Origin: a virus
Length of the DNA: 18,863 nucleotides
Reading direction: 5' to 3' (one strand)
UHGV virus genome: UHGV-0268673
Shown here: positions 1 through 18,863 of the stretch, piece by piece
How positions within the stretch are numbered: position 1 is the stretch's first letter
Layout of the letters: each line of letters opens with the position of its first letter
Made by a program: the position numbers and the translations under genes
The notes under the pieces: generated by a model
The model's input: only the letters and a program-made list of their open reading frames with translations
Database searches by the model: none
What the model was told of the DNA's origin: nothing

Positions 1-1530
1 GTTAATGGTTATCCTGGCACTGTTGTTTATTATCAACAACGTCTTTACTTCGCCGCATCGACTGCGTTCCCTCAGACTATCTGGGCCAGCCGTACTGGGG
101 ATTATAAGGATTTTGGCAAAAGCAATCCTACGCAGGATGACGACAGAATTATCTACACCTATGCCGGGCGTCAGGTTAATGAGATCCGTCACCTGATTGA
201 TGTTGGTTCGCTGGTGGCACTGACTTCCGGAGGTGAGTACGTCATCACAGGCGACCAGAACAAAGTGTTAACCCCATCATCATTTGCATTCAGCTCTCAG
301 GGATCAAATGGCTCGAGCAATGTCCCACCAATTGCCGTGGCGAATATTGCTCTGTTCGTCCAGGAGAAAGGCAGTGTTGTCCGTGATCTGGCCTACTCAT
401 TCGATGTTGACGGCTATCAGGGGAACGACCTGACCATCCTTGCCAATCATCTTTTTCAGAAGCACAGCATTGTTGACTGGTGCTTCTCGATTGTCCCTTA
501 TTCCAGCGCCTTCTGCATTCGTGATGACGGTAAATTACTGGTGATGACCTATTTGCGTGATCAGCAGGTTTTTGCATGGGCACCACAATCCAGTACCGGA
601 AAATATGAAAGCACATGCAGTATCAGCGAAGGCAATGAAGATGCGGTGTATTTCGTCGTTAACCGAACCGTTAACGGGCAAACAGTGAGATACATCGAGC
701 GGCTGTCCAGCCGTTTATTTACCAGCGATGAAGATGCTTTCTTTGTTGATTCTGGCCTTAGCTATGATGGAAGAAATACGTCTGACAGAACGATGACCAT
801 CACTGGTGGTTCTGGCGAATGGGATTATCGCGCGGAATATACAATCAGTGTTTCTGGTGGTGCGTACTTCACCAGTAGTGATGTCGGCGCGCAACTACAG
901 TTCCCTTATGCCGGAACTGTTCCTGATACTGGCGATGAAGTGTCAAAAGAATTACGTTGCGACATTATTTCTGTAACCAGCAATACCGCTGTAGTGGTTC
1001 GTGCCAACAGGAACGTCCCGCCATCCCTCAGGAATACGGCCACCACGAACTGGCAGATGGCGCGCCGGACATTTGGAGGCCTGTCTCATCTTGAAGGACA
1101 GACCGTAAACATTCTTTCTGATGCGAATGTTGAGCCACAGAAAGTTGTTTCCGGAGGTGCCGTCACACTGGAATCTCCGGGGGCTGTAGTGCACATCGGC
1201 CTGCCAATAACTGCTGAATTCGAAACACTGGATATCAACATTAACGGACAGGAAACGCTGCTGGACAAAAAACAGGTGATCCCCTCCGTTACTCTGGTTG
1301 TTAATGCCAGCCGCGGCATCTGGGCGACTACGCCTGGCGGTAAATGGTACGAATATCCACAGCGTGAATTCGAGTTCTACGATGATCCTGTTGATGATGC
1401 TACCGGAAAAGTAGAAGTGAAACTGGACAGTAACTGGGGCAAAAACGGACGTGTAAAAATCCGTCAGCTTGACCCGTTGCCGCTGTCTGTTCTTGCCGTT
1501 ATTCCTCGCCTTACTATTGGGGGATTCTGA
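1..1530 (+). CDS. Virion tail/hub structural protein, C-terminal part; 5' end lies outside the window (T7 gp12-position analogue, function inferred from position only)
   Basis: Frame 1 has no stop from base 1 to the TGA at 1528-1530; the ORF track shows it only from the first ATG at 214. Stop overlaps the next start (ATGA-type coupling at 1530). Lies directly upstream of the internal-protein gene block. Confidence 0.65.
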   Translation, partial: VNGYPGTVVYYQQRLYFAASTAFPQTIWASRTGDYKDFGKSNPTQDDDRIIYTYAGRQVNEIRHLIDVGSLVALTSGGEYVITGDQNKVLTPSSFAFSSQGSNGSSNVPPIAVANIALFVQEKGSVVRDLAYSFDVDGYQGNDLTILANHLFQKHSIVDWCFSIVPYSSAFCIRDDGKLLVMTYLRDQQVFAWAPQSSTGKYESTCSISEGNEDAVYFVVNRTVNGQTVRYIERLSSRLFTSDEDAFFVDSGLSYDGRNTSDRTMTITGGSGEWDYRAEYTISVSGGAYFTSSDVGAQLQFPYAGTVPDTGDEVSKELRCDIISVTSNTAVVVRANRNVPPSLRNTATTNWQMARRTFGGLSHLEGQTVNILSDANVEPQKVVSGGAVTLESPGAVVHIGLPITAEFETLDININGQETLLDKKQVIPSVTLVVNASRGIWATTPGGKWYEYPQREFEFYDDPVDDATGKVEVKLDSNWGKNGRVKIRQLDPLPLSVLAVIPRLTIGGF

Positions 1531-1994
1531 TGATCGATGTTCAAATTATTCCCGCTACCGAAGAGCATCTTCAGATGATTTTGCCGGATGTTCGTCAGGC
1601 TGATATTGACGAACTGTATGCGGTATCGCTGATGACTACCGAAGATGCGCTGCGCGTTGGTCTGCGCACTGCGACTATGGCCTGGTCAGGGTTCGCGAAC
1701 GGAGAACTGGTAACCATGTTTGGCGTATCTCCGGCGTCAATGATCGGTGGCAATGGTACGCCCTGGCTGGTCGGGACCAGCCGTATTGAAAAATATCAGA
1801 AGACATTTCTTCGCCACTGCCGACCTGTATTGCGGCAGATGCTGGCAGTTTATCCGCGCCTGGAAAACTATGTCGACGAGCGAAACCATGTTGCCAAAGC
1901 ATGGCTGCACTGGCTTGGATTCAGGCTTGAAGAAGCCGCGCCTTATGGTGCTCTTGGTCTTAATTTCCACAGATTTCACATGGAGAGAAAATAA
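1530..1994 (+). CDS. Small virion-associated protein (154 aa), unknown function
   Basis: Start overlaps the upstream stop and its stop overlaps the next start (1992-1994 TAA / 1994 ATG), so it is translationally coupled inside the structural operon. Position matches the small internal-protein slot of T7-like virion modules. Confidence 0.6.
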   Translation: MIDVQIIPATEEHLQMILPDVRQADIDELYAVSLMTTEDALRVGLRTATMAWSGFANGELVTMFGVSPASMIGGNGTPWLVGTSRIEKYQKTFLRHCRPVLRQMLAVYPRLENYVDERNHVAKAWLHWLGFRLEEAAPYGALGLNFHRFHMERK

Positions 1995-2539
1995 TGTGCG
2001 ATCCGGTTATTGCTGGTGGCGCAATGCTCGCCATTAGTGGCATTCAGGCATACACCCAGTACCAACAGGGAAAGTATGCCTCGAAGGTTGCAGAAGCGAA
2101 CGCAGATATAGCCACAGCTCAGGCAAATGATGCAATAAACAGAGGTAACGCTGAAGCTGAGCAACGGCGCAGAGAGACCCGACAGCGGCTTGGTACACAG
2201 GCGGCGACAATGGGGGCGACCGGCGCTGATTTATCTACCGGTAACGCGCTGGATATATTTGGCGACACTGCCCAGTTTGGCGCTCTTGATTCTCTGACGA
2301 CGGTGAATAACGCGCAACGCGAGGCTTACGGTTATCAGGTTCAGGCTGCCAACTATAAAGCAGAAGTAAGTTCAGCCCGTAAACAGGGGAATGTGGGAGC
2401 AGCAACAACATTGCTCACTGCGCCTCTGAAGGCATACGGTGCGTACCAGATGTTTGGTGGAACGTGGAGTCCGTTTACTCAAAGCACCCCTGCGCCAATC
2501 GGAGCAGCAGCAGGAACCAGATTACCCGGAGGATTATAA
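1994..2539 (+). CDS. Ala/Gly/Gln-rich small internal virion/ejection-type protein (181 aa)
   Basis: GGAGAG Shine-Dalgarno 5-6 nt upstream of the ATG at 1994. Low-complexity A/G/Q-rich composition. Stop TAA at 2537-2539 overlaps the next ATG. Confidence 0.6.
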   Translation: MCDPVIAGGAMLAISGIQAYTQYQQGKYASKVAEANADIATAQANDAINRGNAEAEQRRRETRQRLGTQAATMGATGADLSTGNALDIFGDTAQFGALDSLTTVNNAQREAYGYQVQAANYKAEVSSARKQGNVGAATTLLTAPLKAYGAYQMFGGTWSPFTQSTPAPIGAAAGTRLPGGL

Positions 2540-5286
2540 TGCCAGTCGTACCAACAGTATCCGGACGCCAGGCGCAAAGTCGTGGTGTGCAAACCGGTGG
2601 TTTTCAGATCTTCGATGTTCCTCAAGCAGGTCAGGTGCTGGCGAATGTCGCAGATCAGTATGCGGTGGCATATGGTGAAGCCAGGCAGAAAGCGAATGTT
2701 GCTATGGCCCAGGAGGCGTTACTGCAATTTAACCAATTTGCAGATGACCAGATTAACAACCCTGAAAGTGGGCTGATTTCTAAACAGGGTAAAAACGCTC
2801 TTGGTCAGAGTGACGCTGTTATGAAAAATATGCAGGAAAGGGCTCAGGCATTATTAGGCTCAATTCCTGAAAGTGAGGAAAGGAATAAATTATCCTTTCA
2901 ACTCCAGCAGTCTATGCAGTCTTATTACAATCAGGCACGTCGATATGAAGTTGGGCAGTTTCAGCAATTCCAAGATCAAACGTATTTGTCAGGAAATGCA
3001 TTGGCTGTCACTCAGTCTGCGGGGCTATATAGCGATAACCAAGCATTTGTCGATTTAGCCAAGCAGCGATTTGAATCTATTGATCAATACGCTGATGCGC
3101 ATGGGCTTCCTGATGAGTGGCGTGTTCAGCAGAAAACTCAGCTCAAGGAACAAATGGGGCAGCAAGCATGGATAGGAAATATCGCTCAAAAATACAACGA
3201 GTTTCTTCAGGTTAATGGAGAGCCAGGGGATCTTGATGGTGTGAGTCGTGCAATATCACATGGTAATTCATTGGATGCTCGTGGTTTACGTAATAATAAC
3301 CCTGGTAATATTGAAGCGAGCAAATCTAACCCGTGGGAAGGTCAGATCGGTAGCGATGGACGTTTTGCAACGTTTGCTACCCCTGAGCATGGAATCCGCG
3401 CGTTGGGTAAAAATATGTTGTCTTACCAGCGTCAAGGCTATGACACCGTTAGCGAGATTGTTAATCGCTATGCTCCGGCTAGTGATGGTAATAATACTGA
3501 TGCTTATATTAGGGCATTGTGTGGTGAGCTTGGTGTTGGGGAGAATGATCAGCTTGATATCTCTAACCCAAAGACACTAGCTGCTTTATGTGCTGGGATT
3601 ATTAAACACGAAAATGGCAGTATGCCTTATAGCACCGAACAGCTTGAAACTGGTATCTCGGCAGCCCTTGGTCTAACTAACCTTGATTCACCTAAGCGTT
3701 ATACGGGCAATGCGGCATTTGATGCTATGAGCCCTCAAATGCAAATACAGGCATTGAGGCAGGCTAATGAGCTGAGAAATCAGTACCGCCAGCAGTATGC
3801 GGACCAGCTTAGCACCGTAGTTAAAGATGCATATTCAGCCCTTGATGAAGGATTGAAACCTGAGAAGTTACCTTCTGAGGACGATTTTATCCGGGCCAAT
3901 GGTCCGCGCATTGGCGCTATGAAGTGGAAGGATATGCAGGCGCAGATACAATATGGAGGTGTCATTGGTGCCGCTAAAGACCTCACTCCAGAAGGACGAC
4001 AAGACATTCTTGAACGTTTACGTCCACAGGATCCAAACGCTCCTGGATTTGCAGCTAACCAGCAACGCTGGGAGAAAATGCAGGCCAAATTTAAAGAGAT
4101 GGATAGGGAGTGGGAGATTCAGCAGGGAAGAAACAGGTTCGTGTCTTCAATGCAAAATAACTTCCCGCTGGACCCGAACGACAAAAACAATCAGGCAGCG
4201 GTAGACCGTTATTTCGCGCAGGATATCGCGCCTTCGTTTTCCATATCTGATCCGCAGAGCATCAATACACTGGTCACCGTCACAACTAAAAGCGGCATGA
4301 TACCAACTCAGATTAAAACAATGCTTAACAGTGGAGCGACATCAAGAGATCCTGCGCTGGTTGTCCCGATGGCAAAATTCTACGGTCAGTTATTCGATAA
4401 TAATCCGGCGGCAGCGGCAACACTTGATAAAAGTACGATGGCATTTTACGGCAAGGTTTACGATTATTCCCGCGCTGGCGTGCCGGAGGATAAGGCTGTT
4501 GATATGGCTTACAGCCAGGTGTTCCAACAGGATGACCGAATGAAACAGATGCTTTCCACTGCCATGCGAGACAAAAAATATGTCGCGGCGAGGGCAACTG
4601 CTGCACAAAATAACGCCAGCAGTCTGACTTCCTTTGGTTCGTGGTCTCCGGATATTACCGATCCAGGAAAATCAAATGCGGCCTATCAGCGAGATTACCA
4701 GACAATTTACGATGCTAACTTTGTACAGACAGGTGGCGATGCAGAACAGGCTGAGAAAATGACCAATGCCATGATCAGAACCACTTGGGGAGTTTCTACG
4801 GTTAATGGCAAAGCAGAGGTTATGAAGTATGCACCTGAGGCATTGTACGGAGTAAATAATGGTGCTGGTAACTGGATTCAGGGGCAGTGGGAGCAGGAAA
4901 AACGCGAGCTTAAATCAAAATCCTTTGGCGGTCCTCGCAGTGATACGGACTTAATACTTGTTTCTGATAGCCTTACGGCAAGGGATAGGAGTTATGCTGT
5001 TATGGTTTTACAGCCTGACGCAAACGGAGCGATAGAACCGAGAAATTATATTGGAGAAAATGGTCTCCCTGTTCGTTTCAAGCCGGATCAGCTGACATCT
5101 CCAATGTACAGGCAAACCATTCAGTTCCAGCAACAGCGTGTTGATGAGGCTAGAGTGAGGAGAGAAGGCAATCCGCTGCCGCAGTTCAGCAATAAAGATG
5201 GATATACTCCTCCAGATCTGACCAAACCATTCGGTTATGGTTCAGCCAATTACCTTCCGAGCAATATATACGCAGGGGGCAAATAA
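2539..5286 (+). CDS. Large internal virion/ejection protein (915 aa from the ATG at 2539)
   Basis: The ORF track gives 2464..5286, but the ATG at 2539 has a strong GGAGG Shine-Dalgarno 6 nt upstream and overlaps the upstream stop (TAATG), so 2539 is the likelier start. Contains a conserved-looking block (…RGLRNNNPGNIEASKSNPWEGQIGSDGRFATFATPEHGIRALG…). Size and position match T7 gp15-like core proteins. Confidence 0.75.
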   Translation: MPVVPTVSGRQAQSRGVQTGGFQIFDVPQAGQVLANVADQYAVAYGEARQKANVAMAQEALLQFNQFADDQINNPESGLISKQGKNALGQSDAVMKNMQERAQALLGSIPESEERNKLSFQLQQSMQSYYNQARRYEVGQFQQFQDQTYLSGNALAVTQSAGLYSDNQAFVDLAKQRFESIDQYADAHGLPDEWRVQQKTQLKEQMGQQAWIGNIAQKYNEFLQVNGEPGDLDGVSRAISHGNSLDARGLRNNNPGNIEASKSNPWEGQIGSDGRFATFATPEHGIRALGKNMLSYQRQGYDTVSEIVNRYAPASDGNNTDAYIRALCGELGVGENDQLDISNPKTLAALCAGIIKHENGSMPYSTEQLETGISAALGLTNLDSPKRYTGNAAFDAMSPQMQIQALRQANELRNQYRQQYADQLSTVVKDAYSALDEGLKPEKLPSEDDFIRANGPRIGAMKWKDMQAQIQYGGVIGAAKDLTPEGRQDILERLRPQDPNAPGFAANQQRWEKMQAKFKEMDREWEIQQGRNRFVSSMQNNFPLDPNDKNNQAAVDRYFAQDIAPSFSISDPQSINTLVTVTTKSGMIPTQIKTMLNSGATSRDPALVVPMAKFYGQLFDNNPAAAATLDKSTMAFYGKVYDYSRAGVPEDKAVDMAYSQVFQQDDRMKQMLSTAMRDKKYVAARATAAQNNASSLTSFGSWSPDITDPGKSNAAYQRDYQTIYDANFVQTGGDAEQAEKMTNAMIRTTWGVSTVNGKAEVMKYAPEALYGVNNGAGNWIQGQWEQEKRELKSKSFGGPRSDTDLILVSDSLTARDRSYAVMVLQPDANGAIEPRNYIGENGLPVRFKPDQLTSPMYRQTIQFQQQRVDEARVRREGNPLPQFSNKDGYTPPDLTKPFGYGSANYLPSNIYAGGK

Positions 5287-8200
5287 TGCCGATATATGAA
5301 CAGGATCCTAAAGAGTTGCTTGGCGAGGATATTCAGCAAATAGCAGCACCTGATGACAGTAATTTCTATATGGAAACACCTTCTTTGCTTTCTGCTGTGA
5401 ACCCATTTACCAGTGATCAACGCGTTCAAAGGTCTAGACAAGCAGCATTTCGTATAGATAACACGCTGGGTAGCTTTATTGCCAGTGCTCCTTTCAGTCA
5501 GTTTGACAGGGTTGAAGGATATAACCCATTTGATAACGATGCAGCAGATATTAAAGGCTATGAAGATTTTGCAGATTCGTTTATCAACTCCGGTTCGCAT
5601 GAAGAAACAATGGCAATTAAACATCGAATCGATAAGCAAAGAACAGATAGAGAATATCTATCTGAAATGGGTGGTGCTGGTACTATTTCAAGCTTAGCAA
5701 TGGGAATGATAGACCCGGTTAATGTGGCTGCAATGTTCATCCCTGTAGGGGCGGTAGCGCGTGGAGGAAGTATTGCTGAGACGGCAGGGCGTTTTGCCCT
5801 GGCGAATGCTGCTGGTGGGGGAGTATCAGAAGCCGCATTACAGGCCACTCAGGAAGCTCGCTCACCGATGGAGAGCGTATCGAACGTTGTTGTTGATGCT
5901 CTCGTTGGTGGGATCCTTGGTGCTGGTGCACAGCTACTTGCTGGACCTAGCGCGCGCGAGGCAGTGGTTAACTCAGTAGGTAATCATTTGCGAGGTATGG
6001 ATTCTCCTCAAAGCATTGGTGCAGCTCAGGTTTTCAATACCACACTCGATCAGGAACAGCTCGCTGGACTTGGACTTGCTAACAAAACGTTGAGTGTCAC
6101 TCCTGCTGGCCGCTTGGCGCAATCACCATCTCTTGTCTCCCGTCAGATTAACCAGCAGCTTGCCGAAAATAACTATTTCTTCGCCAAAAATGATGAGGGG
6201 TTGGCTACGTTTACGGCAGTCGAGACTAAGATTAAGCAATACGACGCCATGCTTTATAAGCAGATGGAAGCCACTCGTGATGCTTACCAGCAGTACAGCA
6301 AATCTGTTAGCGCCCGCGGCGTGAAGAGGATGAACTTTATTGATTTCAATGAAGCTGTTGGCATGGCCATGCGCCGTGGTGATCAGAGTGATATTCCTGA
6401 GGTTTCACAAGCTGCCGCCAGAATCCGCCCCATTTTCGAGACCACAAAAGCCCGTATGCAGGAACTGGGGATCCTTCCTGAGGATATCGATGTCGTGACG
6501 GCGAAAAGTTATCTTCCCCGCATTTATAAGTTCGATAAGATACTTTCCGACCGCACTGAATTCAGAGGGCGAATTGCCAACTGGATACAAGGGATTAGTG
6601 CCAAAGGTGCTGACAAGGCAGGTCAGCGAATTGAAAGGATAAATTCATTGCTAAAAACTGCAGAGGAATCGGCACCGCGCGCTGATGCTCTCGCTAGTGA
6701 AATCGCTGAAGCGGAGAAATGGTCTGGTAAAAAAATTCTACTCATGGAAGAACTGGATAAACGAAATAAGCTTATATCTCAGGAGACTGACACACAGGCG
6801 CGTCTTACAAGAATAGAAAAAGAGTTGGCCGAGACTTCATCAGAAAAACTTCAGGCAAGAATGATGAAAGAAAGCTCTGACCTTAAAACACGCCTTGATG
6901 ATATAGCGCAGGCAAAGAGTGAGCTTCCTATCTATCAGCGCCATATGGAATTGCTGGATAATCCACGGAAATATCGTTCTGAGCTTCGCCGACTGCAAAA
7001 ACGGGCAAATTCAACCACAAGGCTGAATGCAAGCCGCGAACGAGCACTGAAGCAGATGGAGCCTCTATCCCGAGAGGAAGCAGAGGACGCTGCTGACGAG
7101 ATCGTGAATAAAATAATAGGCGCACCTTCCGGGCTTGTACCAGCCGATATTATCCCAGAGAGACTCGTTGGTCGGGCTGGTTTCACTAAAAGCAGAACGC
7201 TGCTTATTCCTGATGAGCGTATAGAAGATTTTCTTGAATCAGATGTTAACTACATCATGGAAAGTTATCTCCGGCAGGTGGCACCAGAAATTGAGCTGAC
7301 TGCGCAGTTTGGCCGTAAAGATATGGGGGAGCAAATCCGTCAGGTTAGTGAGGAATATACCCGGCTAATAAAAGAGGCTAAAACACCTAAACGACGTGCA
7401 GTTCTTGAGAAGCAACGGGAGGCTGATATTAGGGATATTACGGCTATGCGTGATCGACTGCTTGGTACTTACGGTGCACCTCAAGATCCACGCAGTTTCT
7501 TTGTTCGTGCCGGGCGAGTTGCTAGGAATATTAACTTCCTCCGTTTGCTTGGTGGAATGACTGTCTCCGCTGCAACTGATCTGATGCGACCGATGATGCA
7601 GCATGGCCTGAGAAAATCTCTCGGACCAATGGTAAGCATGCTTAAAAATATGGACTCAGTGAAAATTGCAACCAGGGATTTGCGAGAAATGGCCGTTGGG
7701 CTTGATTATGTCCTGTCTACGCGTACAAAGGCTATAGCGGATCTTACTGACCCCTATAGCCGGAGAAGCGCCGCTGAGCGAGGTCTGAACTGGATGACGC
7801 AGAAATTCGGTAACTGGACGCTGATGAATCAGTGGAACAGCGCACTTAAATCATGGTCCGGGATGATAGTGCAGTCGAGGATACTTGACGCGGCTCGCCA
7901 AGTTTCTGCTGGTGGCACGCTCTCCAAAAGTGAAATGCGGAAGATGGCACAGGTCGGCATCAATGAAGATGTTCTGCGCCGAATCGGGGAGCAATTCGGG
8001 AAGCACGGAGAGGATATGGACGGGCTGTTAACCGGGCATAGTCATCTGTGGGATGACCGTTTCGCTAGAGAGATTTTCCAGTCTGCAGTGCTGAAAGATG
8101 TAGACTCAGTGATTGTAACGCCTGGCGTAGGTGATACACCGCTGTTTTTTAGTAAAGAAGGCTGGAAGATGATCACGCAGTTCAAAACGTTTATCTTCGC

Positions 8201-8675
8201 ACAGCATAACAGGGTGCTGGTATCTGGTATCCAGCAGGGCGATGCTGCATTCTATCTTGGTGCGCTTGGCACGATTGCGCTTGGCTCAATGGTCTATATG
8301 ATGAAACAGAAGTTAAGCGGTCGCGATATCGACTACAGCTGGAATAACCTTGTGAAAGAGGGGATCGACCGGGGCGGAATGCTTGGCTGGCTCTCTGAGC
8401 CGCTGAATACCGTTGAGAACATAAGCGGCGGTAGGTTTGGTCTTGGCGCGATGTTTGGTGCGCCTCCGGTATCAAGGTTTCAGAGTCGTAATGCTATTGG
8501 TGCTTTACTTGGTCCTACCTTTGATCTTGGCGGTGATGCCGCGACGGTTGCGAATGGTGTACTTAACGGAGAATTTGACAGCCAGCAAACCCACGCGGTC
8601 CGTAAAATGCTACCTTTTCAGAACCTGTGGGCGATATCACCGTTACTAAATAAAGTTGAAGAGCAGATGAAATAG
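5286..8675 (+). CDS. Very large internal virion/ejection protein (1129 aa) with a central coiled-coil-like segment
   Basis: ATG at 5286 overlaps the upstream TAA. Long uninterrupted ORF with a heptad-like charged region around residues 450-600. Size and position resemble T7 gp16-type proteins. Confidence 0.75.
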   Translation: MPIYEQDPKELLGEDIQQIAAPDDSNFYMETPSLLSAVNPFTSDQRVQRSRQAAFRIDNTLGSFIASAPFSQFDRVEGYNPFDNDAADIKGYEDFADSFINSGSHEETMAIKHRIDKQRTDREYLSEMGGAGTISSLAMGMIDPVNVAAMFIPVGAVARGGSIAETAGRFALANAAGGGVSEAALQATQEARSPMESVSNVVVDALVGGILGAGAQLLAGPSAREAVVNSVGNHLRGMDSPQSIGAAQVFNTTLDQEQLAGLGLANKTLSVTPAGRLAQSPSLVSRQINQQLAENNYFFAKNDEGLATFTAVETKIKQYDAMLYKQMEATRDAYQQYSKSVSARGVKRMNFIDFNEAVGMAMRRGDQSDIPEVSQAAARIRPIFETTKARMQELGILPEDIDVVTAKSYLPRIYKFDKILSDRTEFRGRIANWIQGISAKGADKAGQRIERINSLLKTAEESAPRADALASEIAEAEKWSGKKILLMEELDKRNKLISQETDTQARLTRIEKELAETSSEKLQARMMKESSDLKTRLDDIAQAKSELPIYQRHMELLDNPRKYRSELRRLQKRANSTTRLNASRERALKQMEPLSREEAEDAADEIVNKIIGAPSGLVPADIIPERLVGRAGFTKSRTLLIPDERIEDFLESDVNYIMESYLRQVAPEIELTAQFGRKDMGEQIRQVSEEYTRLIKEAKTPKRRAVLEKQREADIRDITAMRDRLLGTYGAPQDPRSFFVRAGRVARNINFLRLLGGMTVSAATDLMRPMMQHGLRKSLGPMVSMLKNMDSVKIATRDLREMAVGLDYVLSTRTKAIADLTDPYSRRSAAERGLNWMTQKFGNWTLMNQWNSALKSWSGMIVQSRILDAARQVSAGGTLSKSEMRKMAQVGINEDVLRRIGEQFGKHGEDMDGLLTGHSHLWDDRFAREIFQSAVLKDVDSVIVTPGVGDTPLFFSKEGWKMITQFKTFIFAQHNRVLVSGIQQGDAAFYLGALGTIALGSMVYMMKQKLSGRDIDYSWNNLVKEGIDRGGMLGWLSEPLNTVENISGGRFGLGAMFGAPPVSRFQSRNAIGALLGPTFDLGGDAATVANGVLNGEFDSQQTHAVRKMLPFQNLWAISPLLNKVEEQMK

Positions 8676-9116
8676 CTATTCACAATTAGTGATGGCGTAT
8701 GTATCAAATATATTGCCATCACTAAATACATACCTATACTCAATCTCTCCGCCAAGGTGAATAAATGCTTTCATTTGCCTGTTGGCGCAAATGCTCGATT
8801 TTGAATAATTTCGCATTACACTCTTTAATTTATTTTCTAAGGTTACATCACCATTATAAGCTTTTGATAAATAGCTGTTGTTGTAATTAAGATGCGCTAC
8901 AACTAAAAGTTTGTTTAGTATTGCATTTATTGAAACAATAGACATATTATCATTCAATTTTATGGGAAGTGACTTTCCTGCTTCTGATGCGATTTTGTTT
9001 GCATGAGCACACATATCCTCATTTATTAAATTCTTAAAACATATGTCGTTTGCAAACGAAAAAATTGGTAGGATAAACAAAACGGTGGCTGTAATAGCGT
9101 GCATCGGCTTAATCAT
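8676..9116 (-). CDS. Secreted/periplasmic protein with N-terminal signal peptide and four Cys (146 aa), unknown function; AT-rich cargo gene
   Basis: N-terminus MIKPMHAITATVLFILPIFSFA↓ND looks like a Sec signal peptide. Strongly AT-rich codon usage compared with the flanking virion genes. Its stop abuts the stop of the convergent upstream gene (TAGCTA at 8673-8678). Confidence 0.55.
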   Translation of the reverse strand: MIKPMHAITATVLFILPIFSFANDICFKNLINEDMCAHANKIASEAGKSLPIKLNDNMSIVSINAILNKLLVVAHLNYNNSYLSKAYNGDVTLENKLKSVMRNYSKSSICANRQMKAFIHLGGEIEYRYVFSDGNIFDTYAITNCE

Positions 9117-9128
9117 TAGGTGACCTTT

Positions 9129-9578
9129 ATGTTCAAGAAGATGATCAACAGATTAATCGGTGGTAAGGAGGTTAGCAATAAAATTCAACCTCTTATCTTT
9201 AAGGATAACTTTTCAGCTTTTGAGTATGCGTGTAAGTATCTTGACACAAGCCTTTCAGCCAATAAACCAATGCCAGCCATCATCATACCTGGTCCCAGTG
9301 GGGAACAGCCAGTTTTGCTAGATTCTGGAAGACAAAGGGCAATGCTGAAGGTGTGCTCAGCTGATGGTGGATTTTTTGTTATTGCCGATTCATCTTACAG
9401 CAAAGGACCAAAGCTGAGGATTGGTGATCTTGTTGCTTGGTTGCCTGTGAGTTATGCCGAAGAATTAACGGATAAAATAGAAGATCCTCGCTCCGCTATG
9501 GTTGGCTTTATATTGGGAACCATTCATCCTGAACTAACATCTACTGGCTGGAAGGGTAAAGAAAGATTTCGCAAGTAG
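9129..9578 (+). CDS. Hypothetical cytoplasmic protein (149 aa from the ATG at 9129)
   Basis: The ORF track starts it at GTG 9120; the ATG at 9129 has an AGGTGA Shine-Dalgarno 7 nt upstream. Followed by a clear intrinsic terminator. Starts head-to-head about 12 bp from the start of the minus-strand gene. Confidence 0.5.
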   Translation: MFKKMINRLIGGKEVSNKIQPLIFKDNFSAFEYACKYLDTSLSANKPMPAIIIPGPSGEQPVLLDSGRQRAMLKVCSADGGFFVIADSSYSKGPKLRIGDLVAWLPVSYAEELTDKIEDPRSAMVGFILGTIHPELTSTGWKGKERFRK

Positions 9579-9591
9579 CGTGACATGTCAC

Positions 9592-9616
9592 AGGCCGCGA
9601 AAGCGGCCTTGTTTTT
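9592..9616 (+). terminator. Rho-independent terminator for the 9129..9578 gene
   Basis: Stem AGGCCGC / GCGGCCT with GAAA loop, followed by TGTTTTT. Confidence 0.6.
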
Positions 9617-9693
9617 AACGAATGCCACTGCCGCCCGGGCGGGAATCCACAGAACGCCCACCGCAGCGGGAGCCGTCAGCGGCAGTATCGCTG

Positions 9694-10014
9694 TTATACT
9701 ATTGAGTTAAATGATATCTTGTCCTTAATATCATTAAGTTTGCCATGTATCTTTTTTGCATAAGAATCAGCTTCCTCAATAAACTTCGACTTCTCATTAT
9801 CAGGCATATTTTTGAAGGTATGTGCACATGTATATTGAGAGTAGTAATTGTGAAACTTGTTATACAAATTATTGAGTTCTTGTAAGTCTTTTTTATACTC
9901 AGGAAGGTATATGTTTATTAGCATTTCCATCGTTTGCAACGGATTGACTTTTGATGTGTCAAATTTACTACCAGAGTGGTAACTGGCATTGTTAACAAAA
10001 TTGAGAATAGCCAT
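9694..10014 (-). CDS. Hypothetical protein (106 aa), very AT-rich; last gene of the minus-strand cargo cluster
   Basis: Uninterrupted ORF in a roughly 30% GC stretch (judged by eye). Weak ribosome-binding site, so confidence is only moderate. Same orientation and spacing as the upstream membrane-protein genes. Confidence 0.45.
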   Translation of the reverse strand: MAILNFVNNASYHSGSKFDTSKVNPLQTMEMLINIYLPEYKKDLQELNNLYNKFHNYYSQYTCAHTFKNMPDNEKSKFIEEADSYAKKIHGKLNDIKDKISFNSIV

Positions 10015-10079
10015 TTCGCTTGAAGCTATGGCTTTTTCAGTAAGTATGCAATTTGTGAATAATTGCTCACGTTTATCTC

Positions 10080-10196
10080 TTAATATTTTTCGCGCTCTAA
10101 TTTTATGCTGTTTTTGTATCCTTGCCTTGCACTTATGTAAGTAGAAACTATAGCAATAACTGCACCTATCAATGCTCCTAAGATAGTATTATCCAT
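10080..10196 (-). CDS. Small single-pass membrane peptide (38 aa: MDNTILGALIGAVIAIVSTYISARQGYKNSIKLEREKY), absent from the ORF track
   Basis: Hand translation of the minus strand. ATG at 10196 is preceded by AGGTGG with a 5-nt spacer; TAA stop at 10082-10080. Hydrophobic core GALIGAVIAIV. Sits between the 287-aa membrane-protein gene and the 106-aa gene. Confidence 0.45.
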   Translation of the reverse strand: MDNTILGALIGAVIAIVSTYISARQGYKNSIKLEREKY

Positions 10197-10221
10197 ATAA
10201 GCCACCTAAACTGCGTAAAAA

Positions 10222-11085
10222 TTATTTCCTGCCACTTCTGTAGTATATGTTGCGACCATTTTTGGTCACATTAACAACATGACCCTTTGTTTCTACTTTG
10301 TTATTTGTTGCCTTATATACTTCAAAGTCAAACCATGATATATGACTTATTTCGTCTATAGATACCATAATTTCTAGACCTTGAACTTTCTTTTTGCTTA
10401 TCCCTTTTATCGCAGCACTGCGCTTAATTTGGATTTCACCTGGGTAAGCGTTTGTAAATGTAACAGATAAATTTTCTTTGTTTCTGTACCCTGACATTAA
10501 AGGAACAAAAGATATGTGTTGGTGTGGCCCTTGATTTTCCGTTGGCTCACCAGAACCATTTATTATTCCAACGTATACTTTATTTGATGATAAAGTAATT
10601 AACATTGGTTTCTTAGGATCTGATTCGATTGCATCAAGCAATAGCAAATCTAAAGAACCCTGGGAGTACGTTTTTCGCAATACTCTAGCTTTCATTGCCT
10701 CTGATATTTTGTCATAAATATCACGTTTATAAAAAAAACCTAAAAGAAGATCTTTTAGCCAAACAAAAGATACATAACACAAAGAGAAGCAAATTGATGT
10801 GACTGACAGAAGAAGTAGCCACATGTAAATTCTATCTGTTTCTGGTTTTGACGTTACATTAAAAGTTTCCACCATATCGTGAACTAGGTGAAAATCAGGA
10901 TATTTATATTTTATAAATGCGGCAATTATTACTGAAGCAACAAGGCAATATGTACCTAATGCAGCTACTTTCATATAAAGAAGCTGGCCTTCATGTCGGT
11001 ATAAACGGAAATAATGATACTGGTTAGCGGTTATCATAATATAACCACTAACCAGAATGGGGATAATTAGAAGAGCTAACAACAC
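10222..11085 (-). CDS. Inner-membrane protein with three predicted N-terminal TM helices and a roughly 175-aa soluble C-terminal domain (287 aa); candidate exclusion/defence/conversion effector
   Basis: GTG start at 11085 overlaps the TAG of the upstream 69-aa gene (TAGTG) and has an AAGGAAA Shine-Dalgarno. Hydrophobic stretches at about residues 2-20, 38-60 and 86-110. AT-rich. I recognise no family. Confidence 0.7.
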   Translation of the reverse strand: MLLALLIIPILVSGYIMITANQYHYFRLYRHEGQLLYMKVAALGTYCLVASVIIAAFIKYKYPDFHLVHDMVETFNVTSKPETDRIYMWLLLLSVTSICFSLCYVSFVWLKDLLLGFFYKRDIYDKISEAMKARVLRKTYSQGSLDLLLLDAIESDPKKPMLITLSSNKVYVGIINGSGEPTENQGPHQHISFVPLMSGYRNKENLSVTFTNAYPGEIQIKRSAAIKGISKKKVQGLEIMVSIDEISHISWFDFEVYKATNNKVETKGHVVNVTKNGRNIYYRSGRK

Positions 11086-11294
11086 TATTTCCTTACAGTG
11101 GCAAGATCCTGTTTAACGATTGCAGCAGCGAGACGACGCATCTCCTTAACCTCAGGAAGCTCAGAAATTTGCTGTGATGAGATATACACTCCACCACGCT
11201 TGTTAACCTGCGCTGACGCCGGAACTTCTGCATTTTTTGCCTGAGGGCTGGGTGCATTATCCCTCGTTTTTGTACGAGCGAACCAAAATCCCAT
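11085..11294 (-). CDS. Small basic protein (69 aa), possible regulator; first gene of the operon driven by P1/O1
   Basis: Strong GAGGAGGAG Shine-Dalgarno 4 nt upstream of the ATG at 11294. Promoter-like TTGCAG-17 nt-TACTAT sits upstream with the palindromic operator O1 immediately after the -10. Translationally coupled to the 287-aa membrane-protein gene. Confidence 0.6.
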   Translation of the reverse strand: MGFWFARTKTRDNAPSPQAKNAEVPASAQVNKRGGVYISSQQISELPEVKEMRRLAAAIVKQDLATVRK

Positions 11295-11320
11295 ATCTCC
11301 TCCTCATGTAAACACATGGT

Positions 11321-11335
11321 TTACCTTTAAGGTAA
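11321..11335 (-). promoter_or_regulatory. Operator-like palindrome O1 (TTACCT-TTA-AGGTAA) overlapping the -10/+1 region of the promoter for the 69-aa/membrane-protein operon
   Basis: Perfect 6-bp inverted repeat with 3-bp spacer. On the minus strand the order is -35 TTGCAG, 17-nt spacer, -10 TACTAT, operator. One of three copies of the same palindrome in the island. Confidence 0.5.
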
Positions 11336-11406
11336 TAGTACGCTATTCACCCCCAGTCTGCAATCTGTACAGAATTATTTAAAGGCACGTCCCTGTGCCG
11401 CCGCCG

Positions 11407-12102
11407 TCAGAAGAACCCTGCTTTGTCGTTGATGTACTCCGCGTGCGTCTGGATATCACGCAGGCATTTGCTCACACCGACGATGTAGCAGAACATGGTG
11501 GTCAACTCCGCCGCCGCGCCCGATACGTCATGCCCGTCTTCCTGTAACTGGTTCAGCAGATTCATCAGCAGTGAGTTCTCCGTCAGGCCGAGAACACCAG
11601 ACGGAGAATGAATCAGGCTGCGGTAGCCTGGCTTCAGTGGGGCGCTGTAGGTTTTGTTCTCTATCTTCATCGCCTGCATCACTGCTGATGCTGTGGCGTT
11701 TGCAACCTGGTCGGCAACCATCTTTATGCGTTCTTCCTGCGGGAGCGAGTTTTTAATGTAACTTCCGGTGCGGCGGATCTGAGGAAGAACCTCACCTGTA
11801 ACCCATTTACGAAAGCGGTAGGGGATAGTGCCTGGTGTCACTGCGTCGCGGCAGCGGAGGATCAGTGTGTAGAGGCCTGACTCGGAGATGATGATCGATT
11901 CTTGCTCACCGCCAGGGGTGTCGGTTGAAGCGACGCCCTTCTCATCATCATCAAGTTTTCGAACAGCATCTCGATGGTTTGCTATGCCTATAGCCCGACA
12001 AACATCTGAAGCGATAAACCATGGCTCACCATTAATGACGATTACCCGTATATCGGCTTGGGATTCGAAAGAAAAAATGGACGTGCTTTTTGTAGCTGTC
12101 AT
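11407..12102 (-). CDS. Phage anti-repressor-like protein with an N-terminal Bro-N domain (231 aa)
   Basis: N-terminal region IRVIVINGEPWFIASDVCRAIGI…DEKGV…GGEQESIIISESGLYTLILRCRDA…FRKWVTGEVLPQIRRTGSY matches the Bro-N/AntA-type pattern. AAGGTAA Shine-Dalgarno upstream of the ATG at 12102. C-terminal ~65 aa is paralogous to the 85-aa protein at 12418..12675. Confidence 0.8.
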   Translation of the reverse strand: MTATKSTSIFSFESQADIRVIVINGEPWFIASDVCRAIGIANHRDAVRKLDDDEKGVASTDTPGGEQESIIISESGLYTLILRCRDAVTPGTIPYRFRKWVTGEVLPQIRRTGSYIKNSLPQEERIKMVADQVANATASAVMQAMKIENKTYSAPLKPGYRSLIHSPSGVLGLTENSLLMNLLNQLQEDGHDVSGAAAELTTMFCYIVGVSKCLRDIQTHAEYINDKAGFF

Positions 12103-12259
12103 AGTGGTTACCTTTTAGTCTGGTTAATCACCACTACCGACGCCAATCGGTTGGTGGTGAACTGTGCAGGGTTGGCGTAACCGGCTAAAAGGACCCGGCG
12201 CACCTTTCGGTGCCCCCACACAGCCCACCATAATACGAATGTGGCCGTGCTATACGCAT

Positions 12260-12279
12260 AAAAAAACCGCTTGCGCGGT
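12260..12279 (-). terminator. Rho-independent terminator on the minus strand, between the 85-aa gene and the anti-repressor-like gene
   Basis: Minus-strand read: ACCGC-GCAA-GCGGT hairpin (GNRA-like loop) followed by six T (plus-strand A-run 12260-12265). Confidence 0.5.
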
Positions 12280-12371
12280 GAATGCGCCTTTTAGTAATCC
12301 GGGACGCCAATCCCGGCACTGGATTTTGCCAGTGCCCGATTACTATGGCACAAGAGGAGTGCGATGTAAAT

Positions 12372-12386
12372 TTACCTCAAAGGTAA
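12372..12386 (-). promoter_or_regulatory. Operator-like palindrome O2 (TTACCT-CAA-AGGTAA, extended ATTTACCT…AGGTAAAT) with associated promoter-like elements
   Basis: Minus strand shows -35 TTGCAA (plus 12409-12414), 16-17-nt spacer, -10 TTATAT/TATATT, then the operator at the putative +1. Same architecture as P1/O1. Confidence 0.5.
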
Positions 12387-12417
12387 ATATAAGCACTCCA
12401 CTTGGTAATTGCAAACC

Positions 12418-12675
12418 TTATCTGGTTTGTTTTCGTAATTGTTCGGCACAATAGTCGAGATGTGTTTGCAGATCCTGCATAGACATCTGTGAGCTGGTGA
12501 CGTAGTTAATCAGTGCAGTCAGTTCGGCAAGTGGGCCATCGACATTAAATCCATCCTTATCGAGATCCCGGAGTAATTTCATCAAGTGCGATCCCTCCAC
12601 CAGTGACCTGACGCCTCCCGGCGTGTGAATCCTTTCGGTAAATCCGTCTTCCAGTGGATAGTGATACTGCTGCAT
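12418..12675 (-). CDS. Small protein (85 aa from the ATG at 12675) homologous to the C-terminal domain of the adjacent Bro-N anti-repressor-like protein; candidate SOS-inducible anti-repressor-type regulator
   Basis: The ORF track starts at TTG 12693; the ATG at 12675 has a GGAGA Shine-Dalgarno 7 nt upstream. Roughly 40-45% identity by eye over about 64 aa to residues ~165-228 of the 231-aa protein (e.g. LMKLLRDLDKDGFNVDGPLAELTAL vs LMNLLNQLQEDGHDVSGAAAELTTM). LexA box and O3 lie upstream. Confidence 0.65.
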   Translation of the reverse strand: MQQYHYPLEDGFTERIHTPGGVRSLVEGSHLMKLLRDLDKDGFNVDGPLAELTALINYVTSSQMSMQDLQTHLDYCAEQLRKQTR

Positions 12676-12694
12676 CTTATCTTCTCCATGCAAT

Positions 12695-12714
12695 AACTGT
12701 ATATTTATACAGTA
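12695..12714. promoter_or_regulatory. LexA (SOS) box: AACTGTATATTTATACAGTA
   Basis: CTGT-N8-ACAG with an AT-rich spacer, about 18/20 match to the E. coli LexA consensus TACTGTATATATATACAGTA. Lies between the promoter region and the ribosome-binding site of the 85-aa gene and overlaps a TATAAAT -10-like element on the minus strand. Confidence 0.6.
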
Positions 12715-12751
12715 TCAAATAATTTGTTTGCTATCCAGCACGTTTTGCAAA

Positions 12752-12766
12752 TTACCTGAAAGGTAA
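12752..12766. promoter_or_regulatory. Operator-like palindrome O3 (TTACCT-GAA-AGGTAA, extended ATTACCT…AGGTAAT), flanked by the self-complementary TTGCAA hexamer
   Basis: Third copy of the palindrome, in the divergent intergenic region between the 85-aa gene (minus) and the tailspike gene (plus). Could serve a promoter in either direction. An extra AGGTAAT half-site lies at 12811-12817. Confidence 0.5.
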
Positions 12767-12870
12767 TATCTATTCGTATTTACAGCCTTTCTATCCATAT
12801 GTGGTTTTTCAGGTAATAAAATAACCAGATATGCGGCGCAACGGGTGCTGCGACTATCTGGAGATTTAAC

Positions 12871-15447
12871 ATGACGGTCTCAACCGAAGTTGACCACAAC
12901 GAATACACTGGTAACGGCGTTACGACATCATTTCCGTATACCTTCCGTATTTTCAAAAAATCCGACCTGGTTGTTCAGGTGTCTGACCTTAACGGTAACG
13001 TAACAGAACTAGTACTGGATACCGGTTATACGGTAACTGGGGCGGGCACTTATAGTGGCGGTTCTGTTGTTCTTCCGTCGCCGCTTGCTGCTGGATGGCG
13101 AATTACGATAGATCGTGTGCTTGATGTAGTGCAGGAGACAGACCTTCGCAATCAGGGAAAATTTTTCCCCGAAGTGCATGAAGATGCCTTTGACTACCTG
13201 ACGATGCTGATCCAGCAATGTTTTGGGTGGTTCAGACGTGCATTGATGAAACCATCTTTGCTTGCAAAATATTACGATGCAAAGCAAAACAGAATTTCTA
13301 ACCTTGCAGATCCATCATTTGAGCAGGACGCTGTAAATAATCGCTCAATGCGTAATTATGTTGATGCTGCAATCGCCGGGGTTGTTGGTGGTTTTGGTTG
13401 GTTTATTCAGTATGGTTCTGGAGCAGTATACCGAACGTTCCAGGATAAGATGAGAGATATCGTCAGTGTTAGCGATTTTGGTGCAAAGGGAGATGGAATA
13501 ACTGATTCTACGGAGGCGTTCTCTAATGCAGGCCACAGAGCGTTTGTTCCTAATGGCGATTTTGCAGTAAATACTCTCGAAGTTGATGTATCTTCTGTTC
13601 AAGGTATTGGGAGGATTGTTGCTGATAATGGATCTCTTATTTCAGTTTCTCGTCTACTTGAAACTGACAAACTTGTGCAGAGAAAAATGATGGAACCTTT
13701 TTTTGGTTTTCAGGGAGAAACAAACACAGAAATTTATCCTAATGCCAGAAATGCGTTACAGGGGATCGCATATTGCCGTGTTAATGGCATTGAAAAACTA
13801 TTTGTCACACAACGGCCTGTTGGGCCAACCTGGTCAGATAAAGAAAGAGTTCGTATTGTTGAGTTTAATCTTTATGATGATGGAAGGGTAGTAAACCATG
13901 TTGCGTATTCTCCAGAATTAAACCTTGGGCACGGATTTGATCTTTCTGCCATGGTGGAGAATGGTCAAGTATATTTATATACATCAAGTGTAACCAATTC
14001 AGGTGAAGATGGGGAGTCTGCAGGCAAAGGGTTTAGTAAAATAACTTGGCGAGGGGCAGGAACAACTCAGTCTGACGTAAAAAGTTATAATGTATGGGGG
14101 ATTACTGGTAGCGGTCACCCATTTCAAGATTACAATCGTGCAGGAATTGCCATTTCTTCTGACGGTCGTCTTTTAATAATGGTTAATACACCAAAGAGTG
14201 ATGCCGCTAAACGAACTGTATTTATATACGATAAAATATCAATTGATAAACTTGAAGATAAAACATTAGCAAACCCCATGTTTGTTTGGGAAATGAGCGA
14301 CTCACCTTCTGAAGGCGCTTACTCTGTACAAGGTATTGCGTCTGATGGAAGATATATACATATACTTAAGGGAGGGACTAACGCTTTTGGAAAGCATCAT
14401 ATCTTTACATATGATTTAACAGGTAATTTACTAAGAAAATTAGATATCGATGATGCAAGGTCGCAATATGGGCGCGATGGGTTGCTTAACCATCCAACTC
14501 TTGGGAATCCAGCCAGATTTGAGCCGGAAGGTCTAACTATTCGTGGTGAAGAAATAATTATAAGCTGCATAGAAACATGGAGGGCAGGAGCTAATATTGT
14601 AAACTGGCGTGGAAGAAGATGGGCTGCATCATCCATTGAGACTTCTGGAATAATTGGTGTCCCTCCATCAAATGGCTCTTATTGGGTAGAAACAACCAAG
14701 GATGCAAATTCTGGAGATTGGAGTCCTGAAACAGATTATGGATGGGGAAGTAGCTATTCTCTTGAGAAAAAGACAATTTACTCTATACGACCAGCGACTG
14801 GTAACAACGATGAGCAGAACCTTAATTCTGGCATAACCAATGCTTCAAGTAATGCAGGTGCAGATGCCGGAGAAAGCGGGCGAAATATATCATTTAGATG
14901 GCGCAATGCTTTTAATATTGTTGCATTTAGCGAACGTCTTGGTGAGTACTTCAAAGCTATTATGTATGATAATAGCTCAAGATTAAGAATATACGATCAG
15001 CAAAACGGTAGTGATAACACTGTTTATGGCTCAATCCAGGCACTATTTACGTCATCATTTAAGGGATTGATTTTAAGGGGTAGGGGGGTATCAGCATCAA
15101 ATAGTTCCTATATTAGGTTACATTCATCTGATGATCCAAACTACCCAAATTCGATCATTGAAGGAACAAGAACAGATGGAAGTTTTTCCAGGGAAACAGA
15201 TTCAAACGGAACCACTACATTTGCATCGGACTCAGAGCACGAACCGTTGCGTATCAGAAGGGCTTCAGATGGTTTGTTGTTTGCATACGAGAAAGTAAGA
15301 GGTACAACTCTCTTTGGAATTTATAGAGGCTCCGGTTCACCTGAGGGTGTTGTGACCGCACCTCAGGGGTCAATGTACATTGATTATAATGGTGATTGGT
15401 ATCAAAAGAAAACAGGAACAGGAAATACAGGATGGGTGTTAAAATAG
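12871..15447 (+). CDS. Tailspike/tail fibre protein (858 aa) with T7 gp17-like N-terminal virion-attachment domain and a large C-terminal receptor-binding/enzymatic region
   Basis: GGAG Shine-Dalgarno 7 nt upstream. The N-terminal ~120 aa (…YTGNGVTTSFPYTFRIFKKSDLVVQV…ITIDRVLDVVQETDLRNQGKFFPEVHEDAFDYLTMLIQQ) follows the conserved pattern of the T7 tail-fibre N-terminal domain. Long Gly/Ser/Thr/Asn-rich remainder is typical of tailspikes. Confidence 0.85.
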   Translation: MTVSTEVDHNEYTGNGVTTSFPYTFRIFKKSDLVVQVSDLNGNVTELVLDTGYTVTGAGTYSGGSVVLPSPLAAGWRITIDRVLDVVQETDLRNQGKFFPEVHEDAFDYLTMLIQQCFGWFRRALMKPSLLAKYYDAKQNRISNLADPSFEQDAVNNRSMRNYVDAAIAGVVGGFGWFIQYGSGAVYRTFQDKMRDIVSVSDFGAKGDGITDSTEAFSNAGHRAFVPNGDFAVNTLEVDVSSVQGIGRIVADNGSLISVSRLLETDKLVQRKMMEPFFGFQGETNTEIYPNARNALQGIAYCRVNGIEKLFVTQRPVGPTWSDKERVRIVEFNLYDDGRVVNHVAYSPELNLGHGFDLSAMVENGQVYLYTSSVTNSGEDGESAGKGFSKITWRGAGTTQSDVKSYNVWGITGSGHPFQDYNRAGIAISSDGRLLIMVNTPKSDAAKRTVFIYDKISIDKLEDKTLANPMFVWEMSDSPSEGAYSVQGIASDGRYIHILKGGTNAFGKHHIFTYDLTGNLLRKLDIDDARSQYGRDGLLNHPTLGNPARFEPEGLTIRGEEIIISCIETWRAGANIVNWRGRRWAASSIETSGIIGVPPSNGSYWVETTKDANSGDWSPETDYGWGSSYSLEKKTIYSIRPATGNNDEQNLNSGITNASSNAGADAGESGRNISFRWRNAFNIVAFSERLGEYFKAIMYDNSSRLRIYDQQNGSDNTVYGSIQALFTSSFKGLILRGRGVSASNSSYIRLHSSDDPNYPNSIIEGTRTDGSFSRETDSNGTTTFASDSEHEPLRIRRASDGLLFAYEKVRGTTLFGIYRGSGSPEGVVTAPQGSMYIDYNGDWYQKKTGTGNTGWVLK

Positions 15448-15526
15448 ACTATTCTATTTTAATTTTTCCCATTAATTAATGATGGGAATCCCAAAAATTG
15501 ATAATACATCATCTATTTATAACTCA

Positions 15527-15552
15527 GCCACCTCATAGTGAGGTGGTCTTTT
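15527..15552 (+). terminator. Rho-independent terminator downstream of the tailspike gene (a second weaker hairpin follows at about 15569-15589)
   Basis: Stem CCACCTCA / TGAGGTGG with TAG loop followed by TCTTTT. Second hairpin CCACC-TTG-GGTGG followed by GCTTTT. Confidence 0.6.
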
Positions 15553-15703
15553 ACTGTTATCCCTAAATCACCACCTTGGGTGGGCTTTTACCAATACCAA
15601 TGACAGTATTTTTGCTGTAAGAAAGTAACAATAAACCATAAATGGTTTATTATGCTTTGTGACTTACCATTTAGGATGTTGATGCATATAAACGGTGGAA
15701 AAC

Positions 15704-16105
15704 ATGTCAGCTCAACTAACCAGTGAAACTTTAAATCAGTGGCTTAGCATGAGTTCTCTGGCGGCGGTGATAGCAGGAGTTCCTCCTGAGGTTGCTTTGG
15801 GGGCTTTGGCTGGAGCGATAATTTTTGTTACCTCTGCGGTAGAGTATCCCATTCGTCGTCGTGTACTCTTGTCGATGCTTAGCTTTCTCTGCGGCCTTCT
15901 TTTTTATAAACCAGCAGCATCAATTCTTATCGGCATAGCCAGCCTGATCCCTACTATCACGCAGGACTCTTTTGAAAAAGGGATGGTTTTCTCTGCTGGT
16001 GCATTCGTGTCAGCAATCGTCGCAGTTCGAATTGGCATCTGGCTCTATCACCGTTCCGATAATCCACGCGAGTTAATTCCGGGGAGAAAAGGCGATGGTA
16101 ACTAA
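15704..16105 (+). CDS. Holin-like membrane protein (133 aa from the ATG at 15704), first gene of the lysis cassette
   Basis: Several hydrophobic TM segments with a charged C-terminus. GGTGGA Shine-Dalgarno upstream of the ATG at 15704 (the ORF track starts at GTG 15695). Immediately upstream of a second holin-like gene and the endolysin. Confidence 0.6.
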   Translation: MSAQLTSETLNQWLSMSSLAAVIAGVPPEVALGALAGAIIFVTSAVEYPIRRRVLLSMLSFLCGLLFYKPAASILIGIASLIPTITQDSFEKGMVFSAGAFVSAIVAVRIGIWLYHRSDNPRELIPGRKGDGN

Positions 16106-16403
16106 TGAGCTTGTTTTGCTTATCACCAATGCACTTATTTGTACTGGCATAGCAATTCGTGTTGTCACATTCCGGCGTAACGGTTCACAACATCGAAGAT
16201 GGGGAGGGTGGCTTGCTTATTTCCTTATTGTTGCTGCGGCCAGTATTCCTGTTCGTGTCGTCTATGCAATCTGGTTACGCACGCCAATGGCTGTGGATTT
16301 ATCTGAGGTCATTATCAACGCTGTCATGCTTGCTGCGGTTCTTAAAACTCGCGGTAACGTTGTTCAGATTTTCAAAATAACGAGGTCTAAACATGGAGAT
16401 TAA
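16095..16403 (+). CDS. Holin/antiholin-like small membrane protein (102 aa)
   Basis: Two to three predicted TM helices and a basic C-terminal tail. Overlaps the upstream stop and the downstream endolysin start, as is typical of lysis cassettes. Confidence 0.6.
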
Positions 16404-17022
16404 ACAATTCCAACGAGCTGCTGGTATTAGCGAGGCGCTGGCCGCACGCTGGTTCTCGCATATAACTTCTGCGATGAAAGAGTTTGATATCAGCAAACCA
16501 GAAGATCAGGCAATGTTTATTGCTCAGGTCGGGCATGAGTCTGGAGGCTTCACCCGGTTGCAGGAAAATTTCAACTACAGCGTCAGCGGACTGGCGAGCT
16601 TTGTCAGGACTGGACGCCTCACCCAGGGACAGGCTAATGCACTGGGCCGCCGTGCTGGTGAACCACCATTGCCACTTGAGCGCCAACGCGCGATCGCAAA
16701 TCTGGTTTACAGCAAACGCATGGGTAACAATGCTCCCGGCGATGGCTGGAATTACCGTGGGCGCGGGCTTATCCAGATTACCGGTTTGAATAACTATCGT
16801 GACTGCGGAAACGGTCTGAAAGTTGACCTGCTGGAGAATCCTGAACTGCTGGCGCAGGACGAATACGCGGCTCGTAGCGCGGCGTGGTTCTTTGCCAGCA
16901 AAGGATGCATGAAGTATACCGGTGATATTGCACGTGTAACTCTGATTATCAATGGTGGCCGGAACGGCATCGACGACCGGCGCGCGCGGTACGTCACTGC
17001 CAGTAAGGTGCTGGCTATATGA
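16393..17022 (+). CDS. Endolysin, glycoside hydrolase family 19 (chitinase-like lysozyme), 209 aa
   Basis: Carries the GH19 signature-like segments [12 protein letters not shown] and [15 protein letters not shown]. Sits between holin-like genes and spanins. Stop overlaps the spanin start (ATGA). Confidence 0.85.
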
Positions 17023-17501
17023 TCTGGGCATTCGTAAAAGCATATTGTAAACAACTACTTATCGTGGTGATGCTTGCTGCTCTGTTCATCGTCGGAGTGG
17101 TTGCCTGGAATATACACGGCAGTCGCCAGTACGATGCCGGGTATGCGCAGGCGGAAGAAGACCGCAAAGACGAAGAAGACAAAGTTCGTCAGTACTACGA
17201 ACAGGAGAAAGTGACCAATGAATGTGAAGCGCAGCAGAGAATCGACCAGGCGCGCAATGATGCTCTTGATGCTGCCGCTCGCGCTGGCAGGTTGCAGCAA
17301 CAACTCTTTGCCATCCGTGAGCAGCTCAGGCAGTATAACGCCATTGTCGGCGCTGGGACGTCAGCCGCAGACACCGGAGTTTTGCTTGCCGACGTGCTCA
17401 GCAAATCTCTCGAGAGAAACAGACAACTGGCAGAGTATGCTGACCGGGCAGCCGAAGCCGGAAGAGTCTGCGAAAAACAGTATGACACCCTGACAAGATA
17501 G
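17019..17501 (+). CDS. Rz-like inner-membrane spanin (i-spanin), 160 aa
   Basis: N-terminal TM helix ([18 protein letters not shown]) followed by a charged coiled-coil-like periplasmic domain. Directly downstream of the endolysin. Confidence 0.7.
17218..17493 (+). CDS. Rz1-like outer-membrane lipoprotein spanin (o-spanin) embedded in the +1 frame of the Rz-like gene
   Basis: ORF lies wholly inside the i-spanin gene in a different frame. Signal peptide with lipobox LALAGC (Cys about residue 26) and a Pro/Ser-rich mature region. AGGAGA upstream. The true start may be an internal Met. Confidence 0.55.
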   Translation: MNVKRSRESTRRAMMLLMLPLALAGCSNNSLPSVSSSGSITPLSALGRQPQTPEFCLPTCSANLSRETDNWQSMLTGQPKPEESAKNSMTP

Positions 17502-17651
17502 CATGGCATTTTTCATGGTACTGATTTCCGGTGACGGTATATAAAACGGTACGGTGAAAATCATGTTGCAGGAAGTTGTTATCAGTCAATTGGTTATGGT
17601 ATCCGTAAATAATTGAGTGGGAATGATTTGAACCCTGCACTATGAATGAAC

Positions 17652-17681
17652 AAAACCCTCTGTTACTACAGAGGGTTTTTT
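17652..17681. terminator. Bidirectional rho-independent terminator between the lysis cassette and the convergent minus-strand genes
   Basis: Perfect 12-bp stem AAAACCCTCTGT / ACAGAGGGTTTT with TACTA loop; A-tract on one side and T-tract on the other. Confidence 0.65.
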
Positions 17682-17719
17682 ATACTCACGAATCATAGGC
17701 TTGAAGTTACTGACATCGC

Positions 17720-18259
17720 TTAGTTAAACCAGCTGTCCGATTTGTTCTCTTCTGCTTTGCCCACGCTTTTCATCAGATCGCGACCGCCTTCAGTCATATT
17801 TCTGTTTGCGTCAGCTTCAGATTGCACCACATCGGTTTGCGCAGCTTTGTGCTTCAGTTCCTGATCGATAAATTCGTTTTCGCGCTTGACGCGGGCTTCT
17901 TCTTTCGCCAGCGCCAGTTTTTGTTTCTGAATCTCTAAGCTGCGTAGCTCATCTTCATAACTTTGATCGCGTTTTTTGTCCGCAGTGGCTTCGGCGTCCA
18001 GTTTATCCTGACGAGCTTTCTTATTCGCCGCTGCCGTTGCCGCTCTTTTATTAGCCGCGGCCTGGGCGTTTGCGCGACGTTGCTTCTCTTGCTGGATTTC
18101 CCTGTTGCGCTCCGCGACCCATTCGTCATGCTGCCTTTGCTCTTCATTTTTACCTTGCTGTTCCGCTTCTGCGACAGCCGAGAGTTGATCCTGCAATGAT
18201 GAGGCGATAGCCGGATAGCTTAAGGAGGCTAAGATGGCGCAAAGAAAAACTTTCTTCAT
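17720..18259 (-). CDS. Secreted, highly charged coiled-coil protein (179 aa), unknown function
   Basis: N-terminal signal peptide (MKKVFLCAILASLSYPAIA↓SS) and an E/K/Q/A-rich heptad-like body. GGAGGA Shine-Dalgarno upstream. Sits 15 bp downstream of the lipoprotein gene, so the two are probably co-transcribed. Confidence 0.6.
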   Translation of the reverse strand: MKKVFLCAILASLSYPAIASSLQDQLSAVAEAEQQGKNEEQRQHDEWVAERNREIQQEKQRRANAQAAANKRAATAAANKKARQDKLDAEATADKKRDQSYEDELRSLEIQKQKLALAKEEARVKRENEFIDQELKHKAAQTDVVQSEADANRNMTEGGRDLMKSVGKAEENKSDSWFN

Positions 18260-18274
18260 GACTCCTCCTGATCA

Positions 18275-18790
18275 TTAGCTCTTTTCAGGACATTTCGTAT
18301 TTGGCTGAATACGCGTTTCGTTATACGTCGTGGTAATAACAACGGCTAAACCTGTCGTAAACTGGCACTCTTTACCCACCTGGGTGGAGGTATACACTTT
18401 GGTGCCTTCCTTATACGTTAGAGAAACACCTTCCACTAAGGTTTTATCATTCACCATAGAACCCGCTGCCGCGCCAACAGCTCCGCCGCCAACTGCACCT
18501 GCCGTCGTTCCGGAATTGCTGCCAGACCCCACGTTGTGGCCGATTACACCGCCAGCGACTGCACCAATAAGCGCGCCGAAGGCTTGTGCGTTCCGTTTAT
18601 TTTGGGAGTTGTCTACGGCAACTTTTGCGGGAAGAATGGAAATAATATTAACGGTTTTAGTTTCTTGTTTGGTATTCAGTTGATCGGTTTGATAAACATC
18701 GGCGGCATGATCATCAGCATTTGACTGGCATCCTGCCAGAGTGAATGACGCTAACATTGCCACAGGCAGAAGACATTTTTTAAATTTCAT
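18275..18790 (-). CDS. Lipoprotein with a glycine-zipper segment (171 aa from the ATG at 18790), outer-membrane/envelope type
   Basis: Lipobox FTLAGC after a basic N-region. Gly-zipper motif GALIGAVAGGVIGHNVG…GAVGGGAVGAAAG typical of SlyB/YcfJ-like small envelope lipoproteins. AAGGAA Shine-Dalgarno 5 nt upstream of the ATG (the ORF track starts at GTG 18793). Confidence 0.65.
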   Translation of the reverse strand: MKFKKCLLPVAMLASFTLAGCQSNADDHAADVYQTDQLNTKQETKTVNIISILPAKVAVDNSQNKRNAQAFGALIGAVAGGVIGHNVGSGSNSGTTAGAVGGGAVGAAAGSMVNDKTLVEGVSLTYKEGTKVYTSTQVGKECQFTTGLAVVITTTYNETRIQPNTKCPEKS

Positions 18791-18863
18791 CACTATTCCT
18801 TGTTATACACATTACGAAAAATAAGACATTTAAGATCATCAAAAGAGGAAAGTAAATGTATTG

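Follow-up and report, generated by a model that had tools for sequence, protein, structure and literature searches.

The closest described counterparts of this locus are phage immunity and antirepressor regions. SPC32H, an epsilon15-like Salmonella phage, has an Ant/Rep switch (PDB 5D50) in which the Ant tetramer breaks the Rep tetramer (PMC9638917), and the SPC32H study is included in a review of LexA-controlled antirepressors (PMC7380047). The immI region of P1/P7 has the order c4 antisense RNA, icd, ant; Gifsy-1 has isrK-orf45-anrP, and its downstream antirepressor-like gene is controlled by IsrK (PMC4825925). The immI/sieA region of P22 (mnt-arc-sar-ant) is flanked by the ejection genes and the tailspike gene. 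For cargo, the nearest parallels are phage morons and prophage cargo hotspots.

The window (the whole 18,863-nt stretch analyzed, from virus genome UHGV-0268673) has a comparable slot at 8676-12870, flanked by a DUF919-type virion gene on the left and the tailspike gene on the right (Table 1). This slot is probably the immI-equivalent (antirepressor) region of a phiV10/epsilon15-like (Uetakevirus) prophage into which two independent AT-rich cargo cassettes, V1 (8676-9575) and V2 (9695-11318), have recombined. The tightly coupled plus-strand virion genes end with the stop codon at 8675, exactly where a 99.3% identical match to EC.W1-9 stops, and the tailspike ORF begins at 12871. The counterparts of the 1129-aa virion gene in relatives are annotated as DUF919 family protein. 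Seven ORFs lie in the interval, all but one of them on the minus strand, together with one gene remnant and two RNA genes, in agreement with the original prediction of seven or more genes, mostly on the minus strand, between the last large virion gene and the tailspike gene.

Table 1. Features of the antirepressor slot and its flanking genes.
Position	Strand	Feature	Basis
5286-8675	+	1129-aa DUF919-type large virion protein, probable ejection protein, last structural-operon gene	ORF; Pfam DUF919, 24.2 bits (cut-off 21)
8676-9116	-	146-aa secreted protein; signal peptide, four conserved Cys, AspS/PA3611 pilotin-like fold (V1)	
9129-9578	+	149-aa cytoplasmic ORFan, phrog_9944 (V1)	
9592-9609		Strong bidirectional intrinsic terminator, GGCCGC-loop-GCGGCC	Terminator scan
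9615-9689	-	C-terminal remnant of 53-aa 'transmembrane anchored protein' gene, cut off by V2	
9694-10196	-	167-aa gene, N-terminal transmembrane helix, phrog_36918; pseudogene by 1-bp deletion near 10092 (V2)	
10222-11085	-	287-aa inner-membrane protein, three predicted transmembrane helices, C-terminal Sm/Hfq-like beta-barrel (V2)	
11085-11294	-	69-aa soluble partner, phrog_5739 (V2)	
11321-11335		Palindrome O1, TTACCTTTAAGGTAA; overlaps last base of cargo-promoter -10	
11335-11363	-	Predicted sigma-70 promoter of cargo operon: TTGCAG (11363-11358), 17-nt spacer, TACTAT (11340-11335)	Read by eye
11407-12102	-	231-aa antirepressor, Bro-N plus C-terminal Ant domain (backbone)	Pfam Bro-N, 76.7 bits
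12111-12146	-	C4 target sites b2 (12141-12146) and a2 (12111-12118)	Exact complements of two C4 loop motifs
12150-12235	-	C4 antisense RNA	Rfam RF01695, 77.7 bits (gathering 45), full length
12260-12348	-	IsrK-like RNA (12260-12335) and terminator (12266-12279 plus U-run)	RF01394, 77.9 bits (50); terminator scan
12287-12294, 12305-12310	-	Motifs of IsrK-like RNA / a1/b1 entry	
12296-12348	-	a1/b1 target region, overlapping IsrK-like RNA	RF03163, 45.1 bits (gathering 46.7; 1.6 bits below)
12372-12386		Palindrome O2; overlaps -10 of RNA/Bro-N promoter	
12372-12414	-	Predicted promoter of RNA/Bro-N unit: TTGCAA (12414-12409), 17-nt spacer, TATATT (12391-12386)	Promoter scan
~12395-12417		Insertion point V3, empty in this window	
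12418-12675	-	ant, 85-aa SPC32H-type antirepressor (backbone)	
12697-12712		LexA box CTGTATATTTATACAG, 21 nt upstream of ant ATG	
12752-12766		Palindrome O3, TTACCTGAAAGGTAA; ant/tailspike divergent intergenic region	
12871-15447	+	858-aa tailspike; N-terminal part conserved, C-terminal part mosaic	

The predicted break in composition was confirmed by a GC profile and by GC3, with AT-rich blocks of 35-37% GC against 45-52% around them. GC is 37.4% in V1 (32.7% in 8676-9116) and 35.3% in V2 (30.8-34.0% for the ORFs within 9694-11085), compared with 48.5% in the left flank, 45.0% in the right flank and 51.6% in 11319-12417. GC3 drops to 0.27-0.36 in the AT-rich ORFs, so the AT-richness is also synonymous and not only a matter of amino-acid content. 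The AT-rich variable cargo consists of V1 and V2 only (~2.5 kb in total). The interval was also predicted to have promoters, operators and terminators of its own. The LexA box, three palindromes and terminators exceed chance (11 terminator-like hairpins versus 3.6 expected in the terminator scan), but the promoter scan shows no overall enrichment of promoter-like sites (13 versus 10.7 expected).

Conserved backbone makes up the right 1.55 kb (11319-12870); its genes all lie on the minus strand and its GC is normal. The ant product closely matches PDB 5D50 chain E, the SPC32H crystal structure, with E = 5.4e-47 over 83 residues and few substitutions, and the gene has the same position, divergent from the tailspike gene, and orientation as SPC32H ant. 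The LexA box is the sole perfect match in the window (0.21 expected), and SPC32H ant shares both the box and its spacing. By analogy, host LexA would keep ant off, DNA damage would lead to Ant synthesis, and Ant would disassemble Rep, the phage repressor, as has been demonstrated in SPC32H. The window has no rep gene, and the cognate Rep is encoded outside it. Unlike the SPC32H slot, which contains ant only, the window adds a second antirepressor unit and two cassettes.

This second unit would start at an operator-overlapped promoter and comprise an IsrK-like RNA, a C4 antisense RNA and a Bro-N/Ant fusion antirepressor. At its C-terminus the fusion aligns to 5D50_E with E = 1e-13 and shares 42% identity with the short Ant. 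The protein is 100% identical to ZX5 ORF4, whose overexpression reduces lysogeny about 1000-fold and promotes the lytic cycle (PMC9782041). The 'non-coding' spacer contains Rfam C4 and IsrK RNAs, and the RNA fold of 12103-12417 has z = -8.3. Both RNAs also match in relatives, and C4 is kept at the same place in phiV10, TL-2011b and EC.W1-9. The parallels to P1/P7 immI and Gifsy-1 are C4 and IsrK matches above gathering and a/b target motifs that are duplicated on either side of C4, a2 overlapping the Shine-Dalgarno of the Bro-N/Ant gene. No other region of the window has the complementary a/b motifs: CCTTTTAG occurs only twice in it and CTAAAAGG only once. Sites covering the ribosome-binding site of the fusion gene are complementary to the C4 loops, so translation of the fusion is expected to be blocked by C4, as happens in phage P1 immI. 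A leader ORF resembling icd or orf45 was looked for, and none was supported. The window also differs from these systems in that the regulated gene is a Bro-N/Ant fusion rather than P1 Ant1/2 or AnrP and the phage is an epsilon15-type podovirus.

The window contains three exact copies of a 15-bp palindrome, TTACCT-N3-AGGTAA, all within 8676-12870, compared with 0.06 expected (up to 1 mismatch). There are 15 copies in phiV10 (0.9 expected) and 18 in SPC32H (0.8 expected), concentrated between rep and cro and at the starts of other operons, and O3 has counterparts at phiV10 20877 and SPC32H 20013. The palindrome is probably the operator of the phage repressor. The predicted cargo promoter is a consensus match below the promoter-scan threshold (9/12 matches needed) and sits in backbone DNA common to TL-2011b and SJ2D. 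If the palindrome is the Rep operator, the lysogen would keep V2 repressed, with expression following induction or infection.

V1 encodes a secreted AspS/PA3611-fold protein tied to the neighboring virion gene, and the 149-aa ORFan. The stop codon of the 146-aa gene abuts the convergent virion gene stop, and across four genera the gene always adjoins a DUF919-type virion gene. The 149-aa gene starts 12 nt from the divergent 146-aa start; it accompanies the 146-aa gene in Cedecea and is absent in Klebsiella and Providencia. Only 13 relatives of the 149-aa protein were found, all in Enterobacterales, and a search for domains in it found none. The 146-aa protein is only 14-16% identical to the T2SS pilotin AspS and Pseudomonas PA3611 and, unlike them, is without a lipobox, is convergent to a phage virion gene and has no secretin or T2SS genes nearby. 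It may have a periplasmic role, directed at partners of the ejection or secretin type.

V2 encodes the 69-aa protein and the 287-aa inner-membrane protein, whose Sm-like domain is placed in the cytoplasm; the frameshifted 167-aa gene comes next. The cassette lies between the predicted backbone promoter, its -10 overlapped by the palindrome, and the shared terminator. The 69-aa and 287-aa genes are translationally coupled, with the 69-aa stop overlapping the 287-aa start (TAGTG). In 49 of 64 loci (one match counted per locus) the membrane gene is immediately preceded by a 69-aa homolog, and the operon ranges over Gamma-, Beta- and Alphaproteobacteria and Flavobacterium, often with integrases adjacent. 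Homologs were seen at prophage ends beside integrases, once with SieB nearby. The 287-aa structure model is moderately confident (pLDDT 72), and the predicted Sm-like domain is similar by fold alone; the fold is also seen in WYL defense regulators. Two ORF fragments of the 167-aa gene match the same PHROG, with the deletion at column 139 of the alignment to intact copies, and strain A0 34/86, which is 100% identical, carries the same frameshift. Relatives have a YafO-like toxin pair (TL-2011b), DUF4760, DUF2335, small membrane proteins or nothing in the place of V2. V1 and V2 resemble phage morons in being AT-rich and in their presence or absence from one close relative to the next, and V2 sits between a promoter and a terminator. 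Unlike morons, V2 has the promoter and operator of the backbone rather than of the cassette, and these look repressor-controlled.

The 69/287 pair may be a membrane-acting accessory module (exclusion, abortive-infection or toxin-antitoxin-like). A more specific role for the pair, and possibly V1, would be anti-phage defense or superinfection exclusion active in the lysogen, like P22 sieA/sieB or P2/P4 hotspot cassettes, with the membrane protein as effector and the Sm-like domain as sensor. The swap-in position, the patchy but wide distribution, including the prophage-end and SieB-proximal loci, the AT-rich composition and a membrane protein with a ligand- or nucleic-acid-binding fold shared with WYL regulators are consistent with this role. 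It is nevertheless doubtful, because no member has a PADLOC or Pfam match, defense genes are not enriched among the neighbors, and the probable Rep operator over the promoter predicts repression in the lysogen.

An addiction module of small antidote and membrane toxin, self-stabilizing only and with no role in phage biology, is less probable still. Two small coupled genes with the smaller one first, a mobile and patchy distribution and the location of the YafO-type pair in TL-2011b would fit such a module. Against it, no antitoxin-type DNA-binding domain is detectable in the 69-aa protein, the 287-aa protein matches no toxin family, and no autoregulatory operator of the pair's own was identified. 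The V1 and V2 proteins as a group match no known defense, toxin or antitoxin family.

The distribution of the parts distinguishes backbone from cassettes. Among 5,426 complete E. coli genomes, the ant part of 11319-12870 is found in 531 at 95-100% identity, V1 in 14 and V2 in 30 (8 full length and 22 with the 69/287 pair alone); a single genome has the V1 and V2 combination of this window. The segment 11397-13305 is common to the window and phiV10. DNA from 11316-11319 rightwards is common to TL-2011b and SJ2D, and the right V2 breakpoint is 2-5 nt from O1. The joint between V1 and V2 (9576-9694, 63% GC) is common to EC.W1-9, TL-2011b, phiV10, FDAARGOS_1257 and SJ2D, and the cassette breakpoints fall at the shared terminator and beside the palindrome. 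The loop of this terminator is inverted relative to two relatives. V2 truncates the 53-aa gene; L004 and L005 have a partial pseudogene annotated at the corresponding position, and SJ2D and TL-2011b retain the whole gene. At V3, between window positions 12394/12433 and 12418, TL-2011b and EC.W1-9 carry an additional ~0.9-1 kb.

The slot ranges from ~0.5 kb in SPC32H (ant alone) through ~1.6 kb in phiV10 to ~5.9 kb in TL-2011b, and these sizes, with the rarity of the present combination, bear out the predicted hotspot of variable cargo. The proposed analogy to P22 immI is apt in genomic position, antirepressor locus and hotspot character, and Arc, P22-type Ant and sar RNA occur in the slot of relatives; the window itself differs from P22 in having no Arc, Mnt, sar, P22_AR_N Ant or sieA.

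The original prediction had treated all of 8676-12870 as one horizontally acquired island of uncharacterised exclusion or regulatory cargo. Slot length does vary greatly, parts are AT-rich and the full combination is in one E. coli genome only, but this reading is very improbable and is largely refuted by the conserved, normal-GC backbone, shared with phiV10, and by the separate distributions of V1 and V2 on either side of a conserved joint. Alignment to relatives shows V1 and V2 to be variable cassettes and 11319-12870 to be conserved; for this right-hand part, such conservation is what the prediction itself had named as evidence against acquired cargo. The description as uncharacterised applies to V1 and V2 function, not to the backbone with its 5D50_E-like ant, its ZX5 ORF4 gene and its C4/IsrK RNAs. 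That the AT-rich ORFs are non-functional, their low GC reflecting decaying non-coding filler or membrane-protein amino-acid bias, is hardly credible: one V2 gene is a frameshifted pseudogene, a truncated remnant is present and codon-usage likelihood did not discriminate, but this explanation is already contradicted by 37-55% amino-acid identity of the 287-, 69- and 146-aa proteins across genera with synteny and invariant residues kept, by confident folding of both predicted structures (moderate for the 287-aa protein) and by a GC3 of 0.27-0.32, a bias beyond amino-acid content.

The slot of this E. coli phiV10-like prophage is a conserved antirepressor control region with two swappable cassettes, an ordinary kind of phage mosaicism. 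If the V2 promoter is repressor-controlled, V2 expression would fall outside lysogeny, and with V2 repressed in the lysogen a classical prophage-borne defense role would be less likely. The 69/287 pair is a widespread two-gene module, so far uncharacterised.

Megablast placed the window as a phiV10/epsilon15-like podovirus of E. coli (genus Uetakevirus), with EC.W1-9, TL-2011b, phiV10, HEMP4, and phiv142-3 as the top matches. The tail and internal-virion genes are on the plus strand up to 8675, the last encoding a 1129-aa DUF919-type protein, and the tailspike is an 858-aa ORF that starts at 12871. The interval between them (8676-12870) was predicted to hold seven or more mostly minus-strand genes, and seven ORFs were found there with six on the minus strand. 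The predicted AT-rich blocks are also real: the GC content is 37.4% in 8676-9575 and 35.3% in 9695-11318, compared with 48.5% and 45.0% in the flanks and 51.6% in 11319-12417. The suggested codon-usage check succeeded in part; GC and GC3 (0.27-0.36 for the 287-aa, 146-aa, and 167-aa ORFs) separated cargo from backbone, but likelihood scored against the structural operon did not.

The tailspike gene also has low GC (41.5%, GC3 0.30). Its C-terminal two-thirds (13492-15464) is a separate mosaic block with 98% identity to phages Gally and 683R2; these phages have no other match in the window. An AT-rich gap of ~250 bp (~34% GC) follows at 15447-15695. This second cargo slot, which in phiV10, TL-2011b, SPC32H, and others is taken by an O-antigen acetyltransferase, appears empty in the window.

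The interval is a familiar kind of phage mosaic, real and well delimited, that consists of a conserved, largely characterised antirepressor region and two cargo cassettes, V1 and V2. Module boundaries were determined by BLAST of the window against six relatives and have sharp limits. A survey of 5,426 complete E. coli genomes located the backbone containing the antirepressor gene ant (12418-12870) in 531 genomes, V2 in 30 (8 full length and 22 with only its 69-aa and 287-aa gene pair), V1 in 14, and V1 together with V2 in 1. With these sharp limits and differing genome counts, the interval is not the one inserted unit originally predicted. The V2 position is occupied by DUF4760 in SJ2D, by a 59-aa gene and a YafO-like toxin in TL-2011b, by DUF2335 and a 108-aa gene in EC.W1-9 and ZX5, and by nothing in phiV10. 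In SPC32H, ant alone fills the whole slot, and this is the minimal state.

Features of the interval and their distribution among the relatives
Feature	Position	Strand	Description
V1	8676-9575		Variable; in OZ039848 and SJ2D only, of six relatives
Conserved joint	9576-9694		Common, at least partly, to five of six relatives
Bidirectional terminator	9592-9609		Within joint 9576-9694
C-terminal remnant of 53-aa membrane-protein gene			Within joint 9576-9694
V2	9695-11318		Variable; in OZ039848 and FDAARGOS_1257
167-aa gene	9694-10196	-	Frameshifted
69-aa/287-aa pair	11294-10222	-	Overlapping genes
Backbone	11319-12394		In relatives with cargo at V2; phiV10 shares from 11397
Palindrome copies	11321, 12372, 12752		TTACCT-N3-AGGTAA
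Bro-N/Ant	11407-12102	-	231 aa; N-terminal Bro-N domain
37-aa ORF	12108-12221	-	Overlaps C4; ends 5 nt before Bro-N ATG
C4 antisense RNA	12150-12235	-	Rfam RF01695, 77.7 bits (gathering 45); model positions 1-87, full length
IsrK-like RNA	12260-12335	-	Rfam, 77.9 bits (gathering 50)
Candidate a1/b1 target region		-	RF03163, 45.1 bits, below gathering 46.7; overlaps IsrK model
V3 insertion point	~12395-12417		Empty in window; ~0.9-1 kb fill in TL-2011b and EC.W1-9
Backbone	12418 onwards		All relatives
ant	12418-12675	-	85 aa
LexA box	12697-12712		Perfect; 21 nt upstream of ant ATG

The cargo resembles morons in its presence or absence among close relatives and its deviant composition. V2 differs from an autonomous moron in that its promoter, operator, and terminator are outside the cassette in the shared backbone. 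Regulatory motifs are more frequent than expected by chance: a single perfect LexA box against 0.21, three exact TTACCT-N3-AGGTAA copies against 0.06, and 11 hairpins of terminator type against 3.6. The V2 (11316-11319) and V3 (12394) breakpoints are within a few bases of palindromes, and therefore cargo exchange appears to take place between conserved regulatory joints. The bidirectional terminator has both arms identical to those of two close relatives and its 4-nt loop inverted with respect to theirs (on the minus strand, TTTC in the window and GAAA in the relatives).

The ant product is homologous to SPC32H-type Ant over its full length. Residues 3-85 align to residues 8-90 of PDB 5D50 chain E ("Anti-repressor protein") at E 5.4e-47 with few substitutions over the 83 residues, and SPC32H has ant annotated at the equal position and orientation. 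The LexA (SOS) box CTGTATATTTATACAG is 21 nt from the ant ATG, and SPC32H has a box at the identical spacing. The immunity region, where the cognate repressor would be encoded, is outside the window. Two publications provide the context: a review of LexA-controlled antirepressors that cites the SPC32H study (PMC7380047), and a description of the SPC32H Ant tetramer binding two dimers of the phage repressor Rep and breaking the Rep tetramer (PMC9638917). The stretch from the ant stop codon (12418) to the isrK promoter has no predicted terminator, and all genes from ant through to the 9592-9609 terminator are co-directional on the minus strand. Under SOS induction, transcription from the ant promoter could thus conceivably read through into the second antirepressor unit and V2.

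The second antirepressor is the Bro-N/Ant fusion protein. Its C-terminal domain is homologous to Ant (5D50_E at E 1e-13; 42% identity to the ant product of the window), and the protein shows 100% identity to phage ZX5 ORF4, whose overexpression lowered prophage titres from 10^9 to 10^6 (PMC9782041). The 315-nt spacer upstream of the gene folds with z = -8.3 and is not junk. Exact complements of the C4 loop motifs, CCUUUUAG and CGCCAA, occur upstream of C4 at 12287-12294 (a) and 12305-12310 (b) and again downstream at 12141-12146 and 12111-12118. The downstream complements are the b2 site UUGGCG (12146-12141) and the a2 site CUAAAAGG (12118-12111), which spans the Bro-N/Ant Shine-Dalgarno sequence. 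Features shared with P1/P7 immI are C4 with its consensus structure, a2/b2 sites complementary to the C4 loops over the ribosome-binding site, and a gene downstream of C4 that is an antirepressor, as indicated by the ZX5 ORF4 identity and the Ant domain. The arrangement also matches the Gifsy-1 isrK locus, where translation of an antirepressor-like gene further downstream is under IsrK control (PMC4825925), and C4 and IsrK are at the equivalent place in phiV10, TL-2011b, and EC.W1-9. The backbone is a double antirepressor locus built of known parts. The view that the content of the interval is uncharacterised does not apply to the backbone, where the 5D50/SPC32H ant, ZX5 ORF4, C4, and IsrK are all recognizable.

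In ZX5, the 37-aa ORF carries the annotation 'ash family protein'; neither Pfam nor NCBIfam gave a match. It is a candidate coupling leader of the P1 icd or Gifsy-1 orf45 kind, a role that is without family support.

All three window copies of the palindrome TTACCT-N3-AGGTAA are within the interval. With up to two mismatches, it occurs 15 times in phiV10 (0.9 expected) and 18 times in SPC32H (0.8 expected), including two and three copies, respectively, in the rep/cro intergenic region. Most of the other copies are at transcription-unit starts and nearly all copies are intergenic, a genome-wide distribution that resembles the 'stoperators' of mycobacteriophages. The palindrome is the probable operator of Rep. 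Copies precede the structural, tailspike, lysis, integrase, and replication-downstream units of phiV10 and SPC32H. Two of the window palindromes share one geometry: a -35 element (TTGCAG/TTGCAA), a 17-nt spacer, and a -10 element (TACTAT/TATATT), with the palindrome beginning at the last -10 base. One of these predicted promoters would drive the RNA/Bro-N unit and the other V2.

The analogy drawn to P22 immI is sound because a C4 and IsrK arrangement of the P1/Gifsy-1 type is found in this slot and sar, Arc, and P22-type Ant are found in relatives. The window itself does not carry the P22 immI/sieA set (Arc and Mnt, sar, P22_AR_N Ant, SieA); there are no Arc, RHH, or P22_AR_N matches among its ORFs and sar RNA is absent in an Rfam search. 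The P22 immI-type elements of relatives are in TL-2011b, with a P22-type sar RNA between the Arc and Ant genes (RF00262, 44.8 bits versus 43), and in Klebsiella prophages (Arc, Arc + P22-type Ant). The P22-like Arc-sar RNA-Ant module of TL-2011b (9989-11173) occupies the place of V1. Over its final ~250 nt, the ant gene of this module matches the window Bro-N/Ant gene at its 3' end with 95% identity and inverted orientation, so Ant C-terminal domains are shuffled between N-terminal modules.

In V2, the stop codon of the 69-aa gene overlaps the start codon of the 287-aa gene (TAGTG), and therefore translational coupling is indicated. The 287-aa protein has three hydrophobic helices followed by a C-terminal beta-rich domain, predicted to be a five-stranded bent beta-barrel after an alpha-helix with an Sm/Hfq/WYL-like fold. 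A profile search collected 2,768 cluster representatives of this family. NCBIfam, Pfam, and PADLOC scans of the island ORFs, the alternative cargo, and 62 diverse family members returned nothing for the cargo; neither the window protein nor the 62 homologues matched Pfam, and PADLOC-DB 2.0 had no matches for the window proteins or the alternative cargo of relatives and just two single, spurious matches among the 62. A BFVD fold search with the 287-aa model gave no informative match (TM-scores of at most 0.33), PDB sequence searches with the 146-, 149-, and 287-aa proteins gave no matches, and no paper with the RefSeq accessions of the cargo proteins came up in full-text literature searches.

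A 69-aa homologue is directly upstream and co-oriented in 49 of 64 loci, with a single match per locus, and these loci span Gamma-, Beta-, and Alphaproteobacteria and Flavobacterium. The neighbourhoods are heterogeneous with integrase domains the commonest; the pair is at the integrase end of a prophage in Citrobacter and Pectobacterium and in the equivalent slot of an epsilon15-like prophage in Providencia. An overlapping gene pair that is conserved together is also typical of type II toxin-antitoxin modules, but no antitoxin-type DNA-binding domain was found in the 69-aa partner: none of the RHH, AbrB/SpoVT, or HTH families was detected among 34 small partners (Pfam at E<=1). An AbrB/SpoVT-type antitoxin is unsupported among the 34 homologues and by PDB sequences, where the small partner has no match. 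The pair is a mobile two-gene module whose behaviour would fit conflict systems. A tentative proposal, which we consider rather unlikely to hold as a whole, is that in this widespread unnamed system (~2,800 cluster representatives from Proteobacteria to Bacteroidota, without a Pfam or PADLOC model) the small partner controls an inner-membrane protein of three helices whose cytoplasmic Sm/WYL-like domain is a sensor. This protein would be an effector at the membrane in conflicts among phages or between phage and host, by exclusion, abortive infection, or addiction. Downstream of the antirepressor genes, the slot flanked by operators would then be a dedicated effector exchange site in Uetakevirus prophages.

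The third V2 gene (167 aa) encodes an N-terminal transmembrane helix and is frameshifted by a 1-bp deletion at 10092. E. coli A0 34/86 is 100% identical over V2 and shares the deletion, so the lesion is inherited and not a sequencing error in the window. The gene is missing from the 22 genomes with the 69-aa/287-aa pair only.

The 146-aa protein of V1 has four invariant cysteines and a signal peptide without a lipobox that ends ...PIFSFA/NDIC. Its predicted structure has the fold of the T2SS pilotin AspS and PA3611. The protein differs from this family in the absence of the lipobox Cys and of a partner secretin locus; the genes around it code for phage virion and antirepressor proteins. In Klebsiella (74% identity), Cedecea, and Providencia (37%), the homologous gene always faces the ~1000-1130-aa virion gene in convergent orientation, and therefore the 146-aa gene is positionally linked and not free cargo. 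It is speculative that the protein acts in the periplasm in connection with ejection proteins or secretin-like partners. Some, but not all, of the loci with 146-aa homologues also have the 149-aa ORFan. The divergent 146-aa and 149-aa start codons are only 12 nt apart (9116-9129), which leaves room for the promoter of each gene only within the other; none was identified for either.

An anonymous-looking 4.2-kb "island" thus becomes a readable map of a double antirepressor switch, with one arm under LexA and one under C4 RNA, and defined swap-in cargo sites. The newest element of the interval is the uncharacterised 69-aa/287-aa module. This conserved mobile two-gene membrane module is one lead; the others are the probable genome-wide Rep operator, with copies that coincide with recombination breakpoints, and a periplasmic protein of predicted pilotin fold (146 aa) with a genetic link to a phage ejection protein. 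Current ideas on phage mosaicism are not overturned by any of the three. The map helps to annotate the ~10% of complete E. coli genomes with such a prophage (531/5,426), in which ant, the C4/IsrK RNAs, and the operators are mostly "hypothetical" or unannotated.

What the first reader, a model, noticed from the sequence alone, without database searches (positions are those of the whole stretch)
8676..9578. Head-to-head gene pair (secreted 146-aa Cys-containing protein and 149-aa cytoplasmic protein) with start codons about 12 bp apart
The two start codons (9116 minus, 9129 plus) are so close that each promoter must lie inside the other gene's coding sequence. The minus-strand gene is AT-rich and encodes a signal-peptide protein with four cysteines; the other has intermediate GC. 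Such pairs can be a secreted effector or inhibitor with a partner, or two separately acquired morons. The function is unknown and it is an uncommon layout.
Basis: seen in the sequence. Interest (0 to 1): 0.5.

Follow-up and report, generated by a model that had tools for sequence, protein, structure and literature searches.

The report
Two independent prophage accessory genes abutting
Two real, conserved prophage genes start 12 bases apart on opposite strands, but they are separable accessory genes rather than a two-part system; one encodes a periplasmic protein with a secretion-pilotin fold, in the genome position where phage P22 keeps its superinfection-exclusion gene.

Summary
Gene A (8676-9116, minus, 146 aa) and gene B (9129-9578, plus, 149 aa) are genuine genes under purifying selection, with 12 bp between their start codons.

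The window is an E. coli prophage with a T7-type DNA-ejection gene set. The pair lies in the variable region between the last ejection-protein gene and the tailspike gene.

The genes are not an obligate pair:
- At least eight lineages carry A alone.
- One lineage carries B alone.
- A Klebsiella lineage has a 1.6-kb mnt/arc/ant module inserted between them.
- One lineage has A's mature domain swapped.
- The tight arrangement is inherited within one clade and also occurs in Cedecea.

B belongs to an unrecognised domain family of at least 307 clusters with no Pfam model. Its function is unknown.

The finding is moderately interesting: an ordinary mosaic junction holding two unstudied protein families.

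The parts
5286..8675 (+). Context: last and largest ejection (internal virion) protein gene, 1129 aa. Its stop codon abuts the stop codon of gene A.
   Evidence: phrog_342 'internal virion protein with endolysin domain', E 2.8e-235. It is preceded by a T7 gp14-family gene and a 915-aa protein with a transglycosylase region.
8676..9116 (-). Gene A: 146-aa secreted (periplasmic) protein with four invariant Cys and an AspS/PA3611-like fold. GC 0.327.
9051..9116 (-). Signal-peptide coding part of A (residues 1-22, predicted cleavage SFA|ND). No lipobox.
   Evidence: Read from the translation. The n-region Lys, hydrophobic core and small residues at -3/-1 are conserved in homologues. The residue before the first Cys is I, L or P in most members, which a lipoprotein signal does not allow.
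9117..9128 (.). 12-bp gap between the two start codons. The palindrome AGGTGACCT (9118-9126) supplies a Shine-Dalgarno-like sequence on each strand.
   Evidence: Read from the sequence. The gap and both ribosome-binding sites are conserved in L020, L033, L050, L051 and L053. Cedecea has a 19-bp gap.
9129..9578 (+). Gene B: 149-aa protein without signal peptide or membrane segment. It is a member of an undescribed domain family. GC 0.420.
   Evidence: ORF and RefSeq CDS. phrog_9944, function unknown. 13 close clusters. 307 representative clusters in a profile search. dN/dS 0.05-0.16. The structure model is poor, pLDDT 56.
9592..9616 (+). Intrinsic terminator-like hairpin (AGGCCGCGAAAGCGGCCT) plus T-run after B. 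It has no T-run on the minus strand.
   Evidence: Terminator scan. It lies in a roughly 125-bp block (9570-9694) conserved in many related phages and prophages.
9615..9689 (-). Remnant of a 'transmembrane anchored protein' gene, part of the conserved junction block.
   Evidence: Annotated as an incomplete pseudogene in L001 at the equivalent position. An intact 53-aa homologue is present in TL-2011b and L002.
9150..9178 (-). Weak candidate promoter for A inside B's first 17 codons (TTGCTA, 17 nt spacer, TAATCT). Inference only.
   Evidence: My own reading of the sequence. It is below the threshold of the promoter scan, which found no minus-strand site there. Synonymous divergence is only mildly lower at B's 5' end, 0.46 against about 0.6.
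9065..9095 (+). Weak candidate promoter for B inside A's signal-peptide codons (TTGGTA, 19 nt spacer, TGTAAT). Inference only.
   Evidence: My own reading of the sequence. The spacer is too long for the consensus and the scan did not report it. The roughly 108 bp upstream of B are retained in L033 although the rest of A is replaced.

Best explanation
The pair is a mosaic junction between two independent accessory genes (morons). They lie in the variable region between the DNA-ejection (internal core) genes and the tailspike gene of a temperate podovirus integrated next to yfgI in E. coli.

Gene A
- Shown: it is a secreted, non-lipidated protein with a signal peptide, so it should be periplasmic.
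- Shown: it has four invariant cysteines.
- Shown: its predicted fold matches the AspS pilotin and PA3611.
- Shown: it always lies on the strand opposite to the late genes, immediately after the last ejection-protein gene. That is the slot of sieA in phage P22.
- Shown for context only: in Klebsiella relatives it sits 11 bp downstream of an mnt-like repressor gene, and in Morganella it is the last gene of a co-directional operon.
- Inferred: it is made in the lysogen.
- Inferred: it acts in the periplasm as a superinfection-exclusion factor. It would use the pilotin-type groove to bind a segment of an incoming relative's ejection proteins and so block assembly of the DNA conduit.

Gene B
- Shown: it has no export signal.
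- Shown: it has its own ribosome-binding site and a terminator.
- Shown: it points the same way as the late operon.
- Shown: it belongs to a widespread but unannotated domain family.
- Its function is unknown. Inferred: it is expressed by late read-through and/or from a weak promoter inside A, and acts in the cytoplasm as an accessory or counter-defence factor.

The 12-bp head-to-head layout is inherited by descent in one clade. It is not a sign that the two proteins work together.
For: Phage context
- T7 gp14-family gene, 915-aa and 1129-aa internal virion proteins, tailspike, holins, GH19 endolysin, then host yfgI/yfgH.
- The slot is variable. 410 E. coli records share the flanks, but only 14 of 5426 genomes carry the pair. 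Others carry a 283-aa secreted protein there instead.

Separability (tblastn and HMM over all loci)
- A alone: Providencia L003-5, L021-25, Salmonella L035, Morganella L036/37.
- B alone: L010-12, L034.
- Both present but split by an Arc/Mnt/antirepressor module: Klebsiella L006-8.
- B facing a protein that has A's signal peptide but a different mature domain: L033.
- Intact pair: E. coli, L050/51/53 (A about 79%, B about 70% identity) and Cedecea (A 31%, B 57%).

A's fold
- AF2 mature domain has pLDDT about 90.
- The model has the extra helix after strand 3 that distinguishes PA3611. C110 and C145 sit where the conserved AspS disulfide ties helix 2 to the C-terminus.
- A close homologue gives a weak, co-linear hit to the AspS Pfam model PF16549, E 0.12.

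P22 precedent
- The gene order is 7, 20, 16 on the plus strand, then sieA and mnt on the minus strand, then arc, ant and 9 on the plus strand.
- SieA is expressed from the prophage and blocks DNA injection. Escape mutations map to ejection proteins gp16 and gp20 (PMC10883804).
- TL-2011b has the same layout, with a membrane-anchored protein in the slot.

B
- 307 representative clusters, 171 at E<=1e-10.
- No Pfam or PDB relative.
Against: - No experiment or transcript data bear on the expression or function of either gene.
- A has no sequence similarity to SieA. [quoted passage not shown]
- The fold match rests on a model built from only nine sequences. Sequence-profile searches do not significantly link A to AspS or PA3611.
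- The pilotin fold could point to a host secretin as the target rather than a phage protein.
- No convincing sigma-70 promoter for A was found.
- The pair is conserved at deep divergence in Cedecea and keeps the same 12-bp gap in three lineages. A functional or regulatory link would also predict this.
- B's neighbourhood hints are anecdotal: a NARP1-like pair with NADAR, and AbiU2, against two uninformative contexts.
Confidence: 0.5

Rival explanations
1. The two genes form one functional module, for example a secreted effector or toxin with a cytoplasmic partner or immunity protein. The tight divergent layout would serve coordinated regulation from one shared control region.
For: - The head-to-head layout with a 12-19 bp gap is kept in E. 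coli, in L050/51/53 and in Cedecea, despite 31%/57% protein identity.
- All A genes at least 74% identical to the window's have B nearby.
- A shared palindrome supplies both ribosome-binding sites.
Against: - At least eight A-only lineages and one B-only lineage have no member of the other family within 4-6 kb, even by HMM.
- Klebsiella tolerates a 1.6-kb insertion between the genes and loss of B's N-terminus.
- L033 keeps B but replaces A's mature domain.
- The wider B family (307 clusters) is unrelated to A's distribution.
- The predicted compartments differ.
- There are no toxin-antitoxin, immunity or PADLOC hits.
Confidence: 0.12
2. A is a lysogenic-conversion factor that acts on a host secretin. 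As a soluble, lipid-free pilotin mimic, it would bind the S-domain of a secretin (such as E. coli GspD-beta) or a filamentous-phage secretin, and so change secretion, piliation or susceptibility to other phages.
For: - The only established activity of this fold is binding the secretin S-domain (AspS; PMC3542185).
- Like PA3611, A lacks a lipobox. Dunstan et al. proposed that PA3611 may bind secretins in the periplasm.
Against: - Sequence identity to AspS is only 12-16% and no surface is known to be conserved.
- A is tightly linked to the ejection-protein gene in several differently organised prophages and host genera. This fits a phage-directed role better than one tied to a particular host secretin.
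- The function of PA3611 itself is unsettled (PMC8860233).
Confidence: 0.12
3. A is a periplasmic inhibitor of the peptidoglycan-cleaving (transglycosylase) domain carried by incoming phage ejection proteins. It would work like T4 Spackle, which blocks the tail lysozyme of superinfecting T4. The T4 comparison is from my own knowledge.
For: - The adjacent ejection proteins carry a transglycosylase region (window protein 2539-5286, residues about 246-381; an SLT domain in the Cedecea and Salmonella relatives).
- A is small, periplasmic and disulfide-bonded, and lies in the exclusion-gene slot.
Against: - No match to any lysozyme-inhibitor family (Ivy, MliC/PliC and others) by Pfam at E<=1.
- The fold is a helix-binding pilotin type.
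Confidence: 0.12
4. The layout is mainly regulatory. Overlapping, opposed transcription across the 12-bp junction would make expression of A and B mutually exclusive, with A in the lysogen and B in lytic growth. This would work by transcriptional interference or by pairing of the overlapping 5' leaders.
For: - Geometry: either promoter must lie within or beyond the other gene, so the 5' leaders or read-through transcripts must overlap.
- B points the same way as the late operon, and no strong terminator separates it from the core gene.
- In Klebsiella, A follows an mnt-like gene and B follows arc-ant. In P22 those are alternative expression states.
- Synonymous divergence shows a mild dip at B's 5' end.
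Against: - No promoter above the scan threshold on the relevant strands.
- The synonymous-site signal is weak and absent in A.
- No known RNA family in the region.
- No transcript data.
Confidence: 0.2

Closest known systems
Phage P22 SieA (superinfection exclusion; Leavitt et al. 2024, PMC10883804)
   Same: - Same genomic slot: a small gene on the strand opposite to the late operon, immediately after the last ejection-protein gene and before the mnt/arc/ant region and the tailspike.
- An envelope-located product.
- SieA's targets are the neighbouring ejection proteins.
   Different: - No sequence similarity.
- SieA is a multi-pass inner-membrane protein, whereas A is a soluble secreted protein with two likely disulfides.
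- The phage here has T7-type rather than P22-type ejection proteins.
- An exclusion phenotype for A is untested.
AspS / GspS-beta (YghG) type II secretion pilotin (PDB 4FTF, 5ZDH; Pfam PF16549)
   Same: - Cysteines placed like the conserved AspS disulfide.
- A weak, co-linear PF16549 hit in a close homologue.
   Different: - AspS is an outer-membrane lipoprotein encoded with a type II secretion system. A has no lipobox and is encoded in a prophage.
- A lacks the C-terminal helix 4.
- A has an extra N-terminal disulfide pair.
- Identity is 12-16%.
Pseudomonas aeruginosa PA3611 (PDB 3NPD; DUF4146 family)
   Same: - Soluble periplasmic or secreted protein without lipid anchor.
   Different: - No detectable sequence relationship.
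- PA3611 is a chromosomal Pseudomonas gene of unsettled function. It has been reported to promote epithelial-mesenchymal transition (PMC8860233).
- A is confined to Enterobacterales prophages.
Soluble periplasmic exclusion proteins: T4 Spackle and P1 Sim (from my own knowledge, not tested here)
   Same: Small, signal-peptide-bearing periplasmic proteins. They are made by a resident phage and block entry of a related phage's DNA at the envelope.
   Different: Unrelated sequences and, for Spackle, a different all-helical fold. No evidence yet that A excludes anything.

Membership tests
AspS-type T2SS pilotin (PF16549, T2SSS_2) | Sequence match to the family model above the curated threshold | tested here: not met
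   No hit for A at E<=1. The best in the family is P0002 at E 0.12 and 12.9 bits, against a cut-off of 25.
AspS-type T2SS pilotin (PF16549, T2SSS_2) | Alpha/beta AspS fold | tested here: met
   [not shown]
AspS-type T2SS pilotin (PF16549, T2SSS_2) | Lipoprotein signal peptide (lipobox Cys) for outer-membrane targeting | tested here: not met
   The signal peptide ends SFA|NDIC. The residue before the first Cys is I, L or P in nearly all members. Only the Cedecea homologue (..LAASAC) could fit a relaxed lipobox.
AspS-type T2SS pilotin (PF16549, T2SSS_2) | Encoded with a type II secretion system | tested here: not met
   Every locus examined is a podovirus prophage, with A between the ejection-protein and tailspike genes.
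AspS-type T2SS pilotin (PF16549, T2SSS_2) | Binds the secretin S-domain | not testable with these tools
   Needs binding assays or complex modelling.
PA3611 / DUF4146 family | Sequence match to the family | tested here: not met
   No Pfam hit in any of 18 members at E<=10. A profile search of PDB sequences does not find 3NPD.
PA3611 / DUF4146 family | Soluble periplasmic protein with the AspS-like fold plus an extra helix after strand 3 | tested here: met
   [not shown]
P22 SieA superinfection-exclusion proteins | Sequence similarity, including the FxRYPxEAxxFNK motif | tested here: not met
   BLASTP E 12 against P22 SieA. The motif is absent from A. The motif is described in PMC10883804.
P22 SieA superinfection-exclusion proteins | Inner-membrane protein with several transmembrane helices | tested here: not met
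   A has only an N-terminal cleavable signal peptide. The rest is modelled as a soluble alpha/beta domain.
P22 SieA superinfection-exclusion proteins | Gene position between the last ejection-protein gene and the tailspike gene, opposite strand | tested here: met
   P22 annotation compared with the window and with Klebsiella, TL-2011b, Salmonella and Morganella relatives.
P22 SieA superinfection-exclusion proteins | Blocks DNA injection by related phages | not testable with these tools
   Needs plating and DNA-entry assays.
Periplasmic lysozyme inhibitors (Ivy, MliC/PliC and others) | Match to a family model or fold | tested here: not met
   [not shown]
Two-gene toxin-antitoxin, effector-immunity or defence module | Obligate co-occurrence of the two genes | tested here: not met
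   A-only and B-only lineages, a split pair and a swapped A domain.
Two-gene toxin-antitoxin, effector-immunity or defence module | Match to known toxin, antitoxin, immunity or defence models | tested here: not met
   No PADLOC, Pfam or NCBIfam hits for either protein.

The most novel reading that the evidence does not exclude
A founds a new class of prophage superinfection-exclusion protein. It would be a soluble, lipid-free mimic of a secretin pilotin that captures an amphipathic segment of an incoming phage's T7-type ejection proteins in the periplasm and stops the DNA conduit from forming. Its mature domain would be exchanged as a cassette behind a constant signal peptide (as in L033) in an arms race with the adjacent ejection-protein gene. 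In addition, the 12-bp head-to-head junction would act as an interference switch between lysogenic expression of A and lytic expression of B.
Probability: 0.2. Interest if true: 0.65.

Novelty: new variant of a known kind. Interest (0 to 1): 0.4.

Why it matters
Prophage genes in the slot after the ejection-protein genes decide which other phages can enter a lysogen. Only the P22 SieA type has been studied in mechanistic detail. A gives a concrete and cheaply testable candidate for a non-homologous, periplasmic solution in podoviruses with T7-type ejection proteins. It would also give the first biological context for the AspS/PA3611 fold outside secretion systems. No similar structure was found among predicted viral proteins (best TM-score 0.40). 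B defines a sizeable domain family with no Pfam model or solved relative, which is worth describing. The head-to-head layout itself is a mosaic junction and should not be read as a two-component system.

Tried and rejected
Searches that found nothing useful
- Pfam, NCBIfam and PADLOC scans of both proteins gave nothing significant. PHROGs gave only families of unknown function.
- Profile searches of PDB sequences with the A family, the B family and the broad B alignment gave nothing.
- Pfam scans of 76 B-family members and of 10 multi-domain members gave only a single Zeta-toxin fusion and a single zinc-ribbon fusion.
- Foldseek of A against predicted viral structures gave nothing above TM 0.40.
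- The afdb50 library was unavailable.
- Rfam found nothing in 8300-10300.
- There is no literature on PF17549.

Structure of B
- The AF2 model from 12 sequences was poor (pLDDT 56).

Possible remote relatives of A
- Profile comparison of A with the L033 variant aligned only the N-terminal signal-peptide region, with low probability (20%).
- Profile comparison with TL-2011b gp39 gave no match.
- The L033 variant and gp39 share a weak C-terminal match, E 0.014.
- Their shared helix-Cys, hairpin and terminal-Cys pattern therefore stays an unproven lead.

Collection scans
- Scans of 185,579 species-representative genomes for A and for B found none.
- The broad B alignment was too diverse for a locus search.

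Promoter evidence
- The promoter scan found no site above threshold for either gene on the relevant strand.
- The test for embedded promoters using synonymous sites was inconclusive.

Other points
- Four further contexts of distant B-family members gave two suggestive neighbourhoods and two uninformative ones.
- I first read L020 as 'A with a truncated B'. The break lies within about 60 nt of the contig end, so it cannot be judged.

Full report
**1. What is there**

The window is an E. coli prophage. Reading left to right, it encodes:
- a tail protein;
- two small internal virion proteins, one of the T7 gp14 family;
- a 915-aa protein with a transglycosylase region;
- a 1129-aa internal virion protein (5286-8675);
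- a block of low-GC genes;
- a tailspike (12871-15447), two holins, a GH19 endolysin and a DUF2514 domain-containing protein (RefSeq name);
- the host genes yfgI and yfgH.

Gene A (8676-9116, minus strand, 146 aa) and gene B (9129-9578, plus strand, 149 aa) sit directly after the 1129-aa gene. RefSeq calls both genes with the same start codons in a 98.6%-identical prophage.

Twelve bases separate the start codons. The palindrome AGGTGACCT (9118-9126) gives each strand a Shine-Dalgarno-like sequence at a normal distance from its ATG.

GC is 0.327 for A, 0.420 for B and 0.483 for the core gene.

Both genes evolve under purifying selection.

**2. The two genes are separable**

Close homologues are very rare. 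There are 9 clusters for A and 13 for B among 5.8 billion proteins. Neither gene is present in 185,579 species-representative genomes. Only 14 of 5426 complete E. coli genomes carry the pair, while about 400 share the flanks with other cargo.

I fetched 30-odd related loci and searched them with tblastn and with family HMMs. The results were:
- **Intact head-to-head pairs:** the window type; a second gut-metagenome type with A about 79% and B about 70% identical and the same 12-bp gap (L050, L051, L053); and Cedecea davisae (A 31%, B 57%, 19-bp gap).
- **Both genes present but split:** in Klebsiella they are still divergent but 1.6 kb apart. An mnt-like gene, an arc-like gene and an antirepressor gene lie between them, and B has lost its first 16 codons.
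- **A's domain swapped:** in L033, B faces a 147-aa protein that shares A's signal peptide and the intergenic DNA but has a different mature domain.
- **A alone:** Providencia, Morganella, Salmonella and five IMG/VR contigs, with no member of the wider B family within 4-6 kb.
- **B alone:** one lineage, L010-12 and L034.

The arrangement is therefore inherited within a clade, but neither gene needs the other.

**3. Protein A**

It has a signal peptide with a predicted cleavage site SFA|ND and no lipobox. Its four cysteines are invariant in all 16 clear family members.

No Pfam, NCBIfam or PADLOC model matches it.

The AlphaFold model is confident over the mature domain, with pLDDT about 90.

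Dunstan et al. (PMC3542185) describe the following:
- the AspS topology;
- a conserved disulfide that ties helix 2 to the C-terminal part;
- an extra helix after strand 3 in PA3611;
- PA3611 as a non-lipidated periplasmic protein with an open hydrophobic groove.

The model of A has that extra helix. It also places Cys110 at the end of helix 2 and Cys145 at the C-terminus. I could not measure distances in the model, so the disulfide pairing is inferred.

A close homologue (P0002, 81% identical) gives a weak but co-linear hit to the AspS Pfam model, E 0.12. This is not significant alone, but it is the family the fold search had already named.

No similar fold was found among predicted viral structures.

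A therefore works like a member of this fold class but fails the membership tests for AspS. It has no lipid anchor, no secretion-system context and no sequence match.

**4. Where A sits**

In every locus, A is convergent with the last ejection-protein gene and immediately after it. This holds even in a Salmonella prophage with a different gene order.

In Morganella, A is the last gene of a co-directional operon. In Klebsiella it follows an mnt-like repressor gene by 11 bp.

The annotated P22 genome has the same plan. Ejection genes 7, 20 and 16 are followed by sieA and mnt on the other strand, then arc, ant and the tailspike gene 9.

Leavitt et al. (PMC10883804) showed three things about SieA:
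- It is made from the prophage and blocks DNA injection.
- Escape mutations fall in gp16 and gp20.
- Diverse sieA types always occupy this slot.

TL-2011b, a relative of the window's phage, has the same plan, with a membrane-anchored protein in the slot. Other E. coli relatives carry a secreted Cys-rich 283-aa protein there.

A shows no similarity to SieA. The analogy is positional and functional only. I infer that A is a lysogen-expressed periplasmic exclusion factor, and I give this about one chance in three.

The main alternatives are:
- a soluble pilotin mimic acting on a host secretin;
- a Spackle-like inhibitor of the incoming transglycosylase.

**5. Protein B**

It has no signal peptide or membrane segment.

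A profile search of 1.84 billion representative proteins found 307 related clusters, 171 of them at E<=1e-10. Most are stand-alone proteins of about 150 aa. About 20 of the 148 examined carry two to four N-terminal membrane helices. One is fused to a Zeta-toxin-type kinase and one to zinc ribbons.

Neither the family members nor a 76-sequence profile match any Pfam family or solved structure. The structure model was poor, and its fold search gave only noise.

Genomic contexts of distant members:
- One tandem-domain member lies between a PRPP-synthetase-like plus NAPRTase-like gene pair and a NADAR gene, next to Csy3/Csy4. From my own knowledge, that gene pair is the make-up of the phage NAD-reconstitution pathway NARP1.
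- Another lies beside HEPN_AbiU2.
- Two further contexts say nothing.

B's function stays unknown. A role in phage-host conflict is only a lead.

**6. Transcription**

B points the same way as the late operon. It has a good ribosome-binding site and is followed by a strong plus-strand terminator (9592-9609). That terminator lies inside a junction block conserved in many relatives.

No strong terminator separates the core gene from B, so late read-through across antisense A is plausible. In P22, late transcription crosses the equivalent region to reach gene 9; that statement is from my own knowledge.

The hairpin has no T-run on the minus strand, so leftward transcripts from the BRO-N block could reach A.

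The promoter scan found no site above threshold for either gene. I noted one weak candidate for each by eye. Synonymous-site conservation gives only a mild dip at B's 5' end. No Rfam family matches the region.

The claim that each promoter must lie inside the other gene is therefore too strong. The promoter lies within or beyond the other gene. Either way the transcripts must overlap, which allows interference between the two genes but does not show it.

**7. Verdict**

The finding is a real, uncommon but explicable layout: a mosaic junction in a prophage cargo region.

The value lies in its contents:
- a candidate non-homologous periplasmic analogue of SieA with a pilotin fold;
- an undescribed domain family.

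I rate the novelty as a new variant of a known kind, and the interest at 0.4.

Noticed in passing
window 9694-10197 (minus strand): The 106-aa ORF at 9694-10014 is the C-terminal part of a 167-aa membrane-anchored protein that is intact in L001 (10295-10798). A 1-nt deletion relative to L001 splits the window copy into two frames, so it is a frameshifted pseudogene or a sequencing error.
   Followed up: partly
L006-L008 (Klebsiella) 4024-6432: An immI-like module (a 77-aa mnt-like protein, a 53-aa arc-like protein and a 315-aa P22_AR_N antirepressor with its own terminator) lies exactly between the A and B homologues. It replaces A's signal-peptide codons and B's first 16 codons.
   Followed up: partly
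L033 3544-3987 (minus strand): A 147-aa protein shares A's signal peptide and upstream DNA but has an unrelated-looking mature domain with two Cys, ending ..SKSDCD. This looks like a cassette exchange behind a constant 5' end. Homology to A is not demonstrable.
   Followed up: partly
L042 (phage TL-2011b) 2582-3145 (minus strand): gp39, in A's slot, has an N-terminal membrane anchor and a C-terminus (..IYCAS..IILHYYADSGESLIFNIGVSPESC) that resembles the pattern of A and of the L033 variant. The only support is a weak match to the L033 variant, E 0.014.
   Followed up: partly
L002 3278-4129 and phage EC.W1-9 (L041 4278-5129), plus strand: In most E. coli relatives the slot holds a single 283-aa signal-peptide, Cys-rich protein (phrog_6118, unknown function) on the late-gene strand, in place of the A/B pair.
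   Followed up: no
L043 479-9796: A tandem B-domain protein (P0034, Burkholderia-type contig) lies in a block with Csy3/Csy4, a PRPP-synthetase-like gene, an NAPRTase-like gene, DUF723, NADAR and a NUDIX/NrtR-like gene. The block looks like a phage counter-defence island.
   Followed up: no
P0028 (Morganella A-family member; L036 4552-4977): It gives a sub-threshold hit to Pfam PF17549 'Phage_Gp17' (E 0.004; residues 49-138 against profile positions 15-107 of 140). I could not find out what that family is.
   Followed up: partly
window 17501-17720: The prophage ends here, right after the lysis genes and next to host yfgI. I did not look for the attachment-site repeat.
   Followed up: no
window 10222-11085 (minus strand): A 287-aa low-GC (0.34) protein of unknown function (phrog_3630) and a 69-aa partner lie in the same leftward block as a BRO-N antirepressor-like gene. 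I did not examine them further.
   Followed up: no

Follow-up and report, generated by a model that had tools for sequence, protein, structure and literature searches.

Among described systems, lambda RexAB, like comparable two-component abortive-infection modules that have a membrane effector, is likewise a prophage-borne two-gene unit that encodes one soluble and one polytopic inner-membrane protein. Its logic, in which a sensor or regulator is combined with a membrane effector, is also like the one proposed below for the cassette analysed here. This resemblance is one of analogy only, since PADLOC scans detect no sequence or profile similarity between RexAB and the cassette, RexB has four membrane helices and lacks an Sm-like domain, and RexA measures 279 aa, whereas the small partners of the present family measure 58-94 aa and have a recognisable motif in common. 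The superinfection-exclusion proteins P22 SieA/SieB, T4 Imm and HK97 gp15 are also small accessory proteins of the inner membrane encoded by phages, and some of them block genome entry. Unlike the cassette, they are single genes, without a cytoplasmic Sm-like domain or an obligate small partner.

A closer relative is listed in a published survey. The searched text of Rousset 2022 (PMC9122126) treats gpA-gpQ as a hotspot that acts as a reservoir of systems directed against phages, and its Table S5B includes the pair, without a name, as system #57, found 75 times. The catalogue entry carries neither a name nor a domain, only '2 TM in protein 1' (PMC9122126), and the searched text of that paper gives no sign of system #57 among the systems tested experimentally. 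System #57 consists of the same two families in the same small-plus-membrane pairing, with a large protein that is 36% identical over its full length to that of the window (E = 9e-56) and a small protein that aligns with an hhalign probability of 96.7%. It differs in being a divergent allele from another phage family and another locus. A second system of the same study, the AC1 '2TM + 1TM + TIR' system, was considered and set aside, because in the searched text its 2TM protein looks much shorter and different, and the TIR-like gene found beside the cassette in a Klebsiella phage is bSEFIR. In that phage, the gene order is cassette, 69-aa gene and TIR-like gene.

The window, that is, the whole stretch of 18,863 nucleotides that was analysed, derives from an epsilon15-like phage. 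All open reading frames between 9694 and 11294 are co-oriented on the minus strand, in line with the original prediction of a four-gene operon, but the conserved unit is the pair of 69-aa and 287-aa genes, a two-gene cassette and not a set of four. The 69-aa gene (11085..11294, minus strand; phrog_5739) encodes a basic soluble protein, the small partner in the cassette, and is preceded by a strong ribosome-binding site, GAGGAGGAGAT-ATG. The 287-aa gene (10222..11085, minus strand; phrog_3630) begins with GTG and encodes an inner-membrane protein. The suggested translational coupling agrees with the motif TAGTG at 11083-11087, in which the stop codon of the former gene overlaps the start codon of the latter. 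The region had also been described as AT-rich throughout, which holds for the 287-aa gene (34% GC) and for the 38-aa and 106-aa reading frames (31-33%) against 46% for the window, but not for the 69-aa gene, with 48%. Direct proximity to the tailspike, another element of the earlier argument, is not found, as the genes for a BRO-N antirepressor and an 85-aa protein intervene.

The remaining two reading frames, once regarded as a separate transmembrane peptide and a separate 106-aa protein, both come from a single 167-aa gene (9694..10196, minus strand) that the loss of one nucleotide has split in two. Both match phrog_36918, a family of 167 aa, at profile positions 1-37 and 63-167, respectively. 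The N-terminal fragment is the 38/41-aa frame (10196(10205)..10080, minus strand), and the later part of the gene is the 106-aa frame (10014..9694, minus strand), which has no ribosome-binding site. Alignment with E. coli E275a places the deletion in an A6 run that is shortened to A5 at 10086..10090 (minus strand; a T-run on the plus strand), so that the homopolymer has five residues here and six in relatives. E. coli A0 34/86 shares the frameshift allele; six other E. coli genomes (E275a and five more) carry the 504-bp gene unbroken. The full protein, which combines an N-terminal membrane anchor with a helical domain, lacks relatives in the phage collection, and no cassette locus outside E. 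coli contains one. The 167-aa gene is unrelated, optional third cargo outside the conserved unit, and it is inactivated in the window.

The two genes of the cassette belong to two large protein families that have no functional annotation and travel together across Proteobacteria, Bacteroidota and Acidobacteria. For the 287-aa protein, clustering at 50% identity gives 2,785 clusters with full-length homologues, of which 1,629 are at E<=1e-10. Cassette loci were searched for with an alignment of 22 sequences. The small gene was directly upstream of the large one in every untruncated locus examined, including those from IMG/VR and from further phyla. The distance between the two genes in the genome loci examined ranges from -38 to +36 nt, often with a 1-nt overlap, and 1-nt overlaps or spacings of a few nucleotides recur in all the phyla sampled. 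Across 17 chromosomal loci the pair is the only common element, apart from two pairs of closely related loci: L017 and L020, which have an integrase in common, and L026 and L040 from Pseudomonas, which have common flanking genes.

Both genes are also, by their substitution rates, under purifying selection. The 69-aa protein has a dN of 0 against two E. coli relatives, and dN/dS of the 287-aa gene is about 0.12-0.14. None of the nine E. coli loci checked has a broken 287-aa reading frame. Recurrent inactivation of this gene, which short RefSeq annotations in ECONIH2, OkiPb01676 and B1 might suggest, was dismissed, since translation gives full reading frames in these strains and the annotations differ only in the choice of start codon.

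The earlier view that the proteins belong to no recognised family stands, because no described family matches them. Pfam, NCBIfam and PADLOC contain no match for the 69-aa/287-aa pair, and searches of all reading frames and 108 homologues of the large protein against Pfam, PADLOC, PHROGs and NCBIfam return only PHROG families of unknown function. PADLOC-DB v2.0.0 matches none of the four reading frames of the window and gives two stray weak matches among the 108 homologues; PADLOC likewise has no match for the phage copies in SEN5, the Klebsiella phage, phiES15 and vB_Pae_U6. Full-text literature searches with accessions, PHROG identifiers and descriptors turned up neither a paper about the family nor an experimental phenotype.

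The 287-aa protein has the architecture that had been proposed for it, namely three N-terminal transmembrane helices followed by a soluble domain, and here hydropathy and the structure model agree. The membrane part (10732..11082, minus strand) comprises helices at residues 2-20, 34-61 and 81-118. Charge bias over the 108 homologues predicts a topology with the N-terminus outside and the C-terminus inside, and this positive-inside bias predicts a cytoplasmic location for the soluble domain. The monomer model has a pLDDT of 89 and a pTM of 0.78. It contains, at about residues 145-265 (10291..10653, minus strand), a predicted Sm/LSm/Hfq-like beta-barrel, with the N-terminal helix and the five-stranded, strongly bent antiparallel sheet of the Sm fold. 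The best structural matches of this domain are RNA-binding Sm, LSm and Hfq proteins. Y171, S198, G199, R201 and Y214 are invariant in the family, and K169 (99%), G173 (96%) and P195 (96%) are nearly so.

Several structural relatives can be compared with this protein. It differs from the Sm/LSm/Hfq superfamily in that the barrel is fused to three membrane helices, and Pfam LSM and Hfq sequence profiles match neither the 287-aa protein nor any of the 108 homologues. The WYL sensor domains of CapW, BrxR and DriD are structurally related to the Sm fold, and no WYL profile match is seen here. MscS has a similar plan, in which three N-terminal membrane helices precede a cytoplasmic small beta-barrel in a protein of ~286 aa; the searches gave neither a Pfam MS_channel match nor structural similarity to MscS chains. 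A fold search of viral models yielded nothing significant. No membrane protein with a cytoplasmic Sm/Hfq-like domain was found among described immune, exclusion or toxin-antitoxin systems.

The genomic locations of the cassette are diverse. In the epsilon15-like slot of E. coli, conserved flanks are present in 463 genomes and the cassette in 28 of them (about 6%); its other occupants are a YafO-family toxin pair, DUF4760 and DUF2335. In Citrobacter, Pectobacterium and the Cronobacter phage phiES15, the cassette is located between the integrase gene and the attachment site or at the end of the prophage. In the P2-like Salmonella phage SEN5 and the Klebsiella phage ST15-OXA48phi14.1, gpA and the portal gene enclose it, and in the latter phage it adjoins bSEFIR. 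Similarly, among 76 IMG/VR contigs, the epsilon15-like slot accounts for 23, a position within 516 bp of an integrase gene for 13 and the P2 hotspot for six, in four of which the cassette is 36-38 bp from the portal gene. Thus, it is a homologous pair that occupies the P2 gpA-gpQ hotspot, and the copy in the window sits in a different slot. Additionally, 26 Salmonella plasmids carry the cassette. Judged by these placements, the cassette is horizontally mobile cargo of temperate phages, found in three classes of variable locus. One of these classes, P2 gpA-gpQ, has repeatedly given real defence systems when tested.

Outside prophages the picture is different. The original prediction proposed looking for the gene set in defence islands; homologues occupy anti-phage hotspots of prophages, but in the chromosomal loci the association is thin, and only one in 15 clearly adjoins defence genes. 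At that locus, L031, genes for a CBASS-type cyclase (SMODS) are directly upstream of the pair. An enrichment in defence islands was rejected for the chromosomal loci: both 'cyclase' matches among 141 neighbour proteins are in L031, so the defence-island signal is weak. In the Pseudomonas oryzihabitans group the pair adjoins an aminotransferase gene at three loci, and these copies look more like a resident gene.

The presence of a palindromic operator upstream of the 69-aa gene was confirmed. A promoter-like element at 11335..11363 (minus strand) consists of the -35 hexamer TTGCAG at 11363-11358, a 17-nt spacer and the -10 hexamer TACTAT at 11340-11335. It appears weak, with three of six and four of six positions agreeing with the consensus. 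The operator O1 at 11321..11335 is a perfect 15-bp palindrome, TTACCTTTAAGGTAA, which begins at the last base of TACTAT and covers the expected transcription start. Three copies of the palindrome occur in the window (11321-11335, 12372 and 12752) against a chance expectation of 0.06, and the predicted operator sites have the sequence TTACCTNNNAGGTAA. The promoter-like site TTGCAA-17-TATATT at 12414-12386 has the same geometry and likewise ends at an operator copy. The promoter of the BRO-N antirepressor gene has the same arrangement of operator and predicted start as the cassette.

A complete relative, phage TL-2011b, contains 11 copies of the same operator. They flank the HTH repressor gene, gp10, to either side and precede the integrase gene as well as the early and morphogenesis operons. 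O1 therefore probably belongs to the phage repressor. Since this operator set extends over the whole phage and borders the repressor gene, the epsilon15-like copy of the cassette may be silent in a stable lysogen. Such silence would be unusual for prophage defence genes. The exclusion logic of the original prediction, with expression from the lysogen, is complicated by the same arrangement.

The explanation that we put first, with a confidence that is about evenly balanced, is that the cassette is an anti-phage module not described before, which would work by abortive infection or superinfection exclusion and through a membrane effector. It is a good candidate because it occurs in variable slots where temperate phages keep anti-phage genes. 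The exclusion or abortive logic suggested earlier is thus upheld as regards accessory cargo in anti-phage loci; it gains nothing from homology, as the SieB family (PF14163) matches neither the 287-aa protein nor its 108 homologues and no PADLOC model applies. A Citrobacter prophage that bears the cassette carries a true SieB gene elsewhere.

Other explanations have to be weighed against this one. Addiction or stabilisation by a toxin-antitoxin-like pair, in which a membrane toxin would be neutralised by the small protein and the cassette would be selfish on mobile elements with no dedicated anti-phage role, is unlikely overall, though several features of the pair speak for it. The small gene comes first with overlapping stop and start, an order that is kept across phyla and is that of type II toxin-antitoxin systems; it stands alone in two E. 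coli genomes, and the large gene was not found alone in any untruncated locus. E. coli variants also have the same small protein but divergent large ones, and the YafO-family pair in the same slot of other prophages and the carriage on Salmonella plasmids point the same way. Against this, the small protein shows no detectable antitoxin-type DNA-binding fold (AbrB/MazE, RHH, HTH or Phd): a profile of 24 small proteins gives only spurious PDB matches and no relevant Pfam family even at E<=1. An identity as an AbrB/MazE antitoxin, which its 'VVGRGTVxIDPxEV' motif might suggest, finds no support in the same PDB and Pfam profile searches. Moreover, many toxin-antitoxin systems are themselves anti-phage, so that this explanation overlaps the anti-phage module and does not exclude it. 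A role in the lytic programme of the phage once the repressor is gone, as competitor exclusion, lysis timing or host takeover at the membrane, would fit the operator over the predicted start, the matching BRO-N promoter and the distribution of operators in TL-2011b. It has a modest chance at best, because presence in about 6% of the prophages with the slot makes the cassette dispensable for the lytic cycle. In addition, in other phages it occupies loci typically expressed in lysogens, namely integrase-proximal ends and the P2 old/tin position, it also exists outside prophages, and the protein that binds the operator is only putative.

Structure invites a further interpretation, in which an Hfq/LSm-like ring tethered to the membrane would change host physiology by binding or sequestering RNAs or some other ligand, a lysogenic conversion unrelated to exclusion. 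The RNA-binding proteins among the best structural matches, the invariant aromatic and arginine residues of the domain and the Pseudomonas members that look like stable chromosomal residents are consistent with it. The chance that it is correct is slim, however, as no member matches a Pfam Sm or Hfq profile and the patchy, mobile distribution fits conflict systems better. The Sm-like fold also serves non-RNA ligands, or simply oligomerisation. Conversion of the O-antigen or another surface structure with the help of a small hydrophobic peptide like Iap was part of the original prediction, and it is now highly improbable. Epsilon15-like phages are indeed known serotype converters, and in TL-2011b the gene in the tailspike position is closely followed, on its downstream side, by one for an O-acetyltransferase. 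Nevertheless, neither the 287-aa protein nor any of its 108 homologues matches a Gtr, acyltransferase-3 or Wzy profile in Pfam or NCBIfam, and the soluble domain is predicted to be a cytoplasmic Sm-like barrel of non-enzymatic fold, not a periplasmic enzyme. The supposed Iap-like peptide is the 38-aa fragment of the frameshifted gene and no independent gene, and the hosts and phages of the cassette have unrelated receptors.

For an anti-phage or exclusion module, the following course of events may be envisaged. The basic cytoplasmic 69-aa protein would be produced in translational coupling with the 287-aa protein, which would hold its Sm/Hfq-like barrel at the cytoplasmic face of the inner membrane. 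Since six- or seven-membered rings are typical of Sm folds, the membrane protein would oligomerise through this domain. The oligomer would be the effector, either perturbing the membrane or blocking genome entry. The pocket formed by Y171, S198-G199-Y200-R201 and Y214 could bind a ligand, nucleic acid or the small partner, and the 69-aa protein could serve as a regulator or sensor for the effector. In the epsilon15-like prophage, where the cassette is in a cargo-exchange slot and its start site is covered by a probable phage-repressor operator, its expression would start with infection or induction and would not be constitutive.

A bolder version, which we regard as doubtful, is that of a new anti-phage system spread over several phyla. 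In it, a membrane-anchored Sm-fold ring would sense, at the cytoplasmic face, a nucleic acid or ligand derived from the phage, or else the loss of the small partner, and would gate the helices, aborting infection or blocking entry; in epsilon15-like phages it would lie within the repressor regulon and fire only on induction or fresh infection. Such a protein would be, to our knowledge, the first immune effector built on the Sm fold. If active, the cassette would offer a new effector architecture in a system that, at about 1.1 kb, is small and easy to clone, and if inactive against phages, it would still be a widespread two-gene membrane module worth naming. The cassette is also a handle on how epsilon15-like phages regulate cargo through dispersed operators.

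The left border of the variable slot can be followed in the window as well. It is conserved and marked by a GC-rich hairpin at 9592..9609, terminator-like on the plus strand, at which the conserved flank starts in the 463 E. coli genomes. Next to it, at 9615..9689 (minus strand), is the C-terminal part of a 53-aa backbone gene for a 'transmembrane anchored protein', whose 5' end is displaced by the 167-aa gene. RefSeq annotates a pseudogene at the equivalent position in six relatives, and the backbone gene is intact in TL-2011b as gp43.

The four open reading frames proposed to form one operon lie co-oriented on the minus strand where the original prediction placed them, and its translational coupling through TAGTG is borne out. 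The 69-aa gene (phrog_5739; 11294..11085, −) has a strong ribosome-binding site, and it ends in a TAG that overlaps the GTG with which the 287-aa membrane-protein gene (phrog_3630; 11085..10222, −) begins. In several genomes (L006, L062, L063), PGAP starts the larger gene at a downstream ATG (753–819 bp), and these short versions drop the first membrane helix. The full 287-aa open reading frame with its overlapping GTG start is intact where PGAP annotates a shorter one.

The 38-aa and 106-aa open reading frames, in turn, are not separate genes as had been supposed but parts of a single 167-aa gene, phrog_36918, matching family positions 1–37 and 63–167, respectively; the 106-aa frame has no ribosome-binding site. 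When the window is aligned with E. coli E275a, an A6 run (plus-strand 10086–10090) is short by one base, and putting this base back yields a protein of 167 aa with a membrane anchor at its N-terminus. The 504-bp gene is unbroken in six other E. coli genomes. E. coli A0 34/86 has the same frameshift among neighbouring genes that differ from those of the window, and this favours a real allele over a read error. In most E. coli with the cassette, this place is taken by a 53-aa 'transmembrane anchored protein' gene, a remnant of which lies at about 9615–9689 in the window. The 167-aa gene is absent from every non-E. coli cassette locus, and no phage record carries it; it is optional cargo, dead in the window.

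What is conserved is the pair of the 69-aa and 287-aa genes. A word-indexed search with the 287-aa protein returned just 33 clusters, mainly from Enterobacterales; a profile search of 1.84 billion representatives returned 2,785 clusters at E ≤ 1e-3 and 1,629 at E ≤ 1e-10, mainly full length. As the original prediction held, no known family was recognised: none of 108 diverse members (0/108) matches Pfam, NCBIfam or PADLOC. A small open reading frame lies directly 5′ of the large gene in every examined locus not cut by a contig end, across Enterobacterales, Pseudomonas, Asticcacaulis, Lautropia, Alcanivorax, Novosphingobium, Photobacterium, Bacteroidota, Acidobacteria and 76 IMG/VR contigs. The gap between the two genes ranges from −38 to +36 nt, with a 1-nt overlap frequent. 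The small proteins have a common core, a short strand-turn-strand at a conserved glycine followed by a helix (E. coli form VNKRGGVYISSQQISELPEVKEMRRLAAAIV; Pseudomonas form VVGRGTVRIDPAEVFDSPEFK...A..LI), and pairwise comparisons (E of about 1e-11 to 1e-12) support their homology. Among 17 chromosomal loci the pair is the sole common content, except that L017 and L020 also share an integrase and the Pseudomonas loci L026 and L040 share flanking genes. Within E. coli, dN/dS of the large gene is 0.12–0.14 and dN of the small gene is 0; the large frame is unbroken in 9/9 loci checked.

The three N-terminal membrane helices expected for the 287-aa protein appear in its structural model (108 sequences as input; pLDDT 89, pTM 0.78) at residues 2–20, 34–61 and 81–118, followed by two short helices and a beta-barrel. 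Mean charge counts over the 108 sequences (K+R against D+E) are 2.5 and 0.9 in loop 1, 2.6 and 3.6 in loop 2, and 5.1 and 2.3 after helix 3, and because of this pattern the barrel is predicted to be cytoplasmic. Y171, S198, G199, R201 and Y214 of the barrel and G44 of the membrane part are invariant, while K169, G173, P195, G14, G33 and Y37 are kept in 96–99% of sequences.

The window belongs to an E. coli prophage of epsilon15/phiV10-like type. Sequences flanking the region match those of phages TL-2011b and phiv142-3 and occur in 463 complete E. coli genomes; A0 34/86 is 99.6% identical to the region. Injection-protein genes occupy the left side; on the right are a gene for a BRO-N antirepressor, an 85-aa gene, the gene for the tailspike and the lysis genes, and the rightmost genes are yfgI and yfgH of the host. 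The pair occurs in 28 of 5,426 complete E. coli genomes, every time in the same slot, which elsewhere holds a YafO-family toxin preceded by a small gene, DUF4760 proteins, DUF2335 or assorted hypothetical proteins. This cargo-exchange slot (9610–11400) extends from a hairpin at 9592–9609 to the operator-bearing promoter. The hairpin's 4-nt loop is inverted here (GCCGC-TTTC-GCGGC) relative to E275a and A0 34/86 (GCCGC-GAAA-GCGGC), on the same stem. Two genomes have DUF2335, not the 287-aa gene, after the 69-aa gene.

Outside E. coli, an epsilon15-like Providencia prophage has the pair in the same region. The pair also occurs at the prophage end nearest the integrase in Citrobacter, Pectobacterium and Cronobacter phiES15, at the genome end of Pseudomonas phage vB_Pae_U6, and on 26 Salmonella plasmids. 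The P2-like phages Salmonella SEN5 and Klebsiella ST15-OXA48phi14.1 have it in the interval from gpA, the replication gene, to the portal gene; in the latter phage, the pair (gp13, gp14) is immediately followed by a 69-aa open reading frame and bSEFIR (PADLOC E = 7e-103). There, all four are co-oriented at 3786–6495, between DinI and the portal gene. The IMG/VR contigs place it in the epsilon15-like slot (23/76), within 516 bp of an integrase gene (13/76) or in the P2 hotspot (6/76). By the definition of Rousset et al. (2022, PMC9122126), gpA–gpQ is a hotspot for anti-phage systems, and Table S5B of their study contains the pair as system #57, unnamed and domain-less, with 75 occurrences. The window's proteins match it (large protein, E = 9e-56; small protein, hhalign probability 96.7%), and the cassette has been catalogued once before, nameless. 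DUF4760 is likewise listed in this catalogue. Chromosomal loci of distant bacteria are mixed: in L031, CBASS-type cyclase (SMODS) genes lie immediately upstream, and the neighbours include three integrase genes, whereas further loci adjoin housekeeping genes, such as those for an aminotransferase and TonB-dependent receptors.

The palindromic operator claimed for the promoter is present. The palindrome TTACCTTTAAGGTAA (11321–11335) starts on the final base of a −10-like TACTAT, 17 nt upstream of which lies the −35 hexamer TTGCAG. Another copy (12372–12386) is placed alike behind TTGCAA-17-TATATT, upstream of the BRO-N gene, and a third lies at 12752–12766; 0.06 copies would be expected in the window by chance. 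The complete TL-2011b genome has 11 copies of the operator TTACCTNNNAGGTAA, against 0.06 expected (135, 5172, 5234, 5946, 8227, 8289, 14819, 33333, 34385, 34478 and 35597). Copies precede the integrase gene, an early gene and the morphogenesis operon; two lie downstream and one upstream of gp10, which encodes the HTH repressor; others are located at the cargo promoter, at the tailspike intergenic region and, twice, in front of the BRO-N gene. This set makes up a putative P1-like dispersed-operator regulon, and we know of no description of such a regulon for the epsilon15-like group. From this layout and from the overlap of the operator with the transcription start, its putative binding protein is the immunity repressor or some other phage-wide repressor. 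If so, this prophage's cassette would be silent in stable lysogens and switched on at induction or fresh infection. The one experimental paper on the phage group shows no more than that the repressor shuts off lytic genes and that BRO-N promotes the lytic cycle (PMC9782041).

The cassette is real, widespread, functionally uncharacterised and of unusual architecture, and the original prediction is partly confirmed as an observation and partly supported in its interpretation. Strict pairing, mobility and residence in loci in which phages keep such genes argue for a hitherto undescribed module whose two genes provide phage defence or exclusion by way of a membrane effector; this is the best reading, to which we give roughly an even chance. 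The membrane protein may oligomerise via its Sm-like domain and act at the membrane, and the small protein would control this effector; the resemblance to RexAB-type logic is by analogy alone. A toxin–antitoxin-like addiction cassette, an idea that overlaps with the best reading, is rather unlikely, and the same holds for a role in the phage's own lytic programme, which the operator suggests. An RNA- or ligand-binding part in host physiology seems improbable, and O-antigen conversion, to which the evidence gives no support, very improbable indeed. The pair belongs to none of the known families tested. It is a kind of prophage-borne two-gene membrane module, and readily testable.

The interval from the 1129-aa injection-protein gene to the cassette contains two further genes: an AT-rich (32.7% GC) one for a 146-aa protein with a signal-peptide-like N-terminus (8676–9116, −; phrog_8772) and one for a 152-aa protein (9120–9578, +; phrog_9944). 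Neither product matches Pfam or PADLOC, and A0 34/86 has other genes in their place. The related A0 34/86 prophage (L001 1–3711) is cut off by an IS66-family element within a structural gene; if it has no repressor arm, operator-controlled cargo would be constitutively on in that probiotic strain. Between the operator copy at 12752–12766 and the 85-aa gene (12418–12675, −), upstream of the latter, lies a LexA-box-like site, TACTGTATAAATATACAGTT (12695–12714, −), with 2 mismatches to the consensus and none expected by chance. Homology links the 85-aa product (phrog_450) with the C-terminal third of the adjoining BRO-N antirepressor, and it looks like an SOS-controlled, Tum-type small antirepressor.

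Follow-up and report, generated by a model that had tools for sequence, protein, structure and literature searches.

Three palindromes in the anti-repressor region of a Uetakevirus prophage are predicted operators of the main immunity repressor Rep

The stretch of DNA analysed here (18,863 nucleotides of UHGV virus genome UHGV-0268673, referred to as the window) comes from a Uetakevirus (epsilon15/phiV10/SPC32H-like) prophage integrated at guaA, of which it forms the right arm. The region of interest contains two anti-repressor genes, ant1 and ant2, two RNA genes upstream of ant2, a slot for accessory (cargo) genes and the tailspike gene (Table 1). An earlier note on this DNA had likened the region to immI of phage P22, and it is indeed an immI-like anti-repressor region adjoining the tailspike gene. 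The C-terminal part of Ant2 (residues 150-223) shares 42% identity with the small Ant of 86 aa (E=8e-16). Searches of Pfam, PHROG and PADLOC returned no function for the cargo proteins. Related islands were matched in 1018 of 5426 complete E. coli genomes.

Table 1. Features of the region and their positions in the window
Feature	Position	Strand	Basis or remark
orf287, second cargo gene	10222..11085	-	PHROG 3630, function unknown; start overlaps orf69 stop
orf69, first cargo gene after P1/O1	11085..11294	-	PHROG 5739, function unknown
O1, predicted Rep operator, TTACCTTTAAGGTAA	11321..11335		perfect match; overlaps P1 -10 and start region
P1 promoter	11335..11363	-	TTGCAG (11363..11358), 17-nt spacer, TACTAT (11340..11335); read directly from the sequence
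ant2, 231-aa anti-repressor	11407..12102	-	N-terminal Bro-N (Pfam E=2.3e-21); PHROG 130 'anti-repressor Ant'
ant2 Shine-Dalgarno region CUAAAAGG, target of C4 loop CCUUUUAG	12111..12118	-	8-nt perfect complementarity
C4-type antisense RNA	12150..12235	-	Rfam RF01695, 77.7 bits (gathering score 45)
isrK sRNA	12260..12335	-	Rfam RF01394, 77.9 bits (gathering score 50)
O2, predicted Rep operator, TTACCTCAAAGGTAA	12372..12386		perfect match; last base of P2 -10 to about +8
P2 promoter, driving isrK-C4-ant2	12386..12414	-	TTGCAA-17-TATATT; consensus scan
ant1, 86-aa small anti-repressor, SPC32H Ant homologue	12418..12678	-	PDB 5D50 chain E 'Anti-repressor protein', E=3.5e-47
LexA box upstream of ant1, CTGTATATTTATACAG	12697..12712		single window match, 0.05 expected
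O3, predicted Rep operator, TTACCTGAAAGGTAA	12752..12766		perfect match; divergent ant1/tailspike intergenic region
Late-promoter-like box, CATATGTGGTT-N4-AGGTAATAAAAT...AACCAGATATG	12796..12833	+	upstream of tailspike gene
Tailspike gene, other O3-flanking gene	12871..15447	+	

The palindrome TTACCTNNNAGGTAA (TTACCT-N3-AGGTAA) has exactly three perfect matches in the window, O1, O2 and O3. In 200 dinucleotide-preserving shuffles of the window the expected number was 0.01 and no shuffle reached three; the three perfect copies described earlier are confirmed. Single hexamers were not enriched (15 observed, about 9 expected). The 6-bp arms are perfect in all three copies, but the invariant core of the operator, in a consensus built from 67 sites, is only 5+5 bp (TTACC-N5-GGTAA) and position 6 varies: it is T in about 65% of the E. 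coli-lineage sites, whereas sites of the Salmonella and Klebsiella lineages have either A or T there. All three window sites fit the Uetakevirus palindrome (A)TTACC-N5-GGTAA(T) perfectly.

This palindrome is spread over the whole phage genome. TTACC-N5-GGTAA was the top-ranked palindrome in each of seven complete relatives, with 8-11 perfect copies per genome, and about 15 sites per relative were found when up to two mismatches were allowed, against about one expected. In the sibling prophage, 13 of the 15 sites are intergenic, though about 88% of the DNA is coding, and the 39.45-kb prophage has 10 perfect cores while 160.8 kb of host DNA has none. In the complete relatives, three sites fall in the gap that separates the repressor gene from the cro-like gene and two are at the early-left promoter (PL), and the motif also occupies five or more further conserved intergenic slots. 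The rep/cro and early-left placement was read in relatives (the sibling prophage, phiV10, TL-2011b, Tyrion, epsilon15, SPC32H and BUCT711); the window stops short of that region. PL and the promoter preceding DUF1064 are built like P1/O1 and P2/O2, in that their proximal operator starts with the final T of the -10 hexamer; both also have a further operator, exactly 62 bp upstream, a spacing found 13 times in the seven genomes. The epsilon15 GenBank record labels these palindromes (ATTACC-N5-GGTAAT) 'protein_bind: repressor', although the labels may be predictions. The earlier note had suggested a small regulon and asked whether the motif is restricted to the island; instead, about 15 sites extend over whole phage genomes, the rep/cro region included. 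The genome-wide occurrence that the note had named as refuting its reading was found in the prophage, not in the host (no perfect core in 161 kb).

The position of O1 directly after a minus-strand -35/-10 pair (TTGCAG-17-TACTAT) was confirmed by reading the sequence, with the limit that P1 scores below the threshold of the consensus promoter scan. At P1/O1 and at P2/O2 alike, hexamer and operator share one base, the T that ends the -10 and opens the operator. Both P1 and O1 are kept in 61 of 80 relatives, and the O1 half-sites are 98% conserved compared with 64% for the flanks (27 distinct relatives). Downstream of O1, the relatives carry at least eight unrelated leaders or interchangeable cargo modules. 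We propose that P1 drives an exchangeable accessory-gene slot, which holds orf69 and orf287 here and other cargo elsewhere.

For O2, the consensus scan itself found the minus-strand promoter that had been noted just upstream (TTGCAA-17-TATATT, 12414..12386). O2 was found in 74 of 80 relatives, and its half-sites are 99.5% conserved against 0.855 for the flanks (40 distinct relatives). The -35/-10 region upstream of O2 exists in at least three unrelated versions, with the half-sites unchanged, and O2 is also kept in a Klebsiella Uetake-like relative. Stx phage PA28, which has a homologous isrK-C4-ant module and a different repressor, has no operator there. The half-sites of O1 and O2 outlast complete replacement of the adjoining promoter or cargo sequence.

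The operon behind P2 begins with isrK, which has an intrinsic terminator (12279..12266 plus a U run, terminator scan) and whose transcript carries the same CUAAAAGG 8-mer as the ant2 Shine-Dalgarno region. Besides the loop contact with that region, a second stretch of the ant2 leader, UUGGCGU (12140-12146), pairs with ACGCCAA in C4. The C4:ant2-leader duplex has a predicted energy of -41 kcal/mol, equalled or beaten by 2% of shuffled leaders. Only 47 nt separate C4 from ant2, and there is no ORF between them. The stretch at 12108-12116, previously listed as a single operator half-site, is instead this Shine-Dalgarno region, the target of the C4 loop. Overexpression of the ant2 orthologue of phage ZX5 has been reported to decrease lysogeny about 1000-fold (PMC9782041).

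O3 is present in six of six aligned phages and in 78 of 78 relatives. Its slot corresponds to feature 19895-19911 of the epsilon15 record, again labeled 'protein_bind: repressor'. The start of ant is 84 bp away from O3 and that of the tailspike gene 112 bp, as is also the case in epsilon15, SPC32H and BUCT711. The TTGCAA hexamer said to flank O3 is indeed present (12745-12750). O3 lies about 65 bp upstream of both divergent promoters. Because it overlaps neither core promoter, repression from O3 is not explicable by simple occlusion. Sequence inspection found no degenerate partner operator 62 bp to either side and no convincing sigma-70 promoter with O3 in its spacer, and the promoter scan found none there. 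O3 is probably an auxiliary or looping site rather than a direct occluder, and we infer the direction of regulation there. On the ant1 side, the LexA box is conserved in phages of four host genera; Kim and Ryu reportedly showed in 2013 that it overlaps the ant promoter.

On the tailspike side, the late-promoter-like box follows a Rep operator before the structural operon, the tailspike gene and the lysis cassette (phiV10, SPC32H), and the late-box block is invariant across genera. The AGGTAAT at 12811-12817, also counted earlier as a half-site, belongs to this CATATGTGGTT-N-GGTAATA box, which recurs upstream of three late operons. We also considered an everted repeat in the late box (GGTAA-N5-TAACC) and dropped it since it is not conserved at other late boxes. 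Upstream of the lysis genes in the window the late box is kept and the operator is absent, so operators are not obligatory at late promoters.

It is very likely that O1, O2 and O3 are operators of Rep, the main immunity repressor of Uetakevirus (epsilon15/phiV10/SPC32H-type) prophages, judging from the sequence comparisons. Rep carries an HTH domain at its N-terminus and a tetramerisation domain at its C-terminus, with a dimerisation domain between them; it lacks an autocleavage domain. Since rep lies outside the window, about 16 kb past its left end, we infer the cognate Rep from siblings. In the collections searched, the closest sibling prophage (97.3% identical to the window) encodes a full-length homologue of SPC32H Rep (5D50_A, E=4e-42); that homologue and phiV10 gp40 are 100% identical. 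According to published work, the SPC32H protein is a tetramer when it binds its palindromic sites, and tetrameric Ant splits it (PMC9638917; PMC9986798). In phage ZX5, the repressor is reported to be identical in sequence to phiV10 gp40, and its overexpression cut lysis-gene mRNA by 99.97-99.99% (PMC9782041). Within the N-terminal domain of Rep, the stretch NLVNRW is invariant despite 43% overall identity, matching the invariant operator core. Because all seven Uetakeviruses, from four host genera, share one core, this amounts to co-conservation of repressor and operator and not to covariation. By this evidence Rep would physically bind O1, O2 and O3. Since the three sites are three of about 13-15 copies of the Rep site, the switch is of a known kind and not a private island regulon. 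What stands of the original operator proposal is that the palindromes are very likely sites of a multimeric repressor and that O1 and O2 overlap sigma-70-type promoters; the private small regulon does not stand.

Three other readings were weighed against operators of Rep. The cro-like early protein (76 aa, gp41 homologue) might be the key binder, shutting the anti-repressor and cargo promoters in lytic growth, with Rep in a secondary role. In its favour, the protein hits PHROG 35 'transcriptional repressor' (E=5.6e-13), its HTH weakly resembles the Rep N-terminal domain (27% identity), and in classical switches Cro and CI use common operators. However, it does not conserve NLVNRW, the stretch in the recognition helix of Rep, and its binding would be compatible with binding of Rep, not exclusive of it. 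The cro-like protein may bind the same sites, but we consider it unlikely to be the key binder.

A private regulon run by a small dimeric repressor encoded in the island, such as the 69-aa protein, in the manner of Mnt/Arc, appears very improbable. Autoregulation would be plausible with O1 at the promoter of orf69, and a single-sequence AF2 model of the protein (a short hairpin followed by two helices) is compatible with a small DNA-binding fold, though at a pTM of 0.35 the model is too weak for a fold search. On the other hand, whole phage genomes contain about 15 copies of the motif, the rep/cro region included, and epsilon15, SPC32H, Tyrion and BUCT711 have it without orf69. Among 80 relatives, orf69 was found in only 5-7, compared with 61 for O1 and at least 74 for O2 and O3. 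Because it is missing from most relatives that carry the motif, the 69-aa protein is not the general binder. It has no Pfam, PDB or annotated PHROG match, and no DNA-binding family was detected in it. The distribution of the motif and of orf69 largely refutes the private regulon.

The least probable reading takes the palindromes chiefly for joints of recombination or boundaries of modules, or for weak hairpins. It draws on sequence relatedness stopping exactly at the O1 edge (cargo swaps) and the O2 edge (promoter swaps). Against it, the palindrome keeps its position relative to the -10 even after promoter replacement, the motif also occurs at rep/cro and at PL with the exact 62-bp pairing, and a stem of 5-6 bp closed by a loop of 3-5 nt would make too weak a terminator. 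Homologous exchange is moreover expected to leave breakpoints at conserved operators as a by-product.

The Rep operators proposed here are further instances of an operator type that is already known, and the closest known case is the Rep-Ant-LexA system of epsilon15 and SPC32H. These phages share with the window the palindrome, the O3 slot that separates ant (gp19) from the tail fibre gene, homologous small Ant (5D50_E, E=3.5e-47) and Rep (5D50_A, in the sibling), and the LexA box upstream of ant. They differ in having neither an isrK-C4-ant2 operon nor a P1 cargo slot, and therefore O1 and O2 have no counterpart in them. In addition, the E. coli-lineage sites favour T at position 6.

Phage P1 is a closer analogy than P22. 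Phages P1 and P7 have dispersed C1 operators plus immI, in which a C1-controlled promoter drives the c4 antisense RNA and ant. In both P1/P7 and the present prophage, primary-repressor operators are scattered over the genome, one of them gating the promoter of a C4-family RNA (RF01695) and an anti-repressor, and the C4 loops are complementary to the downstream ant ribosome-binding region. The C1 operator of P1 is asymmetric and unrelated in sequence to TTACC-N5-GGTAA, and P1 immI has the coupling ORF icd. The island has no icd-like ORF between C4 and ant2, and C4 targets the ant2 Shine-Dalgarno sequence directly; Rep is of the SPC32H type, unrelated to C1, and the phage is an integrating podovirus. 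Since it has no icd-like ORF and its repressor is not of the C1 type, the island works like P1 immI without being a member of that group.

The likeness to P22 immI stood in part. The anti-repressor region lies just upstream of the tailspike gene and the anti-repressor is kept silent, so position and general logic agree. In contrast, the operator sequence differs, no island protein has a Pfam match to Arc, Mnt or RHH proteins, and the operators belong to the genome-wide set of the main repressor, not to a local circuit confined to the island. The order isrK with terminator, C4-like RNA and Bro-N anti-repressor is also found in Gifsy-1, whose isrK - STnc1160 - orf45 - anrP locus has isrK with a leaky terminator, an IsrK-complementary C4/CI-like RNA and a Bro-N-type anti-repressor (PMC4825925). 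Unlike Gifsy-1, the window has no orf45, and a Uetakevirus Rep operator is present at the promoter, which is absent from the Stx-phage module.

If Rep occupies these operators, the following circuit can be proposed. In the lysogen, Rep at O1 and O2 would cover the -10 and start regions of two sigma-70 promoters, and O3 would be one of those operators that lie upstream and come as a pair with a late-promoter-like box. Upon DNA damage, LexA would leave the ant1 promoter, and Ant1 would then break Rep tetramers and release Rep from O2 and O1. P2 would now transcribe the second anti-repressor operon, with ant2 translation still gated by C4 pairing at the ribosome-binding site, and the cargo genes behind P1 would be switched on. 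Ant2 may have a feed-forward role.

A more extended version of this scheme, in which an undescribed two-stage commitment circuit is joined to P1/O1 as a standard Rep-gated cargo 'socket', is put forward tentatively, as a possibility that we hold somewhat less likely than its opposite. The LexA-gated small Ant would act first, and loss of Rep at O2 would unlock the RNA-gated Ant2, a Bro-N protein whose Ant-like part would serve as a Rep-binding domain. C4 would block the ant2 ribosome-binding site, and isrK would serve as a decoy. The combined effect would be positive feedback on Rep inactivation. At the P1/O1 socket, unrelated cargo genes would be exchanged by recombination at the operator. 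If this is true, socket cargo would be silent in the lysogen, where classical morons are expressed, and would come on only with infection or induction.

The principle of dispersed operators for a repressor that is inactivated by an anti-repressor is already known from epsilon15/SPC32H and P1. The present analysis corrects the idea of a private island regulon and names a specific regulator for three promoters in a type of E. coli prophage that is very common. In this picture, the master repressor would directly control both the second anti-repressor and the variable slot for accessory genes. The phiV10-like phages convert O-antigens and serve as O157 reporter phages. For their induction, the assignment yields testable predictions on how SOS-dependent and SOS-independent inputs (LexA, Rep, C4 and isrK) may be combined.

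The DNA of the window comes from an epsilon15/phiV10-like podovirus prophage (genus Uetakevirus), of which it forms the right arm, with plus-strand tail and internal-virion genes, a minus-strand island, the tailspike gene, lysis genes, attR and the host genes yfgI/yfgH in that order. ATTGAGTGGGAATGATT is also the attachment-site core of ZX5, phiV10 and epsilon15 (PMC9782041). In the island, the anti-repressor gene ant1 encodes an 86-aa protein closely homologous to Ant, the SPC32H anti-repressor of known crystal structure (PDB 5D50 chain E, E=3.5e-47), and ant2 encodes a 231-aa Bro-N protein (Pfam E=2.3e-21) whose last 75 residues share 42% identity with the small Ant (E=8e-16). The two genes behind O1, orf69 and orf287, encode 69-aa and 287-aa proteins of unknown function. 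Two minus-strand ORFs of 41 and 106 aa (9694-10205) are the halves of one 170-aa gene, which is intact in relatives such as L007 and frameshifted here after ...KLEREK.

A pattern search of the whole 18.9-kb window found perfect TTACCTNNNAGGTAA at O1, O2 and O3 only. Dinucleotide-preserving shuffles gave a mean of 0.01 matches and never reached three, which confirmed the three perfect palindromes described in the earlier note. The promoter-like hexamers described with them were also present, at the minus-strand promoters P1 (at O1) and P2 (at O2). At both, the palindrome's first T is the last T of the -10 hexamer, and this junction is the classical layout for repression by occluding the -10 and start region. 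Only 3 nt separate the stop codon of ant1 (12418) from the P2 -35 hexamer (12414..12409), with no terminator between; ant1 transcription freed from LexA could run into isrK-C4-ant2, with O2-bound Rep, the main immunity repressor, as a possible roadblock. The ant promoter of SPC32H is under LexA control, as Kim and Ryu reportedly found in 2013.

Features of the window and of related Uetakevirus genomes
Feature	Position	Strand	Remark
Island	8676-12693	minus	
O1	11321-11335		perfect TTACCTNNNAGGTAA match
P1	11363..11335	minus	TTGCAG-17-TACTAT; read off the sequence
C4 antisense RNA	12150-12235	minus	Rfam, 77.7 bits; between O2 and ant2
isrK	12260-12335	minus	Rfam, 77.9 bits; between O2 and ant2
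O2	12372-12386		perfect TTACCTNNNAGGTAA match
P2	12414..12386	minus	TTGCAA-17-TATATT; from consensus scan
LexA box CTGTATATTTATACAG	12697-12712		precedes ant1
O3	12752-12766		perfect TTACCTNNNAGGTAA match; ant1/tailspike gap
Late-promoter-like box	12796-12833		phiV10 about 3300-3340, 20920-20960, 24760-24790; SPC32H equivalents
Tailspike gene	12871-15447		
Palindromic late-box version AACCATAAATGGTT	15634-15647		kept upstream of lysis genes
attR core ATTGAGTGGGAATGATT	17612-17628		perfect copy; prophage right end
Host genes yfgI, yfgH	17720-18793		beyond attR
Operator pairs at early promoters	L003 10330/10392 and 13435/13497		equivalents in six other genomes
Operator slot			three sites; between repressor gene and divergent cro-like gene
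Operator slot			two or three sites; early-left promoter, just downstream of repressor gene
Operator slot			one site; after cro-like gene
Operator slot			two sites; before DUF1064 gene
Operator slot			one site each; upstream of terS, structural operon, lysis cassette, int
Operator slot			one site (= O3); between ant and tailspike gene

When all X5-N5-rc(X5) and related palindromes were counted without bias in seven Uetakevirus genomes (hosts E. coli, Salmonella, Enterobacter and Klebsiella), TTACC-N5-GGTAA came top in every one, at 8-11 perfect copies per genome. The perfect core was absent from 160.8 kb of host chromosome, against 10 copies in the 39.45-kb prophage. The complete genomes of phiV10 and TL-2011b each held 15 sites at up to two mismatches, where about one was expected. 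In L003, the closest available sibling prophage (97.3% identity over the island, and integrated at guaA as in the window), 13 of 15 sites were intergenic in a genome with about 88% coding DNA. The motif is genome-wide in this phage type, and the small regulon that the earlier note had proposed is not supported. The 67 perfect-core sites gave the consensus (A)TTACC(T/A)-N-[A/T]-N-(A/T)GGTAA(T), with an A/T central base pair in 98%. The invariant core is 5 bp, and the 6-bp arm read from the window is its E. coli-lineage form. In TL-2011b (31060-32244 and 34153-35241) the island holds an extra P22-like pair of Arc-like repressor and Ant; in addition, DNA inserted between ant1 and the promoter of isrK brings a further perfect operator, at 34478. 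The same extra operator, about 93 bp from O2, is seen in several IMG/VR relatives.

The palindromes are very probably operators of Rep. In the epsilon15 GenBank record, features labelled 'protein_bind: repressor, lysogeny' mark these very palindromes; one, at 19895-19911, falls in the gap that separates gp19 (ant) from the tail fibre gene, the slot of O3. The 194-aa repressor of L003 is homologous over its full length to SPC32H Rep (PDB 5D50 chain A, E=4e-42), which binds palindromic DNA as a tetramer and is split by tetrameric Ant (PMC9638917); its domains serve DNA binding (N-terminal), dimerisation (middle) and tetramerisation and Ant binding (C-terminal, of the DNA-looping type) (PMC9986798). 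Among seven phages Rep identity falls to 43%, yet NLVNRW in the N-terminal HTH domain is invariant, in step with the invariant operator core. In the seven-phage alignment Rep (L003 10464-11048) has two HTH-like regions, at residues about 20-61 (YdaS/Cro-like) and 104-148 (HTH_3); the latter is what the SPC32H structure calls the 'middle dimerisation domain', and NLVNRW is kept only in the former. The ZX5 island is 98.7% identical to the window's. The ZX5 repressor is reported to be identical in sequence to phiV10 gp40, its overexpression lowered holin and endolysin mRNA by 99.97-99.99%, and with the ZX5 Bro-N anti-repressor overexpressed, lysogens dropped from 1e9 to 1e6; operators are not defined in that paper (PMC9782041). 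The operator type is already known, from the epsilon15 annotation and the solved SPC32H Rep/Ant system, and the slot of O3 has been annotated before. New are its occurrences as O1, at a cargo socket, and as O2, at a second, RNA-gated anti-repressor operon; we found no description of either. The cro-like protein matches PHROG 35 and bears weak similarity to the HTH domain of Rep; it too may bind these sites, which would be compatible with binding by Rep.

At two L003 promoters, the early-left one (TTGACA-16-TAATTA) and the one before the DUF1064 gene (TTGATT-17-TTTAAT), the final T of the -10 is also the first base of an operator, and there is another operator exactly 62 bp upstream of it. Thirteen pairs with 62-bp centre-to-centre spacing occurred in the seven genomes, and one more at 63 bp; rep/cro region spacings were 17-18 bp plus 30 or 48 bp. 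This spacing suggests cooperative or looped binding by tetrameric Rep. P1/O1 and P2/O2 have the same -10/operator junction without the 62-bp partner.

The ant1 promoter region, which the LexA box overlaps, and a -10-like TAAAAT on the tailspike strand are each about 65 bp downstream of O3, which overlaps neither. When the regions upstream of the structural operon, tailspike gene and lysis cassette of phiV10 and SPC32H were aligned, a late-promoter-like box, CATATnTGGTT-N6-7-GGTAATA or TATAAT, was found 29-41 bp downstream of a Rep operator. It is often part of an inverted repeat AACCA...TGGTT, and at the tailspike the block does not vary among phages of four host genera. The AGGTAAT at 12811-12817, previously taken for a single half-site, belongs to this box, which may be the target of a gp49/gp55-type regulator (PHROG 536). 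O3 thus resembles an auxiliary operator upstream of a late-type promoter, in a region that ant1 shares. In front of the lysis genes (15447-15695) the window has no Rep operator, unlike phiV10, epsilon15 and SPC32H at this slot, a loss apparently tied to replacement of the tailspike module. L003 likewise has no operator there.

Conservation was compared in 80 IMG/VR contigs encoding an identical or nearly identical small Ant. O2-isrK-C4-ant2 was present in at least 70 and the O1 region in 61, and orf69/orf287 in only 5-7. O2 half-sites were 99.5% conserved, and the region just upstream had at least three unrelated versions, all keeping the -35, the -10 and the operator junction. At O1, P1 was conserved, and conservation was 98% for half-sites, 70% for the spacer and 64% for the flanks; right after the operator at least eight unrelated leaders/gene sets alternated, with no Pfam matches for the cargo sets. 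P1/O1 (11295-11363) thus looks like a Rep-gated socket for accessory genes, with recombination breakpoints at the operator edge. One such set precedes a YafO toxin gene in TL-2011b. A purely recombinational role for the palindromes would leave the fixed -10 junction and the rep/cro sites unexplained. The way motif and gene are distributed contradicts an island-private repressor such as the orf69 product, and this protein has no DNA-binding signature (AF2 single-sequence model, pLDDT 71, pTM 0.35). Equivalents of O2 and O3 are retained in a Klebsiella Uetake-like phage, while the homologous isrK-C4-ant module of Stx phage PA28 stands in a lambdoid background, where 3.2 kb of sequence contain no such operator. 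The presence of the operator therefore follows the Uetakevirus repressor background rather than the RNA/ant module.

Downstream of O2 there is an RNA layer. The inner-hairpin loop of C4, CCUUUUAG, is a perfect complement of CUAAAAGG at the Shine-Dalgarno region of ant2 (plus-strand 12111-12118), and ACGCCAA in C4 makes a second contact with UUGGCGU in the leader. The duplex has an energy of -41 kcal/mol, which 2% of shuffled leaders reach or beat. What had been read as a half-site, TTACCTTTT, is thus the ant2 ribosome-binding site and C4 target. Since the CUAAAAGG 8-mer is repeated in isrK, in its single-stranded part, IsrK could titrate C4 as a decoy. This 8-mer and the ant2 Shine-Dalgarno, both complementary to the C4 loop, match the a1/b1-a2/b2 layout of phage P1. 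As in phage P1 immI, a promoter under the primary repressor is followed by a C4 RNA and ant; because it has neither an icd-like ORF nor a C1-type repressor, the O2 operon is not a member of that family. The isrK/C4 complementarity also matches that in Gifsy-1, where IsrK shows complementarity to STnc1160, the C4/CI-like RNA downstream of it, and activates translation of the AnrP anti-repressor (PMC4825925).

The motif statistics, the distribution and geometry of the sites, the homologies and the RNA pairing are demonstrated here, and Rep binding, the way in which O3 acts and the feedback through Ant2 are inferred. We propose that in the lysogen Rep tetramers on O1 and O2 would block P1 and P2, LexA would block the ant1 promoter, and Rep on O3 would add to ant1/tailspike silencing, perhaps via looping. 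Upon SOS induction Ant1 would be made and would dismantle Rep, and P2 would then fire. IsrK and C4 would set the threshold for ant2 translation, and Ant2, via its Ant-like C-terminal domain, would reinforce Rep inactivation, while P1 would turn on the resident cargo.

Follow-up and report, generated by a model that had tools for sequence, protein, structure and literature searches.

Paralogous Ant-Like Proteins in a Candidate Anti-Immunity Locus of an Epsilon15-Like Phage: A LexA Box before One Gene and an IsrK/C4 RNA Region before the Other

Introduction

Modular regulators of the AntA/Bro-N/pRha type were reportedly described by Iyer, Koonin and Aravind in 2002, and the Ant/Rep anti-repression switch of the Salmonella phage SPC32H is said to have been worked out by Kim and Ryu (2013, J Virol) and by Kim et al. 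(2016, PNAS). 5D50 and 5D4Z are structures of this SPC32H system, chains E–H of 5D50 being Ant and chain A being Rep. The SPC32H-type Ant is a stand-alone protein of about 86 aa, and the Rep of the system a non-cleavable, two-HTH repressor. The Ant tetramer is described as binding two Rep dimers, and the Rep tetramer as being disassembled by Ant (PMC9638917); Ant has been placed under SOS/LexA control (PMC7380047).

A c4 antisense mechanism operates in phages P1 and P7 (PMC12197685). In the isrK-orf45-anrP region of Gifsy-1, IsrK acting in trans turns the translation of anrP on (Hershko-Shalev et al. 2016, PMC4825925). In phage vB_EcoP_ZX5, overexpression of ORF4 decreased prophage counts from 1e9 to 1e6 (about 1000-fold) and repressor mRNA by 75%, in an assay that relied on a GST-tagged overexpressed protein and whose readout is not specific for a direct effect on Rep (PMC9782041).

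Here, we analyzed a stretch of 18,863 nucleotides of the virus genome UHGV-0268673, referred to as the window, in which two neighboring minus-strand genes encode proteins of 85 and 231 aa. With a probability of roughly 0.65, positions 11321–12766 are where a temperate phage of the epsilon15-like type (Uetakevirus) has its anti-immunity locus, with two paralogous modules acting on Rep, one switched by the SOS response and the other by RNA.

Results

The Small ant Gene, Its LexA Box and the Rep Repressor

The following features were located at the promoter-proximal end of the small gene and within it:

12418–12675, minus strand: ant, encoding the 85-aa stand-alone anti-repressor (5d50_E match, synteny with SPC32H ant)
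12697–12712, no strand assigned: LexA (SOS) box CTGTATATTTATACAG, pattern CTGT-N8-ACAG
12709–12737, minus strand: candidate ant promoter, −35 TGGATA at 12737–12732, 17-nt spacer, −10 TACTGT at 12714–12709

The 85-aa open reading frame starts with an ATG, with a GGAG Shine-Dalgarno sequence 9 nt upstream, and its product matched chain E of PDB 5D50 over its full length (residues 2–84 of 85, E = 4e-47). This chain is titled 'Anti-repressor protein' in the PDB record, which describes a Rep-Ant complex of a Salmonella temperate phage. The 85-aa protein is ~86–88% identical to Ant of SPC32H, in which the syntenic gene beside the tailspike gene is annotated ant; the tailspike gene of the window is divergent from ant. 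The dN/dS of ant was 0.06–0.17. Judged from homology and synteny, the 85-aa protein is the orthologue of SPC32H Ant and, as such, an already known protein.

The LexA box is near-perfect, and 22 nt separate it from the ant ATG downstream; no other CTGT-N8-ACAG occurs in the window. phiV10, TL-2011b, Tyrion, SPC32H, and L008 have an exact box in the corresponding position, and CTGT is replaced by ATGT in the Klebsiella phages L005 and L013. The −10 element of the ant promoter, which was read by eye, overlaps the LexA box, and both CTGGATAG and TAC-TGTAT were invariant across six aligned lineages. A first-pass annotation had proposed that the 85-aa protein could act as a minimal anti-repressor under LexA control, and this was right, given the 5d50_E match, the conservation of the box, and what is established for the orthologue.

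The same annotation had assumed a CI-type repressor as the target. Rather than a self-cleaving repressor of that type, the target is expected to be the two-HTH Rep (5D50 chain A), encoded outside the window, within which a Rep homologue was not found. The closest relatives do encode Rep homologues, that of phiV10 matching 5d50_A with an E-value of 4e-42, and 34 of the 34 phage records with an Ant domain also carry a Rep homologue (37 records being Rep-positive among 50,697). SPC32H Rep shares ~42% identity with its counterpart in the E. coli lineage. Between E. coli and Salmonella phages, conservation amounts to 86% for the small Ant against 42% for Rep, and Ant-Rep specificity is thus not simply co-varying.

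A 231-aa Bro-N Protein with an Ant-Like C-Terminal Domain

The gene adjoining ant encodes a protein with two domains:

11407–12102, minus strand: 231-aa putative anti-repressor (Pfam Bro-N, C-terminal domain matching 5d50_E, AF2 and Foldseek)
11782–12054, minus strand: Bro-N domain, residues 17–107 (Pfam PF02498, 2.3e-21)
11410–11661, minus strand: Ant-like C-terminal domain, residues about 148–231, after a predicted helical linker

The Bro-N domain scored 76.7 bits against a cut-off of 25.6, and the N-terminal domain of the AF2 model matched the N-domain of baculovirus Orf22 (4ye7_A) and the APSES domain of Mbp1. The C-terminal domain matched 5d50_E over residues 150–226 (E = 1e-13). In the AF2 model, pLDDT over this domain ranged from 70 to 87, the full-length model being modest (mean pLDDT 64, pTM 0.36), and Foldseek aligned the modeled domain with 5d50_G with a probability of 1.0, a target-normalised TM of 0.79, and an rmsd of 2.1 Å over 71 columns. 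According to this model, the C-terminal domain of the 231-aa protein has the Ant fold, and the two proteins did not turn out to have unrelated folds.

By BLASTP, the 85-aa and 231-aa proteins share 31 identities in 74 positions without gaps (42%, E = 8e-16), a significant similarity that bears out the paralogy proposed in the first-pass annotation between the small protein and the C-terminal domain of the Bro-N protein. The alignment was indeed gapless, but the extent given by eye (residues 20–85 against 165–228) was slightly short, as residues 2–75 of the 85-aa protein align with residues 150–223 of the 231-aa protein. The aligned codons are 48% identical at the nucleotide level and synonymous sites are saturated, in agreement with the earlier remark that the DNA has diverged and that the duplication is not recent. 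Gene conversion between the paralogues of one phage was rejected because within-phage identity (38–43%) was no higher than cross-phage identity. In P0106, a natural chimera found in 4 contigs, ant contributes the 5' half and the fusion gene the 3' half, in frame.

The small protein had been viewed as a free-standing copy of a domain of the larger one; this polarity has to be reversed, since the small ant is a core gene found in all epsilon15-like phages and the Bro-N fusion, absent from SPC32H and epsilon15, is an added module. AntA, pRha, and ORF6N are further N-terminal domains behind which the Ant-like domain occurs. Proteins with AntA or pRha are encoded at the corresponding locus of other epsilon15-like prophages, in each case beside a small ant, and an identical C-terminal domain is kept where AntA replaces the N-terminal domain. 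Four fusion-type 'stand-alone' proteins of 95–103 aa (P0032, P0033, P0056, and P0122) were left out as evidence because their starts correspond to internal linker methionines and they may be truncated gene calls. A tblastn search with the C-terminal domain returned no Gifsy-type phages. TL-2011b additionally carries a P22-type module consisting of Arc, Ant, and sar RNA.

The amino acid sequence of the 231-aa protein is identical to that of ORF4 of vB_EcoP_ZX5 and of gp46 of TL-2011b, all 10–11 nucleotide differences of the window's gene from those of ZX5 and TL-2011b being synonymous. The dN/dS of the 231-aa gene was 0.15–0.30, with 0.25–0.30 for the C-terminal domain across E. coli, Enterobacter, and Klebsiella phages, and family-wide invariant residues (H165, S177, E199, Y206, H220) are common to this domain and the small Ant. 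A 16-bp frameshifting deletion was found in the C-terminal domain in phiV10 and in the O157 typing phages 9 and 10, and the 231-aa protein is thus dispensable for a viable temperate phage.

Both proteins matched the PHROG family phrog_450 (9e-48 and 4e-36), which is labeled 'unknown function' in PHROGs. No Pfam family was found for the domain that they have in common, no NCBIfam family for either the 85-aa or the 231-aa protein, and no ANT/KilAC (PF03374) match in the 231-aa protein by Pfam, even at E ≤ 1. The four minus-strand ORFs lying further downstream gave no match with PADLOC.

An IsrK-Like RNA and a C4 Antisense RNA between the Two Genes

The region between the two genes, overlooked in the first-pass annotation, contains an IsrK-like RNA and a C4 antisense RNA, with the following elements:

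12342–12370, minus strand: promoter PisrK, −35 TTTACA, 17-nt spacer, extended −10 (TG)CATAGT
12260–12335, minus strand: IsrK-like RNA (Rfam RF01394, 77.9 bits, gathering score 50)
12304–12310 and 12287–12294, minus strand: C4 target copies in IsrK, b1 (TTGGCGT) and a1 (CTAAAAGG)
12266–12279, minus strand: stem of the IsrK intrinsic terminator, with a U run
12150–12235, minus strand: C4 antisense RNA (Rfam RF01695, 77.7 bits, gathering score 45)
12185–12192 and 12172–12178, minus strand: C4 recognition segments a' (CCUUUUAG) and b' (ACGCCAA)
12111–12146, minus strand: 231-aa gene leader, containing the C4 targets b2 (12140–12146, TTGGCGT) and a2 (12111–12118, CTAAAAGG)

PisrK scored 9/12 with the TG in the promoter scan, both of its hexamers are conserved in six lineages, and it ends about 7 nt before the 5' end of IsrK. 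No LexA box was found ahead of the 231-aa gene. LexA control does not simply extend to the Bro-N gene, which has a promoter of its own and an IsrK/C4 antisense-RNA gate.

The Rfam c4-a1b1 targets scored 45.1 bits, just below the gathering score of 46.7, and IsrK and C4 matches were also found with Rfam in eight related loci. The a2 segment contains the Shine-Dalgarno sequence of the 231-aa gene, 8 nt before the ATG in the window; in all seven lineages, it ends 8–10 nt before the ATG and covers the Shine-Dalgarno sequence. Energies of whole-segment RNA duplexes were confounded by stem sequences and uninformative, and an explicit pairing table was used. In seven lineages, representing four to six specificities, a' and b' paired with their cognate targets with 0 non-pairing positions, as against 1–9 in non-cognate combinations. 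The C4 segments thus co-vary with their targets in seven phage lineages.

A small ORF over C4, with its start inside the RNA, was considered as a counterpart of icd or orf45 and rejected, its length varying from 3 to 60 aa among lineages and its sequence not being conserved. The ZX5 annotation lists it as an 'ash family' CDS over the C4 RNA.

Operator-Like Palindromes

Three exact copies of TTACCT-N3-AGGTAA were found in the window, against 0.06 expected:

12752–12766, no strand assigned: palindrome C, TTACCTGAAAGGTAA, in the interval that separates ant from the tailspike gene, ahead of the ant promoter
12372–12386, no strand assigned: palindrome B, TTACCTCAAAGGTAA, abutting the −35 of PisrK, its center at about −44 from the 5' end of IsrK
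11321–11335, no strand assigned: palindrome A, TTACCTTTAAGGTAA, beyond the 3' end of the Bro-N gene

The rep-cro intergenic region of ZX5 contains three copies of TTACC-N5-GGTAA, as does that of SPC32H, and ZX5 has 10 copies of the operator motif, against 0.04 expected. The distance of 54.5 bp from palindrome C to the center of the LexA box is the same in the window, SPC32H, and Tyrion. The position of palindrome B is shared by the window, Tyrion, Klebsiella, L008, and L009, and is about −41 in phiV10. Palindrome A forms the left edge of the homology to the closest relatives, as megablast matches begin at query positions 322 (Phi05_2388 B) and 320 (TL-2011b), corresponding to 11321 and 11319 of the window. 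An interpretation as terminators or promoter elements was rejected, the palindromes having neither G+C-rich stems nor U tracts. An operator function was preferred because, in each of two phages, the rep-cro interval holds three copies. From their sequence and placement, the palindromes are probably Rep/Cro operators.

Discussion

A Model for Two Rep-Acting Modules

In the first module, DNA damage would remove LexA and Ant would be made. By homology with the Rep-Ant complex, Ant would then bind Rep and take the DNA-binding Rep tetramer apart, leading to prophage induction. In the second module, a sigma-70 promoter behind a putative Rep/Cro-type operator would drive the synthesis of the IsrK-like RNA, C4, and the mRNA of the 231-aa protein. 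By base-pairing with the leader upstream of the 231-aa coding sequence, the two exposed C4 segments may mask its Shine-Dalgarno sequence, so that the protein would be kept untranslated, like ant in P1 and P7. IsrK, with its second copy of both target sites, could serve as a C4 decoy. The target of the 231-aa protein is most likely this same Rep, which it would bind by its Ant-like domain. The protein would then be a second, RNA-gated anti-repressor; it could reinforce induction after Rep has left its operators, or provide anti-immunity during infection.

An elaboration of this scheme, which we put forward as tentative and rather doubtful, is a two-key switch. The small Ant would strip Rep from the operators, including the −44 site of PisrK, and C4 would be out-titrated by the ensuing surge of leader RNA and of the IsrK decoy, allowing the Bro-N::Ant-like protein to be made and to commit the phage to lytic growth. 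In an infection, C4 loops that differ from lineage to lineage would set heteroimmunity groups, as they do in P1/P7, and the two proteins with the Ant fold might form mixed tetramers. If true, this would be a new circuit design, in which SOS- and antisense-controlled anti-repressors act on one repressor.

The Ant-like C-terminal domain could alternatively be mainly an oligomerisation module. The 231-aa protein would then form mixed oligomers with the small Ant and modulate or compete with it, or tether Ant/Rep to DNA via Bro-N. Such a role would fit the common fold and adjoining genes of the two proteins, the putative DNA-binding nature of all the N-terminal partners (Bro-N, AntA, pRha, and ORF6N), and the description of Ant as a tetramer binding two Rep dimers (PMC9638917). 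It is nevertheless unlikely: ORF4 of ZX5 overexpressed alone cut lysogeny, as an anti-repressor and not an anti-Ant would do (PMC9782041); the paralogues, ~40% identical, do not evolve in concert within a phage, and thus a conserved interface between Ant and the 231-aa protein is not favored; and the natural chimera suggests that the halves are functionally equivalent rather than antagonistic. The earlier idea that the small protein competes with the full-length 231-aa protein gained no support.

We also considered that the 231-aa protein might target another repressor, either one of the Rep variants of other epsilon15-like phages or an unrelated prophage repressor, and thus take part in prophage cross-talk in trans or break resident immunity on superinfection. 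The presence of the Ant-domain family only in phages encoding a Rep homologue makes this quite unlikely, as does the effect of ZX5 ORF4 on the lysogeny and repressor mRNA of ZX5 itself (PMC9782041), even though the C-terminal domain has much diverged from Ant (42%) and the C4 recognition loops are combinatorially diversified among lineages, which recalls P1/P7 heteroimmunity. Trans-acting anti-repressors are known in Salmonella prophages (PMC3121763; PMC7380047), and the further P22-type Arc/Ant module of TL-2011b indicates that multiple anti-repressors with separate targets do occur. A very improbable reading is that the similarity is a relic, the 231-aa protein acting via Bro-N on DNA or host factors with a non-functional or decaying Ant-like tail. 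A decaying tail is at odds with the C-terminal dN/dS of 0.25–0.30 across E. coli, Enterobacter, and Klebsiella phages, with the retention of an identical domain when AntA is swapped in, and with the family-wide invariant residues in common with the small Ant; in its favor, phiV10-type phages tolerate the frameshift in the tail and the stand-alone function of Bro-N proteins is poorly defined.

The preferred reading, two paralogous modules directed at Rep, offers a testable mechanism for the measured anti-lysogeny effect of ZX5 ORF4, since ORF4 is identical to the 231-aa protein, whose C-terminal 80 residues are predicted to have the Ant fold. The Ant fold would thereby be a portable effector domain. 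As this domain has no Pfam family and is of 'unknown function' in PHROGs, a better annotation could follow for numerous Enterobacteriaceae prophage proteins now called 'BRO-like', 'AntA/AntB', or 'Rha'. In a single phage lineage, one type of anti-repressor domain would come under two controls of unrelated nature, by LexA and by C4/IsrK antisense RNA, the latter co-varying and defining specificity between phages. For phages of Salmonella and Klebsiella and for those infecting E. coli O157, these features are relevant both to the induction of prophages and to immunity against superinfection.

Comparison with Known Systems

The locus resembles the Ant/Rep system of SPC32H in the ~86–88% identity of Ant, in having ant next to the tailspike gene, and in an identical arrangement of LexA box and upstream operator-like palindrome, spacing included. 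It differs from SPC32H, which has the small ant alone, by the additional downstream IsrK-C4-Bro-N::Ant-like module, and the Rep proteins of SPC32H and the E. coli lineage share only about 42% identity. The second module includes a protein identical to ZX5 ORF4, the overexpression of which shifts the phage from lysogeny (Li et al. 2022, PMC9782041). In that paper, the Bro-N domain alone was noted and the mechanism was left open; the Ant-like C-terminal domain and the C4/IsrK RNAs are not mentioned, and the small ant is annotated as hypothetical (PMC9782041).

As in the immI region of P1/P7 (c4 - icd - ant1/2), the anti-repressor gene is preceded by, and co-transcribed with, an RNA of the C4 family, with two recognition segments, upstream and downstream target pairs, an occluded ribosome-binding site, and recognition sequences that are diversified between lineages. 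However, a2 covers here the Shine-Dalgarno sequence of the anti-repressor gene itself, no conserved icd-like ORF is present (3–60 aa), the C-terminal domain is SPC32H-Ant-like and not ANT/KilAC, and an operator-like palindrome precedes the promoter. The order of an IsrK-family RNA with a leaky terminator, a processed RNA complementary to IsrK, and a transcribed but untranslated anti-repressor gene is that of Gifsy-1, in which control is exerted through the translation of orf45, coupled to anrP (PMC4825925), whereas the upstream ORF is not conserved here. Interchangeable AntA, Bro-N, and pRha N-terminal domains on a constant C-terminal domain are also found in the Listeria AriS family (PMC9043618), here with ORF6N in addition; the constant domain is ANT/KilAC (PF03374) in AriS and the SPC32H-Ant fold in the present family. 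The placement of an anti-repressor locus between virion and tailspike genes and an antisense control of ant are shared with immI of P22 (mnt-arc-ant, sar RNA), but the window has no Mnt, Arc, or sar, and the proteins and RNA are unrelated. Every component of the locus is of a known kind, and their arrangement suggests how the larger protein works, without constituting a new kind of system.

Two Ant-like proteins encoded next to the tailspike gene

The window is part of a temperate E. coli podophage from the epsilon15-like (Uetakevirus) group, and positions 11000-13000 are 95-98% identical to Phi05_2388 B, TL-2011b, vB_EcoP_ZX5, and phiV10. The ORFs flanking the anti-repressor pair are virion and injection, tailspike, holin, endolysin, and spanin genes, and no Rep gene was found within the window. 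The pair lies between the virion genes and the tailspike gene:

11407-12102, minus strand, 231-aa ORF (Bro-N protein)
12418-12675, minus strand, 85-aa ORF (small ant)
12871-15447, tailspike

The 85-aa protein matched over its full length chain E ('Anti-repressor protein') of 5D50, the crystal structure of the Rep-Ant complex of Salmonella phage SPC32H (E = 4e-47), and was 86% identical to the SPC32H ant product, whose gene is at the equivalent position, adjoining the tailspike gene. By homology, it is a further member of the SPC32H Ant family of known anti-repressors. The SPC32H Ant/Rep system has two primary papers (Kim & Ryu 2013; Kim et al. 2016). The Rep proteins of phiV10 and ZX5 matched the Rep chain 5d50_A (E = 4e-42). 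Rep was only about 42% identical between the E. coli and Salmonella phages, against 86% for small Ant in the window and SPC32H. This contrast would mean either that Ant reads a conserved Rep surface or that the ant module was swapped horizontally more recently than rep.

The first-pass annotation had described the 85-aa protein as a paralogue of the C-terminal domain of the Bro-N protein, resulting from a duplication that was not recent, and had proposed a pairwise alignment and structure prediction as checks. The BLASTP alignment was significant and gapless (31/74 identities, 42%, E = 8e-16) between residues 2-75 of the 85-aa protein and 150-223 of the 231-aa protein, in agreement with that description. 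The Pfam Bro-N domain covers residues 17-107 of the larger protein, a Pfam search of the shared region returned no family, and phrog_450 (PHROGs, labelled 'unknown function') takes in both proteins. DNA identity over the aligned codons was 48% and synonymous sites were saturated, so the duplication is indeed old. Paralogue identity inside one phage (38-43%) was not above cross-phage identity, and the split is thus older than the E. coli, Enterobacter, and Klebsiella phage lineages; the same comparison ruled out gene conversion between the paralogues.

Residues 150-226 of the 231-aa protein matched 5d50_E (E = 1e-13). An AlphaFold2 model of this protein was built from a 39-sequence alignment (mean pLDDT 64, C-domain 70-87), and its C-domain matched the Ant chain 5d50_G in Foldseek (71 columns, probability 1.0, TM 0.79, rmsd 2.1 A). 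The N-domain model matched the baculovirus Orf22 N-domain and the Mbp1 APSES DNA-binding domain. The amino-acid sequence is identical to those of ZX5 ORF4 and TL-2011b gp46, the 10-11 nucleotide differences all being synonymous, and by this identity the large protein has already been studied as ZX5 ORF4. When ORF4 was overexpressed in ZX5, prophage counts fell from 1e9 to 1e6 and repressor mRNA dropped by 75%; the authors saw the Bro-N domain only and left the mechanism open (PMC9782041).

The ant promoter and a putative Rep/Cro operator

Two kinds of sites were located around the pair:

12697-12712, LexA box CTGTATATTTATACAG, directly upstream of the small gene
11321-11335, 12372-12386, and 12752-12766, palindromes A, B, and C (TTACC-N5-GGTAA)

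The unique LexA box, CTGTATATTTATACAG, is the sole CTGT-N8-ACAG in the window, which supports the earlier claim that the small gene is under LexA control. A six-lineage alignment of the ant promoter showed four conserved elements, namely the operator-like palindrome, an invariant CTGGATAG holding the -35 TGGATA, a 17-nt spacer, and a TACTGT that overlaps the LexA box. Many database gene calls run ant upstream across the LexA box, giving products of 126-127 aa (P0010 and P0036, with P0062 noted alongside) whose starts are probably called too far upstream; one of these sequences, labelled Staphylococcus aureus, is probably contamination.

The window has three copies of the palindrome, against 0.06 expected; ZX5 has ten (L007 13822-13836 and nine others), against 0.04 expected. 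The interval separating rep from the divergent cro-like gene holds one exact and two degenerate copies in ZX5, and two exact and one degenerate in SPC32H (L012 8391-8422). Relative to the IsrK 5' end, one copy has its centre at about -44 in five lineages and at about -41 in phiV10; another copy lies 54.5 bp from the LexA box centre in the window, SPC32H, and Tyrion. We infer that epsilon15-like phages probably use this palindrome as their Rep/Cro operator; Rep would then also act on both anti-repressor promoters, those of ant and isrK, either repressing or activating from -44.

Nucleotide homology has its left edge at about 11319-11398, where the matches of Phi05_2388 B and TL-2011b begin exactly at palindrome A (11321), which by these alignments marks a mosaic boundary. 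To its left the window differs from these relatives, with minus-strand ORFs of 69 aa (phrog_5739), 287 aa (phrog_3630), 106 aa, and 146 aa with function-less annotations, for which PADLOC gave no match.

An IsrK/C4 RNA cassette upstream of the 231-aa gene

Two RNAs, overlooked in the first-pass annotation, sit between ant and the 231-aa gene:

12335-12260, minus strand, IsrK-family RNA (Rfam 77.9 bits, gathering score 50)
12235-12150, minus strand, C4 antisense RNA (Rfam 77.7 bits, gathering score 45)
TTTACA-17-(TG)CATAGT, sigma-70-like isrK promoter, ending just ahead of the IsrK 5' end
about 12124-12231, minus strand, 'ash family protein' CDS of ZX5 (L007 1779-1892), wholly over the C4 RNA

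The Rfam family of C4 a1/b1 targets also gave a near-threshold match in this intergenic region. No terminator-like site was seen between the ant stop codon and the isrK promoter, and the IsrK 3' end is an intrinsic terminator. Two segments of C4, a' (CCUUUUAG) and b' (ACGCCAA), have a complementary target pair, TTGGCGT...CTAAAAGG, of which one copy is in IsrK (b1 and a1) and a second in the leader of the 231-aa gene (b2 and a2); within the leader copy of CTAAAAGG lies the Shine-Dalgarno sequence, 8 nt ahead of the ATG. The same arrangement, IsrK and C4 upstream of the large anti-repressor gene, was found in phiV10, TL-2011b, Tyrion, and a Klebsiella phage, as well as at the AntA and pRha loci. 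The recognition sequences vary by lineage and their targets change in step: the cognate a':a1, a':a2, b':b1, and b':b2 pairs had no non-pairing position in seven lineages, versus 1-9 in non-cognate combinations.

The small ORF overlying C4 shows no conservation, its length ranging over 3-60 aa among lineages, and the ZX5 'ash family protein' CDS is therefore probably a spurious annotation of the RNA gene. IsrK/C4 alone (12127-12329) was 60-85% identical to sequences in about a hundred Stx1/Stx2-converting and other lambdoid phages; the matches include H25 and about 140 further records. The RNA cassette thus has a far wider distribution than the Ant-fold domain, and elsewhere it is joined to other anti-repressor genes.

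Distribution of the Ant-like domain

In an exhaustive profile search covering 1.84 billion representative proteins, the Ant-like domain turned up in only 58 clusters, either as a stand-alone protein of about 82-95 aa or as a C-terminal fusion to Bro-N, AntA (PF08346), Phage_pRha (PF09669), or ORF6N (PF10543). The AntA form has a C-domain identical to that of the window and is encoded at the same locus in another epsilon15-like prophage, beside the 85-aa ant and the tailspike gene; the pRha forms are likewise at the equivalent locus beside a small ant. The domain was present in 34 of 50,697 phage records, and all 34 were among the 37 records with a Rep homologue. Both genes are present in E. 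coli, Enterobacter (Tyrion), and Klebsiella phages, and small ant alone in SPC32H, epsilon15, and SPN1S.

A natural chimera was also found:

L013 4001-4255 (Klebsiella), P0106, 84-aa chimeric ant joining in frame the 5' half of ant and the 3' half of the fusion gene

It is on four contigs and adjoins the tailspike gene, with Bro-N, IsrK, and C4 absent. This looks like a deletion via recombination between the paralogues, and suggests that the halves of ant and of the fusion C-domain are interchangeable. A YafO-type toxin gene lies downstream of it. TL-2011b has a third, P22-type module (L002 6730-7914), with an Arc-like repressor, a 315-aa Ant, and a sar RNA match at 6901-6968, as well as about 0.8 kb extra between isrK and small ant (L002 9785-10933) with two more operator-like palindromes.

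Discussion

Taken together, these data favour, with a probability of about 0.65, an SOS-triggered Ant and a C4-gated second anti-repressor at one locus. The small Ant is the SOS trigger, as its homology and LexA box show, with the mechanism borrowed from SPC32H. There, according to PMC7380047, the SOS response removes LexA and Ant is made; PMC9638917 describes tetrameric Ant binding two Rep dimers and breaking the DNA-binding Rep tetramer. The 231-aa protein would be a second anti-repressor, carrying a paralogous Rep-binding domain on Bro-N and silenced by C4, which would pair across its ribosome-binding site, a step for which the RNA elements and their covariation were observed. Release would come once the IsrK decoy and the leader, the RNAs that C4 targets, outnumber it, either after Rep leaves its operators or early in infection.

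Other roles can be proposed for the 231-aa protein. Its C-domain, which shares the Ant fold, may chiefly be an oligomerisation or Ant-modulating module, which we consider unlikely, and slightly less likely still is an action in trans on another repressor, the domain having been found in phage records with a Rep homologue. That the Ant-like tail is a decaying relic seems very improbable: dN/dS was 0.25-0.30 in the C-domain and 0.15-0.19 in the N-terminal part, compared to 0.06-0.17 in ant, ratios that place both genes under purifying selection. A 16-bp deletion at codons 181-186, carried by phiV10 and by O157 typing phages 9 and 10, cuts the C-domain short and splits the gene in two:

L001 3012-3691, split Bro-N::Ant-like gene of phiV10 (194-aa and 29-aa ORFs)

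Since such phages are viable, the 231-aa protein is dispensable, and they apparently manage without an intact second anti-repressor.

In the literature searched, no description of a link between small Ant and ZX5 ORF4 was found. Under the two-anti-repressor reading, three things make up this link: the Ant fold serves as a portable effector at the C-terminus of Bro-N, AntA, pRha, and ORF6N proteins; only Rep-encoding phages have it; and a single locus uses it twice, once with LexA control and once with C4/IsrK control.

Modular swapping of N-domains follows a pattern already known from the Listeria AriS-like proteins, in which AntA, Bro-N, or pRha domains are carried on an ANT/KilAC domain (PMC9043618), whereas the constant domain here is the Ant fold. 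The proposed gate follows the same logic as immI of P1/P7, whose c4 RNA blocks anti-repressor synthesis at a ribosome-binding site and defines heteroimmunity (PMC12197685). It also resembles the isrK-orf45-anrP locus of Gifsy-1, with its IsrK and silent anti-repressor mRNA, which is made but untranslated until IsrK acts in trans (PMC4825925). The locus differs from P1/P7 and Gifsy-1 alike in that its small ORF over C4, of 3-60 aa, is unconserved.

Follow-up and report, generated by a model that had tools for sequence, protein, structure and literature searches.

A probable C4-type antisense RNA cassette with an IsrK-like leader ahead of the antirepressor gene of a Uetakevirus-type Escherichia coli phage

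The window analyzed here is a stretch of 18,863 nucleotides from the virus genome UHGV-0268673, and its minus strand contains a gap of about 300 bp between an ORF of 91 amino acids (12693-12418) and an ORF for an antirepressor of 231 amino acids (12102-11407). What occupies this gap is the question addressed here. A first-pass annotation had placed a structured RNA element plus a terminator at 12260-12400, which it took for a possible small RNA or for a leader controlling read-through into the antirepressor gene. Across the cassette region the window is 97-99% identical to the Escherichia phages vB_EcoP_ZX5, phiV10, and TL-2011b, and it is thus from an epsilon15/phiV10-like Uetakevirus phage of E. 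coli; in the phiV10 record, the sole feature annotated at this locus is a "putative rho-independent terminator". Read along the minus strand, the gap holds a palindrome, a promoter-like site, two hairpins, an unpaired A-rich linker, and a terminator hairpin followed by six U residues. We conclude that the flagged stretch is very probably a promoter, an IsrK RNA (an a1b1 leader), and a terminator, which together make up the 5' portion of a P1-type C4 antisense-RNA cassette; that this cassette gates the translation of a Bro-N antirepressor, and that its terminator is leaky, we likewise hold to be probable.

All the sequence elements named in the earlier annotation were located on the minus strand where it had placed them: AGTAATC at 12344-12338 and its partner GATTACT at 12299-12293, CACTGG...CCAGTG at 12335-12316, CCGGGA...TCCCGG at 12315-12300, and the terminator ACCGC-GCAA-GCGGT at 12279-12266 with its T6 tract at 12265-12260, which was recovered by a terminator scan. 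The 96-nt stretch also folds as had been described, with a minimum free energy (MFE) of -43.7 kcal/mol compared with -27.7 +/- 3.4 kcal/mol for dinucleotide shuffles (z = -4.79), and none of 200 shuffles was equally stable. A scan for tRNA and tmRNA found neither. An Rfam scan of the whole window at curated thresholds gave exactly two matches, isrK and C4, which are adjacent and both lie on the ant strand.

The isrK match (RF01394; 12260-12335, minus strand) scores 77.9 bits against a cut-off of 50 (E = 1.6e-15) over the full length of the model, positions 1-77, and the element therefore belongs to this family by score. Its 76 nt, counted from the inferred start to the terminator, also show in silico the family trait of a promoter of its own at model position 1 together with an intrinsic terminator, which would give an RNA of ~77 nt. 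The earlier proposal of a small RNA was thus right in that a terminated small RNA is encoded, but its length is ~76 nt rather than about 100 nt. The C4 match (RF01695; 12150-12235, minus strand) reaches 77.7 bits against a cut-off of 45 (E = 5e-14, positions 1-87), again sufficient for membership. A permissive scan added RF03163, c4-a1b1, at 12348-12296, with 45.1 bits (E = 5.7e-10), which misses the cut-off of 46.7 by 1.6 bits; close relatives score 46-51 bits. This model overlaps the first 40 nt of isrK, and its first 13 unpaired positions correspond to the -10 box and discriminator. The trait that defines it, a1 and b1 boxes complementary to a neighboring C4, is present as exact 7-nt and 8-nt complements. 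The element is accordingly a member of isrK and C4 by curated scores and a borderline member of c4-a1b1.

Homologues were gathered in two steps. Eighteen BLAST-derived loci came from E. coli Stx and lambdoid phages, Klebsiella, Enterobacter, Hafnia, Actinobacillus, and the phage APSE-7, to which P1 was added; the set was then enlarged to 117 distinct units by scanning IMG/VR with a pattern taken from the invariant part of IsrK. The pattern fixes the hairpin 1 loop and the 5' arm of hairpin 2, and variation there cannot appear. Structure was assessed on a MAFFT alignment of 63 sequences less than 93% identical; because that alignment is gappy in the linker and terminator, the terminator, the helix bracketing it, and the b boxes were analyzed per sequence with cross-unit controls. 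In all 18 BLAST-derived loci and in P1, isrK lies directly 5' of C4, the P1 isrK being sub-threshold at 35.1 bits. Among complete E. coli genomes, 941 of 5426 contain a related element, under which RefSeq annotates the BRO-N gene and nothing else.

The promoter scan placed a sigma-70 promoter for the IsrK/C4/ant transcript at 12342-12370 on the minus strand, with a -35 hexamer TTTACA (12370-12365), a 17-nt spacer, and an extended -10 element TGcCATAGT whose hexamer CATAGT lies at 12347-12342, and transcription would start near G12335. The A at position 2 and the T at position 6 of the -10 hexamer are invariant among the 63 aligned homologues; in the larger set, the motif nAnnnT ends 6 nt upstream of the IsrK +1 in 106 of the 117 units, and 80 of the 117 match TTGACA in at least five of six -35 positions. 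The -10 box of the annotated P1 promoter P1c4 (P51b) falls on the same positions of the Rfam c4-a1b1 model as CATAGT. Abutting the -35 hexamer is a 17-bp operator-like palindrome, O2 (TTTACCTTTGAGGTAAA; 12371-12387). The motif TTACCTTTNAGGTAA occurs seven times when both strands are counted together and up to two mismatches are allowed, against an expectation of 0.14, and the right half of O2 is kept together with the -35 hexamer in Uetakevirus-type homologues (L004, L007, L008, and L009).

The two hairpins and the terminator are likewise not peculiar to this phage. Hairpin 1 (GCACUGG/CCAGUGC; 12335-12316) is paired in 98% of the alignment cells of the 63 homologues, with compensatory changes at six of its seven pairs, and hairpin 2 (CGGGA/UCCCG; 12315-12300) in 93%; the latter shows no covariation, which is uninformative because the search pattern fixed its 5' arm. 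The intrinsic terminator, ACCGC-GCAA-GCGGU followed by U6 (12260-12279), has a hairpin of -7.5 kcal/mol. A run of at least five T residues with an abutting hairpin is present in 97 of 117 units, which use 59 distinct hairpin sequences and would end their RNAs between +74 and +85, apart from one at +91. The terminator is a feature of the family. In read-through RNA, a further helix, CGCAU (12286-12282) with AUGCG (12259-12255), is predicted to bracket the terminator (12255-12286 overall). Such a helix of at least 5 bp can be drawn in 72% of 71 distinct units compared with 25% of cross-unit controls, and 33 different best-match strings occur among those 71.

A search for exact complementarity between C4 and its flanks found six boxes that connect the two RNAs with the antirepressor gene. 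C4 has an MFE fold of -45.6 kcal/mol that reproduces the model structure, with a closing stem, two hairpins, and a single-stranded bulge, and by homology to the annotated P1 c4 the mature RNA is predicted to be 77 nt (12229-12153). Its hairpin loop contains b' (CCUUUUAG; 12192-12185), complementary to both b1 and b2, and its bulge contains a' (ACGCCAA; 12178-12172), complementary to both a1 and a2. Within IsrK, a1 (UUGGCGU; 12304-12310) lies in the hairpin 2 loop, where P1 has its annotated a1 site, and is the exact complement of a' and identical to a2; b1 (CUAAAAGG; 12287-12294) is the exact complement of the b' loop and identical to b2 and lies in the linker 7 nt upstream of the terminator hairpin, and the MFE structure of an RNA that begins at the start site leaves it unpaired. 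On the far side of C4, a2 (12140-12146) begins 4 nt past the end of the C4 model, and b2 (12111-12118) spans the Shine-Dalgarno sequence AAGG, 8 nt upstream of the ant ATG; all six boxes are read on the minus strand. The trait of RF01695, a' and b' complementary to a2 and b2 downstream with b2 over the ribosome-binding site, is thus present. The C4 RNA, which lies outside the coordinates of the first-pass annotation, was missed there, as were the a and b recognition sites. RNAcofold and duplexfold of whole C4 with either IsrK or the ant leader gave a gain of 0 to -1.8 kcal/mol, figures in which pseudoknot-like loop-loop contacts are unmodelled, and for this reason we relied on exact complementarity and co-variation.

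The box sequences vary between loci yet stay mutually complementary. APSE uses UUCGCAU/AUGCGAA and CUAAACAGG/CCUGUUUAG, and P1 uses UUGACAG/CUGUCAA and GUUAGUG/CACUAAC. In 97 of the 117 distinct units, a1 is identical to a2 and to the reverse complement of a', and these 97 comprise 19 classes of a box and 56 different b2 strings. A match of at least 7 nt between b' and b2 was found in 78 of the 97 units, compared with 56 of 1961 controls in which the b' region of one unit was set against the leader of another. As far as sequence comparison can speak, this co-variation marks the boxes as a recognition code under selection, and it is the strongest in-silico support for the view that C4 would pair with the IsrK domain as well as with the leader of ant.

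The gene that these boxes precede, ant (11407-12102, minus strand), encodes a 231-amino-acid antirepressor with a Bro-N domain (Pfam, E = 2.3e-21) and a C-terminal antirepressor domain, and it matches the PHROG anti-repressor Ant with E = 3.7e-63. The earlier statement that no convincing ORF covers the gap was correct in the relevant sense. Short minus-strand ORFs of 44 (12319-12185), 35 (12231-12124), and 37 (12221-12108) amino acids exist, and none has a Pfam match, nor do the latter two have an NCBIfam match. The 35-residue ORF starts at the conserved AUG at the 5' end of C4 and thereby corresponds in position to orf45 of Gifsy-1. Its AUG at 12231 has no obvious Shine-Dalgarno sequence in front of it, and the ORF ends 21 nt upstream of the ant ATG. 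Its frame, the sole one compared across homologues, closes after 3 to more than 64 codons in 85 units, often inside the b' loop, and 22 of the 85 stop by codon 17; this ORF is probably not a gene here. A coding explanation of the gap was therefore dropped, as the short ORFs are without family matches and the length of the C4-AUG frame is not conserved.

The cassette lies directly downstream of a small-antirepressor gene with a LexA box, and the terminator scan found no terminator between the two antirepressor genes. The small antirepressor is paralogous to the C-terminal domain of the Bro-N antirepressor. Its GenBank product name and the sequence of the LexA box suggest that the upstream gene is a LexA-controlled Ant.

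An experimental precedent is the Salmonella prophage Gifsy-1, in which transcription from the isrK promoter yields a short RNA that ends at the terminator as well as an mRNA that reads through it (Hershko-Shalev et al. 2016, PMC4825925). These two isoforms lend support to the earlier suggestion that the element is the leader of an antirepressor transcript with read-through. In Gifsy-1, the read-through mRNA is translationally silent, short IsrK supplied in trans raises anrP translation more than 100-fold, and a stable RNA downstream of IsrK is produced by processing (PMC4825925). Our Rfam matches in Gifsy-1 place isrK at 34316-34240 (79.3 bits) and C4 at 34214-34131, after which come a2, b2, and anrP, and the C4 match covers the published orf45/STnc1160. 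The compensatory pairs G28A/C162U and G31A/C159U were validated experimentally (Table 1D, PMC4825925). Counting from the published +1, G28 and G31 fall within a1, and C159 and C162 fall within a'; the Gifsy-1 compensatory pairs are therefore a1:a' base pairs.

Going by P1 and Gifsy-1, the following course of events is proposed for the window phage. Transcription from the conserved sigma-70 promoter that abuts the operator-like palindrome would start near G12335, and where it stopped at 12279-12260 it would yield an RNA of ~76 nt carrying a1 in the loop of hairpin 2 and b1 in the single-stranded linker. Termination would be incomplete, as in Gifsy-1, and transcripts that read through would contain the C4 RNA (12235-12150), which in P1 is excised as a 77-nt species and would probably be processed likewise here. 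On the P1 model, b' and a' of C4 would pair with b2 and a2 ahead of ant and occlude the ribosome-binding site; since b2 covers the Shine-Dalgarno sequence, we propose that C4 pairing blocks ant translation. The complementarity between C4 and the ant leader is exact, and its repressive effect is expected by analogy with P1. Because the IsrK domain has the same two boxes as the ant leader, we propose that it imitates the C4 target. If a1/b1 paired with a'/b', whether inside one read-through RNA (in cis) or by way of the short RNA (in trans), the amount of C4 available for a2 and b2 would shift, and the balance between termination and read-through at 12260 would set the possible amount of antirepressor, the direction of the effect being taken from Gifsy-1.

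Some observations count against this explanation. The precedents of P1 and Gifsy-1 are not fully reconciled, the P1 a1 and b1 sites having been called merely "putative" targets. The cis mutation G28A in a1 of Gifsy-1 raised basal translation, and a simple decoy model predicts otherwise. Activation in Gifsy-1 was explained by coupled translation of orf45 and anrP, and the equivalent ORF is unconserved here. Lastly, the c4-a1b1 score is slightly below the Rfam cut-off.

Two alternatives keep the same parts and differ in how these would act. A possible but less likely one is an autogenous attenuator that follows the logic of P4 CI and seqA/seqC: mature C4 would pair with a1/b1 on the nascent leader and mainly change termination or processing at the IsrK terminator, which would set the levels of C4 and ant mRNA with no trans-acting IsrK. 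Two features would suit such a device: b1 ends only 7 nt upstream of the terminator hairpin, and in read-through RNA the terminator is enclosed by a helix that covaries. In Gifsy-1, moreover, a transcriptional fusion to anrP rose 8-fold when IsrK was supplied in trans, and a P4-like role for the downstream RNA STnc1160 was raised by the authors of that study (PMC4825925). Against this, co-expressed STnc1160 did not act as a termination factor in Gifsy-1 (PMC4825925), and the translational effect there, of more than 100-fold, is far above the transcriptional one. The attenuator is in any case compatible with a C4 block of ant translation, and the two are not exclusive. The exact Gifsy-1 mechanism, in which short IsrK opens the read-through mRNA, the orf45-like ORF (12231-12124) is translated, and ant is thereby turned on, we regard as unlikely in the window phage. 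The orf45 AUG (+107) is indeed the conserved AUG at the C4 5' end that is present at 12231, and stop-codon mutants of orf45 reduced activation in Gifsy-1 (PMC4825925). However, the ORF here stops short of the ant ATG without overlapping it, its frame is unconserved and without an obvious Shine-Dalgarno sequence, as set out above, and the AUG would be lost through an RNase P cut of the P1 type, which is predicted to fall between 12230 and 12229.

The remaining alternatives concern the nature of the RNA itself. The first-pass annotation had the outer stem AGUAAUC/GAUUACU enclose both hairpins in a three-way junction, and the element could then be a stand-alone structured sensor or antiterminator. 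The junction is indeed the MFE structure once the upstream 15 nt are included, and its outer stem persists in close Uetakevirus relatives, where one of the pairs is G-U; the junction could also form in transcripts from promoters further upstream, as the terminator scan found no minus-strand terminator between 12418 and 12345. Nevertheless, the two segments of the outer stem are paired in only 50% and 44% of cells across the 63 homologues, a background level, compared with the 93-98% of the inner hairpins, and the Rfam consensus structures of isrK and c4-a1b1 are without it. The 5' arm of the outer stem overlaps the -10 hexamer and the untranscribed discriminator and therefore lies mostly upstream of the inferred start at ~12335, and b1 has its first two bases within the 3' arm. 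Conservation of the stems thus holds for the inner hairpins and fails for the outer one. We read the three-way junction as a coincidence confined to this lineage, or at most as something that longer transcripts from upstream would form, and as an explanation of the element it is very improbable. More improbable still, to the point that we give it hardly any credence, is a sar-like cis-antisense RNA made from the plus strand across the ant leader. In P22, the secondary immunity region immI makes the small RNA sar, which restricts the synthesis of antirepressor. It is antisense in cis: its template is the opposite strand, and it is fully complementary to its target. The comparison with sar made in the earlier annotation stands as a loose functional analogy, but both Rfam matches are on the minus strand, the strand of ant, and the RNAs of the window are co-directional with ant, the regulatory complementarity being confined to two boxes of 7-8 nt between RNAs of the same strand. 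On the plus strand there is only a weak terminator-like site at 12273-12287, and a scan of 11300-13100 found no plus-strand promoter. A C4 cassette with an IsrK leader remains our preferred reading.

The element is real, well formed, and ordinary. It is already known: isrK, C4, and BRO-N are annotated, with a' and b', in the APSE-7 record, and related sequence is present in the E. coli genomes counted above. What the analysis provides is that an "empty" 300-bp gap in a common type of E. coli prophage consists of two known regulatory RNAs and their target sites, and that annotation can be corrected where public phage records call the C4 region a "hypothetical protein" or an "Ash family protein" (the ZX5 record so labels an ORF across C4). 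It also links two literatures that are rarely joined, in that the "structure A" pairs of Gifsy-1 IsrK are the a1:a' contact of P1 c4. For the biology of this phage, it would place a second antirepressor under RNA-based immunity beside the LexA-controlled one, which involves no new type of mechanism. A tentative and rather unlikely idea is that IsrK is an RNA dedicated to imitating the C4 target and that, in this phage, it is coupled to the SOS response. If it were true, SOS transcripts would enter the IsrK domain and mostly stop at its terminator, producing an excess of a1/b1 copies; these would titrate C4 and so release the second antirepressor, an RNA-level feed-forward from DNA damage to c4-type immunity. 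The 19 a-classes and ~56 b-variants would then constitute a combinatorial address code that decides which antirepressors silence or unlock one another among co-resident prophages.

Among known systems, the P4 CI RNA with its seqA and seqC sites and the N15 CA RNA that controls antC are processed leader RNAs of their own operons, and each pairs with repeated short sites on both sides of itself and so shuts off downstream genes. The P4 RNA makes transcription of the replication genes end prematurely, whereas C4 would block the translation of an antirepressor. P4, also named in PMC4825925, and N15 are compared here by their described mechanisms. The Hamiltonella phage APSE-7 (LR794149) has isrK, C4, and BRO-N annotated in the same order as in the window, with a' and b' marked and with mutually complementary boxes, but at ~71% nucleotide identity, with other boxes (UUCGCAU and CUAAACAGG), and in another genome context.

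Gifsy-1 shares with the window the order of promoter, IsrK, terminator, C4-family RNA, a2/b2, and antirepressor gene, and its a box is identical (UUGGCGU/ACGCCAA). Its b box is of a UCACCG type rather than CUAAAAGG, and its orf45 overlaps the anrP start (ATGA), unlike the ORF of the window with its 21-nt interval. The window has neither isrJ downstream nor the Q-like antQ upstream, and its phage is a podovirus (Uetakevirus), whereas Gifsy-1 is a lambdoid siphovirus.

The immI region of P1 and P7, as described by Citron & Schuster 1990 (cited in PMC8201110), comprises the c4 antisense RNA, the a1/b1 and a2/b2 sites, icd, and ant; the P1 GenBank record annotates the promoter P1c4 (P51b), a1, b1, c4, a2, b2, and icd. 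Six boxes, a b2 over the ribosome-binding site of the first downstream gene, a regulated antirepressor, and a -10 box at the matching place (P51b) are common to P1 and the window, and the spacing is close: from the c4 end to a2 there are 4 nt in both, from a2 to b2 29 nt in P1 and 28 nt in the window, and from the start of b2 to the start codon 18 nt and 16 nt, respectively. The box sequences differ with full compensation, and the operator-like site is a palindrome in the window, where P1 has a C1 operator. The window does not have the c4-icd-ant order of a P1-type immI operon, in which ant is expressed only if icd is translated: there is no icd-like ORF, and ant starts 8 nt past b2, which therefore covers the ant ribosome-binding site directly. 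The element of the window works like immI, in a different operon.

Three copies of the palindrome TTACCTTTNAGGTAA lie in the window, at 12752-12766, 12372-12386 and 11321-11335, together with a weaker copy at 12984-12998. Counting both strands and allowing at most two mismatches, the motif matched seven times against 0.14 expected. Each of the three copies is situated a short distance upstream of a minus-strand transcription unit: respectively, the 91-amino-acid ant gene, the IsrK/C4/ant cassette, and a pair of ORFs of 69 and 287 amino acids. This arrangement looks like three successive promoters under the control of one putative repressor.

The first of these units, the 91-amino-acid ORF at 12418-12693(-), is preceded by a perfect LexA box, TACTGTATAAATATACAGT, at 12696-12714(-), and its homologue in Salmonella phage SPC32H carries the product name "ant: anti-repressor protein". 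A terminator scan of the minus strand from this gene to the IsrK promoter found none. The 91-residue protein is homologous to residues 150-223 of the 231-amino-acid Bro-N antirepressor encoded at 11407-12102(-) (42% identity, E = 1e-15), and PHROGs 450 and 15539 are common to both proteins; the phage therefore has two antirepressors that share one C-terminal domain. The gene for the smaller is preceded by the LexA box, and that for the larger by the C4 antisense RNA.

Two further pairings would involve RNA that reads through the IsrK terminator. The helix CGCAU/AUGCG (12282-12286 with 12255-12259, minus strand) brackets the terminator and can form in read-through RNA only. A terminator-bracketing helix of at least 5 bp was present in 72% of 71 units, i.e., distinct homologous isrK-C4 copies, versus 25% in controls in which the pairing segments were taken from different units; the helix appears to covary, with versions such as CGACAA/UUGUCG, CGAUAUG/CAUAUCG and GCUGAC/GUCAGC in homologues. 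The second pairing rests on complementarity between GUGGUGA (12128-12134), situated between boxes a2 and b2 about 15 nt past C4, and UCACCAC (12154-12160), which forms the 3' side of the stem that closes C4, both on the minus strand. This pair also covaries in homologues (e.g., UCGCCACC/GGUGGCGA, CUGCCACC/GGUGGCAG and UCAUCACC/GGUGAUGA), and suggests an alternative fold of the unprocessed read-through RNA. The minimum free energy fold also has GUGGUGA paired with ACCACUA, located at the start codon of ant.

In the homologous loci L002, L005, L006 and L010, public records draw protein CDSs across the C4 and IsrK RNAs. The product is given as "ash family protein" for ZX5 and for Hafnia phage yong2, whose counterparts in phi296 and phi330 are each called a "hypothetical protein". 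Neither of the window's two ORFs over C4 (12108-12231(-)) matched a model in Pfam or NCBIfam, and homologues do not preserve the reading frame that starts at the conserved AUG of C4. Such CDSs probably represent RNA genes annotated in error.

Among related loci, prophage PPyecE_EH1910 (L014) contains one isrK-C4 cassette at 129-317 and a second, ~650 bp away, at 785-973; their a/b boxes differ, being UCGCAG/GUCAACGG in one and UUGGCGU/GUUAUCGG in the other. Phage phi330 (L006) has an Rfam sRNA-Xcc1 match (RF02221, 73.5 bits) at 1508-1591, downstream of an isrK-C4 cassette and flanked by two antirepressor genes.

A mosaic joint is located at ~12395-12417 of the window. TL-2011b has only 12050-12394 in common with the window, i.e., the IsrK/C4/ant cassette including the operator-like palindrome O2, whereas epsilon15, SPN1S and SPC32H have only ~12418-12750, containing the small ant gene. 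Because TL-2011b and the latter three phages share opposite sides of the joint, the RNA cassette behaves as a separately exchangeable module.

Follow-up and report, generated by a model that had tools for sequence, protein, structure and literature searches.

The DNA analysed here is a stretch of 18,863 nucleotides of the virus genome UHGV-0268673 (hereafter the window), which represents part of an epsilon15/phiV10-like temperate podovirus of the genus Uetakevirus. Over positions 12100-12900, the window shares 99% identity with Escherichia phage vB_EcoP_ZX5 and 96% with phiV10. At this locus, a gene encoding an 85-aa protein (ant) and the tailspike gene diverge from an intergenic gap of 195 bp, which houses a LexA (SOS) box along with the elements listed in Table 1. 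A second cassette follows downstream of ant, likewise on the minus strand, and consists of a promoter covered by the operator O2, an isrK RNA with its terminator, a C4 RNA and a gene for a Bro-N protein. Further along the minus strand, at 8676-11294, four accessory genes (146, 106, 287 and 69 aa) matched only PHROGs of ‘unknown function’, and searches of Pfam, NCBIfam and PADLOC gave no match for any of the four. Most of 2585-11383 has no match in ZX5, the closest phage, the sole aligning piece being 120 bp at 9575-9694; the region is thus mosaic.

Table 1. Elements of the ant-tailspike locus and of the adjoining cassette, in window positions unless noted otherwise.
Feature	Position	Strand	Remarks
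Bro-N antirepressor, 231 aa	11407-12102	minus	Pfam Bro-N, 2e-21, residues 17-107
C4 antisense RNA	12150-12235	minus	Rfam RF01695, 77.7 bits vs. gathering score 45
isrK-family RNA	12260-12335	minus	Rfam RF01394, 77.9 bits vs. gathering score 50
isrK terminator	12266-12279	minus	
O2	12372-12386		over -10/+1 of predicted minus-strand promoter TTGCAA-17-TATATT (12414 to 12386), at the start of the neighbouring cassette
ant (85 aa)	12418-12675	minus	ATG at 12675
Ribosome-binding site of ant, GGAG	12684-12687	minus	8 nt before ATG; conserved in relatives
LexA (SOS) box AACTGTATATTTATACAGTA	12695-12714	palindrome	ant-sense strand reads TACTGTATAAATATACAGTT
Putative ant promoter	12709-12737	minus	read by eye from the sequence; conservation
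Putative ant -35, TGGATA	12737 to 12732	minus	17-nt spacer to -10
Putative ant extended -10	TG (of TGn) at 12717-12716; -10 TACTGT at 12714 to 12709	minus	
O3 ATTACCTGAAAGGTAAT	12751-12767		between the ant and tailspike promoters; putative Rep operator, consensus
Tailspike-side promoter-like element TCCATA-17-TAAAAT	12794-12822	plus	by eye; conserved, TAGAAT in relatives
Tailspike gene	12871-15447	plus	divergent from ant
rep genes compared	ZX5 13182-13766; SPC32H 9740-10336		local numbering

Among solved structures, the 85-aa protein matches a single one, PDB 5D50, through its chain E (‘Anti-repressor protein’; phmmer E=4e-47, residues 2-84); this chain is the Ant protein of Salmonella phage SPC32H, bound to the repressor Rep. 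A protein alignment gives 87% identity between the two, and the GenBank record of SPC32H carries ant (261 nt) at the syntenic position, divergent from tsp. Judged by sequence, the 85-aa gene is the orthologue of SPC32H ant. Its map position, with the virion genes on one side and the divergent tailspike gene on the other, is that seen in the records of SPC32H, epsilon15, phiV10 and ZX5. The same gene is found as gp19 in epsilon15 and gp24 in phiV10, where it is annotated as hypothetical, and the family is filed in PHROGs as phrog_450 with ‘unknown function’. Pfam gives no significant match for Ant (DUF724 scores 17.6 bits, below its cut-off of 38.4), and NCBIfam has no model for it. A longer frame of 91 aa, which starts from the TTG at 12693, was rejected: the ATG at 12675 and the GGAG before it are conserved, and this ATG fits the N-terminus of Ant in the crystal structure.

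The preliminary description of this DNA, made from the sequence alone, had placed a near-consensus LexA box in front of the 85-aa gene, and the sequence is there as described. The box AACTGTATATTTATACAGTA departs from the E. coli consensus TACTGTATATATATACAGTA at positions 1 and 11 only, the other 18 of its 20 nucleotides being identical, and has the form of an E. coli SOS operator, i.e. a 20-bp palindrome TACTGT-(AT)4-ACAGTA located at a promoter. It holds the single occurrence of CTGT-N8-ACAG in the window. It should be noted that this bare motif is not rare on its own, as 0.21 copies are expected by chance and 42 of 200 shuffled sequences contain at least one. The box was scored with a symmetrised LexA matrix based on 31 E. 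coli SOS boxes, after the lists of Lewis and of Fernandez de Henestrosa. It reaches 26.7 bits, above every training site (12.2-26.1 bits) and above the best score in 300 versions of the window randomised with a first-order Markov model (20.6 bits; 0 of 300 reach the box). Its heterology-type index, computed with our own table, is 1.2-1.3, compared to 1.1-10.1 for the training sites. The full 20-mer is far beyond chance. A site so close to the consensus should bind LexA tightly, and may fire only under sustained SOS. The runner-up in the window, AACTGTATTTATATACGATA (14214-14233, inside the tailspike gene), was discarded as a LexA site; it has one good half-site, and its 13.8 bits fall within the chance range.

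A simple scan for sigma-70 consensus promoters found none for ant. Reading by eye and the conservation among relatives point to an extended -10 promoter that overlaps the LexA box, with p95 of phage 186 as the analogous case (see below). The columns CTGGA.A and T.TG.TA.TGT are invariant in an alignment of eight phages, and the base following the TG is free to vary among the IMG/VR loci. The putative -10, TACTGT, constitutes the first six nucleotides of the box, so that bound LexA would span roughly -12 to +8. The box had been described as lying between the promoter region and the ribosome-binding site; this placement has to be revised, as the box instead covers the best-conserved -10 candidate and the expected start site. 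The TATAAAT element that was said to overlap the box on the ant-sense strand is indeed present (12709 to 12703). As a conserved -10 it was rejected, since the relatives differ at this point (TATGTTT, TATAAGC and TACATAT) and the paired -35 would be AGCAAA. Another candidate -35, TTGCAA beside O3, was also rejected because its paired -10, which reads ACAAAT here and TGATAT in SPC32H, is not conserved.

The conservation of the box was assessed by aligning the region between ant and the tailspike gene from eight phages and adding that of five prophages (Citrobacter, Erwinia, Pseudocitrobacter and Scandinavium). These 13 relatives represent at least eight genera, namely: Escherichia, Salmonella, Enterobacter, Klebsiella, Citrobacter, Erwinia, Pseudocitrobacter and Scandinavium; the scan of representative genomes contributed only 5 loci. 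All 13 retain the box, at 19-28 bits. The layout on the ant-sense strand is identical in 11 of them. The palindrome TTACC-N5-GGTAA, placed at -91 relative to the ATG, is followed by TGGATA, by a spacer of 17 nt with TGn at its end, by the box as TACTGT-N8-ACAGT, and by 19 nt with the GGAG that lead up to the ATG. Two Klebsiella phages have ATGT in place of CTGT, score lowest (19 bits) and show a gap of 18 nt to the ATG; at their -35, CTGGAAAA replaces TGGATA, and they have no TGn. The AT-rich spacer of the box occurs in at least nine forms and the half-sites are conserved, which is the pattern expected of a protein-binding palindrome. On a finer scale, the half-sites are intact in 68 of 69 near-identical E. 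coli-type IMG/VR loci (47 distinct upstream sequences), the single exception being a rearrangement breakpoint within the box. The 80 IMG/VR matches listed are all 99-100% identical, and thus inform on micro-variation and not on distant relatives.

The box of the window aligns column for column with that of SPC32H. Over the 5.4 kb compared, SPC32H and its sister phage SPC32N differ at 2 nt, one of which changes ACAG to AAAG in the ant LexA box of SPC32N and lowers its score from 25.5 to 18.5 bits. Kim and Ryu (2013) reportedly counted two differing nucleotides between the complete genomes. The single change in the LexA site, which overlaps the ant promoter, reportedly renders the production of Ant constitutive in SPC32N. 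Reviews that cite this work (Kim & Ryu 2013) state that Ant is made after the self-cleavage of LexA (PMC7380047; PMC9437464). In addition, Ant forms tetramers, and these break up the tetramers of Rep (PMC9638917).

The rep gene of this phage lies outside the window. In ZX5, the closest relative that is complete, Rep has 42% identity with SPC32H Rep, compared to 87% for Ant; contact between Ant and Rep is therefore assumed for the phage studied here. Both Rep proteins have HTH domains (HTH_3 in ZX5), and neither matches Peptidase_S24. The lack of an S24 peptidase domain fits with the need for an antirepressor. As a separate observation, a comparison of E. coli-type with Salmonella-type phages shows that the two partners have diverged unevenly, with Ant and the operator consensus kept far more closely than Rep.

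Three perfect copies of TTACC-N5-GGTAA are present in the window, at 11321-11335 (O1), 12372-12386 (O2) and 12752-12766 (O3), a count reached in 0 of 200 shuffles. The epsilon15 record contains seven such sites, the equivalent of O3 among them, which its depositors annotated as repressor-binding. In epsilon15, and likewise in ZX5, clusters of these operators flank rep and single copies precede other operons. This annotation and the cluster pattern make it very probable that O3 serves as an operator for Rep. In the case of O1 and O2, the palindrome overlaps the -10/+1 region of a minus-strand promoter, predicted by a scan and by eye, which suggests direct repression of each accessory operon by Rep. 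O3 is placed differently: it is separated by 13 bp from the putative ant -35, upstream of it at about -49 to -65, and lies approximately 60-80 bp upstream of the tailspike-side promoter-like element. Its target may be ant or the tailspike operon, or it may take part in a DNA loop. The spacer of the tailspike-side element also contains a conserved half-operator, GGTAAT.

In the neighbouring cassette, the C4 RNA has exact complements (CTAAAAGG, GTAACC, GTGGTGA and TTGGCGT) to the leader and ribosome-binding site of the Bro-N gene. Residues 150-227 of the Bro-N protein, a C-terminal stretch of 78, are 42% identical to the whole of the small Ant (BLASTP 8e-16; hhalign 99.1%), and they also match 5D50_E (phmmer 1e-13). 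By sequence comparison, the C-terminal domain of the Bro-N protein is a paralogue of Ant, so that one phage carries two Ant domains under what appear to be different controls. The cassette is a variable insertion: several E. coli relatives do not have it, and SPC32H and epsilon15 possess the small Ant only. When the ZX5 orthologue of the Bro-N protein, ORF4, was overexpressed, lysogeny was reduced; that study tested the Bro-N protein only and does not mention the small Ant (PMC9782041). An ‘ash family protein’ CDS annotated in ZX5 (1779-1892 in local numbering, equivalent to 12108-12221 of the window) overlaps the C4 match, and a 96-aa plus-strand ORF at 12164-12454 lies opposite isrK and C4; both are probably not real genes. 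PADLOC returned nothing for the unknown genes in this neighbourhood.

Taken together, the orthology of Ant, the synteny, the fixed geometry of the box and the half-site change in SPC32N bear out the earlier proposal that a small antirepressor is under SOS control through LexA. The box, with its strength, conservation and position, is a plain feature of this DNA, as are the relationship of Ant and the gene order. With a probability of about 0.9, we take the locus to be the LexA-Ant-Rep induction switch of epsilon15-like podoviruses, as characterised in SPC32H. LexA most likely represses ant. In the lysogen, dimers of the host LexA would occupy the box, and ant is proposed to be silent because the box overlaps its -10 and start site. 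Upon DNA damage, RecA would become active, LexA would cleave itself and the 85-aa Ant would be made. The tetrameric Ant would then bind the C-terminal domain of Rep and pull the Rep tetramer off its TTACC-N5-GGTAA operators, and with Rep gone from the operators the lytic genes would be turned on. For this phage, the binding of LexA, the SOS-dependent expression of ant and the binding of Ant to Rep are expected by orthology or from the literature. ZX5 lysogens can be induced with mitomycin C (PMC9782041).

Several other readings of the locus were weighed against this switch. The least probable, to which we give almost no credence, is that the box is a chance AT-rich palindrome or the site of another protein and does not bind LexA. 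The bare CTGT-N8-ACAG is not rare, as noted above; however, the score of the full site tops all training sites and randomisations, the half-sites are conserved where the spacers vary, and a natural mutation of a half-site sets SPC32N apart. It is also very improbable that the box controls the divergent tailspike/lysis operon and not ant. The intergenic region that contains the box is common to both genes, but the box is 157 bp upstream of the tailspike ATG, beyond both O3 and the tailspike-side promoter-like element, and only 19 nt from the ant ATG, where it overlaps the ant -10. The role of O3 is a more serious matter. The preliminary description had combined the LexA box with this separate operator and proposed dual control; the palindrome is real and has the consensus of a Rep operator, and its action on ant is hypothetical. 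Under dual control, Rep at O3 would also repress or modulate the ant promoter, and Ant would relieve its own repression in a positive feedback. We regard this as possible, at odds well short of even. The perfect palindrome is held at a constant distance (-91 from the ATG) in the relatives, and the overlap of O1 and O2 with the -10/+1 of their predicted promoters suggests that Rep governs each operon. On the other hand, O3 lies 13 bp beyond the -35, at roughly -49 to -65, which is the wrong place for simple occlusion, and it sits equally between ant and the tailspike-side element, so that it may serve the latter or a DNA loop. Furthermore, the lone mutation in the LexA box of SPC32N is reportedly enough for constitutive Ant, in which case Rep at O3 would be insufficient by itself.

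A last reading accepts a functional box and questions the part played by the small Ant, which would not be the main trigger but would be redundant with the Bro-N/Ant protein or act in trans on co-resident prophages. The window does encode another antirepressor, whose C-terminal domain is paralogous to Ant, and overexpression of its ZX5 orthologue lowers lysogeny. From E. coli-type to Salmonella-type phages, Ant has also changed much less than Rep, and LexA-controlled antirepressors that act in trans are known in the Gifsy/Fels prophages (PMC3121763). Nevertheless, SPC32H and epsilon15 have the small Ant only, and the Bro-N cassette is variable and missing in several E. coli relatives. We therefore consider this reading unlikely, less so than the first two discussed, and retain the LexA-Ant-Rep switch as the explanation of the locus.

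The LexA-antirepressor mechanism is already known, having been characterised in SPC32H, which belongs to this genus as well (Kim & Ryu 2013, J Virol 87:11775; Kim et al. 2016, PNAS 113:E2480; PDB 5D50). The two phages share the orthologous Ant at its position divergent from the tailspike gene, and the geometry of LexA box, promoter and ribosome-binding site is the same, as is the Rep operator upstream. They differ in host, which here is E. coli, and in the spacer of the box (ATAAATAT here, ATGTTTAT in SPC32H). In addition, ant is followed here by a minus-strand insertion of 3.7 kb that includes the second antirepressor cassette, which SPC32H does not have.

The module had also been likened to Tum of coliphage 186, a parallel that holds for the function and for a LexA box over the -10 and breaks down at the level of the protein. 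According to the annotation of the 186 record and its sequence, the -10 of the LexA-repressed tum promoter p95 (TACTGT, 29044-29049) begins the LexA site (29044-29063), and Tum is likewise a small antirepressor that couples SOS to a non-cleavable repressor. However, 186 is a P2-like myovirus and Tum has a DinI-like part; a comparison of Ant with Tum gave a BLASTP E=0.06 over 46 residues and an hhalign probability of 0.2%, which leaves Ant outside the Tum family. Kim and Ryu reportedly found Ant to be structurally distinct from GfoA, GfhA and Fels-2 Tum. Gifsy-1, Gifsy-3 and Fels-2 resemble the present system in that LexA-repressed antirepressors drive their induction and the repressors are not cleaved (Lemire et al. 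2011, PMC3121763). They differ in being lambdoid or P2-like prophages, with the antirepressor genes at other map positions.

The locus does not have the organisation of P22 immI (Mnt/Arc): no Arc/Mnt-type Pfam match was found among the neighbouring ORFs, and the controls here are the LexA box, the Rep operators and the isrK/C4 RNAs. For the neighbouring cassette, the likeness is to immI of P1/P7 (C4 RNA-icd-ant) and to isrK-orf45-anrP of Gifsy-1 (PMC4825925), given that isrK and C4 directly precede the Bro-N gene and that in P1, too, C4 is complementary to the leader and ribosome-binding site of the antirepressor gene. Unlike in those systems, the cassette lies downstream of a LexA-controlled ant and behind a Rep operator, and its protein bears a C-terminal domain resembling SPC32H Ant.

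This arrangement raises the prospect of a two-tier cascade, in which LexA-gated Ant would strip Rep from DNA, the O2 promoter would be derepressed and an RNA-gated Bro-N::Ant fusion would be released. We put this forward as a speculative scheme with a rather low chance of being correct. If true, the second antirepressor would lock in induction or extend it to the repressors of co-resident prophages, and the paralogy between Ant and the Bro-N protein would pinpoint the repressor-binding module of the large and poorly understood class of Bro-N antirepressors. At present, this paralogy represents a modest new lead.

With the mechanism being established, the value of the finding lies mainly in annotation. 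Among 5,426 complete E. coli genomes, 531 (~10%) carry the ant region, and the gene is a ‘hypothetical protein’ in the RefSeq records listed. The same group also includes the phiV10-like phages of O157:H7. Recognising ant explains how these E. coli prophages can be SOS-inducible despite a repressor without a cleavage domain.
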